Source of the DNA: Bacillota bacterium
GTDB lineage: Bacteria; Bacillota; UBA5301
DNA length: 62,295 bases
Direction: 5' to 3'
Assembly: GCA_012735535.1 (NCBI GenBank)
Contig: JAAYHC010000050.1
Span: forward strand, 1 to 62,295
In this document: positions 1 through 62,295 of the stretch, in pieces
Position numbering within the stretch: the stretch's first letter is position 1
Layout: every line of letters starts with the position of its first letter
The notes under the pieces: model-generated
Database searches by the model: none
Told to the model about the DNA's origin: nothing
Seen by the model: the letters and a program-made list of their open reading frames with translations, nothing else
Made by a program: the position numbers and the translations under genes

Positions 1-55
1 ATTATTTTCTCAGATTTCGTAGCTCCGAGCCCGCTCGCCCACCGGCGACTTTTGT

Positions 56-84
56 ATCTTATCATGGCCAAAATCGGCTGTCAA
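56..84 (-). promoter_or_regulatory. sigma-A promoter firing leftwards out of the window
   Basis: Minus strand TTGACA-N17-TAAGAT with TGn extended -10; its target gene lies outside the window. Confidence 0.7.
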
Positions 85-197
85 CACCTATTTTAGCACT
101 TTTTAGCCAACGTCGCCGGGTGTGTGAGTCTGCCCCAGCCTGGTTTTAGCATAACTTATTATATATATGCCCCATGGGTTAAACTTAGTACCAAAAC

Positions 198-227
198 TTG
201 ATTTACTCACTTAAATCTCGCTACAAT
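198..227 (+). promoter_or_regulatory. putative sigma-A promoter of the RluA-family gene
   Basis: TTGATT-N18-TACAAT; predicted +1 coincides with the ATG at 234. Confidence 0.45.
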
Positions 228-233
228 TTAGCT

Positions 234-1160
234 ATGAACTCAGAGGTACTATGGTTAAAAGTAACTTATCCAGGCCCGGCGCCTGTAAAGCTGGCGACCT
301 TTCTACGGTCCACCGTTGGCATCTCGGTAACTTTATTGCGCAAGTTAAAACAGGCCGAAGCCATCTTCGTTAATGGGCTGCCGCAGCGCGTCGACTATTT
401 GCTTAGACCCGGCGATACCGTAGCCATCAAGGCCATCGACGAGGAACCGGGCTTACCGGGAGAAGATCTCCCGCTCGATATTATCTATGAAGATGACTAT
501 ATCTTGGTCGTGAATAAGCCGGCCGGAATGGTTGCCCACCCGGTCAAACATTATCATAACGGGACTTTAGCCAACGCGTTGGCCGATTATCTCTCCCGCG
601 GTCCGATCTCCCGCCAGGTCCGGCTCGTGCATCGTTTAGACAAGGACACTTCCGGGTTGGTTCTGGTTTCTCTCAATCCGATTGTGCATCAAAAATTGAT
701 CGCGGCGCTTCAGACCAAACAAATTCGCCGCATCTACTGGGCCCTCGTAGCCGGCACGCCGCCCGCAGCCGGCACCATTGACGCCCCGATCGCGCCGGAT
801 GATGAGGTCAGCAGCAGACATAAGGTAGCGCCCCACGGTAGAGAGGCGATCACTCATTTTCGCACTTTGCGCAGCTGGGGAAGGAAAGCGAGCCTGGTTG
901 AGCTCGAATTGGAGACCGGCCGCACCCACCAGATCAGAGTACATCTGGCCCATCTGGGCCATCCGTTATTAGGGGATTCCCTCTATGGTCATCCCACAGC
1001 CAAAGATCCGATTAATCGGCAGGCCCTTCACGCGAAACAGCTCTCCTTTGTACATCCGGTCAGCGGTGAACGCATCACGTTGGAAGCACCGCTGCCGGCA
1101 GACATGGATCGGGTGATCCGTTTATATGATCGCCTCGCAGAGCTAGGGCTGGCTGATTAG
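234..1160 (+). CDS. RluA/RluD-family pseudouridine synthase
   Basis: S4-like N-terminus, VVNKPAGMVAHP, catalytic VHRLDKDTSG, LETGRTHQIRVH, QALHA. ATG 234 preferred over TTG 198. Confidence 0.93.
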   Translation: MNSEVLWLKVTYPGPAPVKLATFLRSTVGISVTLLRKLKQAEAIFVNGLPQRVDYLLRPGDTVAIKAIDEEPGLPGEDLPLDIIYEDDYILVVNKPAGMVAHPVKHYHNGTLANALADYLSRGPISRQVRLVHRLDKDTSGLVLVSLNPIVHQKLIAALQTKQIRRIYWALVAGTPPAAGTIDAPIAPDDEVSSRHKVAPHGREAITHFRTLRSWGRKASLVELELETGRTHQIRVHLAHLGHPLLGDSLYGHPTAKDPINRQALHAKQLSFVHPVSGERITLEAPLPADMDRVIRLYDRLAELGLAD

Positions 1161-1435
1161 AGGTTTGCTTCCGGATAACCGCTTATCTGCAAACCTTGGA
1201 GTTTGGCTTGTTTTAACAGATAAATATACCGCTTTTCGGCCGCCTCCAACGAGTAAATCGCCATATCCACCAGATCCGGTTCGGAAACCTGCTCGAAGAA
1301 GGCGCGGGCATTAGTCCAGTCACGTTTAGCCGCTTCTATATCCGCGAGCAAAGTATTATCGTGCAGCTCAGCCGGGTCAGTAGTGGTTTTCAATCCGGCA
1401 AATTCCGCAAAAAAAGTGGACAGAATATTAGGCAT
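1157..1435 (-). CDS. yaaL: YaaL/DUF2508-family sporulation-associated protein
   Basis: AKRDW..A..FF..VSEPDLVDMAIY.LEAAEKRYIYLLKQAK pattern; position downstream of recR; SD GGAGGG. Confidence 0.85.
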   Translation of the reverse strand: MPNILSTFFAEFAGLKTTTDPAELHDNTLLADIEAAKRDWTNARAFFEQVSEPDLVDMAIYSLEAAEKRYIYLLKQAKLQGLQISGYPEANL

Positions 1436-1506
1436 ATCTTTCCCTCCAAGTGCCTATTCTATCCACCTTATGTTGGCCAACTTATTAGGCCGTTATACAT
1501 TTGCCG

Positions 1507-2103
1507 TTATAATTCGCGGCGCCCCTCGAGCGCTTTGGCCAAAGTAACTTCGTCAACGTACTCCAGATTACCACCAACGGGCAAGCCATGGGCGATCCGG
1601 GTGACCTTGATCCCCAACGGTTTAACCAGGCGGGCGGCATACATGGCGGTAGCCTCACCTTCAACCGTAGGCGAAGTGGCTAAAATGACCTCTTTGACTA
1701 CCTCCGGCGATAACCGGGCGACCAGCTCGCGCAAGCGAATATCGTTGGGCCCGATCCCTTCCATCGGGGAGATAGCCCCTAACAGGACATGATAGCGTCC
1801 GCGAAACTCGCGGGTCTTTTCAAGAGCCACCAGATCTTTGGGCTGTTCGACCACGCAAATAACCGAATCATCCCGCGACGGATCTTGGCAGAGCCGGCAA
1901 GGGTCAGCCTCGGTAATGTTGTTACACTGCGAGCAGTACCTGATCTTTTCTTTTACTTCGATCAGCGCCTCAGCCAGCTTTTGCACCTCGTCTTTATTTT
2001 GGGCAATGAAATGAAAGGCCAACCTTTGGGCGGTTTTTGGACCGATGCCGGGCAGCTTGGCAAGCTCACTAATTAATCTGGCTACAGGTTCAGCATAATA
2101 CAC
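1507..2103 (-). CDS. recR: recombination protein RecR
   Basis: [15 protein letters not shown]4 zinc finger [33 protein letters not shown]. Confidence 0.98.
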
Positions 2104-2121
2104 CGGTCTGATTCTACCTCG

Positions 2122-2445
2122 TTAAAACAGTCCGGGAAAGCCTCCGGCAGGCAGTTCCAAGCCACCGGTGACTTTGGCCAGTTCATTGGTGGCCATTTCA
2201 TGAGCCCGGCGCATCGCATCATTAGCTGCGGCTACGATCAAATCTTGCAGCATCTCGACATCCTCCGGGTCAACCACTTCCGGGTCGATAGTCACCGAGA
2301 CCAGCTCATACTGGCCATTAGCCACCACTTTGACCACGCCGCCACCCGCGGTGCCCTCGACGGTCTTCTCTTTGAGCTCGTTTTGAACCCTGGCCATCTC
2401 CTCCTGCAATTTCTGCACCTGCTTCATCATTTTGCCAATATTCAT
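2122..2445 (-). CDS. ebfC: YbaB/EbfC nucleoid-associated protein
   Basis: MMKQVQKLQ..GTAGGGVVKVVANG..DVEMLQDLIVAAAND; lies between dnaX and recR. Confidence 0.96.
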   Translation of the reverse strand: MNIGKMMKQVQKLQEEMARVQNELKEKTVEGTAGGGVVKVVANGQYELVSVTIDPEVVDPEDVEMLQDLIVAAANDAMRRAHEMATNELAKVTGGLELPAGGFPGLF

Positions 2446-2485
2446 GATTAAACTCCTTTCTAATCGTAAATCGATGCAAACTGGG

Positions 2486-4093
2486 TTATTTCTCTTCTAT
2501 TTTTACAATAGAAGCACCAAACATATTAATGGCCCGCTGCACCAGCGGATCTTGCTCCCAATTACTTATCTTCTTCGAATTGTCGGTAGGTTCCATACTC
2601 GGCACCTCACCACAGACAGCCTCTATCTGCCACCGGGTTCGGAAAAACTCGGCCGCAGCCGCCTCGAGTTCCTCGCGGTTGCCGGCTAGATTGATATTGT
2701 CGCGGTGAAAGGTCATCTCCGGCCGGAAAACCACCCATAACTTTTGTCCATCCAATTTCGGGGTTGCGTCGCGTAACAAAGCCTGCAGTTTTAACAGCTG
2801 TCTGGTCTTCAAATAAGCTAGGAACTCCGGCCACCGCTGGAGGGCCGAACTCGCCTGGCCTTCTGACGCGACCGGCTCTTCGCTGACCGGCGGTTCCGGC
2901 TTGGTCGCCGGCTTCTCCTTCCGGACAGGTTCGGGTTGCGTTACGGGTTGAGCCTCGACCGGGTTATTCACCACCGGTCGCGGGAAGTCGGCCGATTGCG
3001 CTTGCTCCGGCAACCCCTGTCTGGTCACGACTTTTAAGGCGACCAACTCTAACGGTAGCTTTGTCTGGTACCGGCGCACCTCCGGCAGGGTCTCTCCCAA
3101 AAGCGCAACCATTCCCGTCAGCTCCGCCAAATCGGCTGATTTGGCCTGTTCGACCAGTTTCGCCAGTTCGGCATCTGTATAATCCTCCGGACTACCGCCT
3201 CCGGCCTTGTACACCATGAGATCACGCCAGTACTCCAAGACCGCAGTTGCGAACTGGGTCAAGTCTTTACCCAATACCACAACCTGTTCAATGTCTTCTA
3301 ATGCCCGCACCAAATTGCGCGCCAAAAGCGCCGCAGTAAAGTCGGCCACGAGATCAAACTCAACCACGCCCAACAACGCTTTGACATCCTCCACGCTGAT
3401 TGCGGAGTCGGCAAAAGCGATACACTGGTCGAGCAAACTCAAGGCATCGCGCAGCCCACCCTGGGCGTTGCGGGCGATTAAGTGGAGTGCGCTATCGGAA
3501 ACCTCCAGACTTTCTGCCTCGGCGATCTGTCTCAGCCGGGCCACCAAGTCGGTCAGAGCGATCCGGTGAAAACTGAAACTCTGGCAGCGGGATAATATAG
3601 TAGCCGGCACCTTATGCGGCTCGGTAGTGGCGAAAATAAAAATAGCATGGCTCGGCGGCTCTTCCAAGGTCTTCAATAAGGCGTTAAAGGCCTCGGTGGT
3701 GAGCATATGCACTTCATCGATGATGTAGACCTTGTAGCGGCCTTGGCTGGGAACAAACCTTACCTTCTCCCGCAAATCTCTGATCTCATCGATACCGCGA
3801 TTGGAAGCGCCATCAATTTCGATGACATCCATGGACACGCCCTGTTTGATCTGCAAACAGTTCTCACACTCGTCACACGGTTCGGGCCCAGGACCCTTGG
3901 CACAGTTAACCGCTTTAGCGAATAGTTTGGCGATGGTCGTTTTCCCGGTGCCGCGGGGGCCGGAAAACAAGTAGGCATGCCCGATCCGACCCATTTGCAG
4001 AGCGTTCTGCAGGGTTCTGGTCACATGGGTCTGCCCGATTACATCACTGAAACGCTGCGGTCGCCATTTGCGATATAAACTAATGTAGGCCAT
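2486..4093 (-). CDS. dnaX: DNA polymerase III subunit gamma/tau
   Basis: LYRKWRPQRF, Walker A GPRGTGKTT, DEVHML, SRC motif. Confidence 0.98.
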   Translation of the reverse strand: MAYISLYRKWRPQRFSDVIGQTHVTRTLQNALQMGRIGHAYLFSGPRGTGKTTIAKLFAKAVNCAKGPGPEPCDECENCLQIKQGVSMDVIEIDGASNRGIDEIRDLREKVRFVPSQGRYKVYIIDEVHMLTTEAFNALLKTLEEPPSHAIFIFATTEPHKVPATILSRCQSFSFHRIALTDLVARLRQIAEAESLEVSDSALHLIARNAQGGLRDALSLLDQCIAFADSAISVEDVKALLGVVEFDLVADFTAALLARNLVRALEDIEQVVVLGKDLTQFATAVLEYWRDLMVYKAGGGSPEDYTDAELAKLVEQAKSADLAELTGMVALLGETLPEVRRYQTKLPLELVALKVVTRQGLPEQAQSADFPRPVVNNPVEAQPVTQPEPVRKEKPATKPEPPVSEEPVASEGQASSALQRWPEFLAYLKTRQLLKLQALLRDATPKLDGQKLWVVFRPEMTFHRDNINLAGNREELEAAAAEFFRTRWQIEAVCGEVPSMEPTDNSKKISNWEQDPLVQRAINMFGASIVKIEEK

Positions 4094-4233
4094 GGTCCTC
4101 TCCTTTCTTCGGTAAAGTATTCACTTTGGGTCTCCGGTTATCCTTTTGGCTTTGAGTATTCAAGCCGGTTATTAGAGGAACTGCCATTGGCTTTCGGTAT
4201 TGACTTTTTGAGTGCGTTAAAGGAGGAAAGGCG

Positions 4234-5286
4234 ATGATCCCGCACATTGTCTGTTCCGGGAGCCCCAAAACGCTCGGTTTTGAATACGGCTTGCAGTGCC
4301 AGGAACTGATTGCCAACTGGATCACTGAGGTCGAAGCATTGATCAAAAGCCGACTCTTAGTCGATCCGGAGCAATTGTATGCACGGGCGCTGGAGTATTT
4401 TCAACCGCAAATCGCCAAATCCGCCCCTCATCTCTGGCAAGAAATCTTGGGCCTAGCTGAGGCCTCCGAACAGCCGCCGGCGAAAATCGTCTTTCTCCAG
4501 ACCATCTCGGAATTTGCTTCCGGACTATTTCCGGAGAACACGCTGTTAGCCGCCTCCGGCATAGCAACCAGAGACGGCCATACCCTCATCGGTGTCAACC
4601 TTGACTTTCCGCATGAGTTCATCGAGCAGTTTTTAATCGTGCGGGAGCTACAACCTGAACAGGGACCCAGAATTATGCTGCTGGCGGTGGCCGGCTCATT
4701 AGGCTTAGTCGGGGTCAATGACGGCGGTTTAGTTGCGGCCGGCTGCAGCCTCGAATCATCCGGAATTCAAAAAGGATTGCCGGCCACCATTTTGCTCCGG
4801 TTAGCCTTGGAACAGTCCAACCTGGGCGCAATGGTTGATCTGGTCAAGGCGGCACCCCGGGCCGCCGCCCGCAACTATTTACTTGCTGACAAACTAACCT
4901 GCCTGAACTTGGAAACAACCATCTCCACCAGTAGCGAGCTCTGGCCCGAGGAAACAGGGGTGCTGGTACATACCAACCACCGTTTGAGCACCGGCTTGTG
5001 CGAATATGACCCGGCGCTAAGCAAATGGCCGGAATCACCGGAACGTTACCGGCGCTGCCTCAACTTGCTCCAGGATAAAGTGGCGTTGTCAGTTGACGAA
5101 CTGGCCGAAACCTTGGCCGATCATGTGCTGTTTCCGAAAGGAATCTGTCGCCATGAGCATGATGGAATCAAAGGGGCCAGAACCTTCGCCTCCCTGATTA
5201 TTCGGACCGCAGAGCCGGCACTAATGGTCTGTCCCGGCAGTCCCTGTCGAGGTAAGTATGACTGCTTCAACTTTACCGCGGAATAA
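4234..5286 (+). CDS. C45 (acyl-CoA:6-APA acyltransferase/Ntn-hydrolase) family protein, nucleophile apparently absent
   Basis: GFEYG, GVNLDF, GSLGLVGVNDGGL, RNYLLAD, LVHTNH motifs; SD AGGAGG. Confidence 0.75.
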   Translation: MIPHIVCSGSPKTLGFEYGLQCQELIANWITEVEALIKSRLLVDPEQLYARALEYFQPQIAKSAPHLWQEILGLAEASEQPPAKIVFLQTISEFASGLFPENTLLAASGIATRDGHTLIGVNLDFPHEFIEQFLIVRELQPEQGPRIMLLAVAGSLGLVGVNDGGLVAAGCSLESSGIQKGLPATILLRLALEQSNLGAMVDLVKAAPRAAARNYLLADKLTCLNLETTISTSSELWPEETGVLVHTNHRLSTGLCEYDPALSKWPESPERYRRCLNLLQDKVALSVDELAETLADHVLFPKGICRHEHDGIKGARTFASLIIRTAEPALMVCPGSPCRGKYDCFNFTAE

Positions 5287-5364
5287 ACATTACCGAAATT
5301 GGCAAGTACTAACCGCATCCGGAATGAATTTAAATTCATGGATGATTGTCGATCACGGATGATC

Positions 5365-5392
5365 AAAAGCCACGCTCCAATTGGGCGTGGCT
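5365..5392 (-). terminator. intrinsic terminator downstream of ffs
   Basis: Minus strand AGCCACGCCC-AATTG-GAGCGTGGCT followed by TTT. Confidence 0.75.
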
Positions 5393-5409
5393 CTTCATAT
5401 AAATTTACT

Positions 5410-5678
5410 GGCTGTGCACCCGACTTCGACCGAGTCCTTCCGAGCGTAACCATAACAGTTTGCTCCAATCAGGCACTCCTACGGCACCCAGGGGATTTTA
5501 CTTACCGCTGCTTCCTTCCGGACCTGACGGGGTTCGTAAAGCCCTGCCGCGTAGGACCCAATCTTCAACGCCACTTATTATGGGCAGACCTCACAAGAGC
5601 CGGCCTCGGACGGGAATTCGACCTCGCTACAGCGGGTTGCGAGTACAGGGCACCGCTACCTCCCCGTCTAGCACAGCC
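5410..5678 (-). ncRNA. ffs: signal recognition particle RNA, large (Alu-containing) Firmicute type
   Basis: 5' GGCTGTGCTAGACGGGGAGGTAGCGGTGCCCTGT, S-domain GTCAGGTCCGGAAGGAAGCAGC, 3' GCACAGCC pairing with the 5' end; about 269 nt, in the tadA-dnaX locus. Confidence 0.96.
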
Positions 5679-5695
5679 AAACTATACAGATAAAA

Positions 5696-5785
5696 TGGCG
5701 GAGAGAGTGGGATTTGAACCCACGATCGAGTTACCCCGATACACGCTCTCCAGGCGTGCGCCTTCGACCACTCGGCCATCTCTCC
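5696..5785 (-). tRNA. tRNA-Ser(GGA)
   Basis: Cloverleaf with anticodon arm CACGC-CTGGAGA-GCGTG, long variable arm, GGTTCAAATCC, encoded CCA. Confidence 0.97.
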
Positions 5786-5821
5786 GCGAAAGATCTTGCT
5801 TGTTTGCCTAAGACATAGTGT

Positions 5822-5849
5822 ATTATACCAAAAAACCGCGATTAAGCAA
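5822..5849 (-). promoter_or_regulatory. sigma-A promoter for tRNA-Ser(GGA)-ffs
   Basis: TTGCTT-N16-TATAAT with TGn extension. Confidence 0.75.
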
Positions 5850-5874
5850 AACCTAATTTTTCTACTGGGTAATC

Positions 5875-5967
5875 TGGCGGAGAGGGCGGGATTCGAACCC
5901 GCGAGGCGGGGGCTGCCCACCTACTCGCTTTCGAGGCGAGCGCTATCGACCACTCAGCCACCTCTCC
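5875..5967 (-). tRNA. tRNA-Ser(CGA)
   Basis: Anticodon arm CTCGC-CTCGAAA-GCGAG, long variable arm, GGTTCGAATCC, encoded CCA; 5' end 2 nt after the tadA stop. Confidence 0.96.
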
Positions 5968-5969
5968 GC

Positions 5970-6422
5970 TTACCTGATCTGCGCGAAAAAACGTTGTAAA
6001 ATTTGTCTGGACTCCTCAGCCAAAACCCCTCTGGTTACCTCCAGCCGGTGATTTAGCCTGGGATCGCGGACCAAATCCATCAGCGAACCAACCGCGCCGG
6101 CCTTCGGGTCATCCGCCCCATAGACCAGCCGTTTAACCCGGGCTTGCACCAGCGCTCCGGCACACATCGGGCAAGGCTCTATTGTAACATAGATTGTAGT
6201 CCCGGTCAATCGCCAAGTGCCCAACCGGGAGGCTGCATCTCGCAAAGCGACGATCTCTGCGTGGAGAGTCGGGTCTTTCTGCGTTTCCTTGAGATTGTGC
6301 CCCCGACCAACGATCTCCCCATCCAGGGTAATCACGGCTCCGATCGGAATCTCGCCCAGTTCATAGGCGCGCTCCGCCTCTGTTAAAGCAGCCTGCATAA
6401 AGATGAGATCAGCATTCTTCAC
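5970..6422 (-). CDS. tadA: tRNA adenosine(34) deaminase
   Basis: EIPIGAV, HAE, EPCPMCAGA, ADDPKAGA; GTG 6422 gives a typical N-terminus (ORF track start 6452). Confidence 0.95.
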   Translation of the reverse strand: MKNADLIFMQAALTEAERAYELGEIPIGAVITLDGEIVGRGHNLKETQKDPTLHAEIVALRDAASRLGTWRLTGTTIYVTIEPCPMCAGALVQARVKRLVYGADDPKAGAVGSLMDLVRDPRLNHRLEVTRGVLAEESRQILQRFFAQIR

Positions 6423-6429
6423 AGCCAAT

Positions 6430-6458
6430 ATGGTACCACAAACCCGGCTCACTTACAA
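6430..6458 (-). promoter_or_regulatory. sigma-A promoter of tadA overlapping the upstream stop codon
   Basis: TTGTAA-N17-TACCAT with TGn extension. Confidence 0.6.
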
Positions 6459-7847
6459 CAGCTCAGCCGGACTATCGGCCGGGCGCAAGGACCCATCGGC
6501 CGGATCAAAGAGCCATCTGCCGGTGAGCTCTCCGGCGGTCAGGGCAAGCCCAAGTGCTTGGACTTCAAAGCTCAGGACCGGTCTGGTTGCCAACCAGCGC
6601 GGGTCAGTTAAGATGTATCCGGCCGGCCACCTGGTTTCCAGTCCCCACGCCAACCGCTCGCCCTGGCGATTATAACCCACCAGCCGGGTGCGGCCCCAAG
6701 CGCCGGAGAGTTCGACCGCCATCTGCTGCGAGTCGCTCGACCAAGCCACTTTGGTCACCAACTCGCTCGGGTAGCGGGCGATCTCGTGAAACCGCCCGAC
6801 CTCACAATCCCAGAGCAACAAGAGGTTTTGATAGCCGCGTGCTGCGACAGCCAGATATTTACCGTCGGGAGATAATGATAAGTAGTTAATCGCACTCGCT
6901 CCGGAGATGTCGCGCACATCAGCGACGATCTCGTTATTGGCATCTCTCACCCAAGGACCGGTGGCGGTGTAGCTAACCAAATCCTGGACCTGATCGATCC
7001 GGATCGCAGCATCGTCCCTGAGTCTGGCCTGCTTGAGCGCGGTCATCCGCGGTGAGGCCGCCAGCACCCAAATGACGGGTTCCGGGTCTTGGCCGGCCGA
7101 ATCCTCACCGAAGCCATAGCCGATTACCTCCGGACCAATACGTTCTCTTAACACGTAAAATACCATGTCTTCGCGTTCCACCCAGGCCGGAGTATCGACT
7201 CTACCCGGAACGACCAGCTCCTGCCCGGGTCGAATTGAATCCGCGTCGGTAAGGGCATTCCAAACAAAGACTTGATGGATAAAATCCATGATTTGTTCGT
7301 GCGTGCGGCGCCCAAAAGCCCGCGCGATTTGCCACAAGCTTTCGCCATTTTGCACCGTGTGCTTGTGCGTCGGCGTCAGGGCAATTTGCGCTAAGTCTCC
7401 CCCATTCTCATCTCGAAAGACTAACCGGGTAACCCCAGCCATTGTCGCCAGATCAACGACCTTTAGATCAACCGGATAGGTTAGCACCGCCGCGGTCAGT
7501 TCATCCGGCGCCGGTGCGGTTAAACGCACCTTGACCGTAGCCTCTGCGCCTTCCACTAAAACATCGCCAATTGCGATCTCGTATCCGGCCGACGGCTTCT
7601 CTCCCCACGTGACCACGATAAGCGCCGTTTTGGCGAAGTTGGGATTTAAGGCTTGGACCCTCTCGTTCGGCGGTAACTCTGTTTTGAGCTTTTCCCACTC
7701 AGCTTTACCGGTAATATAGTAACCCTTGAAATCCGTGCCGTCCGGACGGATTAGACCGTCAGCGGATACTATGGGGCTGACGATGCTGACGAGTATGCCG
7801 GTGATCATCCCAACCACCCACCTTGCCATTATATTTCGCCCGCTCAC
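6453..7847 (-). CDS. secreted protein with PrcB-C-like domain, LysM domain and partial beta-propeller
   Basis: N-terminal hydrophobic signal; WGEKPSAGYEIAI..APAPDEL..AVLTYP (PrcB_C-like); HTVQNGESLWQIA..SIRPGQELVVP (LysM); LSLSPDGKYLAV and WSSDSQQMAV repeats. Confidence 0.7.
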   Translation of the reverse strand: MSGRNIMARWVVGMITGILVSIVSPIVSADGLIRPDGTDFKGYYITGKAEWEKLKTELPPNERVQALNPNFAKTALIVVTWGEKPSAGYEIAIGDVLVEGAEATVKVRLTAPAPDELTAAVLTYPVDLKVVDLATMAGVTRLVFRDENGGDLAQIALTPTHKHTVQNGESLWQIARAFGRRTHEQIMDFIHQVFVWNALTDADSIRPGQELVVPGRVDTPAWVEREDMVFYVLRERIGPEVIGYGFGEDSAGQDPEPVIWVLAASPRMTALKQARLRDDAAIRIDQVQDLVSYTATGPWVRDANNEIVADVRDISGASAINYLSLSPDGKYLAVAARGYQNLLLLWDCEVGRFHEIARYPSELVTKVAWSSDSQQMAVELSGAWGRTRLVGYNRQGERLAWGLETRWPAGYILTDPRWLATRPVLSFEVQALGLALTAGELTGRWLFDPADGSLRPADSPAELL

Positions 7848-8506
7848 TTTTTACCCTCCTGTCTGGTGATTTGGTCGATTACCGCCTGCGCCTCCGTTTG
7901 GTTGATCCGTTCAACCAAGATTTCTTTCCCCCGCCGGATCGGTCGCAGATTAGCCTCCTGGAGCGCGGTGAAAATGCGTTCAACTTCGGCGGGATCGTCA
8001 GAAGAAAAGACTTTCACCTGATCGGGCTCGACCATCTCAAGATCGGGCTCGCCTCGTTGGTCAAGTCCGAACATTCTCAGCTCTTTCTCCGGACTCGGCA
8101 AGCTCTCCGGGGCAACGAACTTTTCTGCCTGATCCGGTTCGGGCAGCGGTACGCGGTCTTCTAGCGGCAGGTACAACACTACCAGAAGTAAGGCAACCGC
8201 GCCAAGAGCAATAGCCTGGAGATACCGCGGATTGGTCGTCCAGGCCCACCGACTGCGCTGCCGGCGTGTCCGGTCGCGCCGATAACGGTCGACCAGGCGC
8301 TCAAACCAGCCGCTCTGGGGGGGTATTGCTTGCAATACCTCACCCAAATCTTCGGTCAGCAAGACGCGTAGAGCTGTGATTTCTTCCAGCTCACGCCGGC
8401 AGCGCTCACAGTTTTCCAGGTGAGCCCGTACCACTTCTATTTCATCCTTATTTAACTGCTTATCCAGGTATTCATTAAGCTTGACAAAATCAGGGTGTGA
8501 CTTCAT
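7844..8506 (-). CDS. zf-HC2 (ZAS) transmembrane anti-sigma factor
   Basis: YLD..L..HLENCERC (HxxxCxxC), one TM helix, stop/start coupled to the ECF sigma gene. Confidence 0.88.
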   Translation of the reverse strand: MKSHPDFVKLNEYLDKQLNKDEIEVVRAHLENCERCRRELEEITALRVLLTEDLGEVLQAIPPQSGWFERLVDRYRRDRTRRQRSRWAWTTNPRYLQAIALGAVALLLVVLYLPLEDRVPLPEPDQAEKFVAPESLPSPEKELRMFGLDQRGEPDLEMVEPDQVKVFSSDDPAEVERIFTALQEANLRPIRRGKEILVERINQTEAQAVIDQITRQEGKK

Positions 8507-9039
8507 TCTTGCTCCTCCCTTAACCGTTTCAACTCGGCGCGTAACCGACGGTAGCCGTTATACAATCTGCTCTTGACCGTCCCGGCCGGGATCTTTAGCG
8601 TGGCCGCAATTTCTTGAATGCTCAGATCTTCTCCGTGTCTGAGTACCAGCACCGCGCGCATTTCCGGCGGCAAGGTCTCTAAAGCCCCCAGCAGTTCGAG
8701 CCGATCGAGTGTATTTGGTATACCAGAATCAATTGGCGCCACGATCGTCAACAGATCACTTCCCGGGATTTCCCGCCGGCGGCGCAAAAAATCATAAGCG
8801 AGGTTATAGGCGATCCGCTGCAGCCAAGTGCCGAAAGATGCCTCCTGCCGGAATTGCCTCAGATTGTTTAAGGCTTTCAAAAAGGCCTCTTGTACAATAT
8901 CCTCAGCATCTTGGTGACTGCGCACCAGCAGCAAGACGGTCGCATACACGCGTTGGCCGTAACGCTGAGCTAACAGACCAAAAGCCGCGGTATCGCCCTC
9001 GCGGGCTTTCATCACCAATTCGCGCTCCGACTCGTACAA
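8503..9039 (-). CDS. ECF RNA polymerase sigma factor (SigW/RpoE-like)
   Basis: DAEDIVQEAF, FGTWLQRIAYN, IAATLKIPAGTVKSRLY; SD GAGGAGG. Confidence 0.93.
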   Translation of the reverse strand: MYESERELVMKAREGDTAAFGLLAQRYGQRVYATVLLLVRSHQDAEDIVQEAFLKALNNLRQFRQEASFGTWLQRIAYNLAYDFLRRRREIPGSDLLTIVAPIDSGIPNTLDRLELLGALETLPPEMRAVLVLRHGEDLSIQEIAATLKIPAGTVKSRLYNGYRRLRAELKRLREEQE

Positions 9040-9072
9040 CCACTGACCTCCTCTCTAATCACTTCCTACTAT

Positions 9073-9101
9073 TTAGACGGAAGTGAACCCCAAAAAGTTC
9101 A
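9073..9101 (-). promoter_or_regulatory. autoregulatory ECF promoter
   Basis: TGAACTT-N16-GTCTAA, the classic RpoE-type AAC/CGTC architecture, just upstream of the sigma gene. Confidence 0.75.
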
Positions 9102-9186
9102 GCTGAGAAGCTCGAATTTGCTCGCCCATAAATATTTTGCACAAAATTACTAATACTAGCAGGAAATTGCATAGTGATGGAGTATA

Positions 9187-9205
9187 ATTAGTAATGATTA
9201 CTAAT
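9187..9205. promoter_or_regulatory. Fur/PerR-like operator upstream of rubrerythrin
   Basis: Perfect 9-1-9 palindrome ATTAGTAAT-G-ATTACTAAT overlapping a TATAAT hexamer (9183-9188). Confidence 0.6.
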
Positions 9206-9220
9206 AAATAATATGGAGGT

Positions 9221-9775
9221 ATGGATATGGATTTCAAAGTTCCTGGTTTGGCCGGCACTGAGACCGAAAAGAATCTCAAGGCTGCATTCTCCGGTGAGTC
9301 TCAAGCGCGTAATAAATACACCTATTATGCATCAGTCGCTAAAGCCGAAGGATACGAGCAAATCGCCGCTATTTTCTTAGAGACCGCCGAAAATGAAAGA
9401 GAACACGCAAAAACTGCGTATAAGTTCCTCCAGGGTATCGGCGACACCAAAGCCAACTTACAAGATGCCATCAATGGCGAAAATTACGAGTACACCATCA
9501 TGTACAAGGATTTTGAAGAGGTCGCCAGAAAAGAAGGGTTCCACCAAATCGCCGACTTCTTCCACGAAGTAGCGGAAGTCGAAGAGCAGCATGAGAAACG
9601 TTTTAAAGCTCTGCTGGCCAATCTTGAAAACGGTACCGTCTTTAAGAAAGATACCGTTGTCAAGTGGAAATGCCGTAATTGCGGATACATCCATGAAGGC
9701 ACCACCGCTCCTGAGGTGTGCCCGGCTTGCTTCCATCCGCAATCTCATTATGAGTTGTTGGCTGAGAACTACTAA
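9221..9775 (+). CDS. rbr: rubrerythrin
   Basis: NLKAAFSGESQARNKY, ENEREHA, EEQHEKRF, C-terminal rubredoxin WKCRNCG..CPAC. Confidence 0.96.
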   Translation: MDMDFKVPGLAGTETEKNLKAAFSGESQARNKYTYYASVAKAEGYEQIAAIFLETAENEREHAKTAYKFLQGIGDTKANLQDAINGENYEYTIMYKDFEEVARKEGFHQIADFFHEVAEVEEQHEKRFKALLANLENGTVFKKDTVVKWKCRNCGYIHEGTTAPEVCPACFHPQSHYELLAENY

Positions 9776-9834
9776 GTTTACGCAAAACAACTTACTTAGG
9801 CATATAATAGCCCACCAAAGAGAGGTGGGCTATT

Positions 9835-10746
9835 TTGCTGCATGGTCAAAAACATCCGGCCGACCTTGGCTATGCCGAGATCACGGCCCAGCTGCAAGAA
9901 CTGGCCTCGACCTATGACTGCCAACTCATCAGCATCGGTAAATCGGTACTCGGCTTAGATCTTTGGACGATTCGCCTGGGCACCGGTTCACGCTCCGTTT
10001 ATCTTACCGGGGCCCATCATGCTTGTGAATGGTTAACTGCAACCCTGTTAGTCCGGTTTTGCCGGGCTTACCTCGCAGCAAACCGATCCGACGCGGAGCT
10101 AAGCGGAGTGAGAATTAGCGACCTTTTCCACCGCACCGCCGTCTGGGTGACCCCAATCGTCAACCCGGATGGGGTGTCATTGGCCCGGGATAATCTGCGC
10201 GCGATCCCTGCTCACCTCCAGGCCGATCTAATCAAATGGAACGGCGGCCGTACCGACTTTAGCACCTGGAAAGCCAATATTCGCGGAGTAGACCTTAATC
10301 GCCAGTACCGGGCCGAATGGCACCAAGCCTACCGACGCGGGCCCAAAGCTCCGGCCCCCAAGTATTATGCCGGCCGGTTTCCGGAATCTGAGCCGGAGAG
10401 CCGGGCGGTAGCCAAGTTCATCCGCACACTCGAACCAGCGCTCCTAGTTTGTTACCACTCCCAAGGCGAAGTCATTTACTGGGATTACCGGCGGGAAGCT
10501 CCCGCGAAGGCTAGACGAATTGCGCGGGAGCTCTCCCGGTTATCCGGGTATGCTCTGGTCGCCGCCAATCCCCAGAGCGCCGGCTCCGGAGGGCTGAAAG
10601 ACTGGTTCATTCATGAATTCCGGCGTCCCGGCTTCACAATTGAAGTGGGCCGCGGGATTAATCCACTACCTCCGGCCGCCTTTGACTCCATTTGGCGCCA
10701 GAACCTGCCTTTACTGGCCAGGTTGCCGGCATTCGTGCTAACATGA
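9835..10746 (+). CDS. M14-family gamma-D-glutamyl-meso-DAP peptidase (YqgT/endopeptidase I-like)
   Basis: HACE zinc motif, PIVNPDG, KANIRGVDLNRQY, YHSQGE, FTIEVG. Confidence 0.88.
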   Translation: MLHGQKHPADLGYAEITAQLQELASTYDCQLISIGKSVLGLDLWTIRLGTGSRSVYLTGAHHACEWLTATLLVRFCRAYLAANRSDAELSGVRISDLFHRTAVWVTPIVNPDGVSLARDNLRAIPAHLQADLIKWNGGRTDFSTWKANIRGVDLNRQYRAEWHQAYRRGPKAPAPKYYAGRFPESEPESRAVAKFIRTLEPALLVCYHSQGEVIYWDYRREAPAKARRIARELSRLSGYALVAANPQSAGSGGLKDWFIHEFRRPGFTIEVGRGINPLPPAAFDSIWRQNLPLLARLPAFVLT

Positions 10747-10834
10747 ACCATTCAAAATTATGGGAGGAGGTAGTCGAGTTACTCAGAATAGACTATAATA
10801 TTTACCCAAAAACCAGAATGGAGGAAGTTGCATC

Positions 10835-12007
10835 ATGTACCGCTCTGACCGGCTGAAACAAGTTTCCGGTACCATTTTTGCGCTTGTCGCAGCTCGGAAG
10901 CGCGAGTTGGAAGCAGCAGGCCGCCACATTATTGATCTAAGCATCGGCAGCCCGGATTTACCCCCTGCTCCGCATATTATCGAAAGACTGCGCCACGAAG
11001 TTGCCGACCCGAACAATTATGGCTACACGATCCAGTGTTCTGCCGAGTTCAACCAGGCGGTCGCTTATTGGTATGCACAGCGTTTCGGAGTGACGTTAAA
11101 CCCGGCCACCGAAGTTTTGGGGCTTTTGGGCTCACAAGAGGGTTTGGCCAACATCTGCTTGGCCTTGTTAAATCCCGGGGATTTGGTGCTCGTACCGGAC
11201 CCGGCCTATCCGATCTACCAAGCCGGACCGCAATTGGCCGGTGCCGAGATTTATCGCCTGCCGCTGACCGCCGAGAACAATTACATCCCGCAGCTGGACC
11301 GGATCCCGCCGGAAGTTTGTGCGCGGGCCAAGCTGATCATCCTGAACTTCCCCTCGAACCCACTCGCCGCTACGGTCGAGCTTGATTTCTTCTATGAGCT
11401 GGTCGAGTTTGCCCGCCGGCACTCGATCCTCATCCTGCATGACGCAGCCTACTCCGAACTGGCTTTTGACGGCTTCCGCCCGCCAAGTCTGCTGCAAGTG
11501 CCCGGGGCCAAAGAGATCGGGGTGGAAATGAACTCACTCTCCAAGACTTTTAACCTCGCCGGCTGCCGGATGGCGTATGCCGTCGGCAACCCGCTCATGC
11601 TGCAAGCTTTGGCGGAGATGAAAAGCCATTCCGATTATGGACCCTTTGAACCGGTGCAAAGAGCTGCCATCGCCGCCCTCACCGGTCCGCAGGATTATGT
11701 GCGGCAAACGGCGCTGATCTATCAACGACGACGTGATTTGCTGGTCTCCGGTCTTAATGCGCTGGGCTGGTCGGTCAATAAATCGAAGGCAACGATGTTT
11801 TTATGGGCGAAAGTCCCCGAGGGCCAGGATGACCACCATTTCACCTTCCAACTGATGGAGAAAGCCGGCGTCGCGGTCATCCCCGGTTCCGGTTTCGGCG
11901 AATACGGGCGCGGATATGTCCGGATCGGACTGGTCCAGGACGAAGAGTTACTTCAAGAAGCTGTCCGCCGGATTGCCGCCAGTGGCCTGATCCGCGCAGC
12001 ATCGTAG
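10835..12007 (+). CDS. dapL: class I/II PLP aminotransferase, LL-diaminopimelate aminotransferase-like
   Basis: DLSIGSPD, PDPAYPIY, LNFPSNP, HDAAYSEL, SLSKTFNLAGCR; substrate not provable from sequence. Confidence 0.7.
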   Translation: MYRSDRLKQVSGTIFALVAARKRELEAAGRHIIDLSIGSPDLPPAPHIIERLRHEVADPNNYGYTIQCSAEFNQAVAYWYAQRFGVTLNPATEVLGLLGSQEGLANICLALLNPGDLVLVPDPAYPIYQAGPQLAGAEIYRLPLTAENNYIPQLDRIPPEVCARAKLIILNFPSNPLAATVELDFFYELVEFARRHSILILHDAAYSELAFDGFRPPSLLQVPGAKEIGVEMNSLSKTFNLAGCRMAYAVGNPLMLQALAEMKSHSDYGPFEPVQRAAIAALTGPQDYVRQTALIYQRRRDLLVSGLNALGWSVNKSKATMFLWAKVPEGQDDHHFTFQLMEKAGVAVIPGSGFGEYGRGYVRIGLVQDEELLQEAVRRIAASGLIRAAS

Positions 12008-12025
12008 GTAAACTCACCCGGCTTA

Positions 12026-12056
12026 GCACATAGTCCCCCCCGCGTAGCGATACACT
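12026..12056 (+). promoter_or_regulatory. putative sigma-E (mother-cell) promoter of glgA
   Basis: gcacATA-N16-gATACACT resembles ATA-N16-cATAcanT. Confidence 0.45.
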
Positions 12057-12087
12057 AAGATGAAGTCGCACAAGGGGGGTCTGTTTT

Positions 12088-13575
12088 GTGTTCGATCGCA
12101 AACTGAAAATCCTGCTTGTTTCACCGGAAGTAGCGCCTTTGGCCAAAGTTGGCGGTTTGGCCGATGTGGCCGGCTCGCTACCCAAAGCCCTGGCTACGCT
12201 AGGCGAAGGTGAACTGGCGCCCGATATCCGAGTGGCCTTACCCAAATATCGTCAAATCACCGGAGGCCGTTATCTGACTGATTTCCCGGTTAGCATCGGC
12301 GGCACGGTCCAGACTGCTATCATCAGGGCCACGAGTTTACCGGCCAAGTATCAGAACTATCAAGCGCAAGTCCCGGTCTATCTCGTCGACAATCATCACT
12401 TCTTCGACCGTGAGGGGATCTACGCTCACCCTGATGATGCACTCCGCTTTAGCTTCTTCTGCCAGGCCGTTTTAAAGATGCTGCCCCAACTGGACTTCAA
12501 ACCCGATCTGATCCACTGCAACGATTGGCAATCGGCCCTCATTCCGTATTATCTACATGAACTAGCTGAAGAGAATGATTTCTACGCCCATATCGCCACT
12601 GTACTCACCATCCACAACCTGCAGTATCAGGGTGTTTTTCCACCGGAAGTCCTGGCGGAACTGGGCATCCCCGCTGAGTTATTTACCCCGGAAGGTTTCG
12701 AGTTCTACGGCCGGTTTAATTTCCTCAAAGTCGGCCTCGTCTACAGCGATCTGATCAACACCGTCAGTCGGACTTATGCCCGCGAGATCCTCACCCCCGA
12801 GTACGGTGCCGGGCTGGATGGACTCTTGCGCCGGCGCCAAGAAGATCTGACCGGAATCGTCAACGGCATCAACTATCACGAGTTTAACCCGGAAACCGAC
12901 CCGCGAATTGTCCAAAACTATTCCGCACAAACACCGGAGTTAAAGAAACGAAACAAGCCGGCTTTGCAGCACGAAGTCGGTCTGCCCCTTCGCGAGCTCC
13001 CGGTTTTCGGCTTAGTATCTCGATTGGTTTCACAAAAAGGACTCGATCTCTTGCCACCGATTATTGATCGGCTCCTCGCCGAAGAGGTACAGCTAATTTT
13101 TCTTGGAGAAGGCGATCCTTATTACGAAACAATGCTCAAAGACTTCGCCCGCCAATATCCGGACAAGGTTTCCACGACCATCGCCTTCAATCCGATTCTG
13201 GCCCAACGGATCTATGCCGGGGCAGATCTGTTCCTAATGCCTTCGGCCTTTGAACCTTGTGGCTTGGGTCAATTAATCAGTTTGCGCTACGGCACGATCC
13301 CGATTGTTCGCGCCACCGGCGGTTTGGCCGATACCATACGCGACTATACCCAGAACCCCACCTATGGTAACGGCTTTGTCTTTACGGAATATACCCCGGA
13401 GGCCTTGTGGGATGCCATCAAGCGGGCCCTCCGCGTCTATCGCGACCGCCCGGGTGAATGGGCAGAGCTGGTCAGACAGGCCATGCTCCAAGACTTTTCT
13501 TGGGCTAAGTCAAGCGCAGCCTATCTCGAGTTGTACCAACGGGCCTTGGCCAAACGCTGTGTTCCGGCTAATTAA
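12088..13575 (+). CDS. glgA: glycogen synthase
   Basis: KVGGLADV, IHCNDWQ, TIHNLQYQG, SRLVSQKG, PSAFEPCGLGQ. Confidence 0.96.
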   Translation: MFDRKLKILLVSPEVAPLAKVGGLADVAGSLPKALATLGEGELAPDIRVALPKYRQITGGRYLTDFPVSIGGTVQTAIIRATSLPAKYQNYQAQVPVYLVDNHHFFDREGIYAHPDDALRFSFFCQAVLKMLPQLDFKPDLIHCNDWQSALIPYYLHELAEENDFYAHIATVLTIHNLQYQGVFPPEVLAELGIPAELFTPEGFEFYGRFNFLKVGLVYSDLINTVSRTYAREILTPEYGAGLDGLLRRRQEDLTGIVNGINYHEFNPETDPRIVQNYSAQTPELKKRNKPALQHEVGLPLRELPVFGLVSRLVSQKGLDLLPPIIDRLLAEEVQLIFLGEGDPYYETMLKDFARQYPDKVSTTIAFNPILAQRIYAGADLFLMPSAFEPCGLGQLISLRYGTIPIVRATGGLADTIRDYTQNPTYGNGFVFTEYTPEALWDAIKRALRVYRDRPGEWAELVRQAMLQDFSWAKSSAAYLELYQRALAKRCVPAN

Positions 13576-13942
13576 CATCTTTAGCCCTCGGATTGAACTT
13601 CGGGATCGGCCCTTCTTGGTGCGTGACGATCGGTTCACGGTGCCGGGCCGGGCCATGGTAGATCCGGCTCATCACGATGGCTTCGGTAGGACAAACTTCG
13701 ACGCACATCCCGCAAACGATACAGCGATATTGATCGACACTCCAGGTCTGCTCTTTTCGGTTGACCACAAGACAGTTGGCCGGACAAGCTGCTTGGCATT
13801 TCAAACAGAAAATGCACCGCTCGATCAGACTTTCTATGCGCCCCCGGTAGGTTGGAAAAGGCTCACGCCGCTTGGCCGGATATTCGCGGGTAGCCGGTTT
13901 GGCAACGAGATTCTGCAGGACTGTCGCTAACATCTCAAACAC
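13568..13942 (-). CDS. echF: Ech hydrogenase 2x[4Fe-4S] subunit
   Basis: KPATREYP, CIFCLKCQAACP and CIVCGMCVEVCP. Confidence 0.92.
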   Translation of the reverse strand: MFEMLATVLQNLVAKPATREYPAKRREPFPTYRGRIESLIERCIFCLKCQAACPANCLVVNRKEQTWSVDQYRCIVCGMCVEVCPTEAIVMSRIYHGPARHREPIVTHQEGPIPKFNPRAKDVN

Positions 13943-13954
13943 TGTTCGTCCCTC

Positions 13955-15034
13955 CTAACGCTCGACACAGGCGATACAGGTATCGATGGACAGGGTTATC
14001 AGCGGCACATCGGCCAGCCGGGCTCCTTTAACCATATGCACAAGCGGCGGCAGGTTGCTGAGGGTCGGAGTGCGAATTCGCCACCGCGCGAGGCTCTTGT
14101 CTCCACCGGCCTTGAGGTAATAAAGCAGTTCCCCGCGTGGTTGCTCAATGCGCATAATCACCTCCCCCTCAGGCCGGCCTTTGACCTTGACCAAGACTTC
14201 CCCGGGGGGTAATTTGGCGATCGCCTTGCGAATCAACTCAATCGATTGAAAACACTCCTTAACCCGGACCAGCATCCGGCCGTAGCTATCACAACTGGTT
14301 TCGACTACCGGCTGAAAATCCAACTCCCCGTAGGCGGCGTAACCCAACAAACGCATATCTTCAGCGATGCCGCTCCCACGCGCCGTCGGTCCGACCGCCC
14401 CCAACTTGATGGCATCTGCTTTGCTCAAGAGGCCCACCCCGACGGTGCGCTGTTTGATTAAGGGATCATCACTAAATACCGGATAAATATCGTTTAAGGC
14501 TTGCTCCAAGTGCTCGAGCTTGTGCAGCAGAAATTCCAGACTTTCGGCGTGGAGATCGCGTTTCGTACCGCCGATCGTTATCGATCCGGTCATAATCCGC
14601 GAGCCCTCAGTAAACTCGATCATCTCTAAAACAACTTCCCTGGCTCGCCAGGTTTGCATGAACAGGCTCTCGTAGCCAATGGCGTCAGCGGCCAGCCCCA
14701 TCCAGAGCAGATGGCTCTGCAAGCGGCCCAGCTCAGCCCAGATCGTGCGCAGATATTTCGCCCGCGGCGGTACCTCGATTCCCATCAGTTCCTCAATCGC
14801 CTGCGCATAAGCCAGCGTATGCATCACACTGCAAATGCCACAGATCCGCTCCGCCAGATACAGTGTCTTAGTAAAGTCTTTGACCGTAGCCAACTGCTCG
14901 ATGCCCCGATGCATATACCCTAATGCGGGGATCGCATCAACCACCCGCTCTTCCTCCAGTATCAAGCGGAACTGAATAGGTTCGGGGAAGACGACATGCT
15001 GGGGGCCAAAAGGGATTACCGTTCTCCTCTTCAC
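13955..15034 (-). CDS. echE: Ech group-4 [NiFe] hydrogenase large subunit
   Basis: GPQH..PEP, HRGIE, L1 ERICGIC, EQPRGE, C-terminal DTCIACVER with no cleavable extension. Confidence 0.93.
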   Translation of the reverse strand: MKRRTVIPFGPQHVVFPEPIQFRLILEEERVVDAIPALGYMHRGIEQLATVKDFTKTLYLAERICGICSVMHTLAYAQAIEELMGIEVPPRAKYLRTIWAELGRLQSHLLWMGLAADAIGYESLFMQTWRAREVVLEMIEFTEGSRIMTGSITIGGTKRDLHAESLEFLLHKLEHLEQALNDIYPVFSDDPLIKQRTVGVGLLSKADAIKLGAVGPTARGSGIAEDMRLLGYAAYGELDFQPVVETSCDSYGRMLVRVKECFQSIELIRKAIAKLPPGEVLVKVKGRPEGEVIMRIEQPRGELLYYLKAGGDKSLARWRIRTPTLSNLPPLVHMVKGARLADVPLITLSIDTCIACVER

Positions 15035-15414
15035 TCCGGCAACACCTCTGTACCGCTGGCAGCTGCCGCCCTCGGAGCCAACGGAGTCTTCACCGGTGTG
15101 AGCTCGGAAAGGATGAAGAGTTGGCGGTAGTTTATCGGCAGATTCGCAATCTTGATCCCATGAAAATCCTTCAGCTCGTTTTCCGGAACAAAAGCGCAGA
15201 AATAAAAGGGAGTAATGCTCGGCACCTCTTGCTCATAACCGATGCTAAAACGCAGATTCAGCATGGTCATACCCTGCGCGAAATGATAGATCAGGTCAAA
15301 GCCTCCGGCGATCTCGGTAGCCGTGATGCTGAGCAAGCGATAATTATCCCGTGCTAATTCCTGAACCGTTTCGAGCAGATCATCCTTGCTGATCAGGCGC
15401 ACGTTGGTGAGCAT
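15031..15414 (-). CDS. echD: Ech subunit D (NuoC-like)
   Basis: DLIYHF, VPSITPFYFCAFVPENELKDFHGI; operon position. Confidence 0.85.
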   Translation of the reverse strand: MLTNVRLISKDDLLETVQELARDNYRLLSITATEIAGGFDLIYHFAQGMTMLNLRFSIGYEQEVPSITPFYFCAFVPENELKDFHGIKIANLPINYRQLFILSELTPVKTPLAPRAAAASGTEVLPE

Positions 15415-15850
15415 GCTGATCCCTCCTTCTTGTCTCGGCTAACAGATCCGCCGCTGTTAGCAAGGCATCGATGATCGCCTCCGGCCTAGCCGCACAATTG
15501 GGAAGATAGAGATCGACCGGTACGACCTTGTCGGCACCCGGCGCCAAGTTGTATCCGTCATGAAAGATCCCGCCGGTACAGGCACAGACCCCGACCGCGA
15601 CCACAACCTTGGGCTCGCTCATCTGTTCGTACAGGTTACGGAGCACCCGGCCGGAACGCGCGTTCACACACCCGGTAACAACCAGAATATCGGCGTGTTT
15701 GGGGTTGCCGGTATTAAGCATCCCAAATCGCTCCAGATCATACAGTGGGGTCAGCGCCGCAACGAACTCGATCGCACACCCGTTACAGCCTCCGGTTTCG
15801 TAATGCAACAACCAGGGCGAACGTTTTCTCGCTGAGCTTACCCAAGCCAT
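15380..15850 (-). CDS. echC: Ech small [4Fe-4S] subunit (NuoB-like)
   Basis: RKSPWLLHY, CNGC, YDLERFG, NPKHADILVVTG, VAVGVCACTGG, CAARPEAII. Confidence 0.93.
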   Translation of the reverse strand: MAWVSSARKRSPWLLHYETGGCNGCAIEFVAALTPLYDLERFGMLNTGNPKHADILVVTGCVNARSGRVLRNLYEQMSEPKVVVAVGVCACTGGIFHDGYNLAPGADKVVPVDLYLPNCAARPEAIIDALLTAADLLAETRRRDQHAHQRAPDQQG

Positions 15851-15859
15851 GCAGACCAC

Positions 15860-16723
15860 CTATTTCCAAAGATATAACCAGGCCACATTAACCACCGCCA
15901 GCCCCAAGCCAACCTTCCAGACAAACTTGACCATCCAGGAGTAGGTAACGCGGGGGGTGATATTATCGATCACGGTTACGGCGAAGAAGAAGATCGCGGC
16001 CAACAGCAGCCCACCTACCCAATTGGTAGCCCAAAACAAGCTGACCAGGGCTAATAAGAAGACAAGCTCATACCAGCTGGCGAGCTCGATCAGGGCCAGG
16101 TATGGACCGGAGTACTCGGTGATGATTCCTTTTACCAACTCCTGGTGCGGTTCGTGCAACTGAGTAGCCAGATCAAAAGGGGACTTACGCACCTTGATGA
16201 TGAATACCGGTAAAAATGAGATCAGCACCAACGGCAAGGTAAAAAGTAAAGGTTGCTCCAGGCTCCGGGCCTGGCTAACCATGAAACTGCCGGTAACCTG
16301 GTAGTAGGCGATCACCAACAAAACCAGAATCGGCTCATACGTCACGAGTTGAATAATCTCGCGTTGGCTGCCGATCCGACTATAGGGAGAATCAACACTC
16401 AAACCGCCCAAGATCAAAGCAACCGTCGCAAACGAAAAAATGAATAAGATCAGCAAGAGATCCTGGCCGAGTAAGAAGGCCAAGAGACTGGTGACCATAA
16501 AAAACAGATGGGCATAAACATAAACAATTTGAATCCGATTAGCCGCCTGGGGCCGTTTATGCCACAACTTAACCAGGTCATAAAAGGGTTGGGTGAGCGG
16601 TGGACCCACCCTCCCCTGCAAACGCGCGATCACCTTACGTTCAAGTCCGGTCAACAACCCACCCACTACCGGTGCGAGCAAAAAGGTCGCCAGGATAATG
16701 CCAAGACCGGCCGGATAGCTCAT
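15860..16723 (-). CDS. echB: Ech membrane subunit B (NuoH-like)
   Basis: GLERKVIARLQGRVGPPLTQPFYDLVKL, SPFDL..H..QELVKG..TEYSG. Confidence 0.92.
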   Translation of the reverse strand: MSYPAGLGIILATFLLAPVVGGLLTGLERKVIARLQGRVGPPLTQPFYDLVKLWHKRPQAANRIQIVYVYAHLFFMVTSLLAFLLGQDLLLILFIFSFATVALILGGLSVDSPYSRIGSQREIIQLVTYEPILVLLVIAYYQVTGSFMVSQARSLEQPLLFTLPLVLISFLPVFIIKVRKSPFDLATQLHEPHQELVKGIITEYSGPYLALIELASWYELVFLLALVSLFWATNWVGGLLLAAIFFFAVTVIDNITPRVTYSWMVKFVWKVGLGLAVVNVAWLYLWK

Positions 16724-18642
16724 CTGGCCACCCCCAGAAGCAACAAGAGCAAACCGGTGGCTAAGGGGACCGCCCAGCGCGTGACCGCTCCTTCGCCAAA
16801 GATGGCCTCAGCATAATAGTTACCGACGGTAGCGGTAAACTCAGAATCGCGTGCCGAAACAAAAGTCCGCCCAGGCTCCTGCCGGCTATTCTCCCCGCAT
16901 AAATACGGGCCGGTGATATCTTGCGCGCGCAGCCGGCGTAAAATACCGGGAAGGCCAAGTAACAAGATGGCCAAGACCGCAAAGATCGGCCAAGGCAAAA
17001 AACCGCCCACCGGGGTGTACAGGCCGCCACTTTCGCTATACACCGGCACCACGCTATAATGCAGACCAACCACCGGGAGAACGAAAAACTCGCTGACCCA
17101 GCTGAGATAAAAGCTAGCTAAGACCACCACAACCGCTAAAATTGACAGTGGTAGCCCGGTCAACAGGGGCACCGCCTCAAATCTGATCATCGTTCCGCCG
17201 ACCAGAGCCGAGGTAGCCATCATCTTACCCACCCACTTGGACCAGAACGCGACGGTAAAAGCACTGCCGAAAATGATCAATAGCAGCACCAGCGGTTCAT
17301 TGACACTAGCCTCGATCGCCAGCCATTTGCCGACCAAGACCCCAAAAGGCGGCATCATCATGCTGATCATCCCCACAACCGCCAACAATGTGGTTACCGG
17401 CAGTTCTTCAAACAGGCGGTCCATTTTCTCAATTTGCCGGCTGCCGATGGCGTGTTCAATAGCGCCAACGGCCAAAAAAAGCAATCCTTTGGAGATCGCG
17501 TGGTAAATCAGAAGCAAGAGCCCGGCCGTCAAAGCAAGGGGATTGCCTAAAGCACCCATACAAATCGCCAGCCCGAGATTGGCGACTGTCGAAAAGGCCA
17601 GCACGCGCTTGGCATTCCCTTCGCCAATGCCCATCGCTGAAGCCGCGACAAAACTGACCGCCCCGAGCAGAGCGGTGACCTCACCCAGAAGCGTACCACC
17701 GAGAGCTGGGGACAAGCGAAAGATCAGATAGAGCGCGCTATTGACCATCGTACTGGAATGCAACAGAGCGGATACGGGTGTCGGCGCCACCATGGCGCCT
17801 AAAAGCCAAGTATGAAAGGGGATCTGGGCGGCTTTGGTCAAGGCCGCGATCACCAAAAGGCCCAACGCCAGCATCAAACGGGAGTCGGTCGCGGCAAAAT
17901 TGACCAAATCCGAGAGGGAGGCACTCTGCCGGATCGTCCCCAAGAGGGCGATCGCTCCCAGCAGAGCAGTACCCCCCAGCAGGTTCATCCAGAGAGCCCG
18001 CAAGGAATTCTCGAGAGCCTCGGAGTTCTTGTAATGCGAAATCAACAGGAAACTGGCGAGAGTGGTTATCTCCCAAAAGAGGTAGACAAAGCGCAGATTA
18101 TCCGTGCTAACCAAGCCGTTCATGGCACCGAGAAAGATCAGCAAGATCGCAAAAAAGCGCGCTAGACCGTGGTGCGGACGATCTTCGTCCGCCTCCAAAT
18201 CAGCCATGTATTTAGTTGCAAAGATAATAATCAGCGATCCCAAAAAAGTAACGATAATATTCAGGATAATCGTCAACTGATCAACCAGCATGGTATCGCT
18301 AGCTGTCCCGGGCACCGCCACCGCCAACCAACCGACCAGCATCAGTTGGAGCAAGGCCAAAAAGAGCACCGAGGACCTCTGCCAGCGCCAACCCACATAG
18401 GCGGCATAGCCCAGCAGCGCCAAATCAAGCACCACAAACAGATGCTCGACCAGCTCCTCCACCGCCGGCGCCAGGCTCACGCGGAAGGGGGCCTCACCGA
18501 TCAGCCCGGCAGTGGTAGCGACTAGCACCATAGTATTTAGGCCGATGAGTGCAGAACGCAGGGCCCGACTGGGAATCAACCAAATCAGGAGCCCGGCAAG
18601 CACCGGAAGGCAAACAGCCCCGACGACAAGGAGAGCGGGCAA
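16720..18642 (-). CDS. echA: Ech membrane antiporter-like subunit A (NuoL-like)
   Basis: FWEITTLASFLLI, TKAAQIPFHTWLLGAMVAPTPVSALLHSSTMV; TTG 18642 follows SD GGAGGT (ORF track start 18669). Confidence 0.92.
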   Translation of the reverse strand: MPALLVVGAVCLPVLAGLLIWLIPSRALRSALIGLNTMVLVATTAGLIGEAPFRVSLAPAVEELVEHLFVVLDLALLGYAAYVGWRWQRSSVLFLALLQLMLVGWLAVAVPGTASDTMLVDQLTIILNIIVTFLGSLIIIFATKYMADLEADEDRPHHGLARFFAILLIFLGAMNGLVSTDNLRFVYLFWEITTLASFLLISHYKNSEALENSLRALWMNLLGGTALLGAIALLGTIRQSASLSDLVNFAATDSRLMLALGLLVIAALTKAAQIPFHTWLLGAMVAPTPVSALLHSSTMVNSALYLIFRLSPALGGTLLGEVTALLGAVSFVAASAMGIGEGNAKRVLAFSTVANLGLAICMGALGNPLALTAGLLLLIYHAISKGLLFLAVGAIEHAIGSRQIEKMDRLFEELPVTTLLAVVGMISMMMPPFGVLVGKWLAIEASVNEPLVLLLIIFGSAFTVAFWSKWVGKMMATSALVGGTMIRFEAVPLLTGLPLSILAVVVVLASFYLSWVSEFFVLPVVGLHYSVVPVYSESGGLYTPVGGFLPWPIFAVLAILLLGLPGILRRLRAQDITGPYLCGENSRQEPGRTFVSARDSEFTATVGNYYAEAIFGEGAVTRWAVPLATGLLLLLLGVAR

Positions 18643-18716
18643 AATACTACCTCCAGATACAATAAACATTACTTAAGTAGTATCAGCCCGCTCCTCTATA
18701 ACTTATACCAAGCCGA

Positions 18717-19307
18717 TTAGCGTTGCCAGTAGACCAAACGCCCCGCACCAGCGAAGTTGTTCTGCCAGTACTGATTGCGGATATTATAAAAAGTCTCAAT
18801 AACCCGACCTCTACTCGACGAGGGGATGACAAAATAGACCAGATCTCCTTGCTGCCTGACAAAGATCCCGACCCCGCTGATCTGCCCGGCGTTGTTTTTG
18901 AAGAACAATAAGTCACCGGGTTGGACCTGGGCCATACTGATGGCCAGCGTATTCCAGTTGAACAAGTGACTGCTGGCGACATCTGCAACCAAGACCGGCT
19001 TTTCTCCGCCACCGGCAGCAAACCGGATATCACCCAAGACACTCCGGTAGACGTTGACCACTAAGCCGGAAGCATCGATACCTTTGTCCGGCGTGGGATT
19101 GGCGAGAAATTCCTCTAAGGTGACCTGCCCGCCCAACTTGTAATAGACCCCGTGTTTAGCATATTCTAATGCAACCTGACAGGCAGCCCGGGCCTCTTCG
19201 GGCGTAACGGTCTTTTGAACATAATCCGCGGCGGCCGCCGGCAAAACGCCGAGGCCCAGCAGCGCAATCAATAGCACAAGAGCGATTTGACGTCTCATCA
19301 GCATCAA
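18717..19307 (-). CDS. secreted NlpC/P60-fold protein lacking catalytic Cys and His
   Basis: Signal peptide (..AAA), YKLGG, GIDASGLV (canonical DCSG), QPGDLLFF, ISGVGIF (canonical SHVGIY), SSSRGRV, FAGAGR. Confidence 0.75.
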   Translation of the reverse strand: MMLMRRQIALVLLIALLGLGVLPAAAADYVQKTVTPEEARAACQVALEYAKHGVYYKLGGQVTLEEFLANPTPDKGIDASGLVVNVYRSVLGDIRFAAGGGEKPVLVADVASSHLFNWNTLAISMAQVQPGDLLFFKNNAGQISGVGIFVRQQGDLVYFVIPSSSRGRVIETFYNIRNQYWQNNFAGAGRLVYWQR

Positions 19308-19415
19308 CCCCTTATTAGCCGTTATTACTTACATTTCTGGTTTGCAGTGTTAATTCCTACGCCATTTTCGTTAATTTTACCTCCACCGGAAGGAATCGGC
19401 CCTGCAGAGCAGGAA

Positions 19416-19435
19416 ATATTTAAACGTTTAAATAT
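19416..19435. promoter_or_regulatory. LacI-family operator (autoregulatory)
   Basis: Perfect 20-bp palindrome ATATTTAAACGTTTAAATAT with central CG, abutting the lacI-like SD AGGAG. Confidence 0.7.
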
Positions 19436-19448
19436 AGGAGTGAGCCAG

Positions 19449-20393
19449 ATGAAGGCTGTCACCATTAAGGACGTCGCCAAAAAAGCCGGTGTATCTATCG
19501 CCACCGTGTCCTATGTGTTGAATGGCTCCCGCAAGGTATCTGCCGCCACCGCCCAAAAAGTGCTGGAAGCTGCAGCTGATCTTGGCTATACGCCCAACAC
19601 GCTAGCCCAGGCTTTGGCCGGCAAACAGACCAGATACTTAGCTGTCGCCGTAACCAACAACTTTTCGCAGCTCAGCTCAGATTCCGGACTAAGCGAAATC
19701 CTATACGGTATCGGTGAAGCGACCTATGCTGCAGATTACAGTTTTTCGCTTCTCTTTGCCGACCAGATTACACCGGAGTTAATTGCCGAACTGGCCGGGA
19801 AAGGCGTGGAAGCCCTGCTGGCTATCGGTTTTCCACCGGCCCATCTCCCAAAGGCACCTTTTCCGATCATCTGCGGCGGACTTTCTTACTCCACAAACCC
19901 TGACCCCGCTGGAAACGGAGTCTGGTTTTCCTATCAAGACGTGTTAAATTTGGCCACCAAGCACCTGATCGAGTTGGGTCGGCGACACCTCTTGTTGCTG
20001 GCGCCCGCAGGTGTCTGTTCCGCGGCACCGACTGATTTGCCGCTCGCGCATGTGCTTGCCGAGCCAACCAGTGCCGGCGGCTATTGGGCGATCGACAAAA
20101 TCGCCCGGACCCGCACCTTTGACGGGATTATTGCCTTTAATGACGGCATGGCCATCGGGGCCTTGCGCGCCCTGGGCCGCCACCACATCAAAGTACCCGA
20201 AGAAGTCGCGATTGTCGGGTGTACCGATGCTCCGGTTGCCTCGTACTCGGAGCCGCCGTTGACTACGGTCCGGCTCCCCTGGCGAGCCTTGGGACAAGCG
20301 ATGGTCGCACGCTTTCTCGGCGATAAGATCCCAAACCTGATTCCGCCGAAACTGGTCATCCGGGAATCCTGCGGATCAGCTTTGTGGATTTAG
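19449..20393 (+). CDS. LacI-family transcriptional regulator
   Basis: TIKDVAKKAGVSIATVSYVLN, YTPNTLAQAL, PPLTTV; ATG 19449 follows the SD. Confidence 0.94.
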   Translation: MKAVTIKDVAKKAGVSIATVSYVLNGSRKVSAATAQKVLEAAADLGYTPNTLAQALAGKQTRYLAVAVTNNFSQLSSDSGLSEILYGIGEATYAADYSFSLLFADQITPELIAELAGKGVEALLAIGFPPAHLPKAPFPIICGGLSYSTNPDPAGNGVWFSYQDVLNLATKHLIELGRRHLLLLAPAGVCSAAPTDLPLAHVLAEPTSAGGYWAIDKIARTRTFDGIIAFNDGMAIGALRALGRHHIKVPEEVAIVGCTDAPVASYSEPPLTTVRLPWRALGQAMVARFLGDKIPNLIPPKLVIRESCGSALWI

Positions 20394-20419
20394 ATAAACT
20401 TGAGGAGGATCAAATTGAG

Positions 20420-21523
20420 ATGGCAAGAGTAGTATTAAAAGATGTTTGCAAAAATTTCGGTACTTTCCAGGCGGTCAAAAACGTTAATCTTGAAATCGCC
20501 GACAAAGAGTTCGTTGTTCTGGTCGGCCCTTCCGGGTGTGGCAAGTCGACCACGCTCAGAATGATCGCAGGGTTGGAAGAAGTCACCTCCGGTGAGATCT
20601 ACATCGGCGACCGCTTGGTCAATGATGTTCCGCCCAAAGACCGGGATATCGCCATGGTTTTTCAAAACTATGCCCTCTACCCGCATATGAATGTTTATCA
20701 AAATATGTCCTTTGCGCTGCGCCTGCGCAAAATGCCCAAAGCGGAAATCGACCGCCGAGTTAAGGAAGCCGCCGAGCTGCTAGGCATTGCCACGTTATTG
20801 AAACGCAAACCCAAAGAGCTCTCCGGCGGCCAACGCCAGCGGGTAGCACTCGGCCGAGCCATTGTCCGCGAACCGCAGGTCTTCTTGCTTGATGAACCCC
20901 TCTCCAACTTGGACGCTAAGCTCCGGGTGCAGATGCGCTCCGAAATCAGTAAGCTGCACCGCCGCCTGGAAGCGACGATCATCTACGTTACCCACGACCA
21001 AACCGAGGCGATGACTATGGGCGACCGCATAGTGGTGATGAAAGACGGGGTCATCCAGCAAGTCGGCGCACCGCTCGACATTTACGAACGCCCGGTGAAT
21101 GCCTTCGTAGCCGGCTTCATCGGCAGCCCGGCGATGAATTTCATGTCCTGCACGCTTGTTGAGGAAGCCGGACAGTTTTCCGTGAAGACCAGCGGTTTCA
21201 CGCTGCCGATACCGGCTGAATTGGTTAAAGCGGAGGAACTCCGGCCCTACGTTGGAGCGGAGTTGCTCTTCGGCATCCGGCCGGAAGATATAGTCGACGC
21301 GAACGATCAACTCAACCATGAAACCGAGTTCCTGAACGTACAAGTGGATGTCGTTGAGCCGATGGGAAATGAATGTTATGTTCATGGTTCACTGGGCGCA
21401 GATGCCTTCATCGCCCGCTTCGGCGCCCATACCGGCGCCAGACCCGGCCGGCAGCATCAGGTCAGTTTGCGGATGAGCAAGATGCATCTCTTCGACGCCA
21501 AGACCGAATTGGCGATCATCTAA
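20420..21523 (+). CDS. msmX: MsmX/MalK-type sugar ABC transporter ATPase
   Basis: GPSGCGKST, LSGGQRQR, LDEPLSNLD, YVTHDQ, FIGSPAMN, TOBE tail. Confidence 0.93.
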   Translation: MARVVLKDVCKNFGTFQAVKNVNLEIADKEFVVLVGPSGCGKSTTLRMIAGLEEVTSGEIYIGDRLVNDVPPKDRDIAMVFQNYALYPHMNVYQNMSFALRLRKMPKAEIDRRVKEAAELLGIATLLKRKPKELSGGQRQRVALGRAIVREPQVFLLDEPLSNLDAKLRVQMRSEISKLHRRLEATIIYVTHDQTEAMTMGDRIVVMKDGVIQQVGAPLDIYERPVNAFVAGFIGSPAMNFMSCTLVEEAGQFSVKTSGFTLPIPAELVKAEELRPYVGAELLFGIRPEDIVDANDQLNHETEFLNVQVDVVEPMGNECYVHGSLGADAFIARFGAHTGARPGRQHQVSLRMSKMHLFDAKTELAII

Positions 21524-21562
21524 ACAGCACATGTAAATAGCCGACAAACAACTGCTTCACAC

Positions 21563-21589
21563 GGGGTATGAACGATCATACCCCTTTTT
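21563..21589 (+). terminator. intrinsic terminator
   Basis: GGGGTATGA-ACGA-TCATACCCC-TTTTT. Confidence 0.85.
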
Positions 21590-21624
21590 GTTGCCCTCTG
21601 TCGGTGCGCACAGACCAAAACCAC

Positions 21625-21656
21625 TTGACAATGTAATAATAATATTCTAATATTCT
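21625..21656 (+). promoter_or_regulatory. sigma-A promoter with a tandem AATATTCT repeat
   Basis: TTGACA-N17-TAATAT; AATATTCT occurs twice (21641-21656). Confidence 0.55.
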
Positions 21657-21703
21657 TATATCATAATTTGTTCGCTCAAACCATAATGAAGGAGGCAATT
21701 CCA

Positions 21704-22612
21704 GTGGCACAGCCAATCTCACGCCGAGAGTTCCTCAAGCGCTCCGCCTCGGCAGTAGCAGCCGGCACCGCAGCTGCCAGCGGGCTAGCAACAACAGTCC
21801 AAGCCGCTAGCGGGGCCAAGCGGGTCGGAATGGTCATTGATCTCACCCTTTGCGATGGTTGTAACGAATGTAGCTTAGCCTGCCAACGCAAAAACGGCCA
21901 TCCGATCAATCCCAATCCCCAAGGGTTAACGCCCGAAAACTACTTGTACGTCCAATCAGTCAGCATCGACACCCCGAGCGGCACCCAAGAAGTGCACATT
22001 CCCAGAAAGTGTATGCATTGTGATGATCCGGCCTGCGCCGGGCTCTGTCCTTTTAGCATCAATACAAAAACACCGGAAGGACCGGTCGTCATCAATGAAG
22101 ATTACTGTCTCGGCGGTCAAAAGTGTAAAGCGGTCTGCCCCTGGGGTATTCCGCAGTTGAAAAAGGGGGTCGGTTTCTACAAAAAGCTCGAACCGCTACC
22201 CTTCGGCGCAGGGGTAATGTACAAATGTGACGGCTGTATCGACCTCGTCAGGGCTGGAGAAGCTCCCGCCTGCGTCACCGCCTGCCCGCAAGGAGCGATT
22301 AAGTTTGGCTCCCAGGAGGCGATGCGAGCATACGCCCATGAACGCGCCGCCGCCATCTCCGGTTATGTCTACGGCGATCAAGAGGCCGGTGGAACCTCGA
22401 CCTATTACGTTTCCGCCGTTCCCTTCGCGGCGATCGATGCCGCACTGGCCGTCCAAGGCGAACAACCGCGAATGCCTGTTAACGCGGAAAATGTCCTGCA
22501 TGGTGTTAACGGCATGGCCCAGGCTTTGCTGATCGCGCCGGTCGCCGGTATCTTTGCCGCCGGCTTTGCCGCCCACAAAAAACTGACCAAAGGGGATGAG
22601 GCCAATGAGTGA
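21704..22612 (+). CDS. Tat-exported four-cluster FeS protein (DmsB/FdnH/HybA-like) with C-terminal membrane anchor
   Basis: SRREFLK, CDGCNECSLAC, CMHCDDPACAGLCP, CLGGQKCKAVCP, KCDGC..PACVTACP; GTG 21704 follows SD AGGAGG. Confidence 0.88.
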   Translation: MAQPISRREFLKRSASAVAAGTAAASGLATTVQAASGAKRVGMVIDLTLCDGCNECSLACQRKNGHPINPNPQGLTPENYLYVQSVSIDTPSGTQEVHIPRKCMHCDDPACAGLCPFSINTKTPEGPVVINEDYCLGGQKCKAVCPWGIPQLKKGVGFYKKLEPLPFGAGVMYKCDGCIDLVRAGEAPACVTACPQGAIKFGSQEAMRAYAHERAAAISGYVYGDQEAGGTSTYYVSAVPFAAIDAALAVQGEQPRMPVNAENVLHGVNGMAQALLIAPVAGIFAAGFAAHKKLTKGDEANE

Positions 22613-23312
22613 TCGGATTCTCTGGAAAGAAGGCAAAGTCAAACGCCAAAGCCTCAGTTCGATACTCGTACACTGGAGTGTCGCCCTCTCGACCTTCGTG
22701 CTGATCTTTTCGGGTTTTGGCCAGTTGCCGATGTATAAGCGTTTCGGGATCGTCAACCTCCCCGGCCTCGCTTGGGCGGGCGACTATCCGCTGACCCTGA
22801 AGATGCACTACCTCGCCGCAATCGTTTTAACCTTAGCGGTCTTTTATCACCTTACGGAAATAGTACTCACCAAAGATTTTGACCTCTTTCCGAAAAAGGG
22901 CGACCTACGTGAAGCAGTGAAAATTCTTTTGGCCATGGTCGGCATCGGCAAAGAACCGCCATCAGATAAGTACCTGGCCGAACAGAGGCTTTCCTACGCT
23001 TTCATCGGCAGCAATCTGTTCATTCTGATCCTGACCGGCATGCTCAAAGTATACAAGAACCTGCCGGGCATCACAGTCAATAATGCACTGGTGCTCTGGG
23101 CTACCCAACTGCATAACCTCGCCACCGTCTTGTTGGTCCTCGGGGTACTCGGTCACCTGGCCGCCTTCATCGCCAAACCCAATCGCAAACTGCTGCCGGC
23201 GTTGTTCACCGGTAAGGTTGATTTAGCCTATGTGCAAAAGCGGCACTCCTTGTGGTTTAAACGCCTAGAGCGCCAAGCCTCTTCAAGCCAAGACTCGCGC
23301 CACATCGGGTAA
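22605..23312 (+). CDS. di-heme cytochrome b (FdnI/formate dehydrogenase gamma-like)
   Basis: Four TM helices with four His ligands (VHW, MHY, LHN, GHL); KYLAEQRLSY. Confidence 0.85.
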   Translation: MSDRILWKEGKVKRQSLSSILVHWSVALSTFVLIFSGFGQLPMYKRFGIVNLPGLAWAGDYPLTLKMHYLAAIVLTLAVFYHLTEIVLTKDFDLFPKKGDLREAVKILLAMVGIGKEPPSDKYLAEQRLSYAFIGSNLFILILTGMLKVYKNLPGITVNNALVLWATQLHNLATVLLVLGVLGHLAAFIAKPNRKLLPALFTGKVDLAYVQKRHSLWFKRLERQASSSQDSRHIG

Positions 23313-24347
23313 ACCGGCGCCTTGCTCCGAGGCAGCCGCTCCGGCAAGGGGCTCGGCTGCCTCCACGAGCAGATCATAAACCTCATCCGGGCTTAGTTCC
23401 GGCCGCCAGGCCAGAACCAGCGCAGCTACTCCGGAAACATGGGCGGCCGCCATGGAAGTGCCGCTCATGGTCTTGATACTGCCACCAAGGTAGGTTGACA
23501 GAATGTCTTTGCCTGGAGCAACCAGGTCCAGCCCATATCCTCCGGTACTAAAATCAGCCACCTCATCAAGGATCGTGCTTGCCCCTATCCCGAGAACACC
23601 CTGCAACCGGGCTGGGTAACCAGCCGCCGACTTGCGCCCGTCATTGCCGGTCGCCGCAACCAAAACAATCCCCTGTTGATGGGCCGCATTCACCGCTCTG
23701 CGCAAGGCCAGACTGGCCATGCTCATGCCAAAACTCATGTTCAGAACGTGAATATGGTTTCTCACCGCCCACTCTATCCCCTGGACAACCGCGGAAAGGC
23801 GGGCCGCCCCTTTATCATTAAAAGCCTTGATCGGTACTAGGCCGGCCTCCGGAGCAACACCGATCACTCCGCCGCCGGTGCGGGCAGCCCCGACTATTCC
23901 GGCCACGTGCGTACCGTGTCCGTGATCATCCTCCGGGGGCTCATCAGGGTTCAGGATATTAACACCCTTGACCAAGTTAGGGAGCAAATCCGGATGGTCC
24001 AGATCTATGCCGGTATCCAAAATGCCGACCCGCACACCTTGACCGCGTGTTTGTTCCCAGACCTTCGGCGCACCAATCCGCCGCACTCCCCAGGGCACGG
24101 AGTCAAACAAAACCGTCCTGCCGTAACCGGTCTCCCGGCCGACGACGTAAATGACATAATCCTGTTCGACCCATTGCACACTACTTAACGAGTTCAGTTT
24201 CTGCACATTTGTTTCCGGCAGAAGACAGACGAACCCGTCGACCAGCGGCAAAGCTCGCACAATCTCAACCTTCCGGGAAACCAACTGCCGATAGAGATCC
24301 TCGCCGGCACCCACACCGGCGAGGACAAGGTACTGAACCGACGACAT
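23283..24347 (-). CDS. S8 subtilisin-like serine protease with I9-like prodomain and no signal peptide
   Basis: Catalytic ILDTG, HGHGTHVAG, GTSMAAAHVSG; ATG 24347 follows SD AAGGGGG. Confidence 0.93.
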   Translation of the reverse strand: MSSVQYLVLAGVGAGEDLYRQLVSRKVEIVRALPLVDGFVCLLPETNVQKLNSLSSVQWVEQDYVIYVVGRETGYGRTVLFDSVPWGVRRIGAPKVWEQTRGQGVRVGILDTGIDLDHPDLLPNLVKGVNILNPDEPPEDDHGHGTHVAGIVGAARTGGGVIGVAPEAGLVPIKAFNDKGAARLSAVVQGIEWAVRNHIHVLNMSFGMSMASLALRRAVNAAHQQGIVLVAATGNDGRKSAAGYPARLQGVLGIGASTILDEVADFSTGGYGLDLVAPGKDILSTYLGGSIKTMSGTSMAAAHVSGVAALVLAWRPELSPDEVYDLLVEAAEPLAGAAASEQGAGLPDVARVLA

Positions 24348-24370
24348 CAGGACACCCCCTTCATTCCCTA

Positions 24371-24411
24371 CAGAATATGCGTCACCCCGCTGCCTGTCCA
24401 CTCATAAACTA
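24371..24411. promoter_or_regulatory. back-to-back overlapping sigma-K-type promoters
   Basis: Plus: AC(24384-85)-N17-CATAAACTA, a perfect sigma-K match. Minus: AC-N16-CATATTCTG towards the protease. Confidence 0.6.
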
Positions 24412-24457
24412 GAGTGAAGCAGTGGATAAGCTGCCATAGGTTTAGGAGGTGGATGCA

Positions 24458-24682
24458 ATGTCCTTACCGGAAGATGAACTCAAGAATCCTGCCGGCGAAC
24501 AACCAGATTCCCAACCGGTTCCCAAAAGAGGAAGAGTCTTTGGCCATCCAGCCAGAACAACAGCGGCACTCCAATCTGCTGCCAATTCCGTGATCAAACT
24601 GGGAAATAACCTCAATGAACTAACCGCCGCCTTGGACAACCTGGTCAAAGTAGCGGAAAAAATCCGCGGCCAATCGCTGTAA
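24458..24682 (+). CDS. small coiled-coil protein A (74 aa), unknown function
   Basis: SD AGGAGG 8 nt before the ATG; amphipathic heptad segment similar to the ORF at 24985. Confidence 0.7.
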   Translation: MSLPEDELKNPAGEQPDSQPVPKRGRVFGHPARTTAALQSAANSVIKLGNNLNELTAALDNLVKVAEKIRGQSL

Positions 24683-24755
24683 TCGGGCGGAGAGCTTGTA
24701 CACAACCGCATTGCGACTGCATAATATGCTACCGTAGGGAAAGGAGGTCATGCGG

Positions 24756-24875
24756 ATGTTGGGATTGTTCGGGAAAGACGGCAAATTGAGCGGCCTGTTA
24801 GACCTGATTATTGCTTTGTTCGTCATTGATTTTCTCGTCGGCGGAGGTCTCTTTGACTTGTTCAATCAAGAGTAA
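24756..24875 (+). CDS. small hydrophobic peptide B (39 aa), absent from the ORF track
   Basis: SD AAGGAGG; MLGLFGKDGKLSGLLDLIIALFVIDFLVGGGLFDLFNQE; own sigma-K-like CATAATATG at 24720; followed by a terminator. Confidence 0.65.
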   Translation: MLGLFGKDGKLSGLLDLIIALFVIDFLVGGGLFDLFNQE

Positions 24876-24911
24876 GAACAGCGCAATTATCTATACTTCC
24901 TTTAGTCATTC

Positions 24912-24940
24912 ACAAGGACGGGCGACCGTCCTTGTTTGGT
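24912..24940 (+). terminator. intrinsic terminator after peptide B
   Basis: ACAAGGACGG-GCGA-CCGTCCTTGT then TTGGT. Confidence 0.7.
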
Positions 24941-24984
24941 TCTGAATAGCCTATAATATGAAATCTACTTAGGAGAGGATGACA

Positions 24985-25278
24985 ATGTCCGAAGAACTGC
25001 AACCAACCCACGATACTGTGGAGGCCATACCTGATCAGGAAAGTAAACCTAGCCAGATCAGCAGCTCAATCAATAAGCTGCGCGAGGTCTCGGCGGCCCT
25101 AACCCAGCTGGGTGAAGATCTAAACCAACTGGTTACCGCACTGGAAGAATTGACCGCCATGCTGAGTCTATTCGCCAACATCGGGAAAAAGGGAATTGGT
25201 CCTCAGGGGAGCGGGTTCCCCGAGGTTAGTCAGCTGCTCTTGGCCCTTCTTGGTCAGCAACTGAGTCAAAATAAATGA
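24985..25278 (+). CDS. small coiled-coil protein C (97 aa), paralogous to A
   Basis: SD AGGAGAGG; LTQLGEDLNQLVTALEEL aligns with VIKLGNNLNELTAALDNL of ORF A. Confidence 0.72.
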   Translation: MSEELQPTHDTVEAIPDQESKPSQISSSINKLREVSAALTQLGEDLNQLVTALEELTAMLSLFANIGKKGIGPQGSGFPEVSQLLLALLGQQLSQNK

Positions 25279-25352
25279 ATCGTGAATACCCTGAGACTGA
25301 GGAGGCATAGACAAGCTTACCCATTAACAGAGCTGAAAGGGGGCAAACCCGA

Positions 25353-25436
25353 ATGTCTAAGAGCTTCTTTGGCAATGACTTATTCAGCATCATCATTTTA
25401 CTCTTCATACTGATGCTGCTGTTCAATCATTTCTAA
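25353..25436 (+). CDS. small hydrophobic peptide D (27 aa), absent from the ORF track
   Basis: SD AAAGGGGG; MSKSFFGNDLFSIIILLFILMLLFNHF; followed directly by a terminator. Confidence 0.6.
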   Translation: MSKSFFGNDLFSIIILLFILMLLFNHF

Positions 25437-25442
25437 CAGATC

Positions 25443-25469
25443 AATTAGGGGGGCTTGTCCCCCCTAATT
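25443..25469. terminator. bidirectional terminator between peptide D and ppaX
   Basis: AATTAGGGGGG-CTTGT-CCCCCCTAATT. Confidence 0.75.
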
Positions 25470-26103
25470 ACTTAATGAGATCAGTTAAGTGTTCCAACCA
25501 AAGATGTGGCTCGCGCCCCTGAAAACTGGCTGGCGGGAAAATCGTCCATTTCAGCCCGGCCGTAGTCGTCCCGGCCCGCAGGCCCGCCTCGATATCGTAA
25601 GGACTGTCTCCAACCATCAGCGCTCGTTCGGGCGGATAATGCAAGCGCTTTAAAGCCAGCAAAACCGGTTCCGGTTCCGGCTTATGCACCTCCGTCTGGT
25701 CAGCCCCGACCAAAGTATCGACATATCCGTCAAGCTTGAACAGGCGCAACCCCCGCCAGGCCGAATCGGTCTTTTTGCTGGTGACCACACCGACGGATTT
25801 GCCTGCCTCTTTAAGCGCCCGGAGAGTTTCCAGCGCCCCAGGGGTCACTTTGGCCAAAGCATCATGATGCGCCAGATTATGCTCGCGATAGACTTCAACC
25901 ATCTGCTGTGCCTGCTGCTCATCATCGGCGAATAAGCGCATCTGGTCCAAGAGCGGCCGGCCCCAAAAGCGGTAGAGCTGCTCCCACGGTACCGGGCTCC
26001 CTTTAACTACGGAAAAAGTGTACTCAAAAGAAGTTTCAATTAACTCCGTCGTATCCAAAAGGGTACCGTCCAGATCAAAGAGAATACAGTCTTGACTAAC
26101 CAT
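25468..26103 (-). CDS. ppaX: HAD-family phosphatase, PpaX-like
   Basis: LFDLDGTLLDT, VVTSK, HKPEPEP, MVGDSPYDI; start at ATG 26103. Confidence 0.85.
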   Translation of the reverse strand: MVSQDCILFDLDGTLLDTTELIETSFEYTFSVVKGSPVPWEQLYRFWGRPLLDQMRLFADDEQQAQQMVEVYREHNLAHHDALAKVTPGALETLRALKEAGKSVGVVTSKKTDSAWRGLRLFKLDGYVDTLVGADQTEVHKPEPEPVLLALKRLHYPPERALMVGDSPYDIEAGLRAGTTTAGLKWTIFPPASFQGREPHLWLEHLTDLIK

Positions 26104-26134
26104 GTGACCACACTTTCTGTCGAAGATACTAAGG

Positions 26135-26163
26135 ATTATACCTGTTATCACCAGGTTAGTCAA
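26135..26163 (-). promoter_or_regulatory. sigma-A promoter of the ppaX-like gene
   Basis: TTGACT-N17-TATAAT. Confidence 0.8.
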
Positions 26164-26185
26164 AAGAACGTTTTTTCTCCCGGGA

Positions 26186-27355
26186 GTGCTAGCATTGTAT
26201 AAGCTGGTTGCCACTTTCTCCAAAGCACTTGATCTATCGGACTTAAGAATTCTCAACCACTCGGAACGAGTCGCTTACATCGTTCTCAAATTAGCTAACA
26301 CGCTAGGCCTGCCCGAGGCTGAAAAAAACGCTGCCGTGTTGGCAGCATTAGTGCATGATATCGGAATCTCCTCGACGCACTGGCGGGTTGAATCACGTAG
26401 CCTGCGCCCACCGCAAAGTTTGATCACCGAACACTGTCTAGCAGGGGCCGAACTGCTCCGCAAAGTCAAGTCCCTGGCGCACCTGGCGGAGATTGTTCTC
26501 CACCATCACGACCTCTGGGACGAGGCAGCCGGTACCCCCAGAGCCGCACTCCTCATCCACATGGCCGACCGCGTCGAAGTACAGCTCCGCCCCGACCGTT
26601 ATATTCTCGGCCAGGTCGCCTCCATCACCGAACACCTCGACCAACTGGCACCGAACTTTTGGCCCTTGGCCTTGGCGGCGTTCCAAGAAATTAGCCGTAG
26701 CGAATCCTTTTGGCTCGATTTGGCAACCGGAAACTATGTCGAAGAGCTGACCGACTTTATCGAGAGAGCCGACAGCGCGGCCGAACAGCCCGACTTGGCG
26801 GAGATCGCCGGCTTATACGCGACCGTCATCGACCGTAAAAGCCCCTTTACCTCCCGGCATTCACGCGGTGTTGCCCAAGTCGCTCGCTGGTTAGCTGAGG
26901 CTGCCGGCCTTGGTCCGGATCAAGTCAAAGATATGCAGATCGCCGGACTCCTCCATGATCTGGGCAAATTAGCGGTTCCGGACGTGATCCTCGAGTTTCC
27001 CGGCCGGCTTTCCACGGAGCAAATGCTCGTGGTCAAGCAGCACACTTACCATACCTACCATTTACTCAGCGTGCTCACCGACCATCCCCATATCAAAGAA
27101 TGGGCGGCCTTTCATCATGAAAAGTTAAACGGCACCGGTTATCCGTTCAGGCTGGATGCCTCACAGCTCGATCTCGGCGCCAGAATTATGGCCGTCGCCG
27201 ATGTTTTTCAAGCGCTCCACGAAGACAGGCCTTATCGCCAAGGATTGAGCCTCGCGGAAATCACGCCAATCATGGCTAAGATGGCTGCCAACAATGAGAT
27301 CGATCGCGAGCTGACCGATTTACTCTTAACCTCTTATCCTGTAGACGAAAATTAA
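26186..27355 (+). CDS. tandem HD/HD-GYP cyclic-dinucleotide phosphodiesterase
   Basis: First domain degenerate (HSERV, VHDIG); second intact (HSRGV, LHDLGK, HHEKLNGTGYP, ADVFQAL..DRPYR). Confidence 0.88.
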   Translation: MLALYKLVATFSKALDLSDLRILNHSERVAYIVLKLANTLGLPEAEKNAAVLAALVHDIGISSTHWRVESRSLRPPQSLITEHCLAGAELLRKVKSLAHLAEIVLHHHDLWDEAAGTPRAALLIHMADRVEVQLRPDRYILGQVASITEHLDQLAPNFWPLALAAFQEISRSESFWLDLATGNYVEELTDFIERADSAAEQPDLAEIAGLYATVIDRKSPFTSRHSRGVAQVARWLAEAAGLGPDQVKDMQIAGLLHDLGKLAVPDVILEFPGRLSTEQMLVVKQHTYHTYHLLSVLTDHPHIKEWAAFHHEKLNGTGYPFRLDASQLDLGARIMAVADVFQALHEDRPYRQGLSLAEITPIMAKMAANNEIDRELTDLLLTSYPVDEN

Positions 27356-27356
27356 A

Positions 27357-28709
27357 CTAGAACAAACCGATCGCATTGGCAAAGATCAAGCCGATGGCGA
27401 GCGGAGCAATCGTCCGGACGAGGAAATACCAAACCTGAGCCATGCCGGTGGTCATACCCCCACCTTGTAACGCCTCGGCCAAGACATCTTCTTGCCGCAT
27501 ACGCCAGCCGACAAACAGAGCGGTCAAGAGTCCGCCCAGCGGGAGCAGGATATTCGAGGTCAAGTAATCCACCGCATCTAAGAAACTTAACCCAAACACC
27601 GTCAGATTAACGGCTCCTTGCGATAGAGCCGATGGTATCCCGGCGAGAAAAGCCAAGCCGCCCCAAACAACAGCAGCCTGGCGCCGCCCCCAGTCTTTCT
27701 CATCGACAAAATAGGCTACCACCGTTTCCAACAGCGAAATTGACGAAGTCAGTGCGGCGATCGCCAAGAGTAAGAAGAACAAGCAGGCAAAGAACTGACC
27801 GAGCGGCATCTGCGCAAAAATCGCCGGCAAGGTGATAAAGACCAAGCCCGGGCCGGCACCTGGTTCGATGCCAAAGGCGAAAGCCGCCGGGAAAATGACC
27901 AGACCCGCCAGTAACGCTACAAGGGTATCAATTAGCCCAACCTGACCGGCAGTCTTGACCAGACTGTCTTGGCGGGAAATATAACTGCCGTAAGTAATCA
28001 TGCAGCCCATCCCCAGGCTCAAGGAGAAAAACATCTGTCCCAAAGCAGCTAAAACCGATTTGCCGGTCAACGCGGAAAAATCAGGCTGCAAGTAATAAGC
28101 GATGCCCGGGTGCGAACCAGGCAGGGTTAAACTCCGGATCACCAGGATGATTACCAGAATAAAGAGACCGGGCATTAAGATCTTACTCCACTTTTCAATC
28201 CCCTCTTGTACCCCTGCCGCAACGATATAGACCGTGAGAGCCATAAACAGCAAGTGCCAGAAAAGAGGCGCCCAGGTGCCGCCGATGAACTCTGTAAATA
28301 AAGCGGCAGCTCCCTCCGGGTTCAACCCGCTTAACGCCCCCAAGAGTGAAGTTACGGCATAGCGCAATACCCAACCGGCAACTACGCTATAGAACGAAAG
28401 AATCAAGAACCCGGCGACCACCCCTGATATCCCCGGTATAACCCAGGCTGTCCCCGGAGCTAGCTCGCGAAAGGCGCCCCCCGGATTGCGGGTGGTCTTC
28501 CGGCCCACCACAAACTCGGTCATGATGAGCGGAATTCCAATCAGCAATACAAACGCTAGGTAAAGCAAGACGAAAGCCGCCCCGCCATTGGCACCGACCA
28601 AATATGGAAACTTCCAGATATTACCCAGTCCAACGGCTGAGCCGGCCGCGGCCAAAACCGCTCCCAGACGCGATTTCCACTGACTTCTCGCTGCTTGTGC
28701 TAATTCCAT
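27357..28709 (-). CDS. NSS/SNF-family sodium-dependent transporter
   Basis: WKSRLGAVLAAAGSAVGLGNIWKFPY, GQMFFSLSLGMG; ATG 28709 follows SD GGGGGAG. Confidence 0.94.
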   Translation of the reverse strand: MELAQAARSQWKSRLGAVLAAAGSAVGLGNIWKFPYLVGANGGAAFVLLYLAFVLLIGIPLIMTEFVVGRKTTRNPGGAFRELAPGTAWVIPGISGVVAGFLILSFYSVVAGWVLRYAVTSLLGALSGLNPEGAAALFTEFIGGTWAPLFWHLLFMALTVYIVAAGVQEGIEKWSKILMPGLFILVIILVIRSLTLPGSHPGIAYYLQPDFSALTGKSVLAALGQMFFSLSLGMGCMITYGSYISRQDSLVKTAGQVGLIDTLVALLAGLVIFPAAFAFGIEPGAGPGLVFITLPAIFAQMPLGQFFACLFFLLLAIAALTSSISLLETVVAYFVDEKDWGRRQAAVVWGGLAFLAGIPSALSQGAVNLTVFGLSFLDAVDYLTSNILLPLGGLLTALFVGWRMRQEDVLAEALQGGGMTTGMAQVWYFLVRTIAPLAIGLIFANAIGLF

Positions 28710-28735
28710 AGTTCGACTCCCCCACTCGGCTAGAT

Positions 28736-30538
28736 TTAGTTTTCCTCGTAAATCTCGCCAAGACAAGCCTCGGCTCCCCGCAAAAAGGTTGCATAGCCCC
28801 ACGGGTTCTCGGCAGCTTCAGTAAAGTATAGTCTGATAGTCGTCTTAATTTGCTCACGAAAAGCTTTAGCTACCGTCGGTCTCCACCGGCTGAGGCTGGC
28901 CAGGTTAAATAAGGTTTGGCCCAGTCCCGAAGGCAAGGCCTCGTCCAAATCATCCTTGGGCATAACCGGTAGCCCGGCCGCACGTTCAGCCATCCGGAAA
29001 CCGCCCTCCTGCGGAACGTAAAACCTGGCAAATTGGCTGGTTTGCCACTTCAGCGCCTGCTCCAAATAGCTTTCGTCATGTGTAGTCTCATACAAAGCTA
29101 AGAGCGCGGCGATCAACTGGGCGTAATCCGCGCAAAACCCCGGCACCTCCGATCTACCCGCCAGATAACTGCGGCTGAGGGAGTGGTCCGGAGCTGTCAA
29201 TTTCTCGAGAAGAAAACGCATCCCTTGTTGGGCGGCCGCCAGGTACCGTGCGTTGTCAAAAACAGCCGCAGCCTGGGCTAGAGCCTTGATCATTAAGCCA
29301 TTCCACCCGGCGATGACTTTTTCATCGCGCAAAGGCCGCCGGCGCTGCTCGCGGAGAGCCAACAAGCGACCGACTGCAGGTAACAGGGACTCCGGCACCG
29401 GTCCGGTCTGGGTGCGGTGCAGGACCGAATGCCCGTGCTCAAAATTGCCTGTCTCTGTAACCCCGAAATATGCTTTGATCCGGTCGGCCTCGGCAGCGGG
29501 AAAGTGGGCGTCGATCTCCTCGGCGGTCCAGAGATAATACAGTCCCTCTCTACCGGCCACATCAGCATCTAAGCTCGTGAAAAACTCGCCGAGCTCACCG
29601 CTAAACTCGCGCAGAACAAATTCTGCCGTCTGTCGGCAGGCTTGGGCGATGGTCTTGTTTCCCGTAGCCAGGGTTACCCGGGACATCAGATCCAAGAGCA
29701 GCGCATTGTCGTACAGCATCTTTTCAAAGTGAGGAATTAGCCAAGCTTCATCGGTAGCATACCGATGAAACCCGCCGCCCAACTGATCATAAATACCGCC
29801 GGCGATCATCTTTTCGAGGGTGAACTCAACCGCCGCTTTGTGTTGTGGCACCGGCGAGGACCATAATAGTTCCAACTGCGGCACGGCTGGAAATTTCGGA
29901 GCCCCCAGCAGTCCGCCGTGCTTGGAATCAAAGTAGCGATAGATATTCTCCCGCGCAGCTTTGACCACCGATGGTATTCGGCTGACCAAATCGATGTCTT
30001 CCTGCGCTGGGCGGACCGTCAGCGATTCAACGACCGCTTCGGTCAATTGCTCAGCCAGCGATTCAAGCTCCTCCGGCTTGGTGCGATAAGCCTCACCGAG
30101 CCGACGGACTAGTTCGCCAAAGCCCGGATAGCCGTGGCGCGCTACCGGTGGAAAATAGGTCCCGGCATAGAAAGGTTTGGCCTCCGGGGTGAGAAAAACG
30201 GTCAGCGGCCAGCCCCCTTGACGCGTTAGTATGCGGCAAGCCTCTTGATAGACCCGGTCGATCTCGGGACGCTCCTCCCGATCGACCTTGATATTCACGA
30301 AATATTCATTCATGAGCCGGGCAATCTCCGGATCTTCGAAGGACTCATGGGCCATGACATGACACCAGTGGCAGCTGCTGTAGCCACAGCTGAGTAGGAT
30401 GGGTTTTCGCTCCTCAAGGGCCTTAGCCAATGCTTCCGCTCCCCAGGGGTACCAATCTACGAGGTTTTGTGCATGCTGCAACAGATAGGGGGATCGTTCG
30501 CGGGCTAATCTATTCGTCCGGCTGGCGGGTTTCGGCAT
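28736..30538 (-). CDS. yyaL: YyaL/SPATA20 thioredoxin-domain (DUF255) protein
   Basis: [46 protein letters not shown]. Confidence 0.9.
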
Positions 30539-30620
30539 CCAATTACCTCCGCTCGGCATGAAGCCTGATTTATTTGTTATTATTCCCGCTTAACGATCCC
30601 TATCCTTGGTCATCTTCTAC

Positions 30621-32447
30621 TTACGAGGCGTGGCTGGAACGCCGTTTTTTCTTATCCAAGACCGCTTTGCGCATTCTGATACTCTTGGGAGTAACCTCGA
30701 CCAACTCATCCTCAGCGATGAACTCCAGCGCATCTTCGAGGCTCATCTGCTTCGGAGCATCGAGCTTAACGGTGATTTCTGCGGTGGATGAACGCATATT
30801 GGTTACATGTTTCTTCTTGGCGATATTCACATCCATATCCTGCGGACGCGAGTTAGCTCCAATGATCATGCCTTCGTACACTTCCACACCGGGTTCGATG
30901 AATAATGTGCCGCGTTCCTGGATCGAGGTAATCGCATAAGCTGTAGCCACACCTTGTTCCCAAGCGATCAAGGCTCCATTGTTCCGGCCTTCGATCGGTC
31001 CCCGGTGTGATCCATACCCGTAAAAGCTGTAATAGATCACACCTTTGCCGTTGGTCAAGGTGAGGAACTTGCCGTTGAAGCCGATGAGGCCGCGGGTCGG
31101 GATGATAAAATCAAGCTTGACCCGGCCTTCGCCGAAGGGGGTCATGTTTTGCATTTCCCCTTTGCGTCGGCCTACCTCCTCCATCACCGCTCCGACATAC
31201 TCTTGCGGCAAGTCGATGGTCAGCAACTCCAGCGGTTCTTCCAGCCCGTTAGGTCCCTGCTTGGTGATGGCCTCCGGTTTGGAAATCGCCAGCTCATACC
31301 CTTCCCGGCGCATCTTTTCGATTAAAATTGACAGATGGAGCTCACCGCGCCCGGAGACCCGGAAGACATCCGGCGCATCGGTCTCTTGCACGCGCAAGGC
31401 CACATCTTTAACCTGTTCCTTGAAGAGTCTCTCCCGTAAATGGCGGGAGGTCAAATACTTGCCTTCCCGACCGGCAAAGGGGCTGTCGTTGACCCGGAAC
31501 AACATCGTCAGGGTCGGCTCATCCACCGTAAGCGGCGGCAAAGCCCGCGGATTGTCAGGATCGGTGATCGTATCGCCGATCGCAATATCCTCCAGCCCGG
31601 CCAGGGCCAAGATATCGCCGGCAACTACCTCCTGGGCGGGCACGCGGCGTAGACTTTCAAAGGTATATAGTTGCGCCGCTTTACCCAGCACAAACTTATC
31701 CGCACCACCACGGACTATCGCGACCCTACTTCCCTGGCGCAGGACTCCGTTTTCGACCCGACCAATGGCCAGCCGACCTACATAGTCGTCATAATCAAGA
31801 TTGGTCACCAAGACCTGTAACGGCCGGCTAGGATCCCCTTGCGGAGCAGGTACATGGCCTACGATAACCTCCAATAAGTCTTGCAGATTACCGTTACCTG
31901 CGCTAAGCTGCTCTAAAGCCTTATCCAAATCGAGGCTTGCTACGCCGGCAATACCCGAAGCATAAACTACCGGAAAATCCAACTGCTCGTCATCGGCCCC
32001 CAGCGCCAAGAAGAGCTCAAAGACTTCATCAAGTACCTGTGCCGGACGGGCAAACTGCCGGTCAATTTTGTTGACGACTACAATTGGCTTAAGCCCCCGC
32101 TCCAAAGCCTTTTTTAGCACAAAACGGGTTTGCGGCATCGGTCCCTCCACGGCATCGACAACCAACAGGGCCCCATCTACCATGGTGAGCACCCGTTCAA
32201 CCTCTCCGCTAAAATCGGCATGGCCGGGGGTATCAACAATATTAATCTTGTAGCCGCGATAAAAAACGGCCGTGTTCTTGGCCAAAATGGTAATGCCCCG
32301 TTCCCTTTCCAGGTCAAACGAGTCGAGAACGCGCTCGTTAACCGCCTGATTCTCGCGGAAGACCCCTGATTGTTTGAGAATGCCATCGACCAAAGTTGTC
32401 TTCCCGTGGTCAACATGCGCAATAATCGCGATATTTCTTAGTTCCAT
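30621..32447 (-). CDS. typA: translational GTPase TypA/BipA
   Basis: [40 protein letters not shown]. Confidence 0.97.
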
Positions 32448-32501
32448 TGAAGCGATCCCTCTGTCTACTCGTAAAAGATAAGAAAAATTTTAGCACGTCC
32501 G

Positions 32502-32511
32502 GGGCAAAATA
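32502..32511 (+). promoter_or_regulatory. sigma-F/G-like -10 element immediately before the DUF421 gene
   Basis: GGGCAAAATA fits GGnnAnAHTR; the -35 is weak; no SD before ATG 32517. Confidence 0.35.
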
Positions 32512-32516
32512 GCTAT

Positions 32517-33218
32517 ATGCTAATCGTTTTCGTACGAGCGCTGCTTCTGTACCTAATTATAGTCATCGGTATGCGCATCATGGGTAAACGCCAAGTCGGA
32601 CAGCTCCAGCCGTTCGAGTTCGTCCTCGCTTTGCTATTAGCCGATTTAGCGGCGGTTCCGATGCAAAATAAGGAAATACCGTTGATTAATGGGTTTATTC
32701 CCATCTTTGGCCTGTTATTTGTCCAAGTATTTCTGGCCTTTCTCAATCTAAAGAGCCAGACCGCGCGGGCCATCGTCTGTGGTAAACCCAGCATCGTCAT
32801 CGAAAACGGGATCATCCAGGCTAAAACCTTAGCCGGTCTCAATTACAATATCAATGACTTGTTGGAACAGCTCCGCAGCCAAGGTTATCCGAACTTAGCC
32901 GAGGTCGAGGCGGCTATTCTGGAAACCAACGGCCAACTCAGCGTCGTCCCCAAAGCCCAGTATCGCCCGCTGCGCCCGGCGGATCTGGGCATTCCGGTCA
33001 ATGTCGAGGGCTTCCCATTGACCCTGATCATCGATGGGGTAGTCGACCACCGCTCCTTGAAAAAGGCCGGCAAAGACTGGGAGTGGCTCCTCGCCGAAAT
33101 CCGCAAGCATGGTGGACAAGATCCGACCGATGTGCTCTATGCCTCGCTCAGCAGCACCGGGGATGTCTTCTGCCAACTTCATTACGATAAAACCAAGCGT
33201 GGTGATGATGGTGCGTAA
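32517..33218 (+). CDS. DUF421/YetF-family membrane protein
   Basis: MRIMGKRQVGQLQPFEFV, LRSQGY, AILETNGQLSVVPK. Confidence 0.92.
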   Translation: MLIVFVRALLLYLIIVIGMRIMGKRQVGQLQPFEFVLALLLADLAAVPMQNKEIPLINGFIPIFGLLFVQVFLAFLNLKSQTARAIVCGKPSIVIENGIIQAKTLAGLNYNINDLLEQLRSQGYPNLAEVEAAILETNGQLSVVPKAQYRPLRPADLGIPVNVEGFPLTLIIDGVVDHRSLKKAGKDWEWLLAEIRKHGGQDPTDVLYASLSSTGDVFCQLHYDKTKRGDDGA

Positions 33219-33591
33219 ACTCTTGATTTTGTCCGCAATTGTACTGGTTTTTCTGGTGGGTAGCTTCTGGATTCAGGAGGCCCTGGATCAGTCATCCCAA
33301 GAGCTGCTGAAGCAGGTGGCTGCGGTCATGGAGCTCACAGCCGCCGGAGATTGGTCCGGCGCCGTACTGGCTTTCCAAAACCTCTTTGATCACTGGTTCA
33401 CTTTACAAGAATGGTGGGCGCTCGTAACCGACCATGAGGAGATTGACGAAATCTCCCGCGCCATGCACAAGGTTTCAGCCTTATTGGCCAATCAAGACCT
33501 CGCCGCCGTACAGGCGGAGCTGTCGGCTTTAACCTATCTCATCGGACACATTCCTCAAAAAGAGCGCCTGACCCTGACCACTCTCTTTTAA
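33205..33591 (+). CDS. DUF4363-family protein
   Basis: N-terminal TM, W..LVTDHEEIDEI, HIPQKERLTLTTLF; usual partner of DUF421. Confidence 0.8.
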   Translation: MMVRKLLILSAIVLVFLVGSFWIQEALDQSSQELLKQVAAVMELTAAGDWSGAVLAFQNLFDHWFTLQEWWALVTDHEEIDEISRAMHKVSALLANQDLAAVQAELSALTYLIGHIPQKERLTLTTLF

Positions 33592-33708
33592 GTTCCGATT
33601 CGCCCACTTGGCAATTCTTACGCACAAGCGCAAATCTTTACTCGCAGCTATAACACGGCATTCGCACAACATATATAGTACCACGCATTCTACTCTAGGA
33701 GGATTTTA

Positions 33709-35367
33709 ATGACTGACTATGACTCACCGCCCCGCGTCGCCTACTTTTGTATGGAATACGGGTTACACGAATCATTTCCGATCTATGCCGGTGGCCTTGG
33801 GGTGTTGGCCGGCGACCTCTTAAAAGCGGCCCGGGACTTAAGCCTGCCGCTGGTCGGAATCGGGATCTTATGGCGCGAAGGATATACCAGCCAATTTATC
33901 GGTGAGGGTGACTGGCCATATGATACTTTTCCGCCAACCGACACCTCCGTACTTCAGGATACGGGCGTCCAAGTTGAAGTTTCCGTCTATGATAAACCGG
34001 TCCCGGTAAAAGTTTGGAAAACGCAGGCCTTTGGTAATGCGCCCCTCTATCTTTTAGACACCGATCTACCGGGGAGCGATTTCGGCTGGATTACCAGGCG
34101 GCTTTACGGCGGATCGAGCCATGACCGGATCGCCCAAGAAATCGTCCTTGGCATCGGCGGAGTGAGAGCCATCCGCGCCCTAGATTTAAGTATCGAGGTT
34201 TTCCATTTCAATGAAGGGCATGCGGTCTTAGCCGGACTGGAGCTTATCCGGGAAAAGATGCAGGCCGGAGCCTCATTCGCGGAAGCATGGGAGCAAACCC
34301 GGAACGAAATTGTCTTCACGACTCATACCCCCGTCATGGCCGGCAATGAAAGCCATGCTCTCGACCTCTTGCAGCAACTCGGTGCTCATAACGGGTTTAC
34401 CCGCGAACAGCTGGTGCAAATTGGCGGTGATCCCTTCAACATGACCGTAGCCGGCCTCCGCCTCTCCCATCTGGCCAATGGGGTTTCCAAATTGCACGGG
34501 TTAACCGCGCGAGCGATGTGGCAGGATGTCACCGAGCATGCGCCGATTCTCGCCATCACCAACGGAGTGCACCAGCGCACCTGGCAAAACCAGGAGATCA
34601 GACAGGCCTATGAGAATAATCAGGATCTCTGGGAGCCTCACCAACGTGCCAAAAAGGCCCTGCTCGCTGAGGTCAAAAGGCTGACGGGTGTTAACTTAAA
34701 CCCAGAAAACCTTCTTATTGGCTTCGCCCGCCGCGCAGCTCCGTACAAGCGGAGTGATCTCATTTTCACCAGGCCGGAAATAATCGAGCCTCTCTTAGAA
34801 GAGCAACGGATCCAACTGCTCTTTTCCGGAAAAGCCCACCCGCAAGATCACGCCGGCAAAGGAATCATTTCGCATATCGTGGGCATGAGCAGGAAATATC
34901 CGCAGAGCGTCGCTTTCCTTGAAAATTACAATATGCGGATCGGCCGGTTACTGACCAGCGGCTGTGATGTTTGGTTAAACAACCCCCAGCGGCCCCTGGA
35001 AGCTTCGGGTACCTCCGGGATGAAAGCCGCCCTTAACGGCGTCCTCAACTTAAGCATTCTTGATGGCTGGTGGCCCGAAGGCTGCTTGCATGGCGTAAAC
35101 GGTTGGCAGTTCGGCGGCGGCTACGCCGGGCCGGGTCAAGAGTCCCATGATTTGGTTTCCTTGCTGGATGTCCTGCTCAATGAGGTCATCCCCACTTATT
35201 ACCACGACCGGAGTAAATGGGTGCGGATGATGCGAGCCAGCATTGAGATGGCAACCGGTATGTTTTCCTCAGAACGGATGCTGCGCGAATACTACAACCT
35301 CTTGTACCAACCGGCTACAACCCATAAACGCTTGGCCGCCGAAGTGGAAAAAATCTCCCGCCACTAA
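33709..35367 (+). CDS. glgP: alpha-glucan (glycogen) phosphorylase
   Basis: VAYFCMEYG, YAGGLGVLAGD, HFNEGH, FARRAAPYKR, EASGTSGMKAALNG. Confidence 0.93.
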   Translation: MTDYDSPPRVAYFCMEYGLHESFPIYAGGLGVLAGDLLKAARDLSLPLVGIGILWREGYTSQFIGEGDWPYDTFPPTDTSVLQDTGVQVEVSVYDKPVPVKVWKTQAFGNAPLYLLDTDLPGSDFGWITRRLYGGSSHDRIAQEIVLGIGGVRAIRALDLSIEVFHFNEGHAVLAGLELIREKMQAGASFAEAWEQTRNEIVFTTHTPVMAGNESHALDLLQQLGAHNGFTREQLVQIGGDPFNMTVAGLRLSHLANGVSKLHGLTARAMWQDVTEHAPILAITNGVHQRTWQNQEIRQAYENNQDLWEPHQRAKKALLAEVKRLTGVNLNPENLLIGFARRAAPYKRSDLIFTRPEIIEPLLEEQRIQLLFSGKAHPQDHAGKGIISHIVGMSRKYPQSVAFLENYNMRIGRLLTSGCDVWLNNPQRPLEASGTSGMKAALNGVLNLSILDGWWPEGCLHGVNGWQFGGGYAGPGQESHDLVSLLDVLLNEVIPTYYHDRSKWVRMMRASIEMATGMFSSERMLREYYNLLYQPATTHKRLAAEVEKISRH

Positions 35368-36023
35368 TCTGAGTCATGCTGCTCCATTTGCCGGACCCGA
35401 CGGATTTTATACGCGCTAGGAATTAGGCCCACACCTAACACCAAGAGCAGGGCCCCCACCAAACGCGGGCTAAGCCCCTCATGGATAGTGCTGCCGAGAA
35501 AAGTGTAGAGCAAGGTGCCCGGAATTACACCGAGAATTGTCCCGAGAATAAAATCGCTGAATTTGATCTGCGACAACCCGGCGGCATAGCTGATGGCATC
35601 AAAGGGAAAGATCGGCAAGAGTCGCGTCAGAAAAATCAAGTACATCCCTTGCCCGTGCAAAGCTTGGCTCCACTTTTCCGTCCGCCCGGGCCAGATTTTG
35701 CGGATTAATTCCTGGCCAAAATAACGGGTCAGCGTAAAGGCGATAATGGCTCCGATCGTTGAACTGATCACCGTATAAACGGTTCCCAACAGCAATCCAA
35801 AGGCCAAGCCACCGACAATAGAGATCAAACCGGCGGGCACAAACAAGAGCGGGCGCAAGGAGGAAATAACGATAAACACCAAGGGAGCCAGCGCCCCAAA
35901 GGAGTTTAATAAGGACCTCAGCTTCTGTGGCTCAAGTTGCTCAACCCAGCCCGATCGATGAGCCCACAAAGCGAGCACACCGATGCCGATTAACAACAAG
36001 GCTGCTTTTAATTCGGATCGCAT
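35364..36023 (-). CDS. TVP38/TMEM64 (DedA superfamily) membrane protein
   Basis: GGLAFG..LG, RLLPIFPFDAISYAAGLS, GVIPGT. Confidence 0.9.
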   Translation of the reverse strand: MRSELKAALLLIGIGVLALWAHRSGWVEQLEPQKLRSLLNSFGALAPLVFIVISSLRPLLFVPAGLISIVGGLAFGLLLGTVYTVISSTIGAIIAFTLTRYFGQELIRKIWPGRTEKWSQALHGQGMYLIFLTRLLPIFPFDAISYAAGLSQIKFSDFILGTILGVIPGTLLYTFLGSTIHEGLSPRLVGALLLVLGVGLIPSAYKIRRVRQMEQHDSD

Positions 36024-36125
36024 TCGGGATACCTCGCGCAGTGACTACCCAATAGTCTATGCAATCCGAACCAAGAAGCAGCCGTTCTTGGTGTGGCAGA
36101 TATTCGTAAGTTTAGCTTGTTCTGT

Positions 36126-36608
36126 CTACCGAGGGATGAGAAGATATACCCCCGCGAGGATCAATAAGACCGGCCAGAACTCCAAATACCTGCGGTTTAA
36201 CCAATGAAAATTAATAGCCAGAAAAACCAGTGCAATGGTTAAGAGAAAAAATGCCGGCACCAACAGACCTTTATCCCGACCGGCCACGCGATAGGTGGCC
36301 AAAAAGGCCAGACCGACAATTCCAGGGAAGACCGGCCAAAGCAGATCCATGCTCCAAGGTAACAACCCCCACTGGCGAAGCAAAAAGAAGATCCCCACCC
36401 CGGTCAGGATAACCCCCGGCAAGATGCTGTTTTTGGCTGAAGTGCTCACAGCCAAGACGATCAAGAAGAGCCCCGGCGCAATGATGAAAAAGGGCCAAAT
36501 GCCCGCTTGATTTAGGCTCAACCAACCAAGATTAAGAGCTAAGAAAAAAGCGCCAATCAACATCAACAACAAGCCTAGGGCTTGGTTGCTCCGTGCTTGC
36601 TTGGACAA
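36126..36608 (-). CDS. LiaF-like/DUF5668-type repeat membrane protein
   Basis: Repeated (G.L)..WP...I..G..L units; TTG 36608 follows SD GGAGAGG. Confidence 0.7.
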   Translation of the reverse strand: MSKQARSNQALGLLLMLIGAFFLALNLGWLSLNQAGIWPFFIIAPGLFLIVLAVSTSAKNSILPGVILTGVGIFFLLRQWGLLPWSMDLLWPVFPGIVGLAFLATYRVAGRDKGLLVPAFFLLTIALVFLAINFHWLNRRYLEFWPVLLILAGVYLLIPR

Positions 36609-36725
36609 ATTCCACACCTCTCCTTTGCTCCACTTGCCCTCTTTTTTCTGTTTATTTTGATTCCGCAAACAGGAGTAAAAAGCCTTGTGCTCAGACATCA
36701 TAATTATCGATTGGAGGTGAGATTA

Positions 36726-36974
36726 GTGGCCCATAGCCATGAGATTTACTGCACTGTTGACAATTGTCATTATTGGGGTCAAGGTAATCACTGCACCGCC
36801 AATGAAATCCTCGTCACTGCGGATTCCGTCGGTGCCACCATGCCGGATACTTTTGACGCCCCGCAAGCCGCAACGGCCAACACCACCCCGTGTGGGACTT
36901 GCATGGAAACATGCTGTAAGACCTTTGTGCCAAAAGGTTCGGATCAATACAATGTTGATAACGTCCTGAAATAG
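36726..36974 (+). CDS. DUF1540 cysteine-rich protein
   Basis: IYCTVDNCHYW..NHCTANEILV..TCCKTF; SD GGAGGTG; upstream GAGTA-N18-CATCATA resembles a sigma-G promoter. Confidence 0.82.
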   Translation: MAHSHEIYCTVDNCHYWGQGNHCTANEILVTADSVGATMPDTFDAPQAATANTTPCGTCMETCCKTFVPKGSDQYNVDNVLK

Positions 36975-37071
36975 TCGGCAGGGAGGGCACGGCAGGTGCC
37001 CTCAAACTTTAGCAGGGTTGGGCAAGCCTTCTGTCGAAAGCTGATATATCATTGTTGCAGGTGAAGAAAGA

Positions 37072-38166
37072 TTGCCGCACCCAGGATGGCTGCCCAACAA
37101 ACTGATTTACCTCGAATTACCCGGCCGCGGTCGAGTGCAGAGCCGGGTTCTCGGTCTGGCCGATAAAGTCTTGATTCTGTTGGCACCGGCGGTAGAGGGA
37201 AAAACAATTTGGCCCAATCCCGGCACCGCCCTCACCGTAGTTTTATCTGGCCCAACCGGGGAGATCAGCGTCAGCGGAACGATTGTGGACCGCAAACTCA
37301 AACCGTTTCCCCTGTTATACTTGGCTGTAGACGAAGATATACCTTTTATTGCCGCGGTTGCCGCCCGGCCTAGAAAGATCATCGCCATCGCCAGCGGTAA
37401 AGGCGGTACAGGCAAGACCTTTTTCTGCCTCAACTTAGGTTGGCAACTGGCTACCATGAATCGCCAAGCCATCCTGGTCGACTTGGACCTGGGCACCGCC
37501 AACTTGGCTGCCGCGCTTGGCTTGCACCCCAACCTCGATTTATCCGCGGTTATTTTGCGCAACAAAGAGTTCACCGAGATCCTCTATCCCATCTCGAGCG
37601 GGCTAACCATTATCCCCGGTGCGGCGCGCAATAAGGACTTTGCCGACCTGTCGACTTGGCAACTGCAGCGTCTAGCTGCCGGACTCGGCAGCCTGGAGCC
37701 GCTCTGTGATCACTTGATTTTAGATACCAGCGCCGGGCTTTCGGCCAATACTACGACCTTCTTATACTGCGCCGATTATGTAGTCTTAGTAATCAACGAC
37801 ACGCCCACGTCGATCATTGATGCCTATGGATTAATCAAAGCGATGGCTAGCCAGTTTTGGGTTCCCCCGGCGGGTATAATCATTAATCGGGCCAGTAATC
37901 AAAGTGAGGCTGCCGAGTATGCCGGCCGCTTTATCCACACCGCCAAAGAGTTTCTCGGGGTTACCCTCGATTATCTGGGAGCCATCCCCGAAGACAATTC
38001 GGCTACCCAGAGTCTCAAAGCCACCCGACCAATGTTGGCCCTCTATCCCTGGGCACCGGCCAGCGAGAGCATCAAAACAATTAGTGCACGCTTGCTGGAA
38101 AAATTAACGTCGCCACAGCCCAAACAGATCCTTTCCGCCAACGCCAATTATGTCCAAAGCCTGTAA
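37072..38166 (+). CDS. FlhG/MinD-type ATPase with N-terminal YcgR-N (PilZN)-like domain
   Basis: IASGKGGTGKT, DLDLGTANL, LDTSAGL, DAYGLIK; N-terminal SRVLG....LILLAP..EGK....PG..LTV beta-barrel pattern. Confidence 0.78.
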   Translation: MPHPGWLPNKLIYLELPGRGRVQSRVLGLADKVLILLAPAVEGKTIWPNPGTALTVVLSGPTGEISVSGTIVDRKLKPFPLLYLAVDEDIPFIAAVAARPRKIIAIASGKGGTGKTFFCLNLGWQLATMNRQAILVDLDLGTANLAAALGLHPNLDLSAVILRNKEFTEILYPISSGLTIIPGAARNKDFADLSTWQLQRLAAGLGSLEPLCDHLILDTSAGLSANTTTFLYCADYVVLVINDTPTSIIDAYGLIKAMASQFWVPPAGIIINRASNQSEAAEYAGRFIHTAKEFLGVTLDYLGAIPEDNSATQSLKATRPMLALYPWAPASESIKTISARLLEKLTSPQPKQILSANANYVQSL

Positions 38167-38188
38167 TCGCTAACGGAGGCGCGATAAT

Positions 38189-38610
38189 ATGAATAGAATC
38201 GATGTACGGTTCGCTACCAAGAGACCGATGCCATGGGAGTAGTCTATCATGCCAACTACTTTGTCTGGTTTGAGCTGGGGCGTACCGAGCTGATGCGCGC
38301 GGCAGGTTTCGCCTATACGCGCGTGGAGGCCGACGGTTTCCGGCTTCCGGTTCACGAAGTTAAGTGTCATTACCACCGACCGGCCAAATATGATGACTTA
38401 GTCACGGTAGAAACGGTGATCACTCACCTCTCCCCGGCCCGCATTGACTTCGCTTACCGCATCACCCGTGACGGTGAGCTTCTAGCCACCGGTGAAACCG
38501 TTCACCCGATCACCGACAACCAGGGGCGTCCAATTAACCTGAAGAAAAAAGCGCCCGAGCTCTGGGCAGCCTTGAGCGCTGCCGTGACAATCCAACCAAA
38601 GGAGAGTTGA
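38189..38610 (+). pseudogene. YbgC/FadM acyl-CoA thioesterase with a -1 frameshift near codon 7
   Basis: ATG 38189 (SD GGAGG) reads MNRIDVR, then the frame changes at G38209 to VRYQETDAMGVVYHANY; the second frame has TAG at 38194 and no start before the catalytic motif. Confidence 0.8.
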
Positions 38611-39116
38611 AGATGTTCCGAAAGATTGACTATACGGAACGGATGAGTGAGGCAATCACAGCCTTGGCCCAAAGCGGCGCATTTTTAACCGTTGCCGCAA
38701 ACGGAAAGGTCAATACGATGACGATCGGGTGGGGCACCATCGGATATATCTGGGGCAGACCGATTATGATGGTGCTGGTGCGTCCGTCGCGGTATACCTT
38801 TGGCCTGTTGAAAGCGGCCGGCGAATTCACGGTGAGTATTCCCTTATCCGGATTAGCAGAAGAGTTGAAAGTCTGTGGCAGTAAGTCCGGGCGGACGCTT
38901 GACAAGCTTGCCCTGACGGGTCTGGCTACCGTAAAAGGGCAGACCGTTTCCGCGCCGGTGATCGCCGACTGTGACCTCTACTACGAGTGCAAAGTCGTTT
39001 ACCAGACCCAGCTGGATCCGACCATGTTGGCCGATACCTGTCAAAAATGGTATCCCCAAGACGACTACCATACCCTCTTTTTCGGCGAGATCACCGCGTG
39101 TTACGCCAAAGAATAG
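38607..39116 (+). CDS. flavin reductase-like FMN-binding protein
   Basis: NTMTIGWG, VRPSRYT, CGSKSGR..DKL, DYHTLFFGEI. Confidence 0.88.
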   Translation: MKMFRKIDYTERMSEAITALAQSGAFLTVAANGKVNTMTIGWGTIGYIWGRPIMMVLVRPSRYTFGLLKAAGEFTVSIPLSGLAEELKVCGSKSGRTLDKLALTGLATVKGQTVSAPVIADCDLYYECKVVYQTQLDPTMLADTCQKWYPQDDYHTLFFGEITACYAKE

Positions 39117-39132
39117 CCTTTCTTGCCGTCAC

Positions 39133-39897
39133 TTACAAGTAGTCCAGCACCAACTTGGAAAAGATACCAACCAAAACCAAAGCAAAGACCGGCTTGATCA
39201 CCACCGAACCACGCTTAATCGCCAGGTTCGAACCGACGAGATTGCCGCAGATATTGGCTGCCGCCATCGGCAGGGCCACCGCCCAAGCGATGTTTCGGGT
39301 AAAAGCAAAAGCCACGATGGCCGCAAAATTACTCGCAAGATTGGATAGTTTAGCATTAGCCGTGCCCTGCACAAAATTGAACCCCAAGAAAAATACGAAG
39401 GAAAAAGCCAAAAAGGTACCGGTTCCCGGCCCAAAGAAGCCATCATAAAAGCCGATCGCCGTACCGATGGCTAAAGCCTTGAGATTGGACGCCACCGAGC
39501 GATCGGCGACAAAATGGCTGTCACGCCCAAAATCCCGGCGCGTAAAAGTGATTATCGCCACGATCACGATCAGCGGCAAAATGATCACCGTCAACTTGTC
39601 CGCCGGTATTTTTAAGACGGCCCTCGCTCCGGTATATGAGCCGATCAACGAACCGACCGCACCCAGAACCGCGATCGGCAAGTACATATGCCCGCTCTTG
39701 AGATAACGCCACGTGCTAAACAGCGTACCTGAAAAGCTCTGTACTTTGTTGGTGCCGAGCGCCAAATGCGGCGGTACCCCACAAGCAAACAATAGCGGCA
39801 GAGAGATCAATCCGCCGCCGCCGGCCATCGAATCAATCAACCCGGCAAAGAAAGCTCCGGCTACCAATGTTGCCAATATACCCAAACTTAGTTCCAC
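39133..39897 (-). CDS. TSUP (TauE/SafE) family transporter
   Basis: AGLIDSMAGGGGLISLP, ALGTNK, GFYDGFFGPGTG. Confidence 0.92.
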   Translation of the reverse strand: MELSLGILATLVAGAFFAGLIDSMAGGGGLISLPLLFACGVPPHLALGTNKVQSFSGTLFSTWRYLKSGHMYLPIAVLGAVGSLIGSYTGARAVLKIPADKLTVIILPLIVIVAIITFTRRDFGRDSHFVADRSVASNLKALAIGTAIGFYDGFFGPGTGTFLAFSFVFFLGFNFVQGTANAKLSNLASNFAAIVAFAFTRNIAWAVALPMAAANICGNLVGSNLAIKRGSVVIKPVFALVLVGIFSKLVLDYL

Positions 39898-39946
39898 GCA
39901 TCCTCAGCCAACTTTCATAAAAATAATACCGGATGTTTCTACGCGC

Positions 39947-39975
39947 ACACCCTTCTCACCTGTCCCAATATACTA
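39947..39975 (+). promoter_or_regulatory. putative sigma-K promoter of the crystallin-domain gene
   Basis: ACA-N17-aATAtacTA. Confidence 0.4.
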
Positions 39976-40023
39976 GTACAGAGAGAACAATCTCTTGTTA
40001 GTCTGTACTAGTAGGAGGGTGCA

Positions 40024-40815
40024 ATGCAAATGGCCACTGTACGGTTGATTGTCAACCTCTTTGATGATATAAACTTCTCAGGTTCCTTTCGGACCCTCGT
40101 TTCCGACCTGAATGATTTCCGGCTTATTGAGTTTAACGATCGTACCTCTTCGGTCCAAGTAATCCAAGGTCCAAATTTCCAACCCGGTGATGCCGCCAGG
40201 CTATGTGACAACATCAATTTCGGCGGAGCCTCAATTACCTTGCCGCCCGGAAACTATCCGGACTTGCGCCAGTTCAACTTCAACGATCTCGCCTCTTCGC
40301 TGCGCATCGTCGGGACCACACCGCCCCCGGACAATGTCATCGCCGAAGACTTCCAGCGCGAGACCTTACAATTTAACCTACGGGTTATTCCGCCGGCCGG
40401 TGCAACCCTGGTCTCGGTAAACCAAAACCGGATTCTGAATCCGACCTGCTCCGGTAGTTTTGTTGGCGATACCGGAGTCATCATCAACGGTTCGTTCATC
40501 GACGAACTCATCGTCACCATCAACCAGGGCGGTATCAATCGGCAAGCGACCGGGCAAGCGACCATCACCTTTAGCAAGCAGCTGAACTTCCCGCAGATTG
40601 CCGGTTTGAACAAGAATAACTTGCGGATCAACTGCACAATCAGCAATGTTTCGCAGAACTTCACCGTTTCCGGTAATGTTGTCACCAAGACCGTTCAGTT
40701 TGACCTCAGAACGCAAGTCATTCGTTTGTTAACCGGTAGCGGAGTAGAAACAGCCGAAGTGTTAGCCGATGAACTTGGACCCCAGATCAACGAGCATATC
40801 GTCGAGGTTGAATAA
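40024..40815 (+). CDS. beta/gamma-crystallin domain fused to a SPOCS (DUF3794)-like domain; probable spore coat protein
   Basis: Two Greek-key motifs (LFDDINFSG..FNDRTSSV; LCDNINFGG..FNDLASSL); beta-rich C-terminal domain with VIING.F..E, ITFSKQLNFP; no signal peptide. Confidence 0.7.
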   Translation: MQMATVRLIVNLFDDINFSGSFRTLVSDLNDFRLIEFNDRTSSVQVIQGPNFQPGDAARLCDNINFGGASITLPPGNYPDLRQFNFNDLASSLRIVGTTPPPDNVIAEDFQRETLQFNLRVIPPAGATLVSVNQNRILNPTCSGSFVGDTGVIINGSFIDELIVTINQGGINRQATGQATITFSKQLNFPQIAGLNKNNLRINCTISNVSQNFTVSGNVVTKTVQFDLRTQVIRLLTGSGVETAEVLADELGPQINEHIVEVE

Positions 40816-40820
40816 ACAAG

Positions 40821-40852
40821 CGCCCCTCGCACTTACCAAGCGAGGGGCGTTT
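40821..40852. terminator. bidirectional terminator
   Basis: CGCCCCTCGC-N9-GCGAGGGGCG-TTT between convergent genes. Confidence 0.75.
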
Positions 40853-40864
40853 ACAATTGCACCG

Positions 40865-41395
40865 TTAATAACGGAACAATTTGATCGGTGGTGGATACTC
40901 CTGATCAAATAATTCGACCGTCGCGCGGATAATGCGCTGATCTTCATACGGCCGGTCGCGATAATCGCGCGGAGCCGCGGCGATTTGGTCGGCGACCTCC
41001 ATTCCCTCGATCACTTTGCCAAAGGCCGCATACTGCCCGTCTAAGTGCGGCGCGTCACCAACCATGATGAAAAACTGTGACCCGGCGGAGTCCGGTGCCC
41101 CGCTTCGCGCCATCGACACCACCCCGCGGGTGTGCTTAAGATCATTTTGTCCAAAACCGTTCGCCGCGAACTCGCCGGCAATCGTATAACCGGGACCGCC
41201 GGTTCCCATGCCCCACGGATCGCCGCCCTGGATCATAAAGCCGGGTATAACCCGATGAAAGATTAGGCCGTCATAGAAACCATCCTTCACCAAGGCAATA
41301 AAATTGTTGACGGTATTGGGAGCCTTGTCCGGATACAATTCGATCTTAATCGTGCCGGCCTCTAACTCCAAGGTCACTATCGGGTTACTACTCAT
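40865..41395 (-). CDS. ppiB: cyclophilin-type peptidyl-prolyl isomerase
   Basis: APNTVNNF, FHRVIPGFMIQGGDP, SMAR, SAGSQFFI, LDGQYAAFGKV. Confidence 0.95.
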   Translation of the reverse strand: MSSNPIVTLELEAGTIKIELYPDKAPNTVNNFIALVKDGFYDGLIFHRVIPGFMIQGGDPWGMGTGGPGYTIAGEFAANGFGQNDLKHTRGVVSMARSGAPDSAGSQFFIMVGDAPHLDGQYAAFGKVIEGMEVADQIAAAPRDYRDRPYEDQRIIRATVELFDQEYPPPIKLFRY

Positions 41396-42612
41396 CGCGA
41401 TACCTCCAAACCAACATTTCTCAACGGCAACCAAAAAACACGTTGCACGGAAATCTCTTGGGCGTTCTTGCCTTTGCCCGGCCCATACAGTAAAGTCTCA
41501 GCACTTTTCCAACCTTGGGGCGCAAAACTACGCGAGACGCTCTTCTCCACCAGTGCCTCTCGGTTTGTTTCTAAATCGAAGAGGACCACTCCGACACTTT
41601 GGATGCCGTGCAGGTGCGAGAAAAAAAACTCCTGCACCGCTAAGTACCGTCCATCCGGTGACCAATGCGCCTGTGCGCCAAAGAGTCGTTCCTTAAAGAA
41701 GTGAGAGGATTCGATGAACAAACGGTACAAGCGATTGCCCAAACGATCTTCACCCGCCAGGATCAGGGTCGCTTTCTGCCGGCCATCCGCCGAATATGCT
41801 TCGAGATCACCACGACTGTGCCTGCTGCCTACCGCTCTCTGCAATTCGATGATCCGGCCGCTAGCCGAGGCAAGCTTGCACAAAAAGCCGGACCAGGTAT
41901 AACCAATAATCTCTCCCTCACTGAATTCCACTCTTACGAAGCTATCCGGCACACCTTTGCCGGTCGGCAATTCGCCTCGCCATTTAATTTCACCGTGGTA
42001 ATCAAGGCTCACAAGATTATACAACCGGTTCTGCACCACCGCCTCATTGGACAAGAGAACATAGATGGACTGGTGCAACTCGTCAAGGATAGCATTGGAG
42101 ATCCAGTGGTGTAGGCGAATATGGCGAACCTGCCCTTGGGTGTAATAGATCAAGGTGTCGGCCACGACAAAAATCTGCGTCTCGGCGGCAGCAAAGCGCA
42201 ACGACAGGTTCTTGACGAGCGCGTGCGTTCTCTCGGCCTGTCCGGAACGCCCAACTGCAAAGGTGATCGTCTTCTCCTGGCCGCCGCTAACATAACACAG
42301 CTCGGCAAATCTGGCGCTAGGCGCGAACCAATTAACCTTTTTCGGCGGCAATAAGTAAAAATGTTTAATCTCCCACCACGGTACGGAAACTATCTCGTCC
42401 AAGGAAAAGAAATTAAAGGCGATTAGCAACAAACGGTGAGACGTGAGCGCCAACAGAGCGGATCTGGGAAACAATCCGCCCGCTAGGGTCGCAAAATCGA
42501 GAAACAGCAAATCCTCATTCGCCGCCAAACGTTGCTCTAGGAGCTGCTGCAGTTCGGTCGTAATCCCTTTCTTGTTTTTTGCGGTAAAAGTCAAAATCCC
42601 ATCGGTTTTCAA
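41392..42612 (-). CDS. three-domain hypothetical protein (bacterial PH-like N-terminus plus two beta-rich domains)
   Basis: 406-aa ORF with SD AAGGGGG; LALTSHRLL (bPH-like); NLVSLDYHGEIKW..YTWSGF; HWSPDGRYLAVQ. Confidence 0.6.
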   Translation of the reverse strand: MKTDGILTFTAKNKKGITTELQQLLEQRLAANEDLLFLDFATLAGGLFPRSALLALTSHRLLLIAFNFFSLDEIVSVPWWEIKHFYLLPPKKVNWFAPSARFAELCYVSGGQEKTITFAVGRSGQAERTHALVKNLSLRFAAAETQIFVVADTLIYYTQGQVRHIRLHHWISNAILDELHQSIYVLLSNEAVVQNRLYNLVSLDYHGEIKWRGELPTGKGVPDSFVRVEFSEGEIIGYTWSGFLCKLASASGRIIELQRAVGSRHSRGDLEAYSADGRQKATLILAGEDRLGNRLYRLFIESSHFFKERLFGAQAHWSPDGRYLAVQEFFFSHLHGIQSVGVVLFDLETNREALVEKSVSRSFAPQGWKSAETLLYGPGKGKNAQEISVQRVFWLPLRNVGLEVSR

Positions 42613-42674
42613 GATCGATCCCCCTTCTGAGTACTTCCGTTAGATCGCATAAATTCCTCCCCGATGAAATTTTC

Positions 42675-42702
42675 TTGTAATTTCCGATTTACGTGATATG
42701 AT
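42675..42702 (+). promoter_or_regulatory. sigma-A promoter of the zinc-ribbon gene
   Basis: TTGTAA-N16-TATGAT with TGn extension. Confidence 0.55.
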
Positions 42703-42754
42703 TAGGTTATAGTCTTAGCAGAGATGCTCTGCTCATCTTAAGGAGGTTACCCGA

Positions 42755-43042
42755 GTGTACCAAGACAAAACACTGGTCTGCAGGGACTGCGGTTCCGAGT
42801 TCACCTTCACTGCAGGCGAACAGGAGTTCTATGCAGCCAAAGGATTTGAGAATGAACCGAGCCGCTGTCCTGAGTGCCGCGCGGCACGCAAGGCCAGCAA
42901 GAACAATGGCTCAAACGGCGCGAGAACCAGAAAGTTATATGATGCCGTTTGTGCCGAGTGTGGGGCGGAGACCCAAGTTCCGTTTGAGCCTACGGCCGGT
43001 CGTCCGGTCTATTGCCGGGAGTGTTTCTCCAACATCCGGTAA
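42755..43042 (+). CDS. zf-trcl plus CxxC-x17-CxxC zinc-ribbon protein
   Basis: DKTLVCRDCG.EF.FTAGEQEFY..KGF.NEP.RCPECR; VCAECG..VPFEP..GRPVYCRECF; SD AAGGAGG. Confidence 0.92.
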   Translation: MYQDKTLVCRDCGSEFTFTAGEQEFYAAKGFENEPSRCPECRAARKASKNNGSNGARTRKLYDAVCAECGAETQVPFEPTAGRPVYCRECFSNIR

Positions 43043-43070
43043 ATGCATTTTCAACCGAATACGCCTTTCC

Positions 43071-43096
43071 GACGGAGTCTAACTCCGTCTTTTTTT
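43071..43096 (+). terminator. intrinsic terminator
   Basis: GACGGAGT-CTA-ACTCCGTC-TTTTTTT. Confidence 0.85.
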
Positions 43097-43170
43097 GTTC
43101 AGCCTAATCAGCAAGGAAAAGAATGGGCTAACGCCGAATTTGAATGCATACTTATTCTTGAGGTGATACC

Positions 43171-44031
43171 ATGGTCAAGCCGTCCCGGATCGTTACGGAA
43201 AGTACCTCTGATCTCCCGGCCGAGTTAATCCAGGAATACAACATTGCGGTGATCCCAATGTCGCTGGAGATTGAGGGGGAGACCTTTGTTGATGGAGTAA
43301 CCATTACCCCGGATGAGCTGTATCAGCGGATGCGCACCGAAAAGATCAGCCCCAAGACTGCGCAGGTGACCCCGGCCCAGTATCTGGAACGTTTCCGCCA
43401 GATTCGCCAAGAAGGTGCGACTCCGGTATACATCGGCTTTTCGAGTAAACTCAGCGGCTCTTATCAGAGTGCGGTGGTGGCGGCCGGCGAATTTGCCCCC
43501 GGAGAAGTCTTCGTTCTCGACACCAAGGCCGCCAGTCTAGGCGAAGGATTACTCGTTCTCGAGGCCGCCAAAATGGCGCAAAGCGGCCTGCCACCGGCGG
43601 AGATCATCGAACAAACGGCCGCCAAAGCCAAGCGGATGGAGCACTTGGTCATCGTCGATACCTTGGAGTACCTAGCCAGAGGCGGACGGATCAGTACGAC
43701 CAAAGCCTTTCTCGGCAACGTGCTGAACTTAAAACCCTTAATCCATGTCGTTGATGGAGCGCTTATCCCCTTCGAAAATGCCCGGACGCGCAAAAAAGGA
43801 TTAAAACGGCTTGTCGAGTTGATGCAAGAGCGGGGTTATGATTTGGCCAACCCGATCGTCGGAATTAGTCATGCCGACAATTTAGAGACGGCAGAAGAAT
43901 TAAAACAGATGATTATTGAACAGTTCGGAACACAAGATTTTATTATCTCCTCGATTGGCGCCACCATCGGAGCCCATACCGGACCCGGCACCGTAGCCCT
44001 CTTCTTCTACAACTCTACCAAAGACAGTTAA
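43171..44031 (+). CDS. degV: DegV-family fatty-acid-binding protein
   Basis: IVTESTSDLP, KTAQVTP, FSSKLSGSYQSA, YLARGGRI, IGAHTGPGT. Confidence 0.94.
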   Translation: MVKPSRIVTESTSDLPAELIQEYNIAVIPMSLEIEGETFVDGVTITPDELYQRMRTEKISPKTAQVTPAQYLERFRQIRQEGATPVYIGFSSKLSGSYQSAVVAAGEFAPGEVFVLDTKAASLGEGLLVLEAAKMAQSGLPPAEIIEQTAAKAKRMEHLVIVDTLEYLARGGRISTTKAFLGNVLNLKPLIHVVDGALIPFENARTRKKGLKRLVELMQERGYDLANPIVGISHADNLETAEELKQMIIEQFGTQDFIISSIGATIGAHTGPGTVALFFYNSTKDS

Positions 44032-44831
44032 GCCTTTTTCGCGGTTGCCATTTGCCAGAACCCGATATCTTCAAAACCTAAACGATGGTAGAGGCTTCCG
44101 GCATCAGGGTTTTCATAAAACAGGCACAAGCTTTTCCCTTCACTGAGCAAGTCCCGGCATAACCTGTAGAGACACGCGGTGGCCATACCCCTACGCCGAT
44201 ATTGTGGGGCCGTGGCCACCCCTACGATCATTGCTGCCGCCGAATACTCGGCGGTGGTTTGGGCCGTCGCGGCGATCTGGCCATCAACCTCGATAAAGTA
44301 TACCCGCCCTGCTCCTTGGGTGATCCCTTGTTCCAACATCTTGCGTACCACCGTTTTGGACTCGGAAAAGACCTGTGAGCGTAAGAGCGCTATCCGACCC
44401 AAGTCGGCCAGAGTAGCCACATTGACCTGCCACGCGGCCGCTTTAGCCGGCAAGAGGTGCAGCTTCAAACTTCGTAGCCTGGCAAAACGCATGATTTTGC
44501 CGCTATCCAGGCAGTCCAGATAGGGCAGAATCTTGCTAACAACCTCATGCTTGCCGGAGAGCGAGCGCATGAACCCCGCCCGCTCCGCGAGAAACTCCGC
44601 GATCTCCGCCACAGCAAAATCAGCTTGGGCATAAACCAGAAAGGAGCCAAAATAGCGCAGTATCACCGCCAAGATCGCGCCATCGGCGCCGAATTGCGCC
44701 CAAAGATCAAGAAAGTCATTGTCCAAACCATGATTGGCCAGATCACCCAGGAAAAAAAGGTTGAACTCAGGTTCCCGGTTTAGGTATTCTTCGACCCTGA
44801 CACGTTCGCGTGGCCCAATCTTCACGATCAT
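44028..44831 (-). CDS. GNAT-family N-acetyltransferase
   Basis: IVGVATAPQYRRRGMA, LFYENPDAGSLYHRLGF. Confidence 0.9.
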   Translation of the reverse strand: MIVKIGPRERVRVEEYLNREPEFNLFFLGDLANHGLDNDFLDLWAQFGADGAILAVILRYFGSFLVYAQADFAVAEIAEFLAERAGFMRSLSGKHEVVSKILPYLDCLDSGKIMRFARLRSLKLHLLPAKAAAWQVNVATLADLGRIALLRSQVFSESKTVVRKMLEQGITQGAGRVYFIEVDGQIAATAQTTAEYSAAAMIVGVATAPQYRRRGMATACLYRLCRDLLSEGKSLCLFYENPDAGSLYHRLGFEDIGFWQMATAKKA

Positions 44832-44937
44832 TACTCCGACCTACCATTTCGCATCCCTTATCAACGATCTTTCCAAAACCCAACTTGTGTTCCTGCCTTC
44901 CCGAAGGTCCAATTATCACCCTGGCAGAAGAATCTGA

Positions 44938-47769
44938 CTAACCGGTCAATTCGGGACTGGCAGCACCGGCAAAGCAGGCATCCCAGCTCTCGACCAGCTT
45001 GCCATCGGCCAGCCACCAGAGTTGGCAATCGTCACACTGCTCAGCCAAGGCTAAAGCAACTTCGGGATGGCAAGTAAAAAACAGCACCTGGCAATTTTCG
45101 GCGACCTGCCCGAGCAATTTAACCACTTGCTTAAACCGCGTTTGGTCCAGATTGACCAGAACATCGTCGAAAAGCAACGGTAATGACTCTCCATCTTGGA
45201 CAACTTTCCGGGCTAAAGCTAACCTCAGGCAAAGGTAAAGCACTTCGGCCGTACCCCGGCTGAGCGTGGCAGCTGCATCCAACCGCTGCAAGTCGGCGGT
45301 TTGCACCAGTACGCCTTCCTTGTCGACCGGCGTATACACCCGAGTATAGCGCTCCTGGGTCGCCAGGGCAAAGTATTGGGAGGCGAGCGTAAACACTTCC
45401 GGTTGACGTTCCTCCTCATAGCGCTGCTTCGCTTTGGTGAGGGCAAATTGCAAAACCGTCCACTTTAACCAGTCCACGGCGGCGCGCTCCAGTTCTTCCT
45501 GTTTCAGCGCTTCCTTGGTACGAAGCAAGGCGAGCTCCTGCTCGGCCTCTAATTGCCGAATCTCCAGGCCAACCGAACCACGCTCCGACTTCAACCGATC
45601 CAGTTCCGCCTCCAACTCCTGGATCAGCCGGGTTAACTGCGCTATCTCCGCCTGTAGTACATGATCTTGATAAGAGGCCAGTTCGGATTGGAGCTCCGCC
45701 CATTGATCGCCGGATATGCCACAGGCAATCCGCAACCGCTCCTTCAGGGTCGCGTACTCCTCAAGCCGAGCCAGCTCTTGCAGGGCTTCCGCCAGCCGCC
45801 TAGTAAGCGCCGAGACTGCTTTGGCGACCAGGGCCGGTTCGCGCACCGAGGGTAAGCCCAAACCTTCGTGAATCTGGTTAAGGCCGACCAGATAGCTTGT
45901 AATTCGTTGCTGGATCTGGCTTTGCCGCTCTTGTTCGGTTAAGTACTGCCGCTGGTAATCCTGTAACTGACGCAGGGAAGCCAAAAAACTCATAAACCCA
46001 TCCATGGCGAGCTCCGCCGATAAGCCGTAGGGCATTAAGAAGCGTTGCCAGCTGTCCAGAGCGCCCTTGAGCTGCACATCGGCCTTGGCCAGAGCTTGCT
46101 CCGCTAATTGCAGTTCTTGCTCCGCTTCAGTTAGGCGTTCTCTTGCCTGGCCCAGTTGACGCAGGATTTTCCGACCTTCCGCCTGGCGGTCGGAAGCTCG
46201 CTTCAGCTCCGCAAGCTCGGTTGTAGAGAGCATCTCTTTGCCGGCAACTAGTTGGGATAATTCGCGTAAGCGACTCTCTACTGTCTCCCGTTGCTCGGAG
46301 AGAGAACGAGATTTGGCCAAGCAGGCCTGCACCTCCAGTCGGCTCCGCTGCCGACGCCCGAAGGTTACGGCCAGACCAACTAAGGCCATCACTATGATGG
46401 CCGAGCCAATCAGCATATCTACCCAAAGCAGACCGGCCCCAAGCAAGCCGCCGATCAACCAAGGATACAGATTGCCCAGCAAGCGCTGCATCAGCCGCAG
46501 CTGGGCTTCATTCGCCTCTAAGTGCAATGCGAGCGTGTCGAGTTCTTGCTGCAGGCGGCTGATCTCCTCGAGGGCTGCTTCGTCAACCTCCGGAATCTTC
46601 TCGTCCGCGCTGCCAACCAAGTGCTCGAGCTCTACCTGGAGCTGGCGGACCTGATTTTCCCGTTCGCGCAGCACTCGCACACACTGGGCTACCGCATTCT
46701 CCCGGCTCATTTTGAGGGTTTCCGCCTCTTGTACTTGGCGCGCGATCGCCGCAGCTTGCATTTCTAGCGTTCTCCCCGTCGGGAGCGTCAACAATTCGGC
46801 CGGTGTACGGTCACTGCCAAGCTCAGCCTGGAGATCCGCGATCCGCTCGGACATGGTCCGCAAAGTAAGAACGCTTTCCTCCAGTGCCGCGAGATTTTGT
46901 AAAAACAGATCGAGGCCGCGCTCTAGACCGGTTATTTGGTCGCGCAAATCCACCAGCTGCTGCAGTTCTTGCTGCCGCGGTCGGTCCGGCAGGTTGGCCT
47001 CGAGTTGCTGCAAGTACTCCCAGTCCGGCCAGATCTCGAGCAGCTTGGCCAAACGCGCCTGTTCACTGCGTTTCGTTCGCAGCAATGCTTCCTTGGCGGT
47101 AATCTCAGCGATGATCTCGCTTTCACGAGCCAGCAGCTCCTGATAATGCTGCGGGCGTTCTTGGAGTTTAGCGATAGCTTGTTGGAGACTATCCAGCTCA
47201 GATACTAACTCTGAAATCTTGCCTTTGCCACGCGTTTTAAATAATTGGCCGCGGGCTGTTTCGCATTCTTTCAAAATATGGACAACCGAGCGACCGCGTC
47301 CGGAAAAGCCGGCCTTGTACAACCAAGCCTCCATTTCGGTACCCTGTAAAGAGTCAAAAGCCTTGAGTTCATCTAAACCAATTGCAAAATAGTTGGTATA
47401 GGACTTTTTGGACAGATGCCGCATCAGCGCAGCTAGCACTTTTTCATCGACTTGCCGGCCGGAGCTGTTTAGCACAATCGGCGGGGCGGTATTTTTCTTA
47501 GTCGTGTGCCGACTGACCACATACTCCGCACCATCGTCACTAACGATCAGCAACCGACCACCGTGCTCGCCGCCTCGCAGCGGGCGCCGAAAATCACGCG
47601 CAGACGATTGGGAGTCAAAGCCTAGCAGAATGCAGGTTATAAAGTCCCGCAGAGTCGTCTTGCCTGATTCATTGGGACCGCAGAAAATATTTAGCCCAGG
47701 GGCAAGCGGGGCAAGGGAAAAGTCGCTGAAAATCCCATACCCATCAATCTCGATCTGTTTAATCCACAC
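44938..47769 (-). CDS. yhaN: YhaN/SbcE-like SMC-type ATPase
   Basis: GPNESGKTT, long coiled coil, LSRGTAE.LYL.LRLA, LLFDDVLVNLD, FTCH. Confidence 0.88.
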   Translation of the reverse strand: MWIKQIEIDGYGIFSDFSLAPLAPGLNIFCGPNESGKTTLRDFITCILLGFDSQSSARDFRRPLRGGEHGGRLLIVSDDGAEYVVSRHTTKKNTAPPIVLNSSGRQVDEKVLAALMRHLSKKSYTNYFAIGLDELKAFDSLQGTEMEAWLYKAGFSGRGRSVVHILKECETARGQLFKTRGKGKISELVSELDSLQQAIAKLQERPQHYQELLARESEIIAEITAKEALLRTKRSEQARLAKLLEIWPDWEYLQQLEANLPDRPRQQELQQLVDLRDQITGLERGLDLFLQNLAALEESVLTLRTMSERIADLQAELGSDRTPAELLTLPTGRTLEMQAAAIARQVQEAETLKMSRENAVAQCVRVLRERENQVRQLQVELEHLVGSADEKIPEVDEAALEEISRLQQELDTLALHLEANEAQLRLMQRLLGNLYPWLIGGLLGAGLLWVDMLIGSAIIVMALVGLAVTFGRRQRSRLEVQACLAKSRSLSEQRETVESRLRELSQLVAGKEMLSTTELAELKRASDRQAEGRKILRQLGQARERLTEAEQELQLAEQALAKADVQLKGALDSWQRFLMPYGLSAELAMDGFMSFLASLRQLQDYQRQYLTEQERQSQIQQRITSYLVGLNQIHEGLGLPSVREPALVAKAVSALTRRLAEALQELARLEEYATLKERLRIACGISGDQWAELQSELASYQDHVLQAEIAQLTRLIQELEAELDRLKSERGSVGLEIRQLEAEQELALLRTKEALKQEELERAAVDWLKWTVLQFALTKAKQRYEEERQPEVFTLASQYFALATQERYTRVYTPVDKEGVLVQTADLQRLDAAATLSRGTAEVLYLCLRLALARKVVQDGESLPLLFDDVLVNLDQTRFKQVVKLLGQVAENCQVLFFTCHPEVALALAEQCDDCQLWWLADGKLVESWDACFAGAASPELTG

Positions 47770-47770
47770 T

Positions 47771-49036
47771 CTACTCTTCCCCCCGCGTCAATAAGTCCAG
47801 GCCAAGTTCCTCAGCCGCCAACGCAGCTTGCAATAGCAGTTCCGGGCTGCATTTGCCCAGATAGCGTCGGTTTTTCCCGAACAACGGTGAGATCTCCGCG
47901 AGAAGTTCTTGGACCAAAGGCGAGTTGCCGCCCGCTTTAAGGTCGGCCACAAGGGCATCGATGATCTCCAGAAAATCCGCCGCCAAGGTGCCGCTTTCCC
48001 GCTCAACATCTTTCGCCACCGGCGGTCCGGTCTGCACCTTGACCCGATCAAACCAGACCCCACGCCACCCAGGATAGGTGCGGGCTCGCAAAGCATCGGT
48101 CAACTCCTCGACGGCCCCGGGGCGATAGAGCTCGTGATGTACCGGCCCCCTCCCGGATAAACAGAGCCGGACAATCAAATAGTCGGCTTGCTGGGGATAG
48201 TCGGCAAGTTCATCATCGACCGCCGTAAATAGCTCATCCAGATCCGACCACGGGGAAATATCCAGCCCCAATTCGGCCCAGAGGACTTCAGCCGTGGAGA
48301 TAAAGCTCGGCCGGACTCCGCTCCGGTCAACCTGTACATAATAGCAACCTTTAGGACCGGTCTCCCGCGCCGAGCGTCCCTGACTGGTACCGGGATAAAT
48401 CACCGTCGGATGGCCGGCATGAACAATGGCGGCCTGATGCACATGGCCAAGCGCCCAATAGTCAAAACCGGAGTGTAATAGATCTGTCAAGGTGCATGGA
48501 GCATAGTTGGCATAACCGGCGACGTTACCGAGGTTGGTGTGCAAAACGCCGATTCTAAACGGGGCCTCCCCGCTGCGCGGGAAGAGAGGGAGGAAACTCT
48601 GATCGGGATTTTGGTTCGGATAGCTCACACCGGAGATTTCGACGATTAATTGGCCATCTTTGATTACCGGATAGGTCGCAACTTGTCCGGGGGGAAAGAA
48701 GTGGACACGCTCAGGCCAACGCAGTTGATCACCGCTGACTTTATAATCATGATTGCCAGTCGCAATGTAGGTCGCAATACTGGCCTCGGCTAATTGGGCG
48801 AGCCCGTCGCGGACACAAACTTGCGCCCGGAGGTTCTGCTCAGCACTGTCGTAGATATCTCCGGCGAGAATCAAGAAATCAACCTGACGGTCGAGACATA
48901 ACCGAATAATGCGCTCAAAGGCTTGAAAAGAAGCCTTGGCCAAGCGTTGCGCCCAGTCCGGGCTACACTCGGCCAGTCCGGTAAACGGGCTGCCCAAATG
49001 AAGATCGGCAGCGTGCACGAAGGAAAATGATTTCAC
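47771..49036 (-). CDS. yhaO: YhaO/SbcF-like Mre11-type metallophosphoesterase
   Basis: FVHAADLHLG, AGDIYD, TGNHD, LHTN, YWALGHVH, YPGTSQGRS.RETG.KG. Confidence 0.9.
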   Translation of the reverse strand: MKSFSFVHAADLHLGSPFTGLAECSPDWAQRLAKASFQAFERIIRLCLDRQVDFLILAGDIYDSAEQNLRAQVCVRDGLAQLAEASIATYIATGNHDYKVSGDQLRWPERVHFFPPGQVATYPVIKDGQLIVEISGVSYPNQNPDQSFLPLFPRSGEAPFRIGVLHTNLGNVAGYANYAPCTLTDLLHSGFDYWALGHVHQAAIVHAGHPTVIYPGTSQGRSARETGPKGCYYVQVDRSGVRPSFISTAEVLWAELGLDISPWSDLDELFTAVDDELADYPQQADYLIVRLCLSGRGPVHHELYRPGAVEELTDALRARTYPGWRGVWFDRVKVQTGPPVAKDVERESGTLAADFLEIIDALVADLKAGGNSPLVQELLAEISPLFGKNRRYLGKCSPELLLQAALAAEELGLDLLTRGEE

Positions 49037-49085
49037 TATTGGAACCACCCCGGAGTAGAACTTCTACAGATCCCGGGGCAATCCT

Positions 49086-50528
49086 TTACCCTTCCGCGAG
49101 CGCCAGGGTTTGGGCCAGGTCCCGGATTATTTGGTCGGTCGGAATACCGCCCGCGGCTTCAACAAGGCTCTGATACTCCGGGTGCAATCCACAGAGGATG
49201 ATTCGGGCTGCCGGGGTTTGCCCCGTAGATTGCTGGAGCTTACTCAGCGCAATTACCCCGGTCTGGTCCAACATCGTCAGTCCGCTCAAATCGAGTATGA
49301 CAATCCCGCCCGGCTTAACCTGGCGTAGCGCTTTATTGAGGCTCACAACAGTGCCGAAATGCAGGGCCCCCTGCAAACTAAAGATCTGAATATTGCCGTT
49401 ACCGTTTGCGTTCAAGGGTAAGATCCGCAAAGTCTTACTATGATAGCATTGGATCAACGCGGCGAGAACTATCCCGGCTCCGACGGCTACAACCAGGTTG
49501 GTGCAGACCGTTAAGACCATCGTAGCCAATAAGATCACCGCATCATGGGTGGAGGATTTACGGAGAATCGTCACGGTTTGAAAATCGAACATATCATAGC
49601 TGGTAACAACGAGGATACCCGATAAGGCCGCCAAAGGAATGAACGCCGTCCACGGTCCCAAGAACAGCAGCACCGCCAAGAGAAACAGGCTATGTACAAC
49701 GTGGACCAGGCGGGTGCTGCCACCGTTTTGGATATTGACCGCAGTTCGGGCAATGGCTCCGGTAGAGGGTACACCACCAACGAGGGCGGCCGCGATATTA
49801 CCCAAACCCTGCCCCACCAATTCGCGGTTGCTGTTATGTACCGTCCCGGTCATGCTATCCGCCACAGCAGCCGAAAGAAGCGATTCGATCGTCCCCAACA
49901 AGGCGATGGCCAGAGCCGGCTCGAACAATGGGACCAGATCGGCAAGTGCCAGATTGGGCCAGCCAAATTTGGGCAGTGCCGGTTCAATGGCCTGAACGGT
50001 GGGTCCGTTCCAGCCGAAGAGCAGGTTCGCACCGATACCCACCGCCAGACCGAATAGCGAGGCCGGAATAGTTTTGTTTACTCTCCGCACCAGCAAGATG
50101 GTTGCGGCCACCAAAACTGTCAAGAATGGCGCCGTAGTGATGTATTTGAGTTGGCCCAGTACAATCACGATGGCAATACCATTGGTGAATCCCGTGATCA
50201 CCGGGTTGGGGATGAGCTTAACCAGTTTGCCCAGTCCGAGCAGGCCCATGAGGATCTGGAGCACACCTGCCAACAAACCGGCTGCCAGCATACCGGAGAT
50301 GCCATATTTGGCAACCACGCCCACCAGAATAACGCTCATTGCACCGGTGGGGCCGCTGATCTGATATTTTGACCCGCCGCATAAGCCGCTCACCAAGCCG
50401 GCTACTATTGCCGTATACAGACCGGCTGCCGCCGTCGCTCCACCGGCGATTCCAAAGGCCAGTGCTAATGGTAAAGCAACTAAGCCGACTGTCAAGCCTG
50501 CAGATATTTCACGTACCAACTTCACCAC
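49086..50528 (-). CDS. sulP: SulP/SLC26 inorganic anion transporter with STAS domain (BicA/DauA-like)
   Basis: VALPLALAFGIA, QISGPTGAM, ESLLSA.VAD, NRELVGQG.GN, TGAIARTAVN, FSLQGALHFG. Confidence 0.92.
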   Translation of the reverse strand: MVKLVREISAGLTVGLVALPLALAFGIAGGATAAAGLYTAIVAGLVSGLCGGSKYQISGPTGAMSVILVGVVAKYGISGMLAAGLLAGVLQILMGLLGLGKLVKLIPNPVITGFTNGIAIVIVLGQLKYITTAPFLTVLVAATILLVRRVNKTIPASLFGLAVGIGANLLFGWNGPTVQAIEPALPKFGWPNLALADLVPLFEPALAIALLGTIESLLSAAVADSMTGTVHNSNRELVGQGLGNIAAALVGGVPSTGAIARTAVNIQNGGSTRLVHVVHSLFLLAVLLFLGPWTAFIPLAALSGILVVTSYDMFDFQTVTILRKSSTHDAVILLATMVLTVCTNLVVAVGAGIVLAALIQCYHSKTLRILPLNANGNGNIQIFSLQGALHFGTVVSLNKALRQVKPGGIVILDLSGLTMLDQTGVIALSKLQQSTGQTPAARIILCGLHPEYQSLVEAAGGIPTDQIIRDLAQTLALAEG

Positions 50529-50543
50529 TGCTCACTCCCCGAC

Positions 50544-50589
50544 AAAATAAAAAGCGAGCCCTGATTGCTGATAGCAATCGCTCGCTTTT
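50544..50589 (-). terminator. riboswitch expression-platform terminator
   Basis: AAAAGCGAGC...GCTCGCTTTTTATTTT directly after the aptamer and before the sulP SD. Confidence 0.82.
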
Positions 50590-50591
50590 CT

Positions 50592-50716
50592 CCGGCTTCC
50601 GAGGTTAGCTGACGGGCTCGGGTTAAAAAGCCACCCTACCTGGCCGGGCCAGGATTCACCCCACTGGAAGATGGTTCCCCCGGGCTATTGGTTATGACCT
50701 AATAGCTTCAGCATCG
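50592..50716 (-). ncRNA. cyclic di-AMP (ydaO/yuaA) riboswitch
   Basis: Conserved blocks in order: GCTGAA, GGGGGAACC, GGGGTGAATC, GTAGGG, CCCGAGCCCGTCAGCTAACCTCGGAAGC. Confidence 0.93.
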
Positions 50717-50744
50717 AGCTACAACCAAAATGTTGTGCAGATAC

Positions 50745-50773
50745 ATTATATGCCATCATTAGCTGGTGGTCAA
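50745..50773 (-). promoter_or_regulatory. sigma-A promoter of the riboswitch-sulP transcript
   Basis: TTGACC-N17-TATAAT. Confidence 0.85.
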
Positions 50774-50877
50774 GGTACCCCCTGCCAGGGCGAGCAGAAA
50801 TTGCAATTACCCTAGTGACAACTGCGAACAAATATGCTAACATCTGGATAAACATATTCTTGTAACCACACTAATAC

Positions 50878-51150
50878 CATAAACACGATGAGTGGGAAAA
50901 GTAGGCCTTGCCTAACCGTACAGAGAGTCCGCACCAGGTGAGAGGCGGATCGGAGCAGCAGGCGCGAAGTTCTCCCAGGAGTGCCCTGGCTGAAAGTCGG
51001 AGTAGGCCTTGGCGGAGACCTCCACCGTAACAAGGAGGCGGGTATAAGGAGTCATCCCGTACCCGAAAAGAGTGGGCTTGTACAGCCAATTAGGGTGGTA
51101 CCGCGGCAGGATTACCTCTCGTCCCTACAGGATGAGAGGTTATTTTATTT
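50878..51150 (+). ncRNA. T-box riboswitch, Phe (UUC) specifier
   Basis: AGAGAG and GGTGAGAG stem-I motifs, GAAG-TTC specifier at 50970, T-box AATTAGGGTGGTACCGCGG, terminator ACCTCTCGTCC..GGATGAGAGGT plus T-rich tail. Confidence 0.9.
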
Positions 51151-51164
51151 TTGGAGGTGCGGCT

Positions 51165-52196
51165 ATGTTACTACATCTGCATCCGCAAAGTACCGAAGAA
51201 GACATCAGAGAGACGCTGAGTTGGCTAGCCGCTCACAACAATGAGCCGGTCTACCTACCCGGTGCGGGCTCCGGGCGCATTGTCTTGTTGGCACCGAACC
51301 CGGATTGCCGAGAACAGTTCGGGCTCCTACCCGGTGTGTGCAAAGCAACGCCTTTATTTTCCCCGTACAAGCTGGCCGGACGAGAGAGCTGCCCGGATGA
51401 CACGATCATCACCGTTGGTCGGATTCAGATCGGCGGGGGCGAACCGGTCGTAATGGCCGGCCCTTGTGCCGTTGAAAGCCGTGAACAGACTAGGTTGGCG
51501 GCGCAAATGGCCAAAGAAGCCGGGGCGCAGATCCTGCGCGGGGGCGCCTACAAACCCAGGACCAGCCCCTACACCTTCCAGGGGCTTGGCCGGGCCGGAC
51601 TCGAAATCCTGGCCGAAGTCGGTCGCGAGCTGGGGCTACCAACGATCACCGAGGTTATTACCCCGGAAGACGTCCCCGAAGTCGCCCAGTACGTCGATGT
51701 GCTGCAAATCGGAGCGAGAAATATGCAGAATTTCGCCCTCCTCTCGGCCGCCGGAGAATCAGGCAAACCGGTCATGTTGAAGCGAGGCTTGGCCGCGACC
51801 ATCGAAGAGTGGCTCTTGGCGGCGGAGTACATCTTGCGCACCGGTAATCGCCAAGTTATTCTCTGCGAGCGCGGCATTAGAACCTTTGAACCCGCAACCC
51901 GCAATACCCTTGATCTATCGGCGGTAGCCTTAGCCAGAGCTTTGACACACTTGCCGGTTGTCGTTGATCCGAGCCATGGCACCGGCAGGCCGGAATTAAT
52001 TATCCCGATGGCCAGAGCGGCCATCGCCGCCGGAGCCCACGGGGTGATGGTTGAAATCCACCCTGACCCGTGCAGCGCTAAATGTGACGGTTCGCAAGCG
52101 TTAAATTTGGCAGAACTAAAAACACTGGTTTACGAAGTTAACGCTACCGGCAAACTGATGGCTTCACTCGCCACGGAAAGGATGGAGAAACGATGA
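51165..52196 (+). CDS. aroF: DAHP synthase type I-beta with N-terminal regulatory domain
   Basis: MAGPCAVES, RGGAYKPRTSPY.FQG, QIGARNMQNF, CERGIRTFE, DPSHGTG; ATG 51165 follows SD GGAGG. Confidence 0.95.
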   Translation: MLLHLHPQSTEEDIRETLSWLAAHNNEPVYLPGAGSGRIVLLAPNPDCREQFGLLPGVCKATPLFSPYKLAGRESCPDDTIITVGRIQIGGGEPVVMAGPCAVESREQTRLAAQMAKEAGAQILRGGAYKPRTSPYTFQGLGRAGLEILAEVGRELGLPTITEVITPEDVPEVAQYVDVLQIGARNMQNFALLSAAGESGKPVMLKRGLAATIEEWLLAAEYILRTGNRQVILCERGIRTFEPATRNTLDLSAVALARALTHLPVVVDPSHGTGRPELIIPMARAAIAAGAHGVMVEIHPDPCSAKCDGSQALNLAELKTLVYEVNATGKLMASLATERMEKR

Positions 52197-53032
52197 AAAT
52201 TGGTTACCTTGGGCCGGAAGGCAGCCAAACGCAACTTGCTGCGGAAAAGTTCAGCAGCAAGCTTCCCTCGGCAGCCGAACTCACGCCGCTACCCGGCCTA
52301 GCTCAGGTCATGGCGGCAATAGCCCACAATGAGCTGGATTACGCGGTCTTGCCGGCAGAAAACTCAATTGAAGGCTCGATTAATGCCACCTGGGACTGGC
52401 TGGTATTCCGCACCGATTTGCCGGTAGTAGGGGAGTTGACCCTGCCGGTACGGCACTTCTTAGTCGGTCACCGGGCTCAGAAAATATCGGCCATTCGGAC
52501 GGTCCTCTCCCATCCGCAAGCCCTAGCTCAGTGCCGCGAATACCTCCGGACCATGCTGCCGCAAGCAATTGAATATGAAACGGTCAGCACCGCTGAGGCC
52601 GCCCGGGTCGTGTCGGTTAATCGCCTGCCAATTGCCGCAATCGCCGGTGAGCAAGCTGCCGCCCGCTATGGGCTCGATATCTTGGCAGCCGATATCCAGG
52701 ATATTAAAGAAAACACAACGCGTTTTGTAATTGTTGGGCGGAAGCCTTTAGAACTTGCCCTGTCCAGGCTGAACTACAAAACATCATTAGCCTGTATGGT
52801 CGAACGCGACCAGCCAGGCAGTCTACACGACATTCTCGAGATCTTTGCGGCCAAACAAATTAACCTCACCCGGATTGAATCCCGGCCGGCCCGCAAGAAC
52901 CTCGGCGACTATATTTTCCTCATCGACACGGAAAAGGGGCTAGATAGTCCGGCGATCATCGCAGCGCTTCATGAATTGCACGAGCGGAATAATCTTCTTA
53001 AAGTACTCGGCAGCTACCCGGTCTTAGATTAA
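52193..53032 (+). CDS. pheA: prephenate dehydratase with ACT domain
   Basis: YLGPEGS, PAENSIEGSI, SHPQALAQC, NTTRF, PGSL..INLTRIESRP. Confidence 0.95.
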   Translation: MKIGYLGPEGSQTQLAAEKFSSKLPSAAELTPLPGLAQVMAAIAHNELDYAVLPAENSIEGSINATWDWLVFRTDLPVVGELTLPVRHFLVGHRAQKISAIRTVLSHPQALAQCREYLRTMLPQAIEYETVSTAEAARVVSVNRLPIAAIAGEQAAARYGLDILAADIQDIKENTTRFVIVGRKPLELALSRLNYKTSLACMVERDQPGSLHDILEIFAAKQINLTRIESRPARKNLGDYIFLIDTEKGLDSPAIIAALHELHERNNLLKVLGSYPVLD

Positions 53033-53704
53033 TCAGATGAGCTCCATCCGGCGCATGAGATCCAGATCATCAAGTAAAGCGAGGCCGCCCTCGACCACCA
53101 AACGACCGGCTTGCAAGATGAGTACCCGGTCACAGACCTGCCGGACCAGATCGAGGTCGTGTGTGGCAATGAGGGCAGCTTGTCTGGTGTTCTGAATAAT
53201 CTTGATGAATTCCCGGCGCCGTTTGGGATCTAAGTTGCTGGTGGGCTCATCCAACAGCAACAACTCCGGCTGCATGGCCAGTACGGTAGCCAAGGCAACC
53301 CGCTTTTTTTCGCCAAAACTGAGATGGTGCGTCAACCGTTCTTCGTAGCCGGCCGCATCGACCAGCTGTAAAGCTTGTTTAACCCGCGACCGCACATCAT
53401 CCGTCGTCAGACCGAGGTTTTGCGGCCCAAAGGCCACATCATCGTACACCGTAGTCATGAAGAGCTGGTCATTAGGGTCTTGAAAGACCAGACCAAGCGT
53501 ACGCCGCCGATCACCATCCACGCTGATCCGACCTTCGGGTTTCAAGACCCCGGCCAAGCATAACAAGAGGGTGGACTTGCCGGCACCGTTCAGCCCCAAG
53601 AGCCCGATTCGCTCACCGCGCCGGATCACAAAGGAGACCTCACTCAGAGCTTGCCGCCCATCCGGATAACGGTAACTTAATTTATCTACGACCACAAGCG
53701 CCAT
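53033..53704 (-). CDS. ECF transporter ATPase (CbiO/NikO)
   Basis: GLNGAGKST, FQDPNDQLF, LSFGEKKR, LDEPTSNLD. Confidence 0.92.
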   Translation of the reverse strand: MALVVVDKLSYRYPDGRQALSEVSFVIRRGERIGLLGLNGAGKSTLLLCLAGVLKPEGRISVDGDRRRTLGLVFQDPNDQLFMTTVYDDVAFGPQNLGLTTDDVRSRVKQALQLVDAAGYEERLTHHLSFGEKKRVALATVLAMQPELLLLDEPTSNLDPKRRREFIKIIQNTRQAALIATHDLDLVRQVCDRVLILQAGRLVVEGGLALLDDLDLMRRMELI

Positions 53705-54363
53705 AAATGCTCAGTCCCAACCACGAATACTAATACGCCAAGTGCAGAGAAAACGGCAATTTTATCAACCAGACCGTAAGTTACCGTCTCCGGCTTAGCC
53801 TCTGCCGAATAGCCGCGCAAAATCATCGCCTGATAAATCCGCTCTCCACGCTCATAGGTGCGCAAAAACAGGCTGCCGATCATATTACCAAGCACTCTGA
53901 GTTGTCGCAAATAGCCTCCGCCGAAATACCGCTGGTTCCGGGCGATCTCCATACGTTTGGCCTCGCCAAGCAGCAAATCCAGATAACGATACATAAATGA
54001 TAGCATCATCACCAACATGCTCGGCAGGCCCAAACGGTGCAAACCTTTAAGTAAGGACGGAAAATCGGTGCCCACCCCCAACACCGCCAAAGCAGCAGCA
54101 GATAAGAGGGCTTTTTGGACCAGCAAAAACAGCCGCTCGGGTGAGGCCGCCGACCAGGCTGCGAAAACCAGGACTACCAGAAGAAAGGGCAATACAAGCA
54201 GGGTCCGTTTGCAAACCCGCAGGAGAGGAGCCTGAAACAACCTGATCAATCCGGCCAGATACAAAAGATACAGCGCACCGCGCCACCACGGCAGCGCCGG
54301 ATCCAGTGCCACCGCCAAGATCAAGCAGAAGATTGCAATAACTCTGCTTTCTGGGCGTACCAA
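53686..54363 (-). CDS. ECF transporter T component (CbiQ/NikQ)
   Basis: FMYRYL..L..EA.RM..ARNQR, LFLRTYERGERIYQAM.LRGY. Confidence 0.9.
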   Translation of the reverse strand: MVRPESRVIAIFCLILAVALDPALPWWRGALYLLYLAGLIRLFQAPLLRVCKRTLLVLPFLLVVLVFAAWSAASPERLFLLVQKALLSAAALAVLGVGTDFPSLLKGLHRLGLPSMLVMMLSFMYRYLDLLLGEAKRMEIARNQRYFGGGYLRQLRVLGNMIGSLFLRTYERGERIYQAMILRGYSAEAKPETVTYGLVDKIAVFSALGVLVFVVGTEHLWRLWS

Positions 54364-54364
54364 T

Positions 54365-54652
54365 TTAACCCCTTCTCTCTCCGACCACTTTCGCTAAACC
54401 TAACGCGATCCCGAAAACCAGTATCGTCCCGATTATCCCCGCCAAACTGGTAGCTAATCCTTCACTGCTGATGCCGGGAACCAAATAATCAGGTATGGGG
54501 GAAGCAAGCGCCGGAATCTCGCTGGCGAGCTCGTCAAAACCGAGATCCTCGGCAACCCTTTCCAGCCCATCAGGCCAAGGCGAAGCAAACGGCGAAAGCA
54601 CGGCGGCCACAGCCAAAGAGATGGCCAAACCTACCCAGACCCATTTATTCAT
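54365..54652 (-). CDS. PDGLE-domain accessory subunit (NikN-like)
   Basis: SPFASPWPDGLERVA, SPIPDY. Confidence 0.9.
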   Translation of the reverse strand: MNKWVWVGLAISLAVAAVLSPFASPWPDGLERVAEDLGFDELASEIPALASPIPDYLVPGISSEGLATSLAGIIGTILVFGIALGLAKVVGERRG

Positions 54653-55289
54653 CAGCGGCACCTCCAAAAGTGAGTAAATCCGGACGCACTTTGTAAATGA
54701 ATTCTAAGACCGCCAGAGTGATGACACCCTCAACAAGCCCGATGATGGCATGTACACCGACCATCGCCGGCAAGGCCTGTCTTAAAGCGACCGCACCCGA
54801 AAGACTTAGTTCCACCGCGACCACGGCCGCCGATAAAACAATCGAGATCCAAGCCCCGCTAAAAGAACCGATCCGCCACCATTTCTCCGTGGTCATCAAT
54901 CGCTTGGCCAAATTATAGACCAGCCACCCGGAGCCGACCGCGACGACCCCCATATTAAAAATGTTCGCCCCGAGAGCCAAGAGTCCACCATCCTGGAAGA
55001 CCAGGCACTGTACGATCAGCACGGTCGCCATGATGAGAAAAGCCGCCCACGGACCTAGTAAAATCGCAGCCAGCATCGCACCCATGAAGTGTCCCGACGT
55101 TCCGCCGGCCACCGGCAAATTAATCATTTGGGCCGCAAAGATAAAGGCCGCCGCAACCCCCATCAAAGGCACCTGTTCTTCCGAGATTCGCTTAGCCTTT
55201 CCTGAGAGTGCAACAGCCATTACTGCACCTGATGCGACGGCTAGACTGCTCCAGGTCTTGGTGTCGAGAAATCCATCCGGAATATGCAT
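54645..55289 (-). CDS. ECF S component NikM/CbiM
   Basis: N-terminal metal-binding MHIPDGF, GTSGHF.G, GGLLALGANIFNMG, HAIIGLVEG. Confidence 0.92.
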   Translation of the reverse strand: MHIPDGFLDTKTWSSLAVASGAVMAVALSGKAKRISEEQVPLMGVAAAFIFAAQMINLPVAGGTSGHFMGAMLAAILLGPWAAFLIMATVLIVQCLVFQDGGLLALGANIFNMGVVAVGSGWLVYNLAKRLMTTEKWWRIGSFSGAWISIVLSAAVVAVELSLSGAVALRQALPAMVGVHAIIGLVEGVITLAVLEFIYKVRPDLLTFGGAADE

Positions 55290-55306
55290 GCTCCTCCCCC
55301 TCCGCT

Positions 55307-55334
55307 GTGCTACAATTTTATTATTTCGTGTTAC
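55307..55334. promoter_or_regulatory. candidate nickel-regulator operator
   Basis: Direct repeat GTGCTAC-N14(AT-rich)-GTGTTAC between the promoter and the nikM SD. Confidence 0.5.
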
Positions 55335-55342
55335 TGTCACCT

Positions 55343-55371
55343 ATTATAACAGCTGCCGGGAGGACTGGCAA
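55343..55371 (-). promoter_or_regulatory. sigma-A promoter of nikMNQO
   Basis: TTGCCA-N17-TATAAT with TGn extension. Confidence 0.82.
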
Positions 55372-55440
55372 GAGCAGAAAATGCCTCACTCGCAAAGTAC
55401 AGATCTGATGTGTAAGTCCATTAAATCGGGTGAACACTAA

Positions 55441-55600
55441 TAAGACCAAAAAGACCGGCGAGCACCGTTGTCAGAAAAGATCTGCCTCTGTGCGGCACTC
55501 GCCGGAAAGAGCAAAGAGCTCCGGATTGTTCCTGACGGCGACCACCCGACAGCATTTGCTGTTTATCCGGATGAAGATCGCCGAATCTTATCTTTTTCTT
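55441..55600 (-). other. structured intergenic element (two long hairpins plus U-tract), unassigned
   Basis: Hairpins 55536-55583 and 55455-55505, both bounded by CGGCGA...TCGCCG; G-U pairs form only on the minus strand. Confidence 0.55.
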
Positions 55601-55619
55601 TTCCCGCAAAAATATCCTC

Positions 55620-56906
55620 TTACTTCAACATCTCGGCCAAATCGGCAGCCGGATTCGTGGTCAAGCGGAGATCAAAATTTTCCTGCAGAACCTGGAGAAC
55701 ATTAGGAGTAATCCAGGCCGGCGCCTTGGGTCCGAGGTAAATACCCTTAATGCCTAGAGCCAGTAAGCCCATCAAAATGGCCACCGCTTTTTGTTCCATC
55801 CACGAGAGCACCAAGGTCAGTGGTAAATCGTTAACACTGCAGCCAAAGGCCTCGGCCAAGGCCACCGCAATCTTGATCGCCGAAATGGCATCGTTGCACT
55901 GGCCCAAATCGATTAGACGCGGGATTCCATCGATCGTTCCTAAGTCAAGATCGTTAAAGCGGAACTTACCACAGGCCAGGGTCAACACAATCGTGTCCTC
56001 CGGCGTCTTTGCGACAAATTCCCGATAATGATCCCGATCCTGACCAGGGGCATCACAGCCGCCGACCAAGAAGAAGTGTTTAATCTTGCCGGCCTTCACA
56101 GCAGCGATAATCTTATCGGCCAGCGGTAGGACATTGGTGTGGCTGAAGCCGGTGGTCAGTTCATAATCACCAGGTGCTTCAGGTAACGGTGGCAAATTGA
56201 GCGCCTTCGCGATAACCGGGGTGAAATCATAGCCCTCGATATGGGTGGCCCCAGGCAAACGAGTAACACCGACGGTAAAAATGCGGTCGGCGTATTCCGT
56301 CTTGGGGATCAGCGCACAGTTGGAAGTAGCTAAAATCGCTCCGGAGAAGTTGCTAAACAAGGCTTTCTGGTCGAACCAGGCTTTGCCCAAATTGCCTTTG
56401 AGATGCGCAAACTTTTTCAATTCCGGATATCCATGGGCCGGTAACATTTCGGAGTGGGTGTAAACATTGATGCCGGTTCCTTCTGTTTGCTTGAGCAACT
56501 CATAAAGCACTTTCAGATTATGCCCGGTAACCAAGATACCCGGTCCGGCAAAGGTACCGGTCGGCACCGCAGTCGGCTGCATCTCACCAAAATGCTTCGT
56601 ATGAGCCTCTTTGAGCATCTCCATCGCCTTGACGGTCATCGTACCGGCTTCAAGATTAAGGTTTATGTGAGCGCCAAGGTCAAAGCTAACATTGGTGAGC
56701 GTGCTGTAAAGTGCCCGCGGAATAAAAGCATCGATCTCCGGGTCGGAATAGCCCAGTTCTCTGGCGTGATAGACATAGGCGCTTAATCCTTTGAGACTGT
56801 AGATAAGATTTTCCTGCAAGCTCTGGATATCCGCGTCTTTTTCGCACACACCGACTTTGGTGCAGGCTACTCCTCCCACCGTCTGTGCACACTGGTTACA
56901 GTACAT
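55620..56906 (-). CDS. hcp: hybrid cluster protein (hydroxylamine reductase), short form
   Basis: MYCNQCAQ..C..GVC, TGH, YTHSEMLPAH, TSNC, GGCD, LACGK, DLGQCND, SWMEQKA. Confidence 0.95.
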   Translation of the reverse strand: MYCNQCAQTVGGVACTKVGVCEKDADIQSLQENLIYSLKGLSAYVYHARELGYSDPEIDAFIPRALYSTLTNVSFDLGAHINLNLEAGTMTVKAMEMLKEAHTKHFGEMQPTAVPTGTFAGPGILVTGHNLKVLYELLKQTEGTGINVYTHSEMLPAHGYPELKKFAHLKGNLGKAWFDQKALFSNFSGAILATSNCALIPKTEYADRIFTVGVTRLPGATHIEGYDFTPVIAKALNLPPLPEAPGDYELTTGFSHTNVLPLADKIIAAVKAGKIKHFFLVGGCDAPGQDRDHYREFVAKTPEDTIVLTLACGKFRFNDLDLGTIDGIPRLIDLGQCNDAISAIKIAVALAEAFGCSVNDLPLTLVLSWMEQKAVAILMGLLALGIKGIYLGPKAPAWITPNVLQVLQENFDLRLTTNPAADLAEMLK

Positions 56907-56936
56907 AAATCTTCCTCCCTTTTATCTTTCGTATAA

Positions 56937-56985
56937 TAACTTATTAAGTTAGTTTTATAATAGCCAAAGACTTGCCCTCTGTCAA
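56937..56985 (-). promoter_or_regulatory. hcp sigma-A promoter with a downstream 7-1-7 operator
   Basis: TTGACA-N17-TATTAT (56985-56957); palindrome TAACTTA-A-TAAGTTA at 56937-56951. Confidence 0.75.
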
Positions 56986-57004
56986 CCTCTTAGTCCGCCA
57001 AAGA

Positions 57005-57319
57005 TTATTTGACCTTCACCGCGGTTCCCGAAGCGGTCACCATCAGCATACCGTCCCGCACAACCTCGTAATCCAAGTCAATGCCGATGACCGCATTCGC
57101 CCCTAATGCTCTGGCCTGGGCCTCCATCTCTCTGAGGGCAATTTGACGAGCCTGGGATAGTTTTTGCTCATAGGCTCCTGATCTGCCTCCAACCACATCC
57201 GTGATGCTTGCAAAAAGATCTCGCACGACATTGGCACCCATAATCGCCTCGCCGGTGCAAATGCCACAGTACTCCAGGATTTCATGGTTTTCTAAGGTTG
57301 AAGTGGTGGTTAAAATCAT
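57005..57319 (-). CDS. ybjQ: YbjQ/UPF0145-family protein
   Basis: [42 protein letters not shown]. Confidence 0.94.
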
Positions 57320-58263
57320 AGCAATTCCTCCTTAATTTCTTCTGCACCCTGGTGGTAATTGACAATGATGATACCCAGCGAAACCAAGACCAACGCGCCA
57401 ACCAGTTTCAGCGATAACGTCTCCTCCGGCAAGGCCAAAACCGAAAGGAGCGAGCCGGAAACCGGGATCAAAAAACGGTACAGACTAACCTCACCAATCC
57501 GATTATACTTTAAAACCGTATACCAGAGACCAAAAGCGAGTGCCGATACTAAGGCCAGGTAAATCAGGAGCCAACCGGCGGCCCCGGTGAATGATAGTAC
57601 CGGCGTCCCGCCGAGCACCGTACCTAACACCAGGAGAAACAACGCCCCGGAGACCATCTGGTAGGCCGTCAGAACAAAGGGGTGAATCCGCCCGGCGAAA
57701 TTCTTGGCATAAATGCTGCTGATTGCCGCAATTATCACGGCAATGAGCACATAACCCTCGCCGGCCCAGGCGAAATCCAAGCTCAAGCCCGTCGGATCAA
57801 AATTGGCCACCACAATCCCACCTAGCCCTAGAACCACGCCAAGCAGTTTACGCCAGGTCAGTTTGTCATCCGCATAAGCCAGATGTGCAAAAAGCACGGC
57901 GAAAAATACTCCCATGGAATTGAGGATTGCCCCTTTGACCGCAGTCGTGTTGGCTAGTCCGTTATAGAAAAAGGCATACTGCAATCCGGTGTTAAATATG
58001 CCGAAAACGATCAGTTTGCCTAAATCGCCCTTCGGCAGCACAATTTTTTCTTTAAAAACCAGCGGCAAGGTTAACAAGAGCAGCCCGCCCGCCAATAGAA
58101 AACGATACCCCGCAAAAAGCAAGCGCCCTGCATAATCGGGAGTGCCCAGGCCCAACAGCTCATACCCGATTTTCAGCGCCGGGAACGCACTGCCCCACAG
58201 GACGCAAGCTAAAAGTGACAGTCCAAAAACGACGAGCTTATGACGGAAAAAGTCTTCTGCCAT
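57316..58263 (-). CDS. EamA/DMT-family transporter
   Basis: LWGSAFP..K.GY, two EamA repeats. Confidence 0.9.
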
Positions 58264-58276
58264 CTTCACCGGAAGT

Positions 58277-58942
58277 TTACTTAGCCTCCTTGAGCTCTTT
58301 ACGGGACCGTACCAACACTTGATAGTCATCAAGCAAAGTGCGATGTTTAACCTCACGCGGATCTTGGCGCATAATCGAGTAGGCCAATTGGATAGACGGA
58401 CCTACTAAAAAAGCGATGAGCAGTGTGCCGATCCCGAGCGGGCCGCCAAGCAGATAACCGATAACTAACACCGTAACCTCGATGGTTGTCCGCGGAATGG
58501 CTACCTTCATCTTCAACCGACGACTTAGAGCCAGCATTAAGCCGTCCCGCGGACCGCTGCCCAGCCCGGCACTCAAATAAAAATAGGTAGCCCAGCCCAT
58601 CAGGCAGATACCGAGGATCAGCATCAGTGCTCTGGCCAAAAAGCTTCCCGGACTGCCGATTAAGCCGAAGCGCTCGATGATATCAATAAAAAATCCGATA
58701 AAATACATGTTGGCCAAGGTTCCCCAGCCAGGTGTCTCCCCTAACAACGCACATAGAATAATGATAAACAAGCCCACCAGCTGTGATGTCTGTCCAAGGG
58801 TCAAAGAAGAATGCTTAACTATTCCCAAATGAAAAGCATCCCACGGAGCAACGCCCAGCCCGGCATGGATCGTCAGGAGGATGCCCACCGCGTACAAAAA
58901 CAAGCCCAAAAAGAGCACTGCGCCTTTACGAACCCAACTCAT
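58277..58942 (-). CDS. YczE/YitT-family membrane protein
   Basis: LGVAPWDAFH.G, TPGWGTLANM, LGSGPRDGLM, PLGIGT. Confidence 0.88.
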   Translation of the reverse strand: MSWVRKGAVLFLGLFLYAVGILLTIHAGLGVAPWDAFHLGIVKHSSLTLGQTSQLVGLFIIILCALLGETPGWGTLANMYFIGFFIDIIERFGLIGSPGSFLARALMLILGICLMGWATYFYLSAGLGSGPRDGLMLALSRRLKMKVAIPRTTIEVTVLVIGYLLGGPLGIGTLLIAFLVGPSIQLAYSIMRQDPREVKHRTLLDDYQVLVRSRKELKEAK

Positions 58943-58957
58943 CTGCCAAACCTCCAC

Positions 58958-59287
58958 TTAAAACCGTTTAAAGGCGAAAAATACCGCTGCCAGAACCAAG
59001 GCAAAAGATGCTCCATAATTCCACTTAAATGGCTCCCGCAGATACAGTACGGAAAAAACCATGAAGACACTCAGCGTAATGGCCTCTTGGATTATCTTTA
59101 GCTGGGCGGCCGAAAAAGTGAGATGCCCGACCCGGTTAGCCGGGACTTGAAAACAGTATTCGAAAAAGGCGATTAACCAACTGAGTACGATGACCTTAAA
59201 TAGAGGGGTATCCTTGAACTTGAGATGGCCATACCAGGCAAAAGTCATAAAAATGTTCGAAATCAACAGCAGCAAAACTGTTTTCAC
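58958..59287 (-). CDS. DUF486 DMT-family membrane protein
   Basis: SNIFMTFAWYGHLK, FEYCFQVPANRVG, QLKIIQE. Confidence 0.92.
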   Translation of the reverse strand: MKTVLLLLISNIFMTFAWYGHLKFKDTPLFKVIVLSWLIAFFEYCFQVPANRVGHLTFSAAQLKIIQEAITLSVFMVFSVLYLREPFKWNYGASFALVLAAVFFAFKRF

Positions 59288-59347
59288 AAACTTCCCCCGC
59301 AGTCAAGGTGATGATTACAAGTTTAGCACTGCTTTGCCTTTTGTCAA

Positions 59348-60493
59348 CTAGCTTTCCGGCTCACCTGGCGGAGGTTTCGGCCCATAAAATTGATAATAAT
59401 CGCAACGAATCCGACCATTGTATAGTTTACGCTTTCGATCTGCCTTGCGCCCGTAAAAGCGCTCAAACCCCTCATGCGAAGTCAGCACATACACCGACCA
59501 GGTCTCGAGCGGGCGAAAGGCCCGCCCCATCTGGCGATAAACCTCTTCAGCCTCTTTCTTCTCTCCTAGCCGCTCGCCATACGGCGGGTTACAAATAATG
59601 CAGCCATATTTCTCCGCGACGGCGAGTTCGGCCACCGGCCTCCGGGTAAACGTGATCTGTTCAAGAACCCCGGCCTGTTTCGCATGGTACCTAGCCAGGC
59701 TCAGCACCTTGGAATCGATGTCCGAGCCCCAGATGGTTAAGCGGCTATCCCTCTTTACCAGATCATAGGCCTCCTCTCGAGCAGTTTGCCAAAGGCCCGA
59801 AGGAATAACTGGCCAGGCTTCAGCCGCAAACCGGCGTTGCAAGCCCGGAGCAATATTCAGCCCGCTCAGTGCAGCCTCAATTGGAATAGTGCCGGAGCCG
59901 CAAAAGGGGTCTAATAAGATCCGGTCGGGATTCCAGTAGCTCAGCTCGACCAAGGCGGCGGCCAGTGTTTCTTTTAACGGCGCCGGCATCGAGAGCTTCC
60001 GGTAACCCCGCTTATGAAGTCCGGCCCCGCTGGTATCAATGGTAATCGTCGCGATATCTTTAAGCAGCGAGACCTCAATGGCATATTGTGGCCCGGTCTC
60101 CGCAAACCACTCCAGATGATAATGGTTTTTGAGGCTTTCTACGATGGCTTTTTTTACTACCGCCTGACAGGCCGGAACGCTTGACAACTGTGAATCCAGC
60201 GATTTGCCATTCACCGGGAAGGCAGCATCTTTCGGCAGCCAATCCGCCCACGGCAAGGCTTTGACTTGATCAAAGAGTTGATCAAAATCGGTCGCCGGGA
60301 ACTCACCCAGCTTGACCAAGACTCGGTCGGCCGAACGCAACCACAAGTTGGCCCGGCACAAAGCCATTTCATCGCCGCGAAACTCAACGCGCCCATTAGC
60401 GATCTTAACGTCGGTGTATCCTAATGCCCGCACCTGCCTGGCGACAACCGATTCCAAGCCGAAGGCGGCGGTGGCAATGAAATCTATCGGCAC
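59348..60493 (-). CDS. rlmL: THUMP-domain rRNA methyltransferase (RlmL/YpsC-like)
   Basis: ATAAFGLE, ANLWLRSADRV, GLHKRGYR, APLKETLAAA, DPFCGSGTI.IEAA, NPPYGERL. Confidence 0.92.
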   Translation of the reverse strand: MPIDFIATAAFGLESVVARQVRALGYTDVKIANGRVEFRGDEMALCRANLWLRSADRVLVKLGEFPATDFDQLFDQVKALPWADWLPKDAAFPVNGKSLDSQLSSVPACQAVVKKAIVESLKNHYHLEWFAETGPQYAIEVSLLKDIATITIDTSGAGLHKRGYRKLSMPAPLKETLAAALVELSYWNPDRILLDPFCGSGTIPIEAALSGLNIAPGLQRRFAAEAWPVIPSGLWQTAREEAYDLVKRDSRLTIWGSDIDSKVLSLARYHAKQAGVLEQITFTRRPVAELAVAEKYGCIICNPPYGERLGEKKEAEEVYRQMGRAFRPLETWSVYVLTSHEGFERFYGRKADRKRKLYNGRIRCDYYQFYGPKPPPGEPES

Positions 60494-60611
60494 GGCATTG
60501 CTCCTCTATCATCCAAATGCGTATTCTTTCGTGGTATTCCCAGAGAACTCCTAGCTATACATGGCTGTGGATGTGCTAGAATTGATTTAGCACGCAAAGG
60601 AGGCTGACCCG

Positions 60612-60980
60612 GTGGCAAAATTGAATTTACGCAGCGCCTACCTTTATCTGGTCTGCTTAGTCACCCTGGTTATTTTTATCTCCGGGATCATTTTGACGAT
60701 TACCAACCTAACGGACCTGTTCTTAGATGAAGGCTATTATCAGAGTTTGGATGAGTTCGCCCTACGCTTTGAACGCCTGGATCCGAAAACCGGCCGGACT
60801 CAAACGGAGTTATCTGCGGCAGAAATCCAGAGCCGCTACGCCGAGTATTTGCGGGCCGAGCAGGATCGCCAGTTTAAACGCAACCTGCGCGAACTGATTA
60901 ACAGTCTGGCTGCTTTGGTCGTCGGGGGCAGTTTCTGGCTGTATCATTGGCGCCAGATCGGGGCTGACCGTGAATCCTAA
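60612..60980 (+). CDS. small two-TM hypothetical protein (DUF5671-like pattern)
   Basis: AYLYLVCLVTL....W.YHWR; SD AAGGAGG. Confidence 0.7.
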   Translation: MAKLNLRSAYLYLVCLVTLVIFISGIILTITNLTDLFLDEGYYQSLDEFALRFERLDPKTGRTQTELSAAEIQSRYAEYLRAEQDRQFKRNLRELINSLAALVVGGSFWLYHWRQIGADRES

Positions 60981-62295
60981 GAAGCGACACTTACCGACTC
61001 GCGAATAAATCGGACAAACTTCTGAACTATTTTCGGATCATAGTGTCTACCTGATTCCGCTTCCAACTGAGCGATGGCCTGCTCTGCAGAGAGCGCAGGT
61101 CGATAAGGTCTGACCCTGGTCATGGCCTCGTAGGCATCAGCTACCGCCATTATTCTGGCCAATTCAGGGATGCTTTCTCCTGCAAGGCCATCCGGGTAAC
61201 CCGAGCCGTCCCAATACTCATGATGGTGACGGACAATCTCAATAACATCCTGGAGCAAGTCAACTTCGGAGATAATAGCCACGCCCAACGCAGGGTGTTC
61301 CCGAATCAGCTCCCACTCTTCTTTGGTCAAGGGGCCCGATTTATTGAGCACTTCGACCGAAATCTCCCCTTTACCCAAGTCATGCACTAAAGATGCCTTG
61401 ATCAGCAAATTAGCTTCTTTCTCGTGCAAGCCGGCCCAGCGACTAAATTGTTGAACCAACTTCTTGACGCCCCTGGCATGTTCGACCGTCTCCGGGTGAC
61501 GATAATGTAGCCAAGTTAAGAGCGGACTCACCGCCCGGGCAACATCCGGCTCCAGATCCGCACAGAAGAAAAAATCCATCAGATCCTCTAAGTAGGAGAC
61601 ACGATTTTTCCCGGAGCGTTTGGAATAGTACATGGCGATATCGGCAGCTGCGATGACCGCTTCGACAGTATCTCCATGCTCAGGATAGGTGGCAATCCCG
61701 ATCGACAAGGTTACCCCACAGCTATTAGCTACACTCTCGCGCAGCCGGTTAGCCATCGCCTGGACTTCCCTGATCCCTGAGTTCCTGGCCAAAATGAGGA
61801 ACTCTTCTCCACCATAGCGAGCTACCAAATCGGTGCTCCGAACGGTTTGGCGAATATGATCGGAAACCTTGGTTAAGACCTGGTCACCTCTGAGATGCCC
61901 CCGGGTCTCGTTAAACTTCTTGAAATCATCAACATCGACAAAGATGATCGCAAATCTTTGTCCTTGGCTAATGGCCTCCTCTGCCACTTCTAAGAAATAG
62001 CGGTGGTTGGCCAGGCCAGTCAAAGAGTCGGTATGAGCCAGATACCGCAGACGTTCGGAATCGCGGCCAATCTTCTCGATCATCTGCTGATACTCTGCAG
62101 CCAAGCGGGAGACCATCCAACAGATGATCCAGATCAGCAAGACCTCGGCCATAACCACATAGAATACCTCGCCGGTTCTCAGGCCGACAATCAGAACCAT
62201 AACCGTGCCCGGAATCCCTTGTAGCCAGAAGTATCGGGGATGGATTCCCGAAAAAGCCGATCTGAGCATGGCAATCGGAATGAACAACAAGACCA
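60977..62295 (-). CDS. membrane-anchored GGDEF plus HD-GYP protein, 5' end probably outside the window
   Basis: TDSLTGLANH, DVDDFKKFN, RSTD I-site, RYGGEEF, VHDLGK, HHEYWDGSGYP; frame open to the window edge. Confidence 0.92.
   Translation of the reverse strand, partial: VLLFIPIAMLRSAFSGIHPRYFWLQGIPGTVMVLIVGLRTGEVFYVVMAEVLLIWIICWMVSRLAAEYQQMIEKIGRDSERLRYLAHTDSLTGLANHRYFLEVAEEAISQGQRFAIIFVDVDDFKKFNETRGHLRGDQVLTKVSDHIRQTVRSTDLVARYGGEEFLILARNSGIREVQAMANRLRESVANSCGVTLSIGIATYPEHGDTVEAVIAAADIAMYYSKRSGKNRVSYLEDLMDFFFCADLEPDVARAVSPLLTWLHYRHPETVEHARGVKKLVQQFSRWAGLHEKEANLLIKASLVHDLGKGEISVEVLNKSGPLTKEEWELIREHPALGVAIISEVDLLQDVIEIVRHHHEYWDGSGYPDGLAGESIPELARIMAVADAYEAMTRVRPYRPALSAEQAIAQLEAESGRHYDPKIVQKFVRFIRESVSVAS

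Follow-up and report, generated by a model that had tools for sequence, protein, structure and literature searches.

The window, i.e. the whole stretch of 62,295 nucleotides of DNA that was analysed, is contig C5 of a MAG of 1.94 Mb in 94 contigs (genome G000). It contains four small genes, A to D, lying between a divergent S8 protease gene and a convergent HAD-phosphatase gene, together with three promoter-type elements and two hairpins:

23283-24347, minus strand: S8 protease gene, 354 aa, divergent from A
24371-24397, minus strand: candidate protease promoter, AC-N17-CATATTCTG, sigma-K-like with the last -10 position imperfect (sequence and relaxed-motif scan)
24384-24411, plus strand: candidate promoter of A, AC-N17-CATAAACTA, perfect sigma-K-type match
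24458-24682, plus strand: gene A, 74 aa, SD AGGAGG
24700-24728, plus strand: candidate internal promoter of B, AC-N16/18-CATAATATG with the -35 box cttgtACACAA, near-match
24756-24875, plus strand: gene B, 39 aa, SD AAGGAGG
24912-24935, plus strand: hairpin 3' of B, 10-bp G+C-rich stem followed by TTTGGTT, intrinsic-terminator-like in a terminator scan
24985-25278, plus strand: gene C, 97 aa, SD GGAGAGG
25353-25436, plus strand: gene D, 27 aa, SD AAGGGGG
25443-25469, no strand assigned: G+C-rich hairpin 3' of D, common to the convergent D and HAD-phosphatase genes, read from sequence

The initial annotation, made from the letters alone, had placed four SD-led ORFs in the order A-B-C-D at these positions, and we found them as given there, together with the hairpins after B and D and all of the promoter strings quoted, the site before A being perfect. 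B and D lie below the usual annotation length and both are missed by standard gene callers. Further neighbours in the window are a FeS/cytochrome b pair and an HD-GYP protein. Signal peptides were found in none of the module products, as judged from the sequence and for the protease also from its PDB alignment.

The A-D block is syntenic in two relatives, a congener (G001, 'uncultured Bacilli bacterium') and a member of a second genus of the family (G002, 'Firmicutes bacterium UBA5301'), in which it is likewise flanked by the HAD and protease genes and in which all four frames are retained with their ribosome-binding sites. C and D have orthologues in both, B is 92% identical to its orthologue in the congener, and the G002 block contains two additional B-like genes. 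Between G000 and G001 the Nei-Gojobori dN/dS amounts to 0.15 (A), 0.09 (B), 0.08 (C) and 0.10 (D), and among the flanking genes to 0.16 (protease) and 0.07 (HAD), the dS of the coding genes being about 0.7-1 or more. The low ratios of the four small genes (0.08-0.15) show that all of them are protein-coding and under purifying selection, and with frames and SDs retained in the relatives the proposal that they are genuine genes stands. A-D are real and conserved as a unit. The hairpin following B is kept in the congener, and a hairpin resembling that at 25443-25469 occupies the matching position there; the latter is probably a two-way terminator for D and the HAD gene and escaped the terminator scan because the plus strand has no T-run. 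A scan of the genome collection with the B core (IALFVIDF) matched only the two known relatives.

The N-terminus of A is polar, and the protein further has a conserved G(H/R)PA(R/H)TTA motif and a single long helix. The AF2 model of C consists of just two helices, a long one spanning residues 24-69 (pLDDT above 90 for 31-60) and a short C-terminal one (80-95), preceded by a disordered acidic N-terminus. Both proteins have the central helix in common (pairwise BLASTP, E 3e-4), and four A-type proteins scored against a C-only profile reach 14-21 bits, compared with 7-10 bits for the best-scoring among 500 shuffles per protein. As these scores exceed those of all shuffles, A is a short paralogue of C, and the segment shared by A and C to which the initial annotation had pointed reflects genuine paralogy. 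The helical family is very rare, since A as a query retrieved two clusters only among 5.8 billion proteins, itself and its orthologue in the congener, and a search of 1.84 billion representatives with a profile of eleven A/C sequences retrieved 19 proteins (E <= 0.001). For C we observed sub-threshold coiled-coil matches only, and for A-D as a whole nothing in PDB beyond designed coiled coils. Weak tblastn matches of C in many genomes fall inside frames of 500-700 aa, presumably chemoreceptor coiled coils, and these matches were treated as chance.

B has one hydrophobic helix with the core LLDLIIALFVIDFLVGG, a net charge of -3, a hydropathy of 2.5 and a hydrophobic moment of 0.2, and D is a hydrophobic peptide of 27 aa, FFGNDLFSIIILLFILMLLF. 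A six-frame profile search in 401 genomes of the phylum identified the peptide family in several lineages, and searching the protein collection with a profile yielded 51 protein clusters, every one labelled 'hypothetical', the sources given being Candidatus Frackibacter, Selenihalanaerobacter shriftii and Bacillota MAGs. The family core can be approximated by [FG]-x2-3-[IL][IV][DN]LIIxL[FI]V[LI][QDE]FL, behind which comes a tail rich in Gly or Cys. The core helix is uniformly hydrophobic, with a Kyte-Doolittle mean of 2.2-2.7 over 17 residues, a moment of 0.04-0.4 and a net charge of 0 to -4, the peptides by hydropathy and moment resembling transmembrane and not amphipathic helices.

BLASTP detects no match between B and D. 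With a family profile from which D-type sequences are absent, two of the three D orthologues score about 8 bits, a value attained by one in 300 shuffles, and the third cannot be told apart from shuffles, which argues weakly for D being a homologue of B and a member of its family. The tandem duplication of a two-gene module proposed in the initial annotation consequently holds for A and C and is weak for B and D. Both peptides are, as had been described, tiny and hydrophobic and encoded after the gene of a helical protein, but the ungapped pattern quoted for them is not literally common to both. Separate orthologues of all four genes are present in three genomes, from which it follows that any duplication is old.

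Two further B-type genes lie on another contig of the same genome:

contig C82, 5485-5607, minus strand: B-type peptide gene
contig C82, 5343-5465, minus strand: B-type peptide gene

They are located upstream of a MarR gene, with an ABC-2 transporter encoded in the divergent direction, an arrangement that is the same in the congener, and this locus has no helical partner. In G000 the pair is followed by a gene that we read by eye as presumably encoding a B12-binding radical SAM enzyme. Set against a reading in terms of sporulation, the MarR and ABC-2 neighbours of this pair fit an exported or toxic peptide equally well.

The protease starts directly at an I9-type propeptide, matches Pfam PF00082 with an E of 5e-57 and has as its best PDB match pro-subtilisin E (3whi, E 3e-57, residues 29-336). 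Its D/H/S motifs, read from the sequence as DTGID, HGTHVAG and GTSMAAAHVSG, are intact, the S8 domain, the Asp/His/Ser triad and the N-terminal propeptide all being present, and it is 74% identical to its orthologue in the congener. Its linkage to small genes recurs in Halanaerobiales. Frackibacter WG12 (GCA_900114655.1; G052) carries a compact block, and Selenihalanaerobacter shriftii (GCA_900167185.1) a block as well, each with several family peptides, two proteins containing C-like domains and a signal-less S8 pro-subtilisin, the flanking genes being unlike between the two. The C-like pair of Frackibacter matches the A/C profile at E 6e-7 and 2e-5, and its module protease is 43% identical to that of the window. 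For the 71-, 86- and 48-aa proteins of the Frackibacter module no counterpart was detectable in G000, and the 66- and 71-aa partners of other lineages (the Frackibacter 71-aa copy left out) gave no significant Pfam match. A related order of genes is present in G259, in which a signal-less S8 gene is followed by the gene of a 199-aa protein and two genes of tiny hydrophobic peptides.

In G003, which represents a third genus of the family of the window, A-D are deleted between the same neighbours and the protease is a pseudogene, without the prodomain and the catalytic Asp region and with a stop codon. This joint decay, together with the recurrence in Halanaerobiales, supports a functional link between the signal-less S8 protease and A-D. 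A tree of nine S8 sequences places the Frackibacter module protease as sister to the module protease of G000/G001 with 94/95 support, leaving outside the second S8 paralogue of G000 and the 50%-identical enzymes of G007/G009, and is only suggestive because of long branches and the small sample. The three parts, i.e. peptides, helical proteins and protease, are linked in two distant lineages. The peptide family occurs also without protease or helical partner; its core is formed by the peptides, with the protease and the helical proteins as frequent companions.

The candidate promoters of A and of the protease overlap and interdigitate in a spacer of 110 nt that is 95% identical between G000 and G001, other spacers being 68-83% identical. 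The strict motif AC-N16/17-CATAnnnTA occurs at only 48 sites on both strands of the 1.94-Mb genome, corresponding to about 0.0015 expected sites per 120-nt segment. It lies upstream of A in G000, G001 and G002, and the opposite strand of both relatives retains the protease promoter. The motif is moreover found strictly before the B-type gene of G002, in strict or near-strict form before the first peptide gene on C82 and its orthologue in the congener, and in full before two Frackibacter peptide genes. The extended -35 box cttgtACACAA is common to the promoters of B, of the G002 B-type gene and of the C82 peptides. Other strict sites in G000 precede genes of a triple SPOCS/SipL-domain protein, a PRC-barrel protein, a Gate-domain membrane protein and a superoxide dismutase, which we liken, as our own assumption, to YlmC, YlbJ and spore-linked SOD. 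The sigma-K-type promoters that the initial annotation had recognised are thus conserved in the relatives and rare within the genome. The -10 elements of sigma-E and sigma-K are alike, and a promoter match is no proof. For C we recognised no convincing separate promoter, the upstream region in G002 containing only a hairpin, and C may be expressed through read-through.

The organism possesses sporulation genes: its SigK, encoded on contig C21, scores 358 bits against TIGR02846 (cut-off 298.65), and SigK (TIGR02846) as well as SpoIVA (TIGR02836) exceed their curated cut-offs in G000-G003, G052 and G194, including all module-bearing genomes examined. As 81% of the phylum genomes sampled contain SpoIVA, finding it in all peptide-bearing genomes is uninformative. 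Descriptions of Halanaerobiales members as non-sporulating are common (bioRxiv 10.1101/2022.02.25.481979), and for Frackibacter endospores are only 'not ruled out' (PMC11683007).

A-D gave no significant match in Pfam, NCBIfam, PADLOC or PDB sequences, so that no profile search assigned the ORFs to a characterised family, in line with the initial view of the module as undescribed. No description of the module was found in the literature on YjcZ, on sigma-K, subtilisin and small hydrophobic proteins, or on Selenihalanaerobacter endospores. The three-part module is real, conserved and undescribed, and its carriers are likely spore-forming Firmicutes.

As the most likely explanation we favour, with moderate confidence, a model according to which A-D and the protease form a late mother-cell module of endospore formation that combines membrane peptides with helical partner proteins and a protease for processing. 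The four genes and the divergent protease gene would be switched on late in the mother cell from the sigma-K-type promoters. B, and probably D, having no export signals, would enter a membrane accessible from the cytoplasm of the mother cell, either the outer forespore membrane or that of the mother cell itself, and A and C, with mostly helical bodies and disordered N-termini, would pair with the peptides at this reachable membrane. The signal-less pro-subtilisin would remain in the mother-cell compartment and process these partners by trimming or maturation, the products of the module together contributing a lineage-specific portion of the outer envelope of the spore. The timing of expression, the location, the interaction of peptides and helical proteins and the substrate of the protease are those parts of the model that we infer.

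The arrangement of genes could also be that of membrane-damaging peptides, acting either as holin-like agents of mother-cell lysis or as cannibalism- or bacteriocin-like toxins, with A and C as chaperones or antidotes and the subtilase releasing the peptides by degrading the partner. Such a function would account for a peptide gene following each gene of a helical protein (A-B, C-D), for the link of the protease to small genes, for the C82 peptides being divergent from the ABC-2 transporter in both G000 and G001 and for the position of one distant peptide locus near a MacB/YknX-type exporter, and a late mother-cell promoter would suit lysis. Most membrane-active toxins, however, are usually cationic or amphipathic, whereas the net charge of the peptides lies between 0 and -4, neutral to anionic, and their helices lack amphipathic character. 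In addition, peptides and partners are not in a 1:1 ratio in Frackibacter, the C82 pair has no helical partner, an ABC transporter beside the peptides is confined to C82 and its G001 counterpart and is found neither at the window locus nor in the Halanaerobiales modules, and PADLOC gave no match. We regard a membrane-damaging function of this kind as rather unlikely. A further possibility is a protease-gated switch of lysis or maturation, in which A and C would hold B and D soluble and inactive until the sigma-K-made protease, once its prodomain is removed, degrades A and C; this we judge to be distinctly improbable. B and D, once freed, would subsequently insert into the mother-cell membrane or the outer forespore membrane and permeabilise it. 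If such a switch were real, it would time the release of the spore or open a passage for envelope enzymes lacking signal peptides.

A module unrelated to sporulation, comprising vegetative membrane micro-proteins and a cytoplasmic protease whose promoters resemble sigma-K sites fortuitously, would agree with the promoters of B and the protease scoring 9/12 as weak sigma-70-like sites and with the Halanaerobiales carriers not being known sporulators. We consider it unlikely, as the motif is rare with its 48 sites and nevertheless recurs before paralogous and orthologous genes as well as before genes of sporulation type, and as the promoter of A is, judged by eye, poor as a sigma-70 site. Very improbable is a RiPP system with B and D as precursors of modified peptides and the subtilase as a LanP-like leader peptidase. 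Short peptides do adjoin an S8 protease, many family members elsewhere end in Cys-rich tails, and the putative B12-binding radical SAM gene follows the C82 pair in G000. Yet the window locus and the modules of Frackibacter and Selenihalanaerobacter contain no conserved modification enzyme, cyclase or exporter, B and D are devoid of a Cys, Ser or Thr pattern, and the conserved portion of the peptides is the hydrophobic helix itself, with no leader-core layout. The putative radical SAM gene and a putative peptidase gene of the C82 locus are both absent from the matching locus of the congener, and for this reason we rejected the RiPP interpretation of C82.

Small proteins are the least charted portion of the sporulation programme, and here tiny membrane peptides are tied to orphan helical proteins and a never-exported subtilisin in unrelated lineages of Firmicutes, with promoters resembling those of the late mother cell in front. 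Should the model of a late mother-cell module be correct, it would reveal a new way of building or opening the outer layers of the spore and would provide concrete partners for cytoplasmic pro-subtilisins, frequent but mostly unexplained enzymes of spore-formers. As Selenihalanaerobacter shriftii is in culture, the idea of the module is testable.

Among known systems, the YjcZ family (TIGR01732 tiny_TM_bacill; PF09680) comprises hydrophobic proteins of spore-formers that resemble the peptides in their tiny size and single helix, in ends that are often rich in Gly or Cys and in a core of the style F..I..LIIILIVL; the module peptides share such traits with their 27-39 aa, a hydropathy of 2.5 over 17 residues and SigK and SpoIVA being present. 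A six-frame search with TIGR01732 in nine carriers (G000, G001, G002, G052, G159, G194, G259, G022 and G080), in which a B. subtilis control scored above the cut-off, gave no match at the peptide genes, its sole match at E <= 10 being one of 10 bits in G022 away from them, and hmmscan of the peptides gave no match; membership in YjcZ was therefore rejected. SpoVM and CmpA of Bacillus subtilis, tiny peptides of the mother cell, organise the assembly of coat and cortex. They resemble B and D in being very short and lacking a signal sequence and, as would apply to B and D under the favoured model, are made in the mother cell, act at the outer forespore membrane and have a larger cytoplasmic partner (SpoIVA). 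SpoVM, however, is an amphipathic surface helix under sigma-E, whereas B and D are uniformly hydrophobic, preceded by sigma-K-type promoters and tied to a subtilase. Assignment to SpoVM (PF08183) was rejected, with no Pfam match at E <= 1 and with the peptides showing a moment of 0.2-0.4 and a hydropathy of 2.5. SpoVM and CmpA, which B and D match neither in sequence nor by profile, are functional analogies only.

The cannibalism and lantibiotic systems (SkfA-H, SdpC/YknWXYZ, LanA/LanP) likewise combine short hydrophobic peptides with a protease and sometimes ABC transporters and are linked to the decision to sporulate. They differ from the window locus, which has no modification or export genes, anionic peptides and promoters of late mother-cell rather than Spo0A type. 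With regard to type I toxin-antitoxin systems, no Rfam family was found in 24200-25600, and the peptides are anionic. For the protease, the closest parallels are the clostridial CspB/CspBA subtilases, which activate SleC, and the coat protease YabG, all lacking export signals and acting on targets in the spore envelope or cortex, and CspB being, like the window enzyme, an S8 enzyme that retains its prodomain. In contrast to CspBA, the window protease, at 354 aa, belongs to the short classical subtilisins and scores only 58 bits against the CspBA model (cut-off 1250), and, unlike the Csp proteases, it is linked not to a cortex hydrolase but to tiny peptides and helical proteins.

The A-D genes, which encode helical proteins (A and C) and tiny hydrophobic peptides (B and D), are deleted in G003, of a sister genus (L073:2331-3732, on its contig C20), the subtilase beside the deletion being a pseudogene remnant that the same HAD and cytochrome b genes still flank. 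Peptides of the B type are also encoded at a second locus of the own genome, on contig C82, which has a counterpart in the congener G001.

C82:5343-5607, outside the window: pair of B-type peptide genes, each encoding 40 aa
L052:2757-3024, G001: counterpart of the C82 peptide locus

A strict sigma-K-type promoter (AC-N16/17-CATAnnnTA) precedes the first C82 peptide gene, a MarR regulator gene follows the pair, and the divergent genes encode an ABC-2 transporter and an unassigned protein of 313 aa whose N-terminus is hydrophobic. Further along C82, in the own genome only, lie genes whose sequences suggest a putative B12-binding radical SAM enzyme and a putative S41-type peptidase. Strict sites were also noted elsewhere in this genome.

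Window 31942-31969: AC-N17-CATAAACTA, the sole strict site of this kind within the window besides the one before A
C35:4435 onward, own genome, outside the window: 433-aa protein composed of three SPOCS/SipL domains

In the 250 nt downstream of the former, no ORF with an SD turned up in a crude search; the gene of the 433-aa protein, likewise preceded by a strict sigma-K-type promoter, served only for calibrating the motif.

The Halanaerobiales modules have further conserved proteins of 71 aa, 72/86 aa and 48/67 aa in common, and the Frackibacter module additionally encodes a small rubrerythrin-like protein.

L075:6794-11110: Frackibacter module
L077:6580-10784: Selenihalanaerobacter module
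L057:5482-5682 and L060:6167-6382: 66- and 71-aa proteins beside family peptides, two other lineages
Window 26186-27352 and Frackibacter L075:12881-16120: HD-GYP-type (HD_5) proteins

Compared by eye, the 71-aa module protein resembles the L057 and L060 proteins, for which a Pfam search gave no significant match. HD-GYP-type genes lie within a few genes of the module in the window and in Frackibacter alike, which may well be coincidence.

Protease or peptide genes were observed in other settings as well.

L074:5700-8029 (contig C103 of G259, a further lineage): signal-less 406-aa S8 protease and small-gene set
L057:5727-6191: Gly/Leu-repeat protein of 154 aa, Cys-rich at its C-terminus and containing an acidic stretch

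In G259 the protease gene is followed by genes for a 199-aa protein, a 34-aa hydrophobic peptide and a 64-aa Cys/Gly-rich hydrophobic peptide, and this locus may represent an independent instance of the protease plus tiny-peptide theme. The 154-aa protein comes from a MAG of gut or digester type, where it lies beside two family peptides in tandem, and it appears to be a low-complexity protein of coat style.

Follow-up and report, generated by a model that had tools for sequence, protein, structure and literature searches.

The 3′ stub of a hydrolase gene between hcp and a nickel/cobalt transporter operon, and its hairpin as a probable hcp terminator

What is the strongly folding stretch that separates hcp from the cbiMNQO operon in this genome? 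The window, that is, the whole 62,295-nt stretch of DNA analysed here, belongs to an uncultured Bacilli MAG of 1.94 Mb. On one side of the stretch lies hcp (55620-56906, minus strand; TIGR01703, E = 4.5e-188), which encodes a short, 428-aa form of the hybrid-cluster protein/hydroxylamine reductase and ends in a TAA stop codon at 55622-55620 on the same strand. On the other side is cbiM-cbiN-cbiQ-cbiO (53033-55289, minus strand; NCBIfam matches), an operon for a Ni/Co ECF transporter. The earlier note on this DNA had named both neighbors correctly and had described between them an unassigned structured RNA made of a purine-rich run, two hairpins, a linker stem and a tail. All of these elements are present on the minus strand, which is the relevant RNA strand, and they sit in the 3′ UTR of hcp.

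The folding is real. Over 196 nt the minus strand reaches −74.3 kcal/mol (z = −3.9), with 0 of 200 shuffles as stable, and the plus strand −59.7 kcal/mol (z = −2.85). The strand asymmetry that had been ascribed to G-U pairs holds for both hairpins: hairpin 1 folds at −23.5 kcal/mol on the minus strand versus −17.3 on the plus strand, and hairpin 2 at −28.4 versus −24.0, because several G-U pairs of the minus strand become A-C mismatches on the other. The Rfam 15 covariance models gave no match at the gathering threshold, and the best matches of a permissive scan were at chance level (E = 2.4 and 8.4), bearing out the statement that the stretch matches no known riboswitch. The two hairpins also begin and end alike, in CGGCGA...TCGCCG, which would fit a dispersed, REP/MITE-like repeat, one of the options that had been proposed. 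The common ends are there, but at 28 occurrences the motif pair is no commoner in the genome than chance predicts (~32), and the whole element is single-copy within its own genome. In a DNA search of 60 relatives, the sole real match was an orthologous site in one genome, with the remaining matches at chance level. We regard a repeat as next to impossible.

The genome with the match (G001, uncultured Bacilli bacterium isolate binchicken_co173_424; locus L022) is the only other species in the window's genus, g1, and is referred to here as the sister species. G002 (locus L035), from another genus of the same family, serves as outgroup. G003 has no synteny at the hcp-cbiM locus and was used solely for the style of its hcp terminator. 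A metagenome pattern scan for hairpin 2 returned one contig, Ga0265293_10032369, which is near-identical to the sister species and so adds no diversity; a contig scan with the hydrolase described below found homologs outside the genus at ≤40% identity, of no use for covariation. Throughout the family hcp is of the short form, at 428-436 aa (window 55620-56906; L035 868-2178; G003 C31:16389-17669). The TIGR01703 profile is matched from about position 120 on, and its N-terminal part is missing.

The match to the sister species falls into three pieces, with extra DNA of ~0.7 kb and ~0.9 kb between them. Between hcp and cbiM, the sister species carries an intact ORF of 326 aa (from its ATG), convergent to hcp, with an N-terminal hydrophobic segment and profile matches to Abhydrolase_1 (7.8e-16), Hydrolase_4 and Peptidase_S9. 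Its nearest solved relatives are esterases, and the nearest structure is 5g59. The window retains the last 58 codons of this alpha/beta-hydrolase gene (DQKDRRAPLSEKICLCAALAGKSKELRIVPDGDHPTAFAVYPDEDRRILSF...; 55444-55617, plus strand). These codons share 69% amino acid identity with residues 251-309 of the sister hydrolase (E = 4.7e-16), the only match in the window's genome, and the DNA is 81% identical to the 3′ end of the sister gene. From 55444 the plus strand reads DQKDRRAPLSEKICLCAALAGKSKELRIVPDGDHPTAFAVYPDEDRRILSF in the window and SQKDRRVPLSEGIRLYAALAGKHKELWIVPDGDHATAFAAYADEYRQRILSF in the sister species. A search of the window's genome with the sister hydrolase revealed no second copy. 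The relic has neither a start codon nor the domain with the nucleophile GxSxG, and a TAA stands directly upstream at 55441-55443. To judge by the known layout of this fold, what remains would include the catalytic residues Asp (..D..VP) and His (GDH).

Read against this gene, every element listed in the earlier note is the antisense of hydrolase codons, and the designation as an unassigned structured RNA has to be given up. The purine-rich run (55603-55586, minus strand) is the antisense of the T-rich codons ...ILSFSFP of the C-terminal helix, and hairpin 1 (55583-55536, minus strand) that of the catalytic-His region, DGDHPTAFAVYPDEDRR. The linker CCGG..CCGG stem (55524-55502, minus strand) corresponds to GKSKELRIVP, hairpin 2 (55505-55455, minus strand) to the codons DRRAPLSEKICLCAALAG, and the tail that directly follows it, TCTTTTTGGTCTTA (55454-55441, minus strand; U-tract UCUUUUUGGUCUUA), to the codons QKD. 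From these alignments, the element is almost certainly a relic of a hydrolase gene and not a new RNA class. Its rates of change would fit a relaxed constraint on the protein: between the window and the sister species, dN is 0.25 in the relic versus 0.02-0.09 in hcp and cbiMNQO, and dN/dS is ~0.4 versus 0.01-0.12 in the neighbors, both for 58 codons in one comparison.

Two plus-strand ORFs of 90-91 aa, at 55430-55705 and 55468-55740, were considered as genes and rejected; one is the relic frame continuing into hcp antisense. A Pfam search of ORF 55468-55740 found no match, and no Shine-Dalgarno sequence was seen by eye upstream of its TTG at 55468. On the same strand (55546-55599), hairpin 1 followed by AATCTTATCTTTTTCTTTTCC looks like a terminator, and the weak Rfam match to ncr1241 (E = 2.4) arises because of this resemblance. 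The T-run is simply the codons ILSFSFP. Such a structure could keep any residual transcription that comes from the hydrolase leader from reaching hcp in antisense.

The gap in the alignment of the window with the sister species is clean. About 718 bp are missing from the window (L022 3982-4699), a segment that begins at the start codon and ends directly ahead of QKDRR and the catalytic-Asp motif. Since query positions 187-195 are shared by both BLAST pieces, the deletion junction, as read from the MAG assembly, is ambiguous by up to 9 nt within the T-rich run 55446-55454. Upstream of the junction, the window retains the 5′ leader of the deleted gene (55393-55443, 51 nt, plus strand), with 79% identity to G001 C44:17928-17989, which sits just upstream of the hydrolase ATG. 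The direction of change follows from the outgroup, in which the order is hcp, a SulP-like membrane gene, a hydrolase (54% identity, convergent to hcp) and cbiM(N)-cbiQ-cbiO. Since the outgroup, too, carries a hydrolase at the corresponding place, presence of the gene is the ancestral state, and a deletion caused its loss in the lineage of the window. The reverse, a hydrolase tail gained in the sister species, is contradicted by this gene order.

The three loci differ in other ways as well. In the sister species the hydrolase ORF stops only 92 nt inside the hcp coding region (L022 4870-4961), so that the convergent genes overlap. In the outgroup the hydrolase ends earlier, and both the SulP-like gene, of 382 aa, and a canonical hcp terminator lie between hcp and the hydrolase; both are missing in g1. 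The sister species also has a gene for a 245-aa Rce1-like CPBP intramembrane protease between the hydrolase and cbiM (L022 3049-3786). Since this gene is absent from the outgroup and the window, a gain in the sister species is more likely, and it is probably a lineage-specific insertion of ~0.9 kb.

Does any of these folds have a function? Hairpin 1 is weaker in the sister species (−16.1 kcal/mol) than in the window (−23.5 kcal/mol), and the two versions differ by one compensatory pair, two compatible changes and two broken pairs. When the codons of the sister species were resampled, its hairpin 1 stability was reached in 911 of 3000 trials. A selected hairpin 1 was therefore rejected as indistinguishable from the coding background there. 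The linker stem drops from −7.1 kcal/mol in the window to −1.7 in the sister species. The earlier note had proposed that this stem and hairpin 2 are mutually exclusive folds; in the window the linker and the 5′ arm of that hairpin do overlap, but the stem itself is not conserved. We find no support for a selected structure in hairpin 1, the purine-rich run or the linker stem, which look like by-products of the former coding sequence. These data also bear on the idea that the hcp 3′ UTR, with hairpin 1, hairpin 2 and the U-tract, is processed into a stable sRNA that has its own targets and arose from the remains of a gene. Two stable hairpins ending in a terminator are the usual architecture of a 3′-UTR-derived sRNA, and it would fit that hairpin 1 is stronger in the window and that one of its outer pairs changes in a compensatory manner, from C-G to U-A. 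However, in the sister species the stability of hairpin 1 does not exceed what its protein sequence would give, and two pairs are lost. Nor is there a sign of a conserved unpaired seed, and divergence is highest outside the base-paired parts. An sRNA is improbable on this evidence.

For hairpin 2 the comparison gives another result. This 51-nt structure has a 13-bp G+C-rich stem with two G-U pairs and a 25-nt interior that holds a second, 6-bp helix, and its stability corresponds to z = −4.5. In a single pairwise comparison of the window with the sister species, the only two species that carry hairpin 2, the stem and U-tract differ at 1 of 35 nt, against 37 of 139 at the other positions of the 3′ UTR and relic (Fisher p = 0.001). 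Within the hairpin, the same comparison finds 1 of 26 nt changed in the stem and 7 of 25 in the loop (p = 0.024), and the U-tract (55446-55454) is the same at 9 of 9 nt. Third-codon positions point the same way, again from this one pair of species, with 0 of 12 differing in the stem and U-tract and 16 of 46 elsewhere (p = 0.025); pS in the neighboring genes is 0.23-0.66. The single stem change turns a G-U into an A-U pair, and in the inner helix two UU-to-CC differences turn G-U pairs into G-C. Hairpin 2 is thus constrained at the nucleotide level, although protein motifs conserved in the lineage of the sister species (D..VP, AALA) could account for some of the similarity of the stems.

In the sister species, where the gene is live, the codons of this segment were resampled as well. 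Synonymous versions of QKDRRVPLSEGIRLYAALAGK, folded in the hcp sense, averaged −14.5 ± 3.9 kcal/mol, and the most stable of them reached −29.4. The observed hairpin folds at −33.8 kcal/mol, a value reached by 0 of 3000 resamples, and therefore codon choice in the sister species is bent towards keeping hairpin 2. The orthologous codons of the outgroup form no comparable hairpin.

What would such a hairpin do? On the minus strand UCUUUUUGGUCUUAUU directly follows the stem; on the plus strand the corresponding sequence is AAAGAGCAAAG, with no U-tract past the hairpin, and the signal is therefore directional for hcp. When the T-tract sites of the genome are ordered by the stability of the 55 nt that precede them, the hairpin 2 site comes 9th of 2918, and the strongest sites are overrepresented directly past the ends of long ORFs (0.43 versus a background of 0.17). 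The deletion, too, stops directly past the U-tract. A compact terminator of canonical form stands within ~20 nt of the hcp stop codon in G002 and G003. In g1 there is none right after the hcp stop, and the first hairpin with a U-tract is hairpin 2, whose T-tract begins 165 nt past the stop codon; the interval from hcp to the cbiM promoter contains no other terminator. We consider it likely that hairpin 2 plus UCUUUUUGG is the Rho-independent terminator of hcp, with termination at this site predicted from the fold, its conservation and its position. As a terminator the hairpin is atypical, with a 25-nt interior and not a short loop of 3-8 nt, and with a T-tract broken by GG, and a simple consensus terminator scan did not call it.

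This shape lends something to the opposite reading, in which hairpin 2 is a functionless chance palindrome in ex-coding DNA and the hcp transcript ends at another site or runs on. It also speaks for this reading that the hairpin lies within coding sequence in the sister species and that its stem arms encode partly conserved motifs. Chance would nevertheless have to account for the resampling result, for stem and U-tract third positions unchanged amid such synonymous divergence nearby, for the absence of the hairpin from the outgroup ortholog, for its rank among T-tract sites, and for an interval that offers hcp no other terminator. We find a chance palindrome unlikely, and the hcp terminator remains our preferred reading of hairpin 2.

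The remaining question is whether the structure regulates the transporter. According to the earlier note it might be an attenuator of read-through from hcp into the nickel transporter genes, and a metabolite- or metal-sensing riboswitch or attenuator of this kind could work by a switch between the linker stem and hairpin 2. Its position upstream of a Ni/Co transporter, the stable fold that favors the minus strand, and the overlap of the linker stem with the 5′ arm of hairpin 2 in the window all fit. However, cbiMNQO has its own sigma-70-type promoter, TTGCCA-17-(TG)TATAAT (55371-55343, minus strand), with 11 of 12 consensus matches. It lies downstream of the hairpins, is conserved in the sister species and is recognizable in the outgroup. 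In the sister species the hairpins are inside a live gene on the opposite strand, and a distance of ~1.7 kb and two genes, which takes in an opposite-strand gene, separates them from cbiM. The genome of the window also encodes NikR (C12:6676-6903; NikR_C, E = 1.8e-31), which offers the usual protein-based control. The separate promoter, the 1.7-kb distance and nikR together make a riboswitch or attenuator role for the transporter very unlikely. With the origin in a coding gene, the lack of an Rfam match and the loss of the linker stem in the sister species (−1.7 kcal/mol) added, we give regulated read-through hardly any credence. What survives of the proposal is the stop itself: hairpin 2 and the U-tract plausibly halt transcription from hcp towards cbiMNQO, but as a constitutive terminator, an outcome that the earlier note had itself set against a regulated attenuator.

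An imperfect inverted repeat, TGTTAT-N11-GTAACA, spans the −10 box and start region of the cbiMNQO promoter (55320-55371, minus strand; GTTAC-A-GTAAC in the sister species). The repeat resembles NikR boxes described in the literature and is a candidate operator for NikR. Within the operon, cbiM and cbiN (window 54365-55289 versus L022 2007-2931) have a pS of 0.23-0.25, far below hcp (0.66), cbiQ (0.49) and cbiO (0.58), which could mean that the 5′ half of the operon was recently exchanged or recombined, or that synonymous sites there are under unusual constraint. In the outgroup, cbiM and cbiN form one 358-aa ORF (L035 4465-5541) with the CbiM profile at residues 1-160 and CbiN at 256-346, either a fusion or a sequencing frameshift.

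Taken together, we judge it quite likely that the stretch is the 3′ stub of a hydrolase gene and that its hairpin 2 serves as the hcp terminator. In this account a hydrolase gene once stood between hcp and cbiMNQO, on the strand opposite hcp, with the probable terminator already embedded in its coding sequence before the gene died, as it is, still intact, in the sister species. The deletion of ~718 bp left the last 58 codons as non-coding DNA, now the hcp 3′ UTR, sparing hairpin 2 and the U-tract, while cbiMNQO is presumably transcribed from its own promoter farther downstream. Homology, synteny, the loss in this lineage and the constraint on the nucleotides of hairpin 2 are shown here; termination at the hairpin is inferred. 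A longer history can be proposed only tentatively: g1 might have lost the SulP-like gene together with the original hcp terminator, a replacement might have been built within the hydrolase frame through the choice of codons and amino acids, and this replacement might later have set the limit of the deletion. The ex-coding 3′ UTR would then be possible raw material for an sRNA.

The locus carries a caution. A stable, strand-asymmetric, single-copy "structured RNA" without an Rfam match proves to be antisense to the final codons of a dead gene, and one comparison with a sister genome was enough to resolve its identity. It also illustrates how the extent of a gene loss can be shaped by signals that overlap the gene, in that a probable terminator inside the reading frame of a convergent neighbor is the only conserved part once the neighbor is deleted. 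Neither an intrinsic terminator nor a pseudogene fragment is a new kind of thing; a terminator that sits in a reading frame with a codon bias, and that marks the edge of a later deletion, is only mildly unusual. The result has no bearing on nickel/cobalt sensing or on nitrosative-stress regulation.

Several known systems place these features. The orthologs in the sister species and the outgroup resemble esterases and peptidases of the alpha/beta-hydrolase fold (Abhydrolase_1, Hydrolase_4 (S33), Peptidase_S9), with GxSxG, Asp and the GDH His in canonical order, whereas the window copy keeps the Asp and His segments without residues 1 to ~239, including the nucleophile Ser. As its sequence reads, this copy cannot encode the enzyme. 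Like 3′-UTR-derived sRNAs of the CpxQ and SdhX type, the stretch lies at the end of an mRNA whose terminator it would share; unlike them, it lacks a conserved seed, and its sequence is a recent coding relic. Intrinsic terminators of Firmicutes likewise consist of a G+C-rich stem-loop and a U-rich tract, are unidirectional and follow a stop codon of their own strand. The predicted hcp terminator departs from the usual form in being 51 nt long, two-tiered and ~115 nt past the stop, compared with 10-20 nt for hcp in G002 and G003. Overlapping 3′ UTRs of convergent genes are common (review PMC7821165), and the arrangement in the sister species, with hairpin 2 inside the convergent hydrolase coding sequence, is the same as that of terminators known to overlap convergent genes. 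Finally, as with gene remnants in reduced bacterial genomes, the relic is homologous to an intact syntenic ortholog, has lost its start codon and nucleophile domain, and shows a raised dN. It differs from the usual remnant in that the surviving fragment ends exactly at a structure that probably serves the neighboring gene, which suggests that this structure constrained the extent of the deletion.
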